DNA of 32,000 bases from Ruminococcus albus 7 = DSM 20455 (GTDB lineage Bacteria > Bacillota > Clostridia > Oscillospirales > Ruminococcaceae), in NCBI RefSeq assembly GCF_000179635.2, contig NC_014833.1, positions 3,540,001 to 3,572,000 of the forward strand. The letters run 5' to 3'. Positions 1 through 32,000 of this stretch are shown here, in pieces. The notes below the pieces were generated by a model. The model was not told the origin of the DNA. It saw only the letters and a program-made list of their open reading frames with translations, and ran no database searches. The stretch's first letter is position 1, and each line of letters begins with the position of its first letter. A program made the position numbers and the translations under genes.

Positions 1-1397
1 TCATCTATAAGGAAATCCACGAAGAATTTTGCGGCTTCTTTCATGGTATCATATTTCTGTGCAAGGAATTCCTTGTCCTGAGTAAACAGCCAGTGCTCCC
101 ATATATGAGTGCAAAGCCATGCCGCACCTGTCACCCACTGGGTACCCGGTATCCACAGATCCTGCGGTGCAGTATCACCCCATATATCCGTGTTGTGGTG
201 GCAGACAAAGCCGCTGCAACCGTACATCTCGCGGGCGGTATCCCTGCCATGCGGCCGCATACGTTCGATATGATCGAAAAGCGGGATATGCAGGTCGCCA
301 AGTCCGCATGGCTCGGCACACCAGTAGTTCATCTCGGTATTGATATTCACCGTGAACCTGCAGCCCCATGCAGGCCACATATCCTTGTTCCATATACCCT
401 GAAGATTCAGGGGCAGAGTACCCTCCCTGCTGCCTGCTATCATCAGGTATCTTCCGAAATCGAAATACAGGCTAACAAGCCCGTTATCGACACCGCCATC
501 TTTCACCAGCTTCAATCGCTCATCGGTAGGCAGACTGTAGCTGCCGCCGTCTTCAAAGACTATCTCCGCCCTGTCAAAATAACTGCGGTAGTCCTCTGTA
601 TGTTCTGCCAGCAATTCCTCAAAAGTCTTTCCGGCAGCAGTTATAACATCAAGTTCAGCACCCTTTTTATAATCGGTAACACGGAAATCAGTCTGTGCAC
701 CGAGTATTATCATTACACGGTCGCAGCAGTCTGTGACTATGCTGCTGCCCCACCTGCCGACAGTGCCGCCATAGCCGAGTACCCTTATATATGCCGCAAA
801 GCATATACCATCCTCAGAGCCGCAGCCGCCGTAGTATAGTATATCCGTGTCGTTCACAGGGCTGTTGTCATCAAAGTAATCATCGCGCCCGTCTATGCTC
901 ACCTTGACAGATACGGATGCAGGCTTGTCAGCATCAATACATACCGCCATTACCTGTGCAGGTTCCGAACATATCACGCGCCTTGTATAGTTTACTCCGT
1001 TTATGGAATACCTTGTTTCACAGACAGCGTTTTCAAGGTCAAGAGAACGCTCGGTGTACTCAAAGGTATCTTCCTTGTGATGCTGTATCGAAAGATCACC
1101 CAAAGGCATATAATGCCTCTCATTAACGGGTGTGCCGCAGAAGGCTTCCATTACGATCTTTTCTGCCTCAGCTATTTTTTCCTCACGCAGAAGCTGCCTT
1201 ACCTTTTCAAGGTTAGCTCTGGCAGAAGCATTGTTGCGCTTACGCGGACCTCCCGACCATACGGAATCTTCGTTCAGCTGTATTTTTTCATTGAGGGCCT
1301 GACCGAAACACATACCGCCTATCCTGCCGTTGCCAACAGGCAGCGCAACGTTCCAGTCCTCCGCAGGTCTTCTGAACCATATCCTTTTGTTTTCCAT
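1..1397 (-). CDS. Glycoside hydrolase family 95 (alpha-L-fucosidase-like). N-terminal ~465 aa only; the C-terminus runs off the left edge of the window.
   Basis: Absent from the ORF track because its stop lies outside the window. My translation of the minus strand from the ATG at 1397 reads MENKRIWFRRPAEDWNVALPVGNGRIGGMCFGQALNEKIQLNEDSVWSGGPRKRNN... and stays open to position 1. The W..A.P.GNGR.G.M.FG...LNE.S.WSG N-terminus is typical of GH95. The plus-strand ORFs listed here are antisense artefacts. Confidence 0.75.
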   Translation of the reverse strand, partial: MENKRIWFRRPAEDWNVALPVGNGRIGGMCFGQALNEKIQLNEDSVWSGGPRKRNNASARANLEKVRQLLREEKIAEAEKIVMEAFCGTPVNERHYMPLGDLSIQHHKEDTFEYTERSLDLENAVCETRYSINGVNYTRRVICSEPAQVMAVCIDADKPASVSVKVSIDGRDDYFDDNSPVNDTDILYYGGCGSEDGICFAAYIRVLGYGGTVGRWGSSIVTDCCDRVMIILGAQTDFRVTDYKKGAELDVITAAGKTFEELLAEHTEDYRSYFDRAEIVFEDGGSYSLPTDERLKLVKDGGVDNGLVSLYFDFGRYLMIAGSREGTLPLNLQGIWNKDMWPAWGCRFTVNINTEMNYWCAEPCGLGDLHIPLFDHIERMRPHGRDTAREMYGCSGFVCHHNTDIWGDTAPQDLWIPGTQWVTGAAWLCTHIWEHWLFTQDKEFLAQKYDTMKEAAKFFVDFLID

Positions 1398-1520
1398 AAG
1401 CACACCGCCGTTCTGTCGCGAAGACATATATATAAATATTATAACATATACTCCCCAAAAAGTAAAGACCCGACGTATCACAGGCATATATACCGTATGC
1501 AGCGTGTTGCAGACCCATGC

Positions 1521-1715
1521 GAGGGATGCGAACGCATATCACCGCATTCGTCCGATACCGTGTCACTAAAGGAGCGCCCTTTGCTATGTATGTTGCGTAC
1601 TGTGTACCCGCACGAGGGATGCGAACGCATATAGCCGCATTCGTCCGATACCGTGTCACCAAAGGAGCGCCCTTTGCTGTGTACGTTGCGTACTGTGTAC
1701 CCGCACGAGGGATGC
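1521..1715. repeat. Tandem direct repeat with a 93-bp unit. Two full copies (1521-1613 and 1614-1706, 5 mismatches) plus a truncated third copy. Degenerate related flanks at ~1495-1520 and 1764-1780.
   Basis: Direct reading: GAGGGATGCGAACGCATAT starts at 1521 and 1614, and its first 9 nt (GAGGGATGC) recur at 1707. GCTGTGTACGTTGCGTA of copy 2 (1676-1692) recurs at 1764-1780. Confidence 0.9.
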
Positions 1716-1782
1716 TTTTTTCTTTTCAGCTAACAGAGGGCACCGGGAAGCATACACTTGTCAGCTGTGTACGTTGCGTATT

Positions 1783-1812
1783 AAAGGGCTGATGCACCAA
1801 CATCAGCCCTTT
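1783..1812. terminator. Hairpin (12-bp stem, 6-nt loop) 20 nt downstream of the FtsX-permease stop. Likely its terminator.
   Basis: AAAGGGCTGATG-caccaa-CATCAGCCCTTT. The A/T runs are part of the arms, so it could act in either direction. Confidence 0.55.
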
Positions 1813-1832
1813 GAACTATCCTTATGATATGA

Positions 1833-4790
1833 TCAGTCTTCACCCAGTTTGAGCGCCTTGGATATATTTATCCTGCCGATAAGCCTGCCCAGAACCAGAA
1901 ATCCTGCAAGCAGCATCACCGCTATTACGGTATACAGCCTGAGATAGTCCTCACGAACAGGTATCACCGCAAACTCGGGCACACGACTGCTTACATCGAG
2001 AACGCTCTGGAAAAGCGGCACGAAAAGTTCGCTGGTTATGCCGCCTATGAATATGGCTGCAAATATCGCCACACCTGATACAAGTATCTGCTCGTATACT
2101 ATCATTGAGATTATCTCGCGGTACTTCATGCCCATGGCACGCAGTATGCCGAACTGCAGAGTCCTGCTCTTTATTGAAAGTATCCAGTAGATCAGGAAAC
2201 CGATGATACACATTATCATTATGGTAATGAATCCAAGTGTCAGCGCACCGTTCATGCCCTGCAGCATGGGATCGTTCTTCTTTGCGATGATCTCCTGCTT
2301 TGCAGATGTCATGCCTGTGACCTCTATTTTCGCTTTCTCAACAGAATCGTAAAATCCCTGCACCGAAGCATCATCCGCAAGATCTATCCATACCTGATAC
2401 GGCTCCATGTTGGTCTGTACGTTAACATAGTCAAAGTTCATCACAGCAAAGTCCATATAGCTGCCGTCGCCTGCCTCCGCATAAGGATCAAGACCCGGCC
2501 AGTAGTCAACAAATGCCAGCACCGTGGCATCGAAGGGTTCGTTGGCACCCCATTCGCATTCCACCGTATCGCCCAGTTCAAGTCCGTAGTCCTTGAACGC
2601 TGAGGAAAGTATCACACCGGGCGCATACTCCGCCAGCGCTTCAAGATAGTTGTTTATATGTGTCGGCAGAAGTCTTTGCTCAAAGTTTATGACCTCTGAA
2701 AAGCCTGCAGGCTGTACCGCCATAAGCTGTACGTTCCTGTCAGTATTCGAGGAACCTGCGTTCATATCCTGATTGAGGAAGTCCTCCCTTTTCTTCTCGG
2801 TCTTTTTTTCAGCCGAACGCTTTACCACCGTCATCTTGCTGCTTTTTACAGTCACACCGTCACGTCTGAATACCTTTGCAGCGTGCTGTACTCCTTCCAG
2901 CTTTTCAAATCTTTCAAACACAGGTTCAGTATAGGTCACTACCGTCGCGGTGTCTGTGTCCTCCTCAGCCGCCTGCTGCATACCTCCGCCCATATTCGCT
3001 GAAGGTCCGGATCGCTTCTGTGCAGCCTCGGTCTTGCTTGAATACCATTCCTCTGCCAGTACTATATCCGCACCGTTCGCATACTCCACGGTTTCCTCAG
3101 CGTTGCGGTTGAGTGCCCTCGCTGTGTTCGCAAAGAACACGCCCAGGGAAACTGTCAGCACAAGGAACAGCATGAGGAACCTCTCTCTGCCCGTTGCCGA
3201 CCTGCCTATGTTGTTCAGCGACACATACTGCGCAGGCGACCAGAAGCGCTTTCCTGCACTGCTTATCAGCCTGATGAGCATAGGATATATCCTTATCAGG
3301 AAAAGTCCCAGACCGAGTATGAATGCCGTTGATGCAACGAACATCATGGGATTAACTGTGGCTGTCGTATCGGTTATACCAAGGTCAAGCAGTTTCGCCT
3401 GCGTTCGCTTGTAGTAGTACAGCCACGCAAATGAGCCGCCTGCAAGTATTACATCCAGCCCCACCTTTTCCCATAGAGCCAGCTTTTTCTTTTTCGCCTT
3501 TGACTGCTTGTGCTCAACTATGGTAGTGCGTAAAGCAGGCACTATAGGCACCAGAGTAGTTATAAAGAACACCAGCACCGCCGCAGCCGCATATAAGAAT
3601 GCCTCTGCTGTCAGCCTTACAGGCATGGCACGTCGGTTAACAAATTCAAGGAAGCCGTTTGATGCACCAAGTATCCTGCAAAGCCCAAGCCCTGCAAAAG
3701 GTCCTGCTATGGCGGTCAGTATGCCCAGCACCAGAGATTCCAGCGCGTATATACCCAGTATCTGTCTGTTGCCTGCACCACGGCTCTTGAATACCGCTAT
3801 CTCGTTCTTTTCCTGCTCTATATTCAGCTTTGATACCATGAACAGGTAGAATATTATCATCAGTATAACAGGTATCTGCAGCAGCCACAGCAGCAGTGTC
3901 AGCTGTGAGGAACGCTTTGCATAATCGGTAAGTATATCCTTTGCAGGTATGATAAATCCGGTATCGTTTTTCTTGAATACCTCTTTCTGTGAGTTGTAGC
4001 TGCTGTTGATAGCTTTCAGCTCAGGGATATCCAGTTTGGTATAGTCGATGAAGAAATTATAACTCGCCTTAGATATGTTGACTGCTTTTGTAGGCAGCAT
4101 CTCGTTCATCATGGTATCATAGTCAGTAAATACTGCAGCAGTATAAGCTTCGTCTATACCCTCAGCCCAGAAAGGGTCATTCTCATCGGCAACGTCGATA
4201 AGACCTACTATCTCTATCTTTACCGACTTTTCATTGTCAAACAGATTCGCTATCTCATAAACGGTATCAAGCGCAAGTCCGTTGGTCTTCAGGGACTTTT
4301 CAGTAGCCATGCACTCGAATACACCGTCATCACGCACACCCTTTGTCATCATTCTGCCCGATGAAGCAGCGGAGTGCTCACATATATCCGACATACCCCC
4401 AAGGGTCAGCCTTGCAGGGGTCTCTCCTGCCTCTACGGATATAGACTTGCAGTACAGGTCGTTATCCAGCACCACCTTTTTGCTGCCTGCCACAGGCAGG
4501 TCAAGCTCCCCGAACTGCTTCTCAGCCAGCGCGGTATATTCCTCCATAGTCCGTACCTGCTCATCGGTACTCAGCTTGCTTTTAAAGCTGTGCGAGGTAT
4601 TGTAAGACCCGGGGTATATCATGTATTCTTCCTGAAAAGCCTCCATATCCTTTACCAGCATACGCTGCAGCGAGGCATTCATATATATAGGTATGGTGCT
4701 CATCATAGCCGATGCCATGATAAAACCTGTCAGCAGGCAGAACACCATCCATTTGGTATTTCGCATCTTGCGAAGCAGAAGTGTAAACAT
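1833..4790 (-). CDS. Large FtsX-family ABC transporter permease (985 aa, two FtsX/MacB-type permease modules with large extracytoplasmic domains)
   Basis: Intact ORF. AAGGAG lies 9 nt upstream of the ATG. Hydrophobic helix clusters sit mid-protein and at the C-terminus, each following a large soluble domain, as in YbbP/MacB-like permeases. TGA stop. Confidence 0.8.
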   Translation of the reverse strand: MFTLLLRKMRNTKWMVFCLLTGFIMASAMMSTIPIYMNASLQRMLVKDMEAFQEEYMIYPGSYNTSHSFKSKLSTDEQVRTMEEYTALAEKQFGELDLPVAGSKKVVLDNDLYCKSISVEAGETPARLTLGGMSDICEHSAASSGRMMTKGVRDDGVFECMATEKSLKTNGLALDTVYEIANLFDNEKSVKIEIVGLIDVADENDPFWAEGIDEAYTAAVFTDYDTMMNEMLPTKAVNISKASYNFFIDYTKLDIPELKAINSSYNSQKEVFKKNDTGFIIPAKDILTDYAKRSSQLTLLLWLLQIPVILMIIFYLFMVSKLNIEQEKNEIAVFKSRGAGNRQILGIYALESLVLGILTAIAGPFAGLGLCRILGASNGFLEFVNRRAMPVRLTAEAFLYAAAAVLVFFITTLVPIVPALRTTIVEHKQSKAKKKKLALWEKVGLDVILAGGSFAWLYYYKRTQAKLLDLGITDTTATVNPMMFVASTAFILGLGLFLIRIYPMLIRLISSAGKRFWSPAQYVSLNNIGRSATGRERFLMLFLVLTVSLGVFFANTARALNRNAEETVEYANGADIVLAEEWYSSKTEAAQKRSGPSANMGGGMQQAAEEDTDTATVVTYTEPVFERFEKLEGVQHAAKVFRRDGVTVKSSKMTVVKRSAEKKTEKKREDFLNQDMNAGSSNTDRNVQLMAVQPAGFSEVINFEQRLLPTHINNYLEALAEYAPGVILSSAFKDYGLELGDTVECEWGANEPFDATVLAFVDYWPGLDPYAEAGDGSYMDFAVMNFDYVNVQTNMEPYQVWIDLADDASVQGFYDSVEKAKIEVTGMTSAKQEIIAKKNDPMLQGMNGALTLGFITIMIMCIIGFLIYWILSIKSRTLQFGILRAMGMKYREIISMIVYEQILVSGVAIFAAIFIGGITSELFVPLFQSVLDVSSRVPEFAVIPVREDYLRLYTVIAVMLLAGFLVLGRLIGRINISKALKLGED

Positions 4791-4810
4791 TGAGTGCAGC
4801 TCCTTGCTTT

Positions 4811-5878
4811 TTATTTCAGAACGAGCTCGTCGCCCTCGTTTATGCCCGATACTATCTCGGACTGCGAACCTGTGGTCAGACCTGTTTCTATGGGAACAGC
4901 TGTCTTTTCACCGTTTTTCAGCACGTATACGACTTTTTCGCCGTCCACCTTTTTGATAAGATTATTTGATATGACTATAACATTCTCTGCTTTATCCAGC
5001 ACGAGTATCACATCTGCCAGCTGACCCAGTGCATCTGCGGGTATATCCCCCTCAAAACGGACATAGATGGTATCAGCCTCATAGGCGATGCCTGTTTTAT
5101 CCTCCTTGTCGTGGGATGCTTTTACTTCCTCCTGATAAACTGCCAGCGCCGCAGGATCCATGAATACCACGCCGTCATAGTAGTTCTCGTTTATGCGTAT
5201 CTGCACCTTTGTATCAACGCTGAACTTTGACATATCATCAGGCTTTACAGCTATATACAGCGCGGTCGTATCTATCACTGTAGCAACTGTCTGTCCCGAG
5301 CTTACATTATCGCCTTCACGGACATCTGCAAGCTGTGACACTACTCCGTCAATGGGAGAACGCAGTACCGAGCCATCTTTTCTCTCACGGAGCTTGTTCA
5401 GCTCACGCTCTATCAGCTGTACGTCAACGTAAGCTGAATCTATCTGAGCCTGAGTACCGCCGCTTTCCCATATCATATCCACGTTCAGCTTTGCCTTTTG
5501 CAGATAAAGCTCCTTTTCGGCTATCTGATCGTCAAGATCAGACGTATCTATCTCACAGATGGCATCGCCTTTTTTCACCTTATCGCCTGCACGCACATTG
5601 AAATCAAGTATGACTCCGCTCTGCTTTTCATAGCTGAGGTCATACTGTCTTTCCGCGGTAACAGTACCTGTGCTGACCAGCTTTTTCTCTATATCCTTGC
5701 GTTTCGCTGTTACGGTGGTATAGCTGACCTCGCTTGCTTTTACCGCAGGCGGTACAGCAGCTTCCTCCTCATCAGGCAGCAGGTAGCAGCCCGATGTCAT
5801 CATAACTGCCGCGGCGCATACCATTGTCGGTAATGTGCGGCAGATGAACTTTTTTATATCTGCAAGACCTTTCATCAT
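4811..5878 (-). CDS. HlyD/MacA-type efflux periplasmic adaptor (membrane fusion protein). Probable lipoprotein.
   Basis: N-terminal signal ending AAAVMMTSGC (lipobox-like). Has the biotinyl-lipoyl-like motif (VRAGDKVKKGDAICEID), a coiled-coil segment, and C-terminal beta-barrel-like repeats ending EGDELVLK. Sits 20 nt upstream of the FtsX permease. Confidence 0.75.
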   Translation of the reverse strand: MMKGLADIKKFICRTLPTMVCAAAVMMTSGCYLLPDEEEAAVPPAVKASEVSYTTVTAKRKDIEKKLVSTGTVTAERQYDLSYEKQSGVILDFNVRAGDKVKKGDAICEIDTSDLDDQIAEKELYLQKAKLNVDMIWESGGTQAQIDSAYVDVQLIERELNKLRERKDGSVLRSPIDGVVSQLADVREGDNVSSGQTVATVIDTTALYIAVKPDDMSKFSVDTKVQIRINENYYDGVVFMDPAALAVYQEEVKASHDKEDKTGIAYEADTIYVRFEGDIPADALGQLADVILVLDKAENVIVISNNLIKKVDGEKVVYVLKNGEKTAVPIETGLTTGSQSEIVSGINEGDELVLK

Positions 5879-6135
5879 TTGTCCCTCCGAAAAAACTGTC
5901 TTTTATATACATACTACCTCATTATACCATTTTCTGCTTGCTTTGGCTATATGCAACAGGACAAAATTAAACTTATTTTTTCAGCACAATGCACAACCAT
6001 ATTCTTAATATTCATATTATTTACCGATAATACAGCTATCACACAATGTAAACGATAACAGAATTATATAATTATATGATATACTGATACGTATCCTTAA
6101 ATGTTCCACGTGGAACATTTGTTCTGGTTCAGTCA

Positions 6136-6166
6136 CAAAAAACTGCCCCCGCATCAGCAGGGGCAG
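6136..6166 (-). terminator. Rho-independent terminator of hom
   Basis: On the minus strand: CTGCCCC-tgctgatgcg-GGGGCAG followed by TTTTTT, about 20 nt after the hom TGA. Confidence 0.7.
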
Positions 6167-6184
6167 GAACATATTATTTTATTA

Positions 6185-7429
6185 TCAGAACATTCTGATC
6201 TTGCTTGCGATCTCAGCAGAGTGAGAAAGTATAGTAAGATTAGCATCTATGTCGCTCTCTACCATATTGGGTGTGATGAAAGCCAGCTCATCATCGGGAC
6301 GGTTAGCACGCTCGATATACATCAGCTTGCCGAACATCTCGGAGATAGAAGGCTTGAGAGTCTGTACATCCTTGCCCTTGAGGCGAACGTACATGGAGCA
6401 GTTTGTATCCTTGTAGCGTACAACGAACTTTTCGTCCTTCTTGGATTCATTCCAGTGGATGCCCAGTGATCTGCCGTTATGTCTGAGGCAGTCGATGATA
6501 TCACCGACAACAGCAGAAGCGGTAGGCAGCTTGCCTGCGCCCTGACCGTAAAACAGTACATCGCCCACACCGTCACCTGTAACGCTTACTGCGTTGTATA
6601 CATCATCAACACTTGCCAGCATATTGCTCTTGGGAACAAGTCTGGGGCATACGATAGCGCTGAGGCTGCCGTCCTCAAGTCTCTTTACAGATGCTATCAG
6701 CTTGATCACGTAGCCTGCATTGTCAGCGTACTCAACATCATCAAGAGTGATGCGTGTGATACCTGACTTATGTACCATTTCGGGATATATATGCTTGCCG
6801 TATACCAGTGAACCGAGGATACAGATCTTGCGGCACGCATCCTCGCCCTCAACATCGGCAGTAGGATCAGCCTCGGCATAGCCCAGCTGCTGAGCCAGCT
6901 TCAGTGCATCCTCAAAGCTCATCTGATCCTTTATCATCTTAGTGAGTATAAAGTTGGTAGTACCGTTGAGTATACCCGAGATCTGCTGTATCTCGTTACC
7001 TGCAAGACACTTGTACAGAGGTCTGATTATCGGTATACCGCCGCCAACGCTGGCTTCAAACAGATAGGAACAGCCGTTATCCTGTGCAAGCTGCAAAAGC
7101 TCAGCACCGTAAGCCGCAACAAGCGCCTTGTTGGATGTGACAACGCTCTTGCCCTTGGCAAGCAGCTTCTTGGTGTATTCATAAGCGAATGTTGTACCGC
7201 CTACTACCTCGGCAACTACCTCTATCTCATCATCGTTGAGTATAGTATCAAAATCGTGTATAATCCTGTCAGCAAAAGGTGACTCAGGAAAATCCCTGAG
7301 ATCAAGGATGTACTTGATATCACAATCTCTGCCTATCTTATTGCTTATAGATTCCCTGTTCTTCATAAACAGCTCTACTGTACCCGAGCCGACTACACCG
7401 TATCCGATGACAGCAACATTTTTACTCAT
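6185..7429 (-). CDS. hom: Homoserine dehydrogenase (with C-terminal ACT-like regulatory domain)
   Basis: N-terminal Rossmann motif VAVIGYGVVGSG. Conserved core segments (GGIPIIR, GILNGTTNFILT, AQQLGYAEADP..DVEGEDA). 414 aa, a typical length. Confidence 0.9.
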   Translation of the reverse strand: MSKNVAVIGYGVVGSGTVELFMKNRESISNKIGRDCDIKYILDLRDFPESPFADRIIHDFDTILNDDEIEVVAEVVGGTTFAYEYTKKLLAKGKSVVTSNKALVAAYGAELLQLAQDNGCSYLFEASVGGGIPIIRPLYKCLAGNEIQQISGILNGTTNFILTKMIKDQMSFEDALKLAQQLGYAEADPTADVEGEDACRKICILGSLVYGKHIYPEMVHKSGITRITLDDVEYADNAGYVIKLIASVKRLEDGSLSAIVCPRLVPKSNMLASVDDVYNAVSVTGDGVGDVLFYGQGAGKLPTASAVVGDIIDCLRHNGRSLGIHWNESKKDEKFVVRYKDTNCSMYVRLKGKDVQTLKPSISEMFGKLMYIERANRPDDELAFITPNMVESDIDANLTILSHSAEIASKIRMF

Positions 7430-7482
7430 AATTTAATTATCCTCTTCCCAATTAATATTTTTTCTGCCTGCGCAGACCGAAA

Positions 7483-7929
7483 TCACTCGCCCGAGATTAT
7501 CTTCGCTTCAACCACGCCCGACACCTTTGAAAGCTCCTCAGTGAGTTTCTGGGTGTTGAGTGTATCTCTGTCGAACCTGACGGAGAACGTTACCGTAGCC
7601 ACTGAATCCACGGGGATGTTCTGGTTTATTGTCAGTATATTTGTCCCCAGCTCATAAAGCTTTGATATTATTGAGGACAGTACGCCCTTTTCATCACGCA
7701 GGGTGCAGTAAACGGAAACGATATTATTCGTAAGACGTTCCTCATAATTAAAAACGGAGTCCTTATATTTATAGTAAGCACTCCTGGATATACCGACCGC
7801 TCTGCAAGCTTCGGTAGAGGTAGATACCTCGCCCCTCGCCCGCATACGCTTGGCAGCAAGCACCTTCAGCACGATATCAGGCAGTACATCCGCACTGACT
7901 ATCACCAGACCGGAGTCGTTATCAGCCAC
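7483..7929 (-). CDS. UPF0735 ACT-domain protein (PheB-like)
   Basis: The segment ISRSAYYKYKDSVFNY followed by an ACT fold resembles B. subtilis PheB as I recall it. I moved the start to the GTG at 7929, which has GGAGGTG 8 nt upstream. The track ATG at 7974 has no RBS. Confidence 0.7.
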   Translation of the reverse strand: MADNDSGLVIVSADVLPDIVLKVLAAKRMRARGEVSTSTEACRAVGISRSAYYKYKDSVFNYEERLTNNIVSVYCTLRDEKGVLSSIISKLYELGTNILTINQNIPVDSVATVTFSVRFDRDTLNTQKLTEELSKVSGVVEAKIISGE

Positions 7930-8159
7930 GAAAAGTTCACCTCCGACAAACAAGTGTATTCGCAACACATACAACTATATCACGTTTTCACTGATTTGTC
8001 AAGAGAACTTTTTTTGAACATACCACGCCCTCAATACACAGACAGGCTCGATAAGTGCGCCGGAAGGGCTCTATACGCGGCAGGTATAGTTATTATCAAC
8101 GAAATTGTTAACAGGGTTACCTTACTATTGTTAATTTTGCGGAAAAAAATAGCACCGTC

Positions 8160-8188
8160 TTGAATTTTATCCTAAAAAGATGTAAAAT
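8160..8188 (+). promoter_or_regulatory. Candidate sigma-A promoter of the V-ATPase operon
   Basis: TTGAAT (8160-8165), 17-nt spacer, TAAAAT (8183-8188), about 45 nt upstream of the first operon gene. Confidence 0.3.
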
Positions 8189-8233
8189 AAAATTACATTT
8201 TGTTGTGAGTAACTGCCGAAAGGAGTGAGCAGT

Positions 8234-8533
8234 TTGGATATAATCAGTGAGATACTGGAAACCGACAGACTTGCCGAAGAAAAGCTTGAACAGGCCAAGC
8301 AGGAACGCAGCCGTATGCTGGCTGACTGCGAGAAAGCTGTCAAGAGGATACATGATAACGCTGAATCCGAAGCCGGTCTGTACCGTGACTTCCTTTTTGG
8401 TGAGGATACCAGTGAGGAAACGGCAAAGGTTCTGAAAGAAAGCGAAAAAGAACAGCTCGATGCCCTTGTAGAGGCTTACGAGAGGTGTCACGAAGAATGG
8501 GAAACGGAGATAATCGCTGCGATAACGGGCTAA
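8234..8533 (+). CDS. Small coiled-coil V-type ATPase stalk subunit (G/H-like)
   Basis: First gene of the operon. Charged, helical ~99 aa (LAEEKLEQAKQERSRML...). The TTG at 8234 is preceded by AGGAG at 8 nt. The track start at 8225 overlaps the RBS. Confidence 0.5.
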   Translation: MDIISEILETDRLAEEKLEQAKQERSRMLADCEKAVKRIHDNAESEAGLYRDFLFGEDTSEETAKVLKESEKEQLDALVEAYERCHEEWETEIIAAITG

Positions 8534-8563
8534 TACCCATGCGGCTGAAAGGGGGTGCCCGAT

Positions 8564-9598
8564 ATGTTGGAAAACTACAGCTCAAATGCCACCACAGCCA
8601 AGATAAGGGCTAAATATGCCCAGCTTTTCACGATAGATGATTACCGTGAACTGGCGGCACTGAGAACTGTCCCCGAGGCGGCGGAATACTTATCGCGGTC
8701 AGTGAGGTTCAGGGAAGCCTTTGCGGAGGTAGACCCCAACACAGTACACCGCGGATTTCTGGAAGAACTGATATACAGAGAGAACTTCCGCACATATATA
8801 AGGCTGTGCAAATTCCAAGGGCTTGACAAAGAACCCTTCTTCGGGTTTCTTATAAGGCGCAGTGAGATAGACTGCATACTTTCGATAATCAACCGGATAA
8901 ACTCATCGCTGGACAGGACTTTCCTGCCGGATCTGCCGGGATATCTTATAAAGCATCTTACGATACCCGTTATGGAACTCAGTCTTTCGCAGACCTACGA
9001 TGATCTTGTCGCAGGGCTGAAGGGCACACGTTATGCCAGGGTATTGAAGAAAATACCTGTGCGTGATGACGGCAAAGCCGATTATACCGAGTGTGAGCTG
9101 AGGCTGAGGTCTGATTATTATGCGGAGCTTCTTGAACAGGCGGACAAGGAGTTCGCGGGAGTAGTTTCAGAAGAGCTGAAAACTATGATACTGCGTGAGA
9201 TAGACTGCCGCAATATCATAAATGCCTACCGTATGAAATCCTACTTCGGGTATTCCCCCGAGGAGATAAAGCGAAGGTCGCTGAATTTTTACGGCATAGG
9301 CAAAAAGAATATGGAAAGGCTGTATGATGCAGCCGATCCCGAGACCATGATGGATATGGTAAATCATACCATCTACGGAAAAAATTCACCCGATACCGAC
9401 AATATCGAGGTAGAGATAAACAGCGTGAAGATACGAAGGCTGAGGCATTACCTTACGGGCAGCACCCATGCACCCGTTGCGCTGTATGCTTTCATAATCC
9501 TTTGCGACATTGAAGCTTCCAACCTGGTGCATATCATAGAGGGCATCAGGTACGGCGTTGAGGCTGCTACCATTGAATCGCAGCTGATAACGCTTTGA
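8564..9598 (+). CDS. ntpC: V-type ATPase subunit C (V0 d-like)
   Basis: ~344 aa. Position and size fit the subunit C/d family, and the sequence repeats helical modules. ATG at 8564 follows GGGGG by 8 nt. Confidence 0.75.
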   Translation: MLENYSSNATTAKIRAKYAQLFTIDDYRELAALRTVPEAAEYLSRSVRFREAFAEVDPNTVHRGFLEELIYRENFRTYIRLCKFQGLDKEPFFGFLIRRSEIDCILSIINRINSSLDRTFLPDLPGYLIKHLTIPVMELSLSQTYDDLVAGLKGTRYARVLKKIPVRDDGKADYTECELRLRSDYYAELLEQADKEFAGVVSEELKTMILREIDCRNIINAYRMKSYFGYSPEEIKRRSLNFYGIGKKNMERLYDAADPETMMDMVNHTIYGKNSPDTDNIEVEINSVKIRRLRHYLTGSTHAPVALYAFIILCDIEASNLVHIIEGIRYGVEAATIESQLITL

Positions 9599-9633
9599 TA
9601 TCTTCACGATGAAAGGAGTGCGAACACCTTAAT

Positions 9634-11586
9634 ATGGCAATTGAAAAAATGGCGCTTGTCAATATCATAGGCAGATTTGAGGATCTGGATGAGACCCTTA
9701 TACGCTGCTGCGACAGCGGGTGCTTCCATATCGAGCCTGCTTTCAGGAACGAAGCAAATTCCACGGTAAAGCTGCTGAATGAGAAGAACCCCTTCGGAGT
9801 GCCGCTCAAAGAATTTGCATCCCTTGCCACAGAGATGGGCATTGAGCTTAAAGAAACTCAGGGGACGAGATTCAACGGGTGGACAGCGGAACAGTTCAAT
9901 GAGCTTTCCGAAAATATCGACAGCGAGATAAACGAAAAGAACAGCGAAAGACAGGCTCTCGCAAAAGAGGTATCCGATCTGGAGGCTGCAGTGCTGCAGG
10001 TAGATCACCTGCGGGGCATGAACAGCGATTTCAGCAAGATATTCGCCTGTAAGCACACTGCCTGCCGCATAGGACGTATGCCTGCGGATAATTTGGCAAA
10101 GCTGCAGTACTATGACCAGACTTTCTTCTTTGTCCCCTTTGAAACGACAAAGGATTTCTGCTGGGGAATGTATTTCTGTGCAGAGAGCGACAAGGAACTG
10201 GTGGACAGTATATTCCGCTCCATGTTCTTTGAAAGGATACGTCTGCCCGACTACGTGACGGGCAACACCGATGAGGCTCTTAAAAAGCTGGACAGCCAGA
10301 TAAAGGAAAAGAAAGCCAAAACAGAGGCTCTCGACAAGGAACTGGCAGCCCTTGCGAAAAAGCATGATGCTACTATACTGGAAGCATACACAGCACTTAA
10401 AAAGCGGTATGACATCTTCGAGCTGAGAAGAAAAGTCGGTGCGGTAAAGGAGAAGTTCTATATAAAGGGCTTTGTACCAAAAAAGCAGGCTGATAAGTTC
10501 TCTGAGAAGTTCGGGGATATGGATGAGGTCGAGGTAGTACTTCTGCCGCCCGATGCGGACGCATACGTAACTCCCCCGACGGTGCTGAAAAACAGCTGGT
10601 TCACAAGACCATTCGCCATGCTGGTGGAGATGTACGGTCTGCCAAAGTATAACGGATTCAACCCCACAGCCTTCGTGGCGATAACCTATACACTGCTGTT
10701 CGGTATAATGTTCGGTGACCTGGGACAAGGTCTACTGCTGTTTCTCGGCGGACTGATACTTGGCAGAAAGAGCAAGCAGGCGGGCGGCATCGTTGCAAGA
10801 TGCGGTCTTTCAAGTATGATATTCGGTACGCTGTACGGCTCGGTATTCGGATTTGAAGAACTTCTCGACCCGATATACGAAAGCTTCGGGATCGACTTCC
10901 TGCCACTGAAGATATTCAAGCAGTCAACTTTCATACTGCTGACCGCAGTAGGCATAGGTATATTCCTGATACTGGTATCAATGCTGATAAACATATATAT
11001 CGGATTCAAGGAAAAGAATTACGAAAAAGCGATATTCGGATGCAACGGCATCGCAGGTCTTGTCTTCTACGCATCGGTATGCACAGGTGTTATATGCACC
11101 ATAATGCTGAAGATAGAAGTCATGTCACTTCCTTTCAAGATATTCCTGATAGCGATACCGCTGATATGCATATTCTGCCGCGTACCCTTCTCGATAGCTG
11201 TGAAGTACAAGAAGTGGAAGCTTTCAGAAGACGAGGAGGATATGACCATAGGCGGATTCATCGTGGAGAATTTCTTCGAGATGTTTGAATTCCTGCTGAG
11301 TTACGTTTCAAACACCATGTCCTTCCTGAGAGTTGGCGGTTTCGTGCTTTCTCACGCAGGCATGATGATGGTCGTAATGACACTGATGAATATGGCAAAT
11401 TCCTTTGCCATGAAGCCTGTGACACTGGTTATAGGCAACCTGTTCGTAATGGCTATGGAGGGCATGATAGTAGCGATACAGATAATCCGTCTGGAATTCT
11501 ACGAAGTGTTCTCAAGATTCTACGAGAGCGATGGCAAGGAGTTCGTACCTATGAGTGTAAGCTTCGATACCGAAGTAAATATATAA
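9634..11586 (+). CDS. ntpI: V-type ATPase subunit I (a-like, 650 aa)
   Basis: N-terminal soluble coiled-coil half plus a C-terminal polytopic membrane half. Contains the conserved LSYVSNTMSFLRVGGFVLSHA segment, whose essential Arg is typical of a/I subunits. Confidence 0.9.
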   Translation: MAIEKMALVNIIGRFEDLDETLIRCCDSGCFHIEPAFRNEANSTVKLLNEKNPFGVPLKEFASLATEMGIELKETQGTRFNGWTAEQFNELSENIDSEINEKNSERQALAKEVSDLEAAVLQVDHLRGMNSDFSKIFACKHTACRIGRMPADNLAKLQYYDQTFFFVPFETTKDFCWGMYFCAESDKELVDSIFRSMFFERIRLPDYVTGNTDEALKKLDSQIKEKKAKTEALDKELAALAKKHDATILEAYTALKKRYDIFELRRKVGAVKEKFYIKGFVPKKQADKFSEKFGDMDEVEVVLLPPDADAYVTPPTVLKNSWFTRPFAMLVEMYGLPKYNGFNPTAFVAITYTLLFGIMFGDLGQGLLLFLGGLILGRKSKQAGGIVARCGLSSMIFGTLYGSVFGFEELLDPIYESFGIDFLPLKIFKQSTFILLTAVGIGIFLILVSMLINIYIGFKEKNYEKAIFGCNGIAGLVFYASVCTGVICTIMLKIEVMSLPFKIFLIAIPLICIFCRVPFSIAVKYKKWKLSEDEEDMTIGGFIVENFFEMFEFLLSYVSNTMSFLRVGGFVLSHAGMMMVVMTLMNMANSFAMKPVTLVIGNLFVMAMEGMIVAIQIIRLEFYEVFSRFYESDGKEFVPMSVSFDTEVNI

Positions 11587-11610
11587 CAGATAATTTTGGA
11601 GGTTTTGGTT

Positions 11611-12057
11611 ATGCTTAAAATCATGTTGCTGCCCCTGGCAGCTGTAGTACTGCTGACAGTACCTTTTATACTTATGGCTAAGAAGATAAAGACAGGCGAA
11701 AAGTCTGCAAAAGCAGCTTTCATCGGTAATCTCTGCACATTTGCAGGCATCATGCTGGTGGGTATGATAGTGCCTTTCACCGATCTGGTAGCATTTGCGG
11801 CATCTGAAGGCTCTACCGTCAAGGAAGCACTCACAACAGGTGCAGGTCTCGGTTATCTGGCTGCAGGTCTTTCCGTTGGTCTTTCATGTATAGGATCTGG
11901 TATCGCCGTTGGTTCGGGCGCACCTGCCGCTATCGGTGCTACTTCCGAGGATCCCAAGAACTTCGTTAAGGCTCTGATCTTCGTCGTACTGGGTGAAGGT
12001 ATCGCGCTGTACGGTCTGCTGATATCCATACTGATAATCTCTAACATCGGCGGCTAA
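11611..12057 (+). CDS. ntpK: V-type ATPase proteolipid subunit K
   Basis: Four predicted TM helices. Gly-rich helix GLSCIGSGIAVGSGAPAAIGA and carboxylate helix VLGEGIALYGLL. ATG at 11611 follows GGAGG by 8 nt. Confidence 0.85.
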   Translation: MLKIMLLPLAAVVLLTVPFILMAKKIKTGEKSAKAAFIGNLCTFAGIMLVGMIVPFTDLVAFAASEGSTVKEALTTGAGLGYLAAGLSVGLSCIGSGIAVGSGAPAAIGATSEDPKNFVKALIFVVLGEGIALYGLLISILIISNIGG

Positions 12058-12061
12058 GATC

Positions 12062-12370
12062 ATGAAGTTCTATTTGCTCAGCGATAACATAGATACCCTT
12101 ATGGGTATGCGTCTGGCGGGCATAGAGGGAAAAGTCGTACATGGTACGCAGGAGGTCTCCGCGGCGCTGGACGAAGCTATGGCGATGAAGGACGTGGGCA
12201 TAATACTTATGACCGAGATAGCACTGAAGCAGTGCCCCGAAAAGGTCATGAACTACAAGCTCACACGCGCTGAACCGCTTATAGTCGAGATACCTGACAG
12301 ACACGCCACGGCAAACATCTCCGATACTATATCAAAGTATCTGGCTGAGGCTGTTGGCATCAAGCTGTAG
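12062..12370 (+). CDS. ntpF: V-type ATPase subunit F
   Basis: 102 aa. Sequence MKFYLLSDNIDTLMGMRLAGIEG...IILMTE matches the F-subunit pattern. Ends in TAG, the only TAG terminal stop I read among the ORFs called here. Confidence 0.8.
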   Translation: MKFYLLSDNIDTLMGMRLAGIEGKVVHGTQEVSAALDEAMAMKDVGIILMTEIALKQCPEKVMNYKLTRAEPLIVEIPDRHATANISDTISKYLAEAVGIKL

Positions 12371-12387
12371 ATCGATCGGAGGATACA

Positions 12388-12981
12388 ATGACAGATCAGA
12401 CACAAAAGCTGGAAAAATTCAAGCAGGCAGTATTCAATGAAGCTGCCGCAAAGGCTGACGAGATAATAAAGGAGACCGAGCAGCATTGCAGCGGTATACT
12501 GGCGCAGGCTGAGGCTGAGGCCAGAAAATTCGTCAGCGAGAGCAGAGCTAAAGCTGAAAAGGAATATAAAGAAACTTCACAGCGCACCGAGTCAGCAGGA
12601 CGGCTGGAACTGCGCAGAAAGCTGCTGAACGCAAGACAGGAGGTCGTCGACAAGGTGTTCTCCAACGTGCGCGAAAAGCTGGAAGCTTTCAGGGAGAGCG
12701 CCGCTTATGAAAGACTGCTTGTAAAACGGGCAGAGGAGTGCGCAGCTGCTTATCCCGGCAAAAGGGGCGAAGTGCGCGTAGCGGCAGCTGATATGAAATA
12801 CGCTGCCAAGCTTACCTGCGGCGGCAGGTTCACTGTATGCGAGAGCGGGAACATACTGCTTGGGGGCATCATGGTGGTATTCCCCGAGGACAATCTTGCT
12901 CTTGACTGCACTTTCGATAATGAATTTGACAGACAGAAGAGCGGCTTTGCAGGAAAAGCAGGGCTTGTTTTTGATATGTAA
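12388..12981 (+). CDS. ntpE: V-type ATPase subunit E
   Basis: 197 aa. Long N-terminal charged helix (AEAEARKFVSESRAKAEKEYKE...) and a globular C-terminus. GGAGGA RBS. Confidence 0.8.
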   Translation: MTDQTQKLEKFKQAVFNEAAAKADEIIKETEQHCSGILAQAEAEARKFVSESRAKAEKEYKETSQRTESAGRLELRRKLLNARQEVVDKVFSNVREKLEAFRESAAYERLLVKRAEECAAAYPGKRGEVRVAAADMKYAAKLTCGGRFTVCESGNILLGGIMVVFPEDNLALDCTFDNEFDRQKSGFAGKAGLVFDM

Positions 12982-13017
12982 ACTATTGGCAGAGTCCACA
13001 TAAAGGGCGTGAATAAA

Positions 13018-14787
13018 ATGAGTACGGAAACAATGGATAAGATATATTCGGTCAACGGACCTGTCGTTACGGTCCGCGATACCAAGAGCTTTGCCATGCA
13101 GGAAATGGTATTCGTGGGCGAAAAGCGTCTGATCGGTGAGGTCATTCGTGTCAGCGCAAAGGAAACTACCCTGCAGGTATACGAAACTACTACGGGTCTT
13201 AAACCGGGAGAGCCTGTTTACGGCACCGGTGCGCCTATGGCTGCAACACTGGGCCCAGGTATACTTGACAATATGTTCGACGGTATCGAAAGACCGCTGA
13301 AAAAGCTGGAAGAAATAAGCGGTGCGTTCATATCCGAGGGTGCGAACGTTCCTGCGCTTGACCCCAAGCGCAAGTTCGATGTTACGGTGACGGTTAAGAG
13401 AGGCGATATACTTCGTCCCGGCGAGATATATGCCACCTGCCCCGAAACAGCGCTTATAACACACAAGTGTATGCTCTCGCCTTTTTCAAAGGGCGGAAAG
13501 GTCGTATGGACGGCTGTTACGGGCAAGTATAACGTTAACGATGTGGTAGTAAGGCTGCATGATGAATACGGCAGAGAAGAAGAACTTACCCTCTGCCAGA
13601 AATGGCCTATAAGGACTCCACGTCCCTGCGCTGAAAGAATGCCTATGTCAAGACCGCTGATAACAGGTCAGCGTATAATAGATACGGTAGTACCCGTGGC
13701 TAAGGGCGGCACTGCCGCTATCCCGGGAGGATTCGGTACAGGCAAGACCATGAACCAGCACCAGATAGCAAAATGGTGCGATGCGGATATAATCGTATAC
13801 GTTGGCTGCGGCGAGCGCGGCAACGAGATGACTCAGGTACTTGAGGAATTCAGCGAACTGATAGACCCAAAGACACAGCGTCCCCTGACAGACAGAACTA
13901 CCATGATAGCAAACACCTCGAATATGCCTGTTGCGGCAAGAGAGGCTTCCATATACACAGGTATCACTCTGGCAGAGTATTACAGGGATATGGGCTATCA
14001 TATAGCAATAATGGCGGATTCGACTTCACGTTGGGCTGAGGCACTGCGTGAGATATCGGGTCGTCTGGAAGAAATGCCCGCTGAGGAAGGCTTCCCTGCT
14101 TATCTGCCCTCCCGTATATCGGAATTCTATGAGAGAGCAGGCTATGTAAAGACCCTTGGCGGTTCTGAGGGCTCTGTTACCATAATCGGTGCGGTATCTC
14201 CCCAGGGTTCGGATTTCTCCGAGCCTGTAACACAGAACACCAAGCGTTTCGTAAGATGTTTCTGGGCACTGGATAAGGCACTTGCCTATGCAAGACATTA
14301 TCCTGCCATAAACTGGAACACCAGCTATTCGGAGTATATCGACGATCTCTCCGCTTACTACAAAAACAACGTCGCCCCGGATTTCATGGAGGTAAGACAG
14401 CAGATATCAAATATCCTTGTTGAGGAAAACAGCCTGATGGAGATAGTAAAGCTGATGGGTACGGATGTACTCCCCGACGATCAGAAGCTGCTGATAGAAG
14501 CAGCAAGAGTAGTCAGAGTAGGATTCCTCCAGCAGAACGCTTACCACAAGGACGATACCTATGTACCCCTTGAAAAGCAGTACCGCATGATGAAGGCTAT
14601 ACTGCGCTTCTTTGATCTTTCAAAGGAGGCACTGGCAAAGGGCGTTGCTATCGACAGGATAATGTCAAACGGCTGGGCTGACAAGCTCATAAAGATAAAG
14701 TACGATATCCCCAATGACAAGCTTGGTATGTTCGATGACTACGAGAGGGATATGAACGAATGGTACAAGAACGCGGAGGTGGTCTGA
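13018..14787 (+). CDS. ntpA: V-type ATPase catalytic subunit A
   Basis: Walker A motif GGFGTGKT, plus CGERGNEM and [22 protein letters not shown]. Typical ~590 aa. The start is uncertain between 13009, 13018 and 13033. Confidence 0.95.
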
Positions 14788-14788
14788 G

Positions 14789-15943
14789 TTGAATATTAAA
14801 TATATCGGTCTCAGCGAGATAAACGGACCTCTGGTAGTTCTTGACAAATGTAAGAACGTAAGCTATGACGAGATAGCCGATATCGAGCTGGACAACGGCA
14901 CCCACCGTCTGGCGCGTGTTGTTGAGGTATACGAGGATAAGGCAGTACTGCAGGTATTCGAGGGCACCAAAGGGCTCTCACTGAAAAATACCACCACAAG
15001 CTTTGAGGGCAGACCCATGGAACTCCCCCTTTCGGACGAGATGCTGGGACGTATCTTCAACGGTGCAGGCAAGCCTATTGACGGTCTTGGCGATATAGTT
15101 GCAGAGGAGAGCCGCGATATCAACGGCGAACCGCTTAACCCCGTATCCCGTGTATACCCCAGGAACTATATAAATACAGGTATATCGTCTATAGACGCAC
15201 TTATGACCCTGATAAGAGGTCAGAAGCTGCCTATATTCTCAGGCTCGGGACTTTCACACAACAAACTGGCTGTACAGATAGTACGTCAGGCTAAGATAGC
15301 TGATGAAGCAGGTCAGGATTTCGCGGTAGTATTCGGTGCTATGGGCGTTACCAATGACGTTGCTGACTATTTCCGCAGAAGCTTCGAGGAAACAGGCGTT
15401 CTGCAGAGAGTTGCCATGTTCCTGAACCTTTCAAACGACCCTATCATCGAGCGTATACTTACTCCCAGATGCGCACTTACCTGCGCTGAGTATCTGGCAT
15501 TCAAGAAGAATATGCATATCCTCGTCATACTGACAGATATGACTTCATACGCGGAAGCACTCCGTGAGTTCTCATCCTCAAAGGGTGAGATACCGGGAAG
15601 AAAGGGCTATCCGGGATACCTTTATTCCGACCTTGCTTCTATCTATGAAAGGGCAGGCATCGTAAAGGGTGCAAACGGTTCTGTTACACAGATACCCATA
15701 CTCACCATGCCTAATGACGATATCACCCACCCTGTCCCCGACCTTACGGGATATATAACCGAGGGTCAGATAGTACTGGACAGAAACCTTGATGCTACAG
15801 GCGTATATCCGGGCGTTGCCATACTGCCCAGCCTTTCAAGACTTATGAAAGACGGCATAGGCGAGGGCTATACCCGTGAAGACCACCAAATGTGCGCTAA
15901 CCAGCTGTTTGCGGCTTATGCTAAGGTACAGGATGCGCGTTAG
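14789..15943 (+). CDS. ntpB: V-type ATPase subunit B, as terminated by an in-frame TAG at 15941-15943 (384 aa; about 78 aa short of full length)
   Basis: TTG start after GGAGGTGG. Conserved B-subunit segments ([48 protein letters not shown]). The ORF stops inside the conserved AYA...AR-x-LA..IGEE block. Confidence 0.9.
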
Positions 15944-16180
15944 CTGGCTTCCGTTATCGGTGAGGAAGAACTTACTGCCACCGATAAGGCATACCTCAGA
16001 TTCGGTGAACTGTTTGAAGCACATTTTATAGACCAGGGATTTGAAACGAACCGTTCAATAGAAGAGACTCTTGACCTCGGCTGGAAACTGCTTTCGTCAC
16101 TGCCGAGAACAGAACTTGACAGAGTTGATGATGAACACCTGAACAAGTTCTATGACCCTGAGAATGCGTTTACCCAGTAA
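15944..16180 (+). pseudogene. ntpB: In-frame continuation of ntpB after the TAG. 78 codons encode the conserved B-subunit C-terminus and end at TAA 16178-16180.
   Basis: My translation: LASVIGEEELTATDKAYLRFGELFEAHFIDQGFETNRSIEETLDLGWKLLSSLPRTELDRVDDEHLNKFYDPENAFTQ*. Same frame as 14789-15943. I saw no ATG, GTG or TTG near its 5' end that could restart translation. Confidence 0.8.
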
Positions 16181-16198
16181 CCTTGAAGGAGGATCTGT

Positions 16199-16408
16199 AT
16201 GTCATCATATGAGATCATAAAAATGGCTTTTGCTGTCGCAGCAGTCATTTTAGGAGTCGGTATGCTTATTAAGCCCGAAAAATACCTTAAAAAGGGCAGT
16301 GAGGGCAGTGAAGCTGATATAAGCAAGTATCGCAAAGTAGGTACTATTGTCACTGTGGTCGGTATACTGGCCGTATTGCTGAATATCGTACTTATAGTTA
16401 AATACTGA
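16199..16408 (+). CDS. Small two-TM membrane protein (69 aa) embedded between ntpB and ntpD
   Basis: Strong RBS GAAGGAGGA 5-6 nt before the ATG. Two hydrophobic helices flank a charged loop (KPEKYLKKGSEGSEADISKYRK). Confidence 0.55.
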   Translation: MSSYEIIKMAFAVAAVILGVGMLIKPEKYLKKGSEGSEADISKYRKVGTIVTVVGILAVLLNIVLIVKY

Positions 16409-16465
16409 GTTATCATAAAGTAAGCGAGTATCTCGTTTCTTATTTCCGAAAGGAGTGAAAAAGCT

Positions 16466-17113
16466 TTGGCTGTACAGCAGGTGTTCCCCACGAAGGGTAA
16501 CCTCATAGCAACTAAGAAAAATCTCCAGCTTGCGGCACTGGGCTATGAACTTCTCGACAGAAAGCGCAATATCCTTATACGTGAGATAATGACGCTGGTC
16601 GAAAAAGCCAAGGAACTCAGAAGCTCCATAGAAGATACCTATAAGGAAGCCTATGAGATGCTGAAACTGGCTAATATGTCAATGGGTGTTATAACCCCCT
16701 ATGCGGAGTGTATGCCCGTAGAGGATGGTATTGAACTTTCCTCCAAGACTGTTATGGGTGTGGAACTGCCTAAGGTCATTTTCCACGAAACGCCCCGCGA
16801 GGTCTGCTATGGGTTCTCACGTACAGATTCACAGCTTGACAGAGCGTTCATCGCATTTGAAAAAGTCAAGAAACTTACTGTGACACTGGCAGAAGTTGAG
16901 AACAGCATATACAGACTTTCTGTGGCAATAAAGAAAACTCAGCGCAGAGCAAATGCTCTGCAGAATATCATAATACCGCGCTATACCGATACTGTAAAGT
17001 TCATCGCGGATTCTCTGGAAGAAAAAGACAGAGAAGAATTCTCGCGTATGAAGGTGATAAAGGCGGTAAAACTTAAAAAGGAAAACGAGAACAACACGGA
17101 GGAACGACATTGA
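16466..17113 (+). CDS. ntpD: V-type ATPase subunit D
   Basis: The N-terminus PTKGNLIATKKNLQLAALGYELLDRKRNILIREI is the canonical D-subunit start. TTG start with AGGAG upstream. Confidence 0.9.
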   Translation: MAVQQVFPTKGNLIATKKNLQLAALGYELLDRKRNILIREIMTLVEKAKELRSSIEDTYKEAYEMLKLANMSMGVITPYAECMPVEDGIELSSKTVMGVELPKVIFHETPREVCYGFSRTDSQLDRAFIAFEKVKKLTVTLAEVENSIYRLSVAIKKTQRRANALQNIIIPRYTDTVKFIADSLEEKDREEFSRMKVIKAVKLKKENENNTEERH

Positions 17114-17706
17114 ACAAACTAAAAAAAGCATTCAGCGGTTTTGCAGTGCTTTCCATATTCTGTATAGTAATGGGTATCGCACTGATCATTGATCCGAACA
17201 TATTCACTAGAGTGGTAGGACTTGTAGTAGGCGGTTTGATCGCCGCTATGGGAGCTGCATCGCTGATAAATTACTTTATACGCGCAAATACCGATCCCGA
17301 GAACGCTAGTGGGCTTGTTAGCGGTGTTATACTGGTGATATCAGGCGTATTCATAATGGTAAGACCGGATTTTATCCCGAAGGTCATAGCCTTCGTATTC
17401 GGTGCATATATGCTGATAAGCGGTATCACAAATATACAAGGCGCTATGCAGCTGAAGCATAATAACAGTCCCCGCTGGACAAAGGCTATGCTGACAGCTG
17501 TACTTACTGCACTGACAGGCATACTGCTGGTGATCAATCCCCTGCTGCTTGCCGATGTTACTTTCAGGCTGCTGGGTATATGCCTGCTGGTATCGGGTCT
17601 GACTAATATAGGCGGAAGCCTGCTGACAGGCAGAAACAAGCCCGATGAAGGATCCTATAAAATGGATGGCCGCAGCGACGGACAGAAATTCATTGATATC
17701 GACTGA
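17110..17706 (+). CDS. HdeD/DUF308-like six-TM membrane protein, translationally coupled to ntpD
   Basis: Its TTG start overlaps the ntpD TGA (TTGA at 17110-17113). Has repeated Gly-rich TM hairpins (GGLIAAMGAASLINYF, GVILVISGVFIMV, GAYMLISGITNI, GICLLVSGLTNIGG) as in HdeD-family proteins. Confidence 0.65.
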   Translation: MNKLKKAFSGFAVLSIFCIVMGIALIIDPNIFTRVVGLVVGGLIAAMGAASLINYFIRANTDPENASGLVSGVILVISGVFIMVRPDFIPKVIAFVFGAYMLISGITNIQGAMQLKHNNSPRWTKAMLTAVLTALTGILLVINPLLLADVTFRLLGICLLVSGLTNIGGSLLTGRNKPDEGSYKMDGRSDGQKFIDID

Positions 17707-17712
17707 TACGAT

Positions 17713-17740
17713 AAGCAGTCCCGCGTGGACTGCTTTTTTT
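17713..17740 (+). terminator. Rho-independent terminator of the V-ATPase operon
   Basis: GCAGTCC-cgcgt-GGACTGC followed by TTTTTTT. Confidence 0.8.
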
Positions 17741-17759
17741 GTGCTGTGCCGCGTACAAT

Positions 17760-17795
17760 ATATAGCGAAACACAATATATTGTGTTTCGCTATAT
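17760..17795. promoter_or_regulatory. 36-bp perfect palindrome whose core (17770-17785, ACACAATATATTGTGT) matches the NrdR-box consensus
   Basis: ATATAGCGAAACACAATA|TATTGTGTTTCGCTATAT reads identically on both strands. NrdR-box consensus as I recall it: acaCwAtATaTwGtgt. Confidence 0.55.
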
Positions 17796-17960
17796 GCCTA
17801 TCTTCAAATCGTGGATTTTTTAACAATGTGCCCGCAGAACCCTGAAAAGCGCTGTATCGCAGCAGAACGCATAGCAGTTCATACAAAAATATGAATATGC
17901 ATTCGTAAACTATGCCAAAAAAGACACCGTGTTATTGTGCAAATTTCCGTGGTAAAAGAC

Positions 17961-17989
17961 TTGACAAATACAATATCTTGTGATATGAT
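17961..17989 (+). promoter_or_regulatory. Near-consensus sigma-A promoter of the NrdD-like mini-gene, with an NrdR-box-like site (17968-17983) in the spacer
   Basis: TTGACA (17961-17966), 17-nt spacer, TATGAT (17984-17989) with TG at -15/-14. The spacer ATACAATATCTTGTGA matches 13/16 of the NrdR-box consensus. Confidence 0.6.
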
Positions 17990-18031
17990 AATAAACGTAC
18001 TACAATATAATGAAGAAAAGAGGAAAGAAAC

Positions 18032-18304
18032 ATGATAAACGTAAATGTTAAGAACGGCGAGCTTACCGAAGAAGAAAAGCAGGCATATATCTCCAGAGCG
18101 CATGACCTCTATCCCGGTAAGGCTATCGACTCGATAGACATCTCACTTGACGGTGATTACGCTGAGGTAGATTATCATTTCTCCGCTGTTCCTTTCCAGA
18201 GGATAAGGAGAATAACAGGATACCTTGTAGGCACACTTGACCGCTTCAATGATGCTAAGCGCAGTGAAGTCGAGGACAGAGTCAAGCACGGTGTCATCAG
18301 CTAA
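18032..18304 (+). CDS. Stand-alone glycyl-radical-domain protein resembling the C-terminus of anaerobic ribonucleotide reductase NrdD (90 aa)
   Basis: The C-terminal RIRRITGYLVGTLDRFNDAKRSEVEDRVKHG parallels the NrdD radical segment (R-x-x-G-Y-L-G...F-N-x-G-K-x-x-E-v-x-x-R-V-K-H). GAGGA RBS, own promoter and terminator. Confidence 0.7.
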   Translation: MINVNVKNGELTEEEKQAYISRAHDLYPGKAIDSIDISLDGDYAEVDYHFSAVPFQRIRRITGYLVGTLDRFNDAKRSEVEDRVKHGVIS

Positions 18305-18337
18305 GACCTTCAATTTTATTATTTGTTTTTTATTGGC

Positions 18338-18371
18338 AAAAGCCGTTCCGTTAACGTGGAACGGCTTTTTT
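18338..18371 (+). terminator. Rho-independent terminator of the NrdD-like mini-gene
   Basis: AAAAGCCGTTCC-gttaacgt-GGAACGGCTTTTTT. Confidence 0.8.
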
Positions 18372-18436
18372 GTATCTGTATGTATTTTAATGAAATATCG
18401 GGGAAAAATAAAATTGTAAACATTTTATGAACCCTA

Positions 18437-18500
18437 TTGACTTTTGGTAGATAGTGTGCTATATTTAGTTTGTACACAAAACATTGGTATACAAACTAAA
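18437..18500 (+). promoter_or_regulatory. Promoter of the gpx operon, with an overlapping inverted repeat that is the likely OhrR operator
   Basis: TTGACT (18437-18442), 17-nt spacer, TATATT (18460-18465) with TGc upstream. The inverted repeat TTTAGTTTGTA (18464-18474) / TACAAACTAAA (18490-18500) spans the -10 and start region. Confidence 0.55.
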
Positions 18501-18541
18501 ATCAAAAACCTGAATAAATAATATCCAAGGAGGAAAGCACT

Positions 18542-19081
18542 ATGTCGATCTATGAAAACAAACTGAAAATGAGAGATGGAAGCGAGTATAGTCTTGAGGA
18601 ACTGAAAGGCAAGGTCTTGCTGATAGTAAATACAGCCACCGGCTGCGGCTTTACTCCGCAGTATAAAGGTCTGGAGGATCTGTATGAGAACTACCGTGAC
18701 AAGGGTCTGGAGATACTTGATATCCCCTGCGACCAGTTCGGTCATCAGGCACCCGGCGATGACAATGAGATACACGAGTTCTGCACCATGAAGTATGACA
18801 CAAAGTTCCCCAGATTTGCAAAGTCAGAGGTAAACGGTGAAAATGAACTTTCGCTGTACACTTTCCTGAAATCCGAGATGGCTGAGGACAGCGTGAACGG
18901 TCTGAAAAACAAGACCATAATGAAGGGCGTTGAAAAACTCAGCACCACCTGCAAAAATAAAGGCGACATCAAGTGGAATTTCACTAAATTCTTAGTTGAC
19001 CGTCAGGGAAATGTAGTAGGCAGATATTCACCTACCACAAAGCCCGAAGACCTTGAAGAGGAGATCAAGAAATATATATGA
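18542..19081 (+). CDS. gpx: Glutathione peroxidase family protein (Cys-type)
   Basis: LLIVNTATGCGFTPQY active-site motif with a TGC Cys codon, plus IKWNFTKFLVDRQG. AAGGAGGA RBS. Confidence 0.9.
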   Translation: MSIYENKLKMRDGSEYSLEELKGKVLLIVNTATGCGFTPQYKGLEDLYENYRDKGLEILDIPCDQFGHQAPGDDNEIHEFCTMKYDTKFPRFAKSEVNGENELSLYTFLKSEMAEDSVNGLKNKTIMKGVEKLSTTCKNKGDIKWNFTKFLVDRQGNVVGRYSPTTKPEDLEEEIKKYI

Positions 19082-19527
19082 GCGATAAATACGATCCTAT
19101 ACGGCTGAGGAACCAGCTCTGCTATCCACTTTACCTCTGTGCCAAGGAGGTAACACGAAGGTATACACCTATACTGGAAAAACTTGAGCTGACTTATACG
19201 CAATACGTTGTCATGATGTACCTGTGGGAACAGGACGGCTGCACTGTAAATCAGATGAGTTCAGCACTCATGCTCGATCCGAGCACACTGACCCCCCTGC
19301 TGAAAAAGCTTGAAAGCAAGGGCTATATCAGACGTACCCGCAGCGAGACAGATGAGCGCAGCCTGAACATCGTACTGACAGAAACGGGCGATGCTCTTAA
19401 AGATGAAGCACTGTCCGTACCCGAGCAGATGAAATGCTGCATAGGGCTGACCCCCGAGGAAGGCGCTACCTTCTGCGGACTAATAATGAAGATACTGAAA
19501 AATATCGAAGATACAGAAAAGGAGTGA
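19078..19527 (+). CDS. ohrR: MarR-family organic hydroperoxide sensor OhrR
   Basis: The LRNQLCYPLYLCAKEVTRRYTPILEKLELTYTQYVVMMYLWE pattern, including the sensing Cys in the QLC(F/Y)xLY context, resembles B. subtilis OhrR. Its start overlaps the gpx stop (ATGA). Confidence 0.8.
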   Translation: MSDKYDPIRLRNQLCYPLYLCAKEVTRRYTPILEKLELTYTQYVVMMYLWEQDGCTVNQMSSALMLDPSTLTPLLKKLESKGYIRRTRSETDERSLNIVLTETGDALKDEALSVPEQMKCCIGLTPEEGATFCGLIMKILKNIEDTEKE

Positions 19528-19532
19528 CTGTT

Positions 19533-19841
19533 ATGGCAGTAATAAAGGTAACAACAGCAGATTTTGAAAACGTGGTACTGAAGTCCGACAAGCCCGTTCT
19601 TGTTGATTTTAACGCAGACTGGTGCGGTCCCTGCAGAATGCTCGCACCCCTGCTGGAGGAGATCGCAGCTTCAAGAGATGATATCAAGGTAGTCAGCGTC
19701 AACGTTGACGACGAAGGCGAGCTCGCTGCACAGTTCGGTATATCCTCTATACCCTGCATAATAGCATTCAAGGACGGTGCAGAAAAGAAGCGCAGTATCG
19801 GCTTTCGCGGAAAGGAAGCTATCGAAGATATGCTGAGGTGA
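19533..19841 (+). CDS. trxA: Thioredoxin
   Basis: WCGPC active site. ATG at 19533 lies 8 nt after AAAGGAG. The track ORF start at 19434 overlaps ohrR and is unlikely. Confidence 0.9.
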   Translation: MAVIKVTTADFENVVLKSDKPVLVDFNADWCGPCRMLAPLLEEIAASRDDIKVVSVNVDDEGELAAQFGISSIPCIIAFKDGAEKKRSIGFRGKEAIEDMLR

Positions 19842-19845
19842 TATT

Positions 19846-20760
19846 ATGGCTCATGATATCATAATAATAGGCGCAGGTCCTGCAGGTATGACAGCTGCCA
19901 TATACGCAAGACGCGCCAACAAAACCGTGATGCTGCTTGAGGCAGCCGCATTCGGCGGACAGATCATCAACGCACACAAAATAGATAATTATCCTGCTGC
20001 CCCGAATATCTCAGGCTTCGACTTCGCTATGAAGCTTTATGAACAGGCTACCGCACTGGGCGCTGAATTCGTATTTGAAAAGGCTGTGGGTATAGAGGAT
20101 AAGGGCAGCTACAAGCAGGTGAACACTCCCTCAGCCAGCTATCAGGCAGGTGCTGTCATCATCGCAACAGGTTCGGACAAGCGCAAGCTTGGCGTAGCCC
20201 GCGAGGACGAGCTTATAGGCAAAGGCGTAAGCTACTGCGCAGTATGTGACGGCGCATTCTTCCGCGGCAAGACAGTTGCCGTTGCAGGCGGCTCAAGGAT
20301 AGCACTTGAAGATGCGCTGTATCTGACAGATATCGCGGAGAAAGTCTACCTTGTGCATAAGCTGGGCAGCTTCCGCGGAGCAGAGGCTGAGTTTGATAGA
20401 CTGAAAGAGCGCAGTAATGCCGAGATAATACTGAACAGTGATATAACCGAGCTGAAAGGCGAAAACGCACTTGAAAGCATCGAAGTTACTTCACGCGACG
20501 GCAGTGTGCGCGATATAAACGTCAGCGGACTTTTCGTGGCAGTGGGCAGAGTTCCCGAAAATCAGAATTTCGCATCTGTCATTGACCTTGACGAAAAAGG
20601 CTATGCAGCCGCAGGCGAAAACTGCCTTACAAGGACACCCGGCATATTCGTTGCAGGCGATAACCGCGTAAAGGAAGTACGCCAGCTTGTAACAGCTGCT
20701 GCAGACGGTGCTACCGCAGCCACCGCAGCGATAAAATATCTCAACGATAAGAAGGCATAA
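19846..20760 (+). CDS. trxB: Thioredoxin-disulfide reductase
   Basis: GAGPAG FAD motif, CAVCDG redox centre, GGS..ALEDALYL NADPH motif, FVAGD. 304 aa. Confidence 0.9.
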   Translation: MAHDIIIIGAGPAGMTAAIYARRANKTVMLLEAAAFGGQIINAHKIDNYPAAPNISGFDFAMKLYEQATALGAEFVFEKAVGIEDKGSYKQVNTPSASYQAGAVIIATGSDKRKLGVAREDELIGKGVSYCAVCDGAFFRGKTVAVAGGSRIALEDALYLTDIAEKVYLVHKLGSFRGAEAEFDRLKERSNAEIILNSDITELKGENALESIEVTSRDGSVRDINVSGLFVAVGRVPENQNFASVIDLDEKGYAAAGENCLTRTPGIFVAGDNRVKEVRQLVTAAADGATAATAAIKYLNDKKA

Positions 20761-20778
20761 CAATACCTCCTCAAAACG

Positions 20779-20810
20779 GCGGGTGCAGAAGGCTGCATCC
20801 GCTGTTTTTA
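20779..20810 (+). terminator. Rho-independent terminator of the gpx-ohrR-trxA-trxB operon
   Basis: GCGGGTGCAG-aagg-CTGCATCCGC followed by TGTTTTTATTT. Confidence 0.75.
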
Positions 20811-20896
20811 TTTGCAGTGTTCCTCACCATGACCCATTATTTTTATCTGCCGGGTATATAATGAATGAGAAAAGCACATTTTTATCTCAAAGGCTA

Positions 20897-20925
20897 TTGA
20901 CAAGGATATTTCAGCGTGATAAAAT
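20897..20925 (+). promoter_or_regulatory. Candidate sigma-A promoter about 255 nt upstream of the lipid-kinase gene
   Basis: TTGACA (20897-20902), 17-nt spacer, TAAAAT (20920-20925) with TGa upstream. Confidence 0.4.
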
Positions 20926-21018
20926 TAAAATATATAAGAAATATGCATCCGGTATAAAAAGAAATACATGGTTATCCATATAGCACCCCATTACAAAGTG
21001 CTATATAACAATGAATCA

Positions 21019-21125
21019 TCGTGTTGATGTTATCCTCCCCCGCCTGCGGCGGGGAAGGATAACCGCCAAGTGTTTCAAGTACCGATATAATACTAATTAA
21101 TGTGGTGTGTCATCGGGATAATCAT
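21019..21125 (+). repeat. Intergenic repeat element, copy A (~105 bp; GC-rich hairpin 21031-21061 plus a conserved 3' block 21102-21125)
   Basis: Shares CC.CCGCCTGCGG.GGGGAA.GATA..CGCCAAG and GTG.TGTGTCA.CGG.ATAA.CAT with 28331-28437, in the same order, at similar spacing, and on the same strand. Confidence 0.7.
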
Positions 21126-21181
21126 AAAGAAATATTCACATACCGGAACACTTAACAGAAATATATTTTTTGGAGGAACAA

Positions 21182-22183
21182 ATGAAAAAACTGCTATTCG
21201 TATTCAACCCGCTGGCGGGTAAGGGACAGATAAAAAATGAACTTTTCAGCATCGTGGATATTTTTACCAAAGAGGGCTATGATGTGACCGTATACCCTAC
21301 TCAGTGTCCGGGTGACGGCGGACGAAAGATCAGGGAGGACGGCAGCAGCTATGACCTGGTGCTGGCAAGCGGAGGTGACGGTACGCTCTCAGAAGCGGTC
21401 AGCGCTCTGCTCTCACTGGATAAAAAGGTGCCGCTGGGATATATCCCTACGGGCTCAACAAACGATGTGGGTATGTCGCTGGGTCTGCCAAACAAGCCTG
21501 TTGACTGCGCTAACGCTATCGCTAAGGGTGTGTATTTCGATTACGATATAGGTCAGTTCAACGAAGATACCCATTTTGTATACGTGGCAGCCTTCGGTGC
21601 ATTCACTGCAGTATCCTACGAGACCCCACAGGAGTACAAGAACCGTTTCGGTCATGTGGCTTATATCGCAGAAGCCCTCAGGCGTGTCAACTCGATAAGG
21701 GGTTATGACCTTGTCATAGAGCATGACGGCGAAGTGATAGAGGGCAGCTTTGCACTGGGACTTATTTCCAATTCACAAAGTATCGCAGGTATGAAAAATT
21801 TCATACAGGACGGTGTTTGCTACGATGACGGTCTGTTTGAGGTGTGCCTTATTAAGAACCCCAGCAACGCACTGGAGCTGAGCAGCATCCTTGCAGAGGC
21901 TGCCATAAACAAGCTTACAGGTCCGAACTTTGTGACATTCAAGACATCTCATCTGAAAATAAAGAGCAAGCAGCCCCTCGCATGGGCGCTGGACGGCGAA
22001 TCGGGCGGTGTGCATGATGAAGTTGATATAATCAACCTGAAACAGGCTATCCGCCTGAAAATAGGCTTCAATGAGATAGCTGCCGAGCAGGAGTTCGTTA
22101 GAATGCAGGCTCCCGCTGAACATCTGCTGAAGCTTACCGCTGAGGAGTACTTCAAGACCCATGATAGCGACGAAGAAGAATAA
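21182..22183 (+). CDS. Diacylglycerol kinase-family lipid kinase (YegS/DagK type)
   Basis: LFVFNPLAGKG N-terminus, GGDGT motif, and PLGYIPTGSTND. ATG at 21182 follows GGAGGA. Confidence 0.85.
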   Translation: MKKLLFVFNPLAGKGQIKNELFSIVDIFTKEGYDVTVYPTQCPGDGGRKIREDGSSYDLVLASGGDGTLSEAVSALLSLDKKVPLGYIPTGSTNDVGMSLGLPNKPVDCANAIAKGVYFDYDIGQFNEDTHFVYVAAFGAFTAVSYETPQEYKNRFGHVAYIAEALRRVNSIRGYDLVIEHDGEVIEGSFALGLISNSQSIAGMKNFIQDGVCYDDGLFEVCLIKNPSNALELSSILAEAAINKLTGPNFVTFKTSHLKIKSKQPLAWALDGESGGVHDEVDIINLKQAIRLKIGFNEIAAEQEFVRMQAPAEHLLKLTAEEYFKTHDSDEEE

Positions 22184-22240
22184 CTATAAATAATTCAGCC
22201 CCCGGACGTTATAAGGGCGGCGCTGATATAGAAGTTTTAT

Positions 22241-22287
22241 GCCATAGTATTTCTGATGCAAAGTCAGAAGTACTATGGCGTTTCTAT
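22241..22287 (+). terminator. Terminator hairpin after the lipid-kinase gene
   Basis: 16-bp stem GCCATAGTATTTCTGA / TCAGAAGTACTATGGC (one G-U pair) followed by GTTTCTATT. Confidence 0.6.
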
Positions 22288-22315
22288 TGACAGTGCATAG
22301 ATGACGTGCTATAAT
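22287..22315 (+). promoter_or_regulatory. Consensus sigma-A promoter of the small lipoprotein gene
   Basis: TTGACA (22287-22292), 17-nt spacer, TATAAT (22310-22315), with TGc upstream of the -10. Confidence 0.65.
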
Positions 22316-22381
22316 GGTAACTAACATCGGAATATATCGTTTTTTCTCATAGATATGATAAGATCAGAAAGAAGGATTTAT

Positions 22382-22708
22382 ATGCTATTTTCTAACAGAC
22401 TTGTCAAGTATTTCATAATCGTTTTTACCGCAGCAATGATGACTTATCTTGTAGGTTGTAACGATGTAAAATACGAGAAAGAATATAAAAGCGAATCTCC
22501 ATCGGGAGAGAAAACGGTTACAGTTAAAGTCGATTATGTTAGCCGTCCGGATGTGTTTTACAACGATGAATGTATTTTTAAATATGACGGCTCAGGCTTT
22601 TCTGAAACGGTATACTGGAACGTAGAGTGGCTATCTGAGAATGAGATCAGATTGTACCTTGATAGCTATAACGAAGAAGATTACAGTATAGAGATTCCTG
22701 ATGAATGA
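22382..22708 (+). CDS. Small lipoprotein of unknown function (108 aa)
   Basis: Signal peptide with lipobox (TAAMMTYLVGC). ATG at 22382 follows GAAGGA. I recognised no family. Confidence 0.55.
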   Translation: MLFSNRLVKYFIIVFTAAMMTYLVGCNDVKYEKEYKSESPSGEKTVTVKVDYVSRPDVFYNDECIFKYDGSGFSETVYWNVEWLSENEIRLYLDSYNEEDYSIEIPDE

Positions 22709-22862
22709 TATTCAGAATTTAATATTGGGAGAATCCTGTTCTGTGCGGGCACGCACAAATTCTAATTTATCTTAGCAGTTGTATAAAATACAATGAAGTG
22801 CTTCGGGGCAAAACTTCTATATGAGTATCTTTCTTAAACATCCGGGGGCTTTGTTGTCATGT

Positions 22863-23579
22863 TCAGCCGTCAAGGTGATATATCCTGTTCATCTCCTCAG
22901 AAAGTCCTCCGTCCTTGGAGCGTACATACAGTGGCTTTTCTATCTGTATAAAGTTATTGCCGCCCATACGACCCTCTACGAGGATAAGCCAGGGCGCACA
23001 ATCGGGATTTTTATGTACCGTCCGCATACGTTTGGGTTCGATGCCATTCGATCGCATGGCTGTCATTATATCGCATAGCCTTTCAGGGCGGTTGCATATA
23101 CAGATCCTGCCGCCGTATCTAAGATTCATTTTGGCAGCCCTGCAAACATCCTCAACGGTACACAGCATCTCATGCCGCGCGATGGATACAGCTTCGCTGT
23201 CATTTTTTTCACCCGTGTTGTTGATCTTATATGGAGGATTGCAGGTGATCAGGTCTATTGGCTTTGGCGCACGCCAGTTTTTAAGGTCACCGAGTACGGG
23301 TACTATATCATCTATCTTTGATCTTTCTAGGGATACTTTCAGCTGCTCATGAGCCTTTTCCTGTATCTCAAGGGCATATGTCAGCTTCGGACGGTAATTT
23401 TTATGCAGCAGCAGTGCTATTATGCCGCTGCCCGTACAGAAGTCTGCACAGATATCCTTGTGTCTTGCACCGGCAAAATCAGCCAGCAAAAAAGCATCAG
23501 TACCAAAGCGATGCTCATCTGATATACATATCTCTATACCGTCACCGAGGGATTCAAAAGAAAAGTCATTATACTGCAT
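22863..23579 (-). CDS. tRNA (adenine-N6)-methyltransferase (TrmN6/YfiC-like SAM-dependent MTase)
   Basis: SAM motif DFCTGSGIIALLL and catalytic ITCNPPY. 238 aa, a typical length. Confidence 0.75.
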   Translation of the reverse strand: MQYNDFSFESLGDGIEICISDEHRFGTDAFLLADFAGARHKDICADFCTGSGIIALLLHKNYRPKLTYALEIQEKAHEQLKVSLERSKIDDIVPVLGDLKNWRAPKPIDLITCNPPYKINNTGEKNDSEAVSIARHEMLCTVEDVCRAAKMNLRYGGRICICNRPERLCDIMTAMRSNGIEPKRMRTVHKNPDCAPWLILVEGRMGGNNFIQIEKPLYVRSKDGGLSEEMNRIYHLDG

Positions 23580-23609
23580 GGGATCTTCCTTTCAGGATAT
23601 TATAGAAAT

Positions 23610-23638
23610 ATAATACCATGTTTTTGCCCCGCTGTCAA
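23610..23638 (-). promoter_or_regulatory. Sigma-A promoter of the methyltransferase gene
   Basis: Minus strand: TTGACA (23638-23633), 17-nt spacer, TATTAT (23615-23610) with TGg upstream. About 30 nt upstream of the ATG. Confidence 0.5.
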
Positions 23639-23735
23639 ATCATCCCCCTAATCATAATGCAGATAATTATACAGAGTATTTATGATAACCACCGGAGGAA
23701 ACCTTTCCAAAGACTTCTATTTGGCAGGGCACAGC

Positions 23736-23774
23736 AAAAAGCAGACATTCTCTGTTCTTTGAGAGAATGTCTGC
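23736..23774 (-). terminator. Rho-independent terminator of adhE
   Basis: 13-bp stem GCAGACATTCTCT / AGAGAATGTCTGC. On the minus strand it is followed by TTTTT. An outer 10-bp pairing (23717-23726 with 23778-23787) could extend the structure. Confidence 0.7.
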
Positions 23775-23932
23775 CCATGCCAAATAGAGTTAAAAGTTTT
23801 CAGAAAGGAGTTCAGCATCAGCGAAGCTGACACTTAGGAATAGCCCTTTTTCAAAAGGTTTTCCCCTCAATAACGATCACAAATGTTCTGTACAGATACC
23901 CGCCTTATGATGCCGGGCTTGGGATCGTTTTA

Positions 23933-26569
23933 TTAACCCTTGTACTCGGTGCCGTAGTAGCAAGCCTTGTAGATCTCCTTCAGCTCTTCGATGAGAGGAT
24001 ATCTGGGGTTAGCGCCTGTGCACTGATCGTCGAAAGCGTCCTCTGCCATCTTATCGAGAGTAGCAAGGAAGTCTTCCTCGGATATGCCGTACTCGGCTAT
24101 GGTCTTCTTGCAGCCTACGCGCTCTTTCAGTTCTTCTACCTTATCGCAGAGCATCTTGAAGCAAGCCTTGTCGTCCTTGCCGAACAGACCCAGCGAACGT
24201 GCAACATCAGCGTACTTTTCAAGAGTCTTGGGATACTCATACTGAGAGAATGTGCCCATCTTGGTGGGAACAGGGTTAGCATTGAACTTCATGACATTGG
24301 TTATTACCAGTGCGCAGCATATACCGTGAGGCAGGTGGTGGTATGCACCAAGCTTATGCGCGAGGGAGTGACCTATGCCAAGGAATGCGTTCGCAAATGC
24401 CATACCTGCCATGGTAGCAGCGTGTGCCATCTTCTCTCTTGCCTTGTATGCAGTCTGTCCGTTGTCTACGCACTCGGGCAGATTCTCAAATGTTATTTTC
24501 AGTGACTGCAGCGCGATGCCGTCGGTGAAATCGGTAGCCATTACGGATGCCAGAGCTTCAAGGTCATGTACCATGCAGTCCAGACCGGAAGCAGCTGTCA
24601 GACCCTTAGGTGCGCTCATCATCAGGTCGGTATCAACGATAGCCATGTTAGGCAGCAGAGCATAGTCTGCCAGAGGATACTTGTGACCTGTCTTTTCATC
24701 GGTGATAACTGCGAAAGGTGTGACCTCGGAACCTGTACCGGAAGAAGTAGGTATGCAAATGAAGTAAGCCTTTTCGCCCATCTTCGGGAAGGTGTATACT
24801 CTCTTGCGGATATCTATGAAACGCATAGCCATATCCATGAAGTCAGCCTCGGGGTGCTCATACATTACCCACATGATCTTTGCAGCGTCCATAGCGGAAC
24901 CGCCGCCGATAGCGATAATGGTGTCAGGCTCGAATGCACGTATAGCCTTTACGCCTTCAAGTGCGCAGCCCAGAGAAGGATCGGGAGCAACATCGAAGAA
25001 TACATTGTGAGCGATACCCATCTGATCCAGCTTGTCGGTTATAGGCTTGGTATAGCCGTTCTTGTACAGGAACTGGTCTGTTACGATGAATGCCTTCTTC
25101 TTGCCCATTACGTTTTTCAGCTCATCAAGGGCAACAGGCAGACAGCCTTTCTTGAAGTATACCTTTTCGGGTGCTCTGAACCACAGCATATTCTCTCTCC
25201 TCTCAACAACTGTCTTTACATTCAGCAGGTGCTTAACACCAACGTTCTCACTGACGGAGTTTCCGCCCCATGAGCCGCAGCCCAGTGTCAGGGAAGGTGC
25301 AAAATTGAAGTTGTAGAGGTCACCTATACCGCCCAGTGAAGACGGTGTATTCACGATAAGACGGCTGGTCTTGAGTCTTTCTGCAAATTTCAGAAGCTTC
25401 TCGCGCTCGTTGACATTATCTATCCACAGTACCGAGGTATGGCCGAGTCCGCCGTTATTCTCCAGCAGAGTTTCTGCCTTATCCAGTGCATCATCGAAAT
25501 TATCAGCCTTGTACATACCGAGAACGGTAGTCAGCTTTTCATGGCCGAAAGCCTCTTCACGATCGGTGCTTGTAGCCTCGCCTATCAGCACCTTAACATC
25601 CTCGGGAACTTCAAAACCGCAGAGCTTAGCGATAGTAACAGGTCTCTGACCAACGATCTTGGCATTAAGGCTGCCGTTGATTATCATGGTGTGTCTGACC
25701 TTGTCAGCCTCTTCATCGTTAAGGAAATAACAGCCGCGAGCTTTCAGCTCAGCCTTGACTTCCTTGTATATCTTCTTGTCAACGATAAGTGTCTGCTCGG
25801 TAGCGCATATCATACCGTTATCGAAGGTCTTGGAATGTATAATGGAGCTTACTGCTACCTTGATATCAGCAGAAGCATCTATTATAGCAGATGCGTTGCC
25901 CGCGCCGACACCCAGTGCAGGTGTGCCTGAAGAATAAGCACTCTTTACCATTCCGGGGCCGCCTGTTGCAAGTATCAGGTCGGAATCTCTCATTATCTGG
26001 TTGGTCATATCCAGTGAGGGAACATCTATCCAACCGATGATATTTTCAGGTGCGCCTGCAGCAACAGCAGCATCAAGCACTATCTTTGCAGCCGCGATGG
26101 TGCAGTTCTTTGCACGGGGGTGAGGGCTGATGATTATACCGTTCCTGGTCTTCAGCGAGATAAGTGTCTTGAATATAGCTGTAGAAGTAGGGTTTGTAGT
26201 AGGGATTACAGCCGCTATCAGACCGATAGGCTCATAGATCTTTGTTGTGCCGTAAGCCTCGTTAGTTTCAAATACACCACAGGTCTGAACATTCTTGTAA
26301 GCATTATAGATATGCTCTGCAGCATAGTTGTTCTTGATGACTTTGTCCTCAACAATACCCATGCCTGTTTCCTCAACAGCCATTTTTGCAAGGGGCAGAC
26401 GTGCCTTATTGGCAGCAAGTGCAGCAGCCTTGAATATCTTATCGACCTGTTCCTGAGTATAGGTCGCAAACTCAGCCTGCGCAGCTCTTACCTCCTTTAT
26501 CTTGGCAGAAAGTGCTTCTACGCTGTCCACGAAGATCGGTTCGTTCTTTTTAGCAGTAGTTTTAGCCAT
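23933..26569 (-). CDS. adhE: Bifunctional acetaldehyde-CoA / alcohol dehydrogenase
   Basis: 878 aa. N-terminal aldehyde dehydrogenase half and C-terminal iron-type ADH half (GGGSAMDAAK, and the His-rich GIGHSLAHKLGAYHHLPHG). ATG at 26569 lies 7 nt after GGAGGA. Confidence 0.95.
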   Translation of the reverse strand: MAKTTAKKNEPIFVDSVEALSAKIKEVRAAQAEFATYTQEQVDKIFKAAALAANKARLPLAKMAVEETGMGIVEDKVIKNNYAAEHIYNAYKNVQTCGVFETNEAYGTTKIYEPIGLIAAVIPTTNPTSTAIFKTLISLKTRNGIIISPHPRAKNCTIAAAKIVLDAAVAAGAPENIIGWIDVPSLDMTNQIMRDSDLILATGGPGMVKSAYSSGTPALGVGAGNASAIIDASADIKVAVSSIIHSKTFDNGMICATEQTLIVDKKIYKEVKAELKARGCYFLNDEEADKVRHTMIINGSLNAKIVGQRPVTIAKLCGFEVPEDVKVLIGEATSTDREEAFGHEKLTTVLGMYKADNFDDALDKAETLLENNGGLGHTSVLWIDNVNEREKLLKFAERLKTSRLIVNTPSSLGGIGDLYNFNFAPSLTLGCGSWGGNSVSENVGVKHLLNVKTVVERRENMLWFRAPEKVYFKKGCLPVALDELKNVMGKKKAFIVTDQFLYKNGYTKPITDKLDQMGIAHNVFFDVAPDPSLGCALEGVKAIRAFEPDTIIAIGGGSAMDAAKIMWVMYEHPEADFMDMAMRFIDIRKRVYTFPKMGEKAYFICIPTSSGTGSEVTPFAVITDEKTGHKYPLADYALLPNMAIVDTDLMMSAPKGLTAASGLDCMVHDLEALASVMATDFTDGIALQSLKITFENLPECVDNGQTAYKAREKMAHAATMAGMAFANAFLGIGHSLAHKLGAYHHLPHGICCALVITNVMKFNANPVPTKMGTFSQYEYPKTLEKYADVARSLGLFGKDDKACFKMLCDKVEELKERVGCKKTIAEYGISEEDFLATLDKMAEDAFDDQCTGANPRYPLIEELKEIYKACYYGTEYKG

Positions 26570-26666
26570 GATATTATCCTCCAAACTATTTTATATAGGT
26601 TGATCTCTTACACAAAAACAGATTTTTACGGGCGGTCACAACCCTTATCCACCTTTTGATATATTT

Positions 26667-26695
26667 ATTATATCAGTTTGTTATTTTTTTGTCAA
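26667..26695 (-). promoter_or_regulatory. Consensus sigma-A promoter of adhE (predicted ~90-nt leader)
   Basis: Minus strand: TTGACA (26695-26690), 17-nt spacer, TATAAT (26672-26667) with TGa upstream. Confidence 0.55.
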
Positions 26696-26928
26696 TCACA
26701 TTTTATCTTATATTTATGAACTTTTTCTGAATGTTCTGCAAGTCATGTGACCGCTGTTTTGCAGCTCGGAATAATACCACACTATTCCGACTTTGTCCTT
26801 CTTTTAACGACTTTTTGTTTTCTCGGCATACTTATTATTTCCCATCTGCACCACATTATCACTGTACAAAAACATTATGAAACCGCTCGTCAGTACTTGT
26901 GCTGTTTTGACAAATATCTGAATAACAG

Positions 26929-26957
26929 ATGACAAACCGTTTTTTTAATGATATAAT
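26929..26957 (+). promoter_or_regulatory. Candidate promoter of the CapA-family gene
   Basis: ATGACA (26929-26934), 17-nt spacer, TATAAT (26952-26957) with TGa upstream. Confidence 0.45.
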
Positions 26958-26997
26958 ATTTCCGATATTAAAATAATATATAAAGGAGCATCAGAAA

Positions 26998-28275
26998 ATG
27001 AAAATCAGAGCGGTCCCCATAATTCTTGCCGTCACTTTGCTGACAGCTTCCTGTGGAAAGTCTGCAGTTACGGACAATAAGCCCACAGATGAAAACAGCA
27101 GTACCTCTTCTCCTAAGATCGTAGTGGAGGATGTGCCTTCCTCAGAAGATGTATCCTCAGCAGATACGACCTATGCTGGCAAAAAGAAGAACGATGAAAA
27201 CAAGTCCGGCAAAGCAGTTGTACATCTCGCCTGTGCAGGCGACAACCTTATCCATGACAACATCTACGCCGAAGCCCTGCAGGATGACGGAAGCTACGAT
27301 TTTTCAAAGTGCTACGCACCCTGCAAAAAGCTTATAGAGGGTACGGATATATCCATACTCAACCAGGAGACCCTGGTAAACGATGCTTTTGAGCCATCCA
27401 CATTCCCCATGTTCTCCAGCCCTACCGAGGTAGGTGATGCTGTGGTGGATCTTGGGTTCAATGTGATCTCCATGTCCAACAACCATGTGCTTGATAAGTT
27501 CTCAGACGGGCTTATCTCCTCTCTGGACTACTGGGACAAAAAGGGAGTCGTGCATTACGGTGCTTACCGTGATGAAGCAGATTCCGAGAACATAAGGACT
27601 ATGGAAGTAAACGGTGTTACGTTCGCATTCCTTGGGTACATGGAACACACCAACGGCATATTTCTCGGTGACGGCGATGCAGGAAAGGTAGTATACCTGA
27701 CCGATGAGGAAACTGTCAGACGCCAGATAGAGGAAGCCGACAAAATGGCTGATGTTGTGGTGGTATCCTGTCACTACGGTACAGAGGTGCTTAATGACCT
27801 GAACGATATGCAGCTGGAACTTACTCCAAAGCTTGTTGAATGGGGTGCTGACCTGATAATAGGTACTCAGGCACACGCCCTTTCCACCTGCGGATATCTC
27901 GACAAGCCGGACGGCGGTCAGGCTTTCTGCTACTACGGTCTGGGAAATTTCTTCTCCACCATGTTCGACGGCAATAACCCCGACGGTCAGTACGGAAGGT
28001 CGATAATCGGCATATTCGGGAAACTTGACGTTGTAAAGGACTACGACAACGGCGGAAAGATAACCTTTGAGAATGTAAAGGCTATCCCCGTGATATCCCG
28101 CTACGAAGGCACAAGCTGGGATTCCATGTGGTACAACTGTGCGGTATACCCCTATGGCGATTACACCGATGATATGCTTTCACGCCACATGATGTATCAG
28201 CAGGCAGGTGTAAACAGGGATGTTCTTCAGAACTATATAAACTACATTCCCGAGGAATTTCTAGCATACGAATGA
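26998..28275 (+). CDS. CapA-family (PGA_cap metallophosphatase-like) lipoprotein
   Basis: Lipobox LLTASCGK, then a Ser/Asp-rich linker. CapA-type motifs: LACAGDNLIHD, SMSNNHVLD, VSCHYGTE, IIGTQAHAL. Confidence 0.75.
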   Translation: MKIRAVPIILAVTLLTASCGKSAVTDNKPTDENSSTSSPKIVVEDVPSSEDVSSADTTYAGKKKNDENKSGKAVVHLACAGDNLIHDNIYAEALQDDGSYDFSKCYAPCKKLIEGTDISILNQETLVNDAFEPSTFPMFSSPTEVGDAVVDLGFNVISMSNNHVLDKFSDGLISSLDYWDKKGVVHYGAYRDEADSENIRTMEVNGVTFAFLGYMEHTNGIFLGDGDAGKVVYLTDEETVRRQIEEADKMADVVVVSCHYGTEVLNDLNDMQLELTPKLVEWGADLIIGTQAHALSTCGYLDKPDGGQAFCYYGLGNFFSTMFDGNNPDGQYGRSIIGIFGKLDVVKDYDNGGKITFENVKAIPVISRYEGTSWDSMWYNCAVYPYGDYTDDMLSRHMMYQQAGVNRDVLQNYINYIPEEFLAYE

Positions 28276-28330
28276 TATGAATTGCAAAATCTGACTATCA
28301 CTTTAGTACACCAGCTGAAATGTGGTAAAC

Positions 28331-28437
28331 TTGAGCGTTGTATATCTTTCCTCCGCCTGCGGTGGGGAAAGATATACGCCAAGCACCTAAATTCTGTAAA
28401 ACCGCTTTTTTGTGATGTGTCAGCGGAATAACCATGT
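28331..28437 (+). repeat. Intergenic repeat element, copy B (hairpin 28341-28376 plus a conserved 3' block 28412-28435)
   Basis: See copy A. The outer stem differs from copy A but pairing is kept (TATATCTTT/AAAGATATA here, TATCCT/AGGATA in A). Confidence 0.7.
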
Positions 28438-28440
28438 TGC

Positions 28441-28478
28441 AAAATATCCCCCGAAGCACGTACTTCGAGGGATATTTT
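28441..28478. terminator. Convergent (bidirectional) terminator between the CapA-family gene and the sugar ABC operon
   Basis: 16-bp stem AAAATATCCCCCGAAG / CTTCGAGGGATATTTT, with T runs on both strands. Confidence 0.7.
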
Positions 28479-28498
28479 CATATCCATATAAACAGGTA

Positions 28499-29545
28499 TC
28501 AGTTTGCAAGACCCGATTTCTCGATACCTTCTACGAAGTACCTCTGCAGGAATACATACATTACCAGTATAGGAGTTATGGACAGCAGACAGCCTGCTTC
28601 CAGCCATACGATTATCTGACGTACAGATACCGATTGATTGTTGAACAGTTCCTTTATAAGGGTATTATTCAGGTTCTTCAGCATCAGTGCAACAGTATCG
28701 TTGTTGGTGAAGAATGAACTTGATACATAGTAGTCGTTCCAGTACCACACGATGGAGAACAGGAAAACTGTCAGGAAGGACTGTTTTGCATTTGGTATCA
28801 TGATCTTTACATAAGTGTAAAGGGGTGAACAGCCGTCCAGATATGCCGCATCTTCAAGTTCCTTGGGAAGTCCTCTGAAGAACTGACGGAATATGAAGAT
28901 GAACAGACCGGCTCTTATGCCGTTTGCAAAAAGTGCAGGCAGATACATTGTCCAGGGGCTGTCTATAAGTTTGGTCGCTTTGCCGAGAGTAAGTATCCGG
29001 GCAATTATCTTCGGGGGATATGCATACTGCATATACAGCGGTATCGTAGTAATCTGAGGAGGTACGATTATCATCATTACCACCAGACCGAACAGTATCT
29101 TCTTGCCCTTGAACTTGAATCTTGCGAAACCGTAGCCTGTCAGCGAGCAGGTGATCACCTGCAGTACGGATGCCACCAGATTAAGGATGATAGTATTGAC
29201 AAGTGTCTTTTCAAACTTCATTACCTTCCATGATTCCTTTATGTTCTGCATGGTGAAGTTCTTGGGGATCCATATAATAGAGGGATCGTTCATCTGCTCG
29301 TTAGGTCTGAACGCTGTTGAAAGCATGAATATCAGCGGATAGAGTATGACAAAACACAGACCGAACAGTATCAGGAATCTGAATACAGGCCATACGGAAT
29401 TGATAGCCTTCTGTCTTCTGTTGTACTTTATCTGGTCGGGAGTAAGGTATTTTTCAAGACCATCCGCCTTCATTCTTCTCTCACGAGCCTTTTTTGCAGC
29501 TCTACGTTCTTTTTCAAACTGCTTTTCTTCTTTTATAGTTGCCAC
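28499..29545 (-). CDS. Carbohydrate ABC transporter permease (MalG/LplC-like) with a ~50-aa charged N-terminal extension
   Basis: Six TM helices and an EAA-like loop (LPKELEDAAYLDGCSP). GTG start 6 nt after AAAGGGGGG. Confidence 0.85.
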   Translation of the reverse strand: MATIKEEKQFEKERRAAKKARERRMKADGLEKYLTPDQIKYNRRQKAINSVWPVFRFLILFGLCFVILYPLIFMLSTAFRPNEQMNDPSIIWIPKNFTMQNIKESWKVMKFEKTLVNTIILNLVASVLQVITCSLTGYGFARFKFKGKKILFGLVVMMIIVPPQITTIPLYMQYAYPPKIIARILTLGKATKLIDSPWTMYLPALFANGIRAGLFIFIFRQFFRGLPKELEDAAYLDGCSPLYTYVKIMIPNAKQSFLTVFLFSIVWYWNDYYVSSSFFTNNDTVALMLKNLNNTLIKELFNNQSVSVRQIIVWLEAGCLLSITPILVMYVFLQRYFVEGIEKSGLAN

Positions 29546-29558
29546 TTCTATCCCCCCT

Positions 29559-30521
29559 TTATTCTACTTCATAGTAGATGACCTTGTTCAGTATCGCAAC
29601 TATTATAGCAAGACAGCCTCCTACTATAGCAAAGTATGCCCATGCCATAGCAGCGGAATAGCCGTGCTGCCAGTTGGTAGACTTGTTGAGAACTATGGTC
29701 ATTACCTTGTTGCCGGGGTCAACGAACGAGTCAACTACTGTATAAACGACGCTTGCGAGTATCATGGGGCTTATGGTAGGCAGTGTTATCTTCCAGAAGA
29801 ATTCCCATGAAGTAGCACCCTCCATCTGTGCTGCTTCCTTGGAAGCAGGTGAGATGCCCTGGAGTGCAGCCAGTATCAGCAGTATCTGTATACCCGAGTT
29901 CCATACCAGATTGAAGATATCTGTTGTCAGCGAATTGATTATATTTGACAGCTTATCGCTGATATTATAGATACCCAGGAAGTTCAGGAGCTGATCAACA
30001 AGATTAGCCTCGAACATTGTGCTGAACTGCTCGGAACCACCGGAATAGCCGCCTGTGTTCATGTTACCGTTGATGATATCCATAACAGGACCCGTAGCGA
30101 TTATAACAGGCAGGAAGAATACTGCTCTTGCAAATGTCCTTCCCCTGAACTTCTGGTTGAGTACCAGTGCTATGAATATCGAGAAAATGATTATCAGAGG
30201 AGTTCTCAGCGCGGTGTTTTTAAGCATATCTACCAGCGCCAGAGTATACTCCTGATCCTTACGGAAAGCGTTGACGTAGTTTTTCCAGCCGATATACTTC
30301 ATATCCATACCGCCGGTAACCGGCTGGGTATCATTGAATGAATAAACCAGCGACATTATCAGGGGTGCTATGAAGAAGTATATCGTACCCAGCGCCCAGA
30401 GTCCTATAAAGCCGTAGCCGTAAAGACCCTTCCTCTTTTCATACGAAAGTACGTGTTTTTTCTGATTTGCGGAATTACCGCTCTCGGAAGTCTGAACTGC
30501 TTTATTATTCTTTTTGCTCAT
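29559..30521 (-). CDS. Carbohydrate ABC transporter permease (MalF/LplB-like)
   Basis: Polytopic, with an EAA-like loop (ISPASKEAAQMEGATSWEFFWKITLP). ATG at 30521 follows AAGGAGG and overlaps the upstream TAA (TAATG). Confidence 0.85.
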   Translation of the reverse strand: MSKKNNKAVQTSESGNSANQKKHVLSYEKRKGLYGYGFIGLWALGTIYFFIAPLIMSLVYSFNDTQPVTGGMDMKYIGWKNYVNAFRKDQEYTLALVDMLKNTALRTPLIIIFSIFIALVLNQKFRGRTFARAVFFLPVIIATGPVMDIINGNMNTGGYSGGSEQFSTMFEANLVDQLLNFLGIYNISDKLSNIINSLTTDIFNLVWNSGIQILLILAALQGISPASKEAAQMEGATSWEFFWKITLPTISPMILASVVYTVVDSFVDPGNKVMTIVLNKSTNWQHGYSAAMAWAYFAIVGGCLAIIVAILNKVIYYEVE

Positions 30522-32000
30522 TATTTCAAACCTCCTTCGATACATTTTTCAATGCTGACGTTGTTTCCGTCAACAGATGCGGTAGCGTTCTTCTTGTCGA
30601 TCTTTACCACAACATCGTTCTGACCATCCTTGGAGTATGTCGTTGTGAGAACATTTCCGTCCTCGCTGATCTCATACTTGCTTATGGTATAATCCTCAAC
30701 ACCGCTGATCAGATTCTTTGCTGCCTTGTACTGATTTGCCGCAACATCTGTCCAGCCCCTGTAGTTGGTATAGTACAGGTCATTGTACTCGGTATCCTGA
30801 AGCACGTCGCTGTCAGCATAGGTGAAGTCGTAATGGATCTGAGAACCGGAAGCCAGTGCCAGCAGGAATGTTTCATCTGTGTTGGAACTCTTGTTTATAG
30901 GACTTGAAGCGTAAGGCACATAGCCGTGGATGACCATCTGATAGAATGGTATATCGTAGTCTGTGATAACGTATCCGCTGGATGATACAGGTATGTTGGA
31001 TACAGTATTCACATACGGCAGTACATAAGCATTAGCCTCATCCGCCATTAGCGAGCCTATCTTACTGCTTGCGTTCTTGTATTCATCTACCAGCAGGTTC
31101 ATAGTCCTGTTTCTGGAATAGGGATCTTTTCTGGGATAATCGCCTACCAGTCTGGAGGACATATAACCAAATCCGGCTTTATCTATACCCTTCTTCTGAT
31201 AGCTCTTTACCATTTCCTCAAAGGTCTTTGAATACTTGCTGGGTGAAAGCAGTGCAGGTGCTACGCCCTTCTTTGCTACACCGAACGACAGGCTGTAGGA
31301 TGACTGTCTTGAATAAGCGTTGGATATTCTTATTGCTGTGCTGGTCAGTGTCCAGTAACCTGCAGATGAACTGTCCATTGTGAAGTTGTTCATCGAAGGA
31401 TATACCTGAACGCCATCGGTGTTGAGGAACTCGGTGAACTTTTTGTTTCCGCCAAGTGTGCCCGAAGGATTTGCCTTAGTGGATATCTTATCCTTTATAG
31501 CTGCATTTGTCCAGTCATTGTAGTTTACCGCGAAGTTGTTTACGCCTTTGCCCTTGAGATCGTCAACTATCTCGCCTGCCTGCTCAAAGCCTGTTATCTC
31601 GGTTTTGAGATTGAAGGGCAGACCCAGTATTGAAGTCCTCTTCAGCACGCCGCCGTAAAGATCCATATACAGCTTATTGGTCATACCCTGCTGCTGCTTC
31701 AGACCCTTCTCGTTGATAAGGTAGTTTCTGTAAACCTCAGCGCAGTCAGCATAGTTTACTTCACCGCCGTCCTTACCTGTTACGGGATAATAGTGTATAC
31801 CGAAGCGCTCGGTCTTGATATCGCCCTTCTCAAATACATTCAGCTTGTTGGCAACGCCGCTCATGAAGAATGCATCGGAGGAACGTGTTTCAAACTCGAA
31901 ATAGCAGCTGTTGTATACCTGCTTGTTCTGACCGCTGACCTGAGCCCTTGCATATACATTGGAATCACCGTCAGTAGCCACTGCAACTATGCCGTTGCTG
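30521..32000 (-). CDS. Large secreted or glycan-associated protein of unknown function (possibly DUF5696-like). C-terminal ~490 aa only; the N-terminus runs off the right edge.
   Basis: The frame stays open upstream of the track start (codons ...SNGIVAV precede it). It is first in an operon with the two sugar permeases. The family assignment is from memory only. Confidence 0.4.
   Translation of the reverse strand, partial: SNGIVAVATDGDSNVYARAQVSGQNKQVYNSCYFEFETRSSDAFFMSGVANKLNVFEKGDIKTERFGIHYYPVTGKDGGEVNYADCAEVYRNYLINEKGLKQQQGMTNKLYMDLYGGVLKRTSILGLPFNLKTEITGFEQAGEIVDDLKGKGVNNFAVNYNDWTNAAIKDKISTKANPSGTLGGNKKFTEFLNTDGVQVYPSMNNFTMDSSSAGYWTLTSTAIRISNAYSRQSSYSLSFGVAKKGVAPALLSPSKYSKTFEEMVKSYQKKGIDKAGFGYMSSRLVGDYPRKDPYSRNRTMNLLVDEYKNASSKIGSLMADEANAYVLPYVNTVSNIPVSSSGYVITDYDIPFYQMVIHGYVPYASSPINKSSNTDETFLLALASGSQIHYDFTYADSDVLQDTEYNDLYYTNYRGWTDVAANQYKAAKNLISGVEDYTISKYEISEDGNVLTTTYSKDGQNDVVVKIDKKNATASVDGNNVSIEKCIEGGLK

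Follow-up and report, generated by a model that had tools for sequence, protein, structure and literature searches.

Why would an anaerobic bacterium make the glycyl-radical tail of its class III ribonucleotide reductase (RNR) as a separate protein? The question is raised by a small gene of Ruminococcus albus 7, located in the 32,000-nucleotide stretch of contig NC_014833.1 that was analysed here as a whole (the window), whose product of 90 amino acids resembles only the very end of the anaerobic reductase NrdD. Oxygen destroys glycyl radical enzymes through cleavage of the chain at the radical glycine, and a spare radical domain is known for pyruvate formate-lyase (PFL) alone, namely GrcA/YfiD. 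According to a June 2026 review, spare parts for the glycyl radical enzymes other than PFL are still to be found. By analogy with GrcA/YfiD, a sequence-only reading of the locus had proposed that the protein serves as a spare part for oxygen-damaged NrdD. No published description of the 90-residue family was found in the literature.

The open reading frame agrees exactly with the one proposed earlier, in its coordinates as well as its ATG start (Table 1), and its product, which contains no cysteine, is identical to the R. albus 7 protein ADU23634.1 / WP_013499740.1 / UniProt E6UFW0. The current label of E6UFW0 is "uncharacterized", while the NCBI name, 'anaerobic ribonucleoside-triphosphate reductase', is misleading because the protein is not an enzyme.

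Table 1. Features of the small-gene locus, in window coordinates.
Feature	Position	Strand	Basis and remarks
NrdR-like box U1, GTACAATATATAGCGA	17753..17768	.	6/6 key positions (as in PMC13584703)
Palindrome of 36 bp, perfect, enclosing the perfect NrdR box	17760..17795	.	inverted repeat, 100% complementary
NrdR box U2, ACACAATATATTGTGT, 198 bp upstream of box 1	17770..17785	.	16/16; 0 mismatches
Promoter, sigma-70 type: TTGACA 17961-66, 17-nt spacer, TATGAT 17984-89, extended -10 TG	17961..17989	+	11/12
Predicted NrdR box 1, ATACAATATCTTGTGA, in the promoter spacer	17968..17983	.	13/16; 6/6 key positions
Predicted NrdR box 2, CTACAATATAATGAAG, after a 16-bp linker	18000..18015	.	5/6 key positions (T11 = A)
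Ribosome-binding site, AAAGAGGAAAG	18017..18027	+	GAGG 18020-23; ends 8 nt before ATG
CDS, stand-alone NrdD glycyl-radical protein	18032..18304	+	ORF, profile and database matches
N-terminal domain, residues 1-50, predicted beta-alpha-beta-beta	18032..18181	+	AF2 pLDDT about 80-86
NrdD-type glycyl-radical tail, residues 54-86, PFQRIRRITGYLVGTLDRFNDAKRSEVEDRVKH	18191..18289	+	Pfam, NCBIfam, 8p23, hhalign
Intrinsic terminator, 14-bp stem (18338-18369) then T run	18338..18373	+	terminator prediction

The suggested kinship of the C-terminal part with the end of NrdD was confirmed with Pfam, NCBIfam, the NrdD structure 8p23 and hhalign. Membership of the NrdD family was judged with the models PF13597, TIGR02487 and NF005497. 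Residues 55-86 correspond to the final 30 positions of the Pfam NRDD model (PF13597; E 4.3e-7; 29.4 bits versus a gathering score of 26.2 bits), and the match spans profile positions 533-562 of 562 only. Likewise, the NCBIfam NrdD equivalogs match the tail alone (2e-11), with scores of 42.8, 40.7 and 30.1 bits that fall short of the cut-offs of 764, 736 and 326 for a full-length enzyme. With hhalign, residues 51-89 align to clostridial NrdD C-termini at a probability of 99.7% (E 3.6e-27, 67% identity), covering the C-terminal glycyl-radical loop and helix of NrdD, and the R-x-x-G-Y context is present in the small protein as RRITGY, the codon of the radical Gly63 being GGA at 18218-18220. In the alignment with Prevotella copri NrdD (8p23, residues 685-738), a gap of six residues in the query lies opposite CPKCGS, the second Cys pair of the Zn ribbon. 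As the earlier reading had it, the four-Cys Zn ribbon is absent, because the protein has no Cys, and there is no barrel, only the end of the profile being matched.

The PFL-type glycyl radical family PF01228 gave no match in a Pfam scan of the 90-residue protein, even at E values up to 10. This bears on the idea that the module serves a different glycyl radical enzyme or activase, such as PFL via PFL-AE, in the manner of GrcA. R. albus is a fermentative anaerobe and, from general knowledge, probably has further glycyl radical enzymes; the NrdD-type tail (PF13597), the regulation by NrdR and the operon partners nrdD, nrdG and nrdR, both discussed below, nevertheless make this assignment very unlikely.

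The near-consensus promoter, ribosome-binding site and terminator that had been ascribed to the gene were all recovered. The promoter is the top-scoring site of the region and is kept in relatives. An Rfam scan of 17500-18600 yielded nothing close to any gathering score. Sites for the repressor NrdR are described as two 16-bp boxes with a linker of 15-16 bp and the conserved positions C4, A6, A8, T9, T11 and G13 (PMC13584703). The box in the promoter spacer, which had been proposed with the same 13/16 match, is kept in the aligned loci L002, L007, L008 and L009. The second, weaker box overlies the predicted transcript start, and together the two boxes form the sole canonical tandem pair in the 32 kb. 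Upstream lies a perfect box (U2) that had escaped the sequence-only reading; it is one of only two sites with three or fewer mismatches in the 32-kb window, and a site resembling it occurs at a similar position in L007 (-261) and also in the aligned L002. U1, whose core ACAATATATAG a repeat search detected in four copies, stands just 1 bp from U2, which is a non-canonical spacing. The palindrome enclosing the perfect box may be an auxiliary NrdR site.

Across 80 species, 39 of 80 loci carry tandem NrdR pairs upstream of the gene, about half being without a recognisable pair. These amount to 45 pairs in 25.9 kb of upstream DNA versus 5 in 1172 kb of background, an enrichment of about 407-fold, and single boxes are enriched about 100-fold in the same position. 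Given a tandem pair at the promoter and sites kept across species, the control by NrdR that had been put forward for the gene is strongly supported at the level of predicted sites, and the gene would represent a non-enzyme addition to the NrdR regulon. The nrdR gene itself is not in the 32-kb window; it is found in operons of relatives. Among the other fetched loci with NrdR-box matches, nrdD, nrdG and nrdR are absent except in L033, and the one match inspected in detail, in L010, lies ahead of a GTPase-like ORF that does not resemble nrd genes.

AF2 predicts a folded N-terminal half, with low confidence in the tail. No homologue of this domain was detected by Foldseek of the AF2 model against the PDB or by hhalign against the pre-tail region of NrdD; Foldseek gave nothing below E 0.07, the matches being generic beta-alpha-beta similarities to ribosome hibernation factors. 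The idea that the domain copies the final beta-alpha-beta unit of the NrdD barrel was dropped because the hhalign match (residues 1-52, P 0.039, probability 1.3%) is not significant. A fusion check of ten longer family members revealed no second Pfam domain.

A match limited to the last 35 residues of NrdD could be what is left of a partial nrdD duplication, annotated by chance by gene callers and devoid of function. Several observations speak against such a leftover. Compared with L007, the gene shows 42 synonymous and 8 nonsynonymous changes, and the resulting pN/pS of 0.05 covers both halves (0.046 for the N-terminal domain); both halves are under purifying selection. The family comprises about 487 clusters at 50% identity in Clostridia that keep the full 90-residue architecture, and the glycine is conserved among homologues, as had been expected of a genuine radical domain: Gly63 is kept in 37/38 and 10/10 aligned members, and R60, T62, Y64, L65, N73, K76 and E79 are invariant in the 38-member alignment. 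The gene is also equipped with a conserved promoter, NrdR boxes, ribosome-binding site and terminator of its own. Furthermore, a tblastn search with full NrdD gave a single match in the window, at 18170-18289, so the earlier claim that no nrdD remnants flank the gene holds. Selection and conservation effectively refute the leftover reading, and the gene is a real, selected one.

Carriage of the gene by phages, as for Y06I of phage T4, was considered and rejected: two 'Bacteriophage sp.' virome scaffolds bear the gene, and the other genes on both (AcrB, nitroreductase, YfhO, AraC) are bacterial housekeeping genes.

The sequence-only reading had also drawn a connection to oxidative stress from the downstream operon, read as gpx-ohrR-trxA-trxB and identified here as gpx-MarR-trxA-trxB. 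The adjacency as such stands, but the link does not extend beyond R. albus and its close relatives, to which the adjacency is confined, and the small gene and the gpx-trx unit carry separate terminator and promoter signals. Clustering of the neighbours in 80 loci revealed no conserved neighbour.

A different linkage is found in relatives. Operons of the order nrdD-small gene-nrdG-nrdR occur in L033, L087 and L090-95, the small gene sitting between nrdD and nrdG in one clade, and they support a tie of the family to class III RNR. In L096, the last codons of NrdD are AGG AGG, where the Shine-Dalgarno sequence of the small gene would be, an overlap that we count as probable evolved coupling of the two genes. 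Where the NrdD of an operon is full length, the small gene is apparently transcribed along with it and not induced by stress. The tails of the small protein and of NrdD are identical over 32 residues in these operons, and the codon differences between them, counted over 34 codons in three operons, are 9:1, 2:2 and 3:3 (synonymous:nonsynonymous). This identity was dropped as proof of co-evolution and serves as evidence of equal constraint alone; it carries no special weight, since the tails of NrdD hardly vary from one of these species to another.

A further indication of function comes from the partner enzyme. The RxxGY motif is absent from 44 of 120 related NrdDs, whose sequences stop or diverge near the motif's expected start, with at least seven different endings. 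These tail-less NrdDs are still under purifying selection (dN/dS 0.11-0.23, the same range as in full-length NrdDs), and in all eight tail-less lineages examined the small gene lies directly downstream, followed by nrdG. The combination of a tail-less NrdD with an adjacent small gene argues that the family very probably supplies the radical domain of NrdD in trans. The tail-less NrdDs look like complementation experiments done by nature, and they suggest a class III RNR of two subunits. Of the spare-part proposal, the action in trans is supported as very probable, while the 'spare' aspect is weakened in many lineages: where the small protein is the sole tail, it would be an obligate subunit. 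Since the small gene stands beside all eight tail-less NrdDs, an obligate-subunit role fits them at least as well as that of a spare part.

Could the same hold for R. albus, with a tail-less NrdD and the 90-residue protein as a constitutive, essential subunit of a two-piece enzyme? Besides the 44 NrdDs without the Gly motif and the pairing in 8/8 lineages, Subdoligranulum variabile (Oscillospiraceae in the NCBI record) has a tail-less NrdD together with a 53-residue tail ORF, and many metagenome-assembled genomes (MAGs) of Clostridia are tail-less too. Tail loss appears to be recurrent, which suggests that the cis tail is dispensable once the small gene exists, and a strong promoter and ribosome-binding site under NrdR co-regulation would permit stoichiometric supply. 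However, the small gene adjoins nrdD in every tail-less case, yet it is unlinked in R. albus; Monoglobus NrdD is full length, and full-length NrdDs with the small gene also occur in the operon clade. We regard an obligate role in R. albus as possible but less likely than not. Its chemistry would be the same as that of a replacement tail, the two differing solely in that nothing is 'spare'. As to the R. albus enzyme, neither nrdD nor nrdG is in the 32-kb window, and nrdD is absent from 86 loci around the small gene, L033 excepted. No R. albus nrdD was found on plasmid records, and a chimeric query joining a conserved Zn-ribbon stretch to the tail from the window gave only short C-terminal NrdD fragments.

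A free tail might also compete for NrdG or serve as a radical sink or store, thereby tuning the activation of class III RNR. Such a regulator or decoy would share the recognition sequence of the NrdD tail and be co-regulated with the nrd genes, as is the case here, and the presence of an extra N-terminal domain also counts in its favour. It is nonetheless improbable: the selected tail-less NrdDs need a radical source, for which the small protein is the sole candidate in their operons, and a pure inhibitor leaves the repeated loss of the cis tail unexplained.

The reading that we prefer, with about even confidence, is that the gene product is a glycyl-radical module of class III RNR that is made separately and in R. 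albus replaces an NrdD tail that is missing or destroyed. NrdR would bind the two promoter boxes and repress transcription, so that the gene would be expressed along with the other nrd genes. NrdG would then use S-adenosylmethionine to remove a hydrogen atom from Gly63 of the RRITGY loop, an activation at which the gene's place directly ahead of nrdG in operons of relatives hints indirectly, and the 35-residue tail could dock in the NrdD barrel at the site of the enzyme's own C-terminus and hand the radical to the active-site cysteine. With the R. albus gene unlinked to nrdD, the most likely role would be that of a substitute for a missing or destroyed tail. Cleavage by O2 at the radical glycine is one example of such destruction, and the protein may act in its repair, as the class III RNR counterpart of what GrcA/YfiD is for PFL.

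Known systems offer partial parallels. GrcA/YfiD of E. coli and Y06I of phage T4 are likewise small proteins that carry a C-terminal copy of the glycyl-radical segment of a large enzyme. The likeness presumably extends to activation by the enzyme's own activase and to insertion in trans where the enzyme's own radical segment would sit; moreover, the N-terminal half is non-homologous and of unclear role in both. YfiD is longer (127 versus 90 residues) and its N-terminal half is disordered, whereas that of the R. albus protein is predicted to be folded. The tail of GrcA is of the PFL type (IPR011140, PF01228), to which the NrdD-type R. albus tail (Pfam NRDD) does not belong. The R. albus family further differs in its predicted regulation by NrdR and in having, in many lineages, a partner enzyme without its own tail, which is not known for PFL and GrcA. 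With the C-terminal domain of NrdD itself (T4, E. coli, P. copri 8p23), the protein shares the radical loop and helix, RRITGYLVGT..RFN..K..E..DRVKH, but it lacks the barrel, Cys finger loop, ATP cone and Zn ribbon. Benzylsuccinate synthase (beta and gamma) and 4-hydroxyphenylacetate decarboxylase (gamma) also have small subunits that are required for function and encoded beside the large glycyl radical subunit. These have no radical glycine and instead bind Fe-S clusters or have a modulating effect on the large subunit, whereas the R. albus protein bears the radical site itself.

The family represents a concrete and widespread spare-part candidate for an essential enzyme of DNA-precursor synthesis in anaerobes, among them major fibre degraders of the rumen and gut. 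A systematic mis-annotation can be corrected on both sides, as the 90-residue protein is named a full reductase and the tail-less NrdDs are named complete enzymes. Cultured organisms exist with R. albus 7 and 8, Subdoligranulum variabile and Zhenpiania hominis. A more far-reaching picture, which we consider tentatively and at less than even confidence, is that class III RNR in much of Clostridia is a two-piece enzyme with its radical on an exchangeable protein of 6-10 kDa, and that the NrdD of R. albus is tail-less, in which case the 90-residue protein would be its essential radical subunit. If so, an O2-damaged carrier could be discarded without loss of the 85-kDa enzyme, and the two-piece form would be a quaternary arrangement new to ribonucleotide reductases and to glycyl radical enzymes generally.

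A 90-residue protein without cysteine is encoded by the ORF at 18032-18304 (+); its C-terminal part is homologous to the glycyl-radical tail of the class III ribonucleotide reductase NrdD. Residues 55-86 align with the final 30 positions of Pfam NRDD (E 4.3e-7, over the gathering score), and three NCBIfam NrdD equivalogs are matched at their C-termini with about 30-43 bits, far below the cut-offs of 326-764 bits for real NrdD. The P. copri NrdD structure 8p23 aligns via residues 685-738, with a 6-residue query gap where the chain has the second Cys pair of its Zn ribbon (CPKCGS). In a profile-profile comparison of 38 family members with 43 clostridial NrdD C-termini, residues 51-89 were matched with 99.7% probability (E 3.6e-27). 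With full NrdD as tblastn query, the sole match in the window was 18170-18289 and no nrdD remnants flanked the small gene; nrdD, nrdG (the activase gene) and nrdR were absent from the entire 32 kb. Unlike NrdD, the protein has no barrel, finger loop or Zn ribbon, and the sequence-only reading of a tail-only NrdD homologue without flanking remnants is borne out by these searches.

The protein is identical to R. albus 7 ADU23634.1, WP_013499740.1 and UniProt E6UFW0, which go by the name 'Uncharacterized protein' or the misleading 'anaerobic ribonucleoside-triphosphate reductase'. Searched exhaustively with HMMER, 1.84 billion representatives yielded 487 clusters (50% identity) at E <=1e-10; the best 150 of these are all short (68-236 aa, nearly all 70-145 aa). 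Scanning GTDB species genomes gave 80 loci with a near full-length match, whose hosts, by record title, include Ruminococcus, Oscillospiraceae, Christensenellales, some Lachnospiraceae and Erysipelotrichaceae, Zhenpiania hominis and others. R60, T62, Y64, L65, N73, K76 and E79 are invariant in 38 diverse aligned members and the radical glycine, Gly63, is kept in 37, in line with the glycine conservation expected earlier. The family member P0245 (alignment A1) reads YRATDYLV for RRITGYLV (Gly to Asp), with further tail changes, and is possibly a degenerate or neofunctionalised copy. Comparison with a relative at 93% identity gives 42 synonymous and 8 nonsynonymous changes, for a pN/pS of 0.053 across the gene (N-terminal half 0.046, tail 0.061), and a relic is ruled out by this selection; with the 487 clusters and the lack of remnants, it confirms a real gene and not an nrdD fragment. 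In the AlphaFold2 model, residues 3-50 form a beta-alpha-beta-beta N-domain with a block-mean pLDDT of about 79-86, and the tail, which contains one helix, has low confidence. Foldseek found no significant structural relatives, and profile similarity between the N-domain and the NrdD region preceding the tail was not significant (P 0.039).

Some NrdDs lack the RxxGY radical motif altogether. At L087, a locus of another genome, NrdD ends in ...ERIRRIKSYKV at the expected position of RRITGY, and this allele recurs in three independent samples. Among the 120 close NrdDs listed in a search with it (67-100% identity where reported), 44 are without the motif and end or diverge about where it would begin, after a conserved ER(I/L); databases label them as complete anaerobic ribonucleotide reductases. 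Their endings, at least seven different short C-termini, suggest repeated independent tail loss, and one of them, ...ERILRIRR, is common to about 20 separate 90% clusters. Decaying pseudogenes are ruled out, since tail-less nrdD genes have no internal stops and their dN/dS (0.11-0.23) lies in the same range as that of full-length ones (0.16). In every tail-less lineage examined (8/8; see table), a small NRDD-tail gene lies directly downstream, followed by nrdG. At L096 (6225-6256), the nrdD end AGA ATA AGG AGG TAG stands at the position expected of a Shine-Dalgarno sequence for the small gene, whose ATG is about 5 nt past the nrdD stop, which suggests translational coupling. The cultured Subdoligranulum variabile has a tail-less NrdD of 759 aa and, between its gene and nrdG, a 53-aa ORF with its own Shine-Dalgarno sequence that is the tail alone (MAQIETNIEAKNGKGVGFERIRRITGYLVGTLDRFNDAKRAEEHDRVKHGMQH). 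Because of this ORF and the L096 gene junction, the tail-less arrangements are regarded as evolved and not as sequencing errors. In protein P0472, from a relative, the same region reads through in frame; the product would be an NrdD in which about 50 aa separate a first, degenerate copy of the tail from the intact one as an insertion, which hints at the origin of the split.

The small proteins encoded beside tail-less NrdDs have 47-58% identity with that of R. albus and, except for the 53-aa ORF, share its architecture. On the simplest reading of these sequences, the only radical glycine available to NrdD in these organisms would be on the small protein, and on that reading the family could supply the radical domain in trans. 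A decoy or regulator, which would leave the tail-less enzymes unexplained, is improbable. In many relatives NrdD and the small protein seem to make up a two-piece enzyme whose radical is carried by the small protein only. Tail loss appears recurrent once a genome has the small gene, and S. variabile (Oscillospiraceae per NCBI record) is tail-less, two observations that argue for an obligate radical subunit in R. albus, though we consider this rather unlikely.

Several of the records call for comment. The S. variabile and Monoglobus TSDC17.2 contigs (L104, L105) and the 2.63-Mb Acetoanaerobium noterae record NZ_CP154629.1 are PLSDB 'plasmids' that resemble entire chromosomes or parts of them; nrdD is encoded on them, with smc in addition on the Monoglobus record. 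L106 (MT838827.1) and L107 (MT837046.1), GenBank 'UNVERIFIED: Bacteriophage sp.' virome scaffolds, carry the small gene among genes for bacterial housekeeping proteins (AcrB, nitroreductase, YfhO and AraC) and are probably bacterial DNA in a virome.

Most loci show no conserved neighbour of the small gene. One clade has it placed between nrdD and nrdG, in most cases with nrdR next: at L033, the Pfam order is ATP-cone plus NRDD, small protein, radical-SAM Fer4_12 and NrdR, behind a promoter holding a perfect NrdR box, and L087, L090-92 and L093-95 have the same layout. In the full-length NrdD operons, the NrdD tail equals the small protein tail over 32 residues, with synonymous to nonsynonymous changes over 34 codons of 9:1 (L033), 2:2 (L090-92) and 3:3 (L093). 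As NrdD tails are near-identical across these species anyway, the identity is read as equal functional constraint on both tails and not as proof of co-evolution. Several NrdDs and small proteins of the clade carry short Cys-containing extensions past ...RVKH, such as FMSECNCD, SLECSCAEF and DTNCYECFV (L033 4630-4669 and 4951-4983; L090, L093, L098, L100); some tail-less NrdDs retain a similar stretch, THGECASLESF, despite the radical-loop deletion. The coexistence of full-length NrdD and small gene (L033, L090, L093) favours a spare or replacement role in R. albus, and so does the small gene's lack of linkage to nrdD there, since all eight tail-less NrdDs keep it adjacent; we give this role an even chance. 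No R. albus nrdD was found in the loci around the small gene or in plasmid records, and a homology search returned fragments only.

The NrdR consensus ACACWATATATWGTGT has two matches with <=3 mismatches in the 32 kb, both in the intergenic region upstream of the small gene. Shahid et al. 2026 (PMC13584703) ask for two 16-bp boxes joined by a linker of 15-16 bp, with C4 A6 A8 T9 T11 G13 as key positions; judged in this way, the pair at 17968/18000 (6/6 and 5/6 key positions) is the sole one in the window. Box 1 fills the promoter spacer and box 2 overlies the predicted transcript start, so that NrdR bound at both would exclude RNA polymerase. Upstream of the small gene in the 80 loci, single boxes number 41 in 32 kb versus 15 in 1166 kb elsewhere (about 100-fold), and canonical tandem pairs 45 in 25.9 kb versus 5 in 1172 kb (about 407-fold); 39 of the 80 loci have such a pair, and promoter and box 1 are near-invariant across four relatives. 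Membership of the NrdR regulon is thus well supported by comparative evidence, and the tandem of a 13/16 and a weaker box noted earlier stands. The perfect upstream box, missed by that reading, lies within a palindrome (ATATAGCGAAACACAATATATTGTGTTTCGCTATAT) 198 bp from box 1, about 19 helical turns; there is no sign of a gene or promoter belonging to the site at 17760-17795, which may serve NrdR in an auxiliary way, through looping or oligomerisation. A motif conserved in five relatives directly 5' of the -35 (TTGTGCAAAT, 17930-17952) could be a degenerate NrdR 'box 0' at 17937-17952, which has 4/6 key positions and is 15 bp away from box 1, or another factor's site.

Its own promoter and terminator, the terminator of the upstream gene and the promoter-like site of the downstream genes make the small gene monocistronic, as had been proposed. 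The adjacent gpx, MarR/OhrR-type regulator, trxA and trxB genes are indeed present in the window; they form a separate transcription unit, and this oxidative-stress adjacency is not conserved among loci and carries little weight. Following their promoter-like site (region 18437-18505), an inverted repeat TAGTTTGTA...TACAAACTA (~18468-18500) is probably the operator of the regulator encoded at 19078-19527. The V-type ATPase B subunit ORF (14789-15943) has 384 aa in the window and in the R. albus-group assembly GCA_000621285.1 (L004), which the window matches. Other contigs carrying this operon have 462-463 aa, and the shorter form seems to reflect a frameshift, a premature stop or an error of assembly.

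Features around the small gene and tail-less NrdDs of other genomes (P, protein; L, locus)
Feature	Position or locus	Remark
Terminator of upstream DUF308 gene	17713-17735	last gene of V-type ATPase operon
Second box-like 16-mer	17753-17768	1 bp upstream of perfect box
36-bp palindrome, perfect	17760-17795	contains 16/16 NrdR box
NrdR box, 16/16	17770-17785	perfect
Promoter, sigma-70-type (+)	TTGACA 17961-66; TATGAT 17984-89	17-nt spacer, extended -10 TG; region's best site
NrdR box 1, 13/16	17968-17983	in promoter spacer
RBS GAGG	8 nt 5' of small gene ATG
Small gene terminator	18338-18369	14-bp stem
Promoter-like site of gpx-MarR-trxA-trxB	18437-18465
Tail-less NrdD P0271	L087-89	small gene adjoining
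Tail-less NrdD P0377	L096/97	small gene adjoining
Tail-less NrdD P0314	L098/99	small gene adjoining
Tail-less NrdD P0272	L100/101	small gene adjoining
Tail-less NrdD P0358	L102/103	small gene adjoining
Tail-less NrdD P0289	L108	small gene adjoining
Tail-less NrdD P0316	L110/111	small gene adjoining
S. variabile 53-aa tail ORF	L104 3962-4123	OY725842.1

The R. albus protein is very probably an NrdR-controlled, separately encoded glycyl-radical module, activated by NrdG and working inside NrdD. The earlier proposal of a spare radical domain is supported in part: comparative genomics strongly indicates action in trans on class III RNR, and the spare character would not extend to the many relatives in which the protein appears to be the sole radical carrier. 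An O2-repair role is plausible by analogy.

GrcA/YfiD and T4 Y06I are spare parts for pyruvate formate-lyase. Comparative genomics suggests that the small protein works similarly; it differs in lying outside that family (its tail is NrdD-type, with no PF01228 match), in its N-terminal half, which is predicted to be folded, and in its putative regulator, NrdR. A 2021 YfiD paper speculated on spare parts for other glycyl radical enzymes, and a June 2026 review describes such parts as still awaiting discovery. Full-text searches of the literature open without subscription turned up no account of a spare part for NrdD, of a free-standing radical domain or of NrdD in split or truncated form, which agrees with the earlier statement that no characterised NrdD-specific spare part was known to its author. 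Beyond that sequence-only reading, the perfect upstream NrdR box and the conserved regulon signal are added here. What is new is an autonomous glycyl-radical protein for an enzyme other than pyruvate formate-lyase, with natural split forms.
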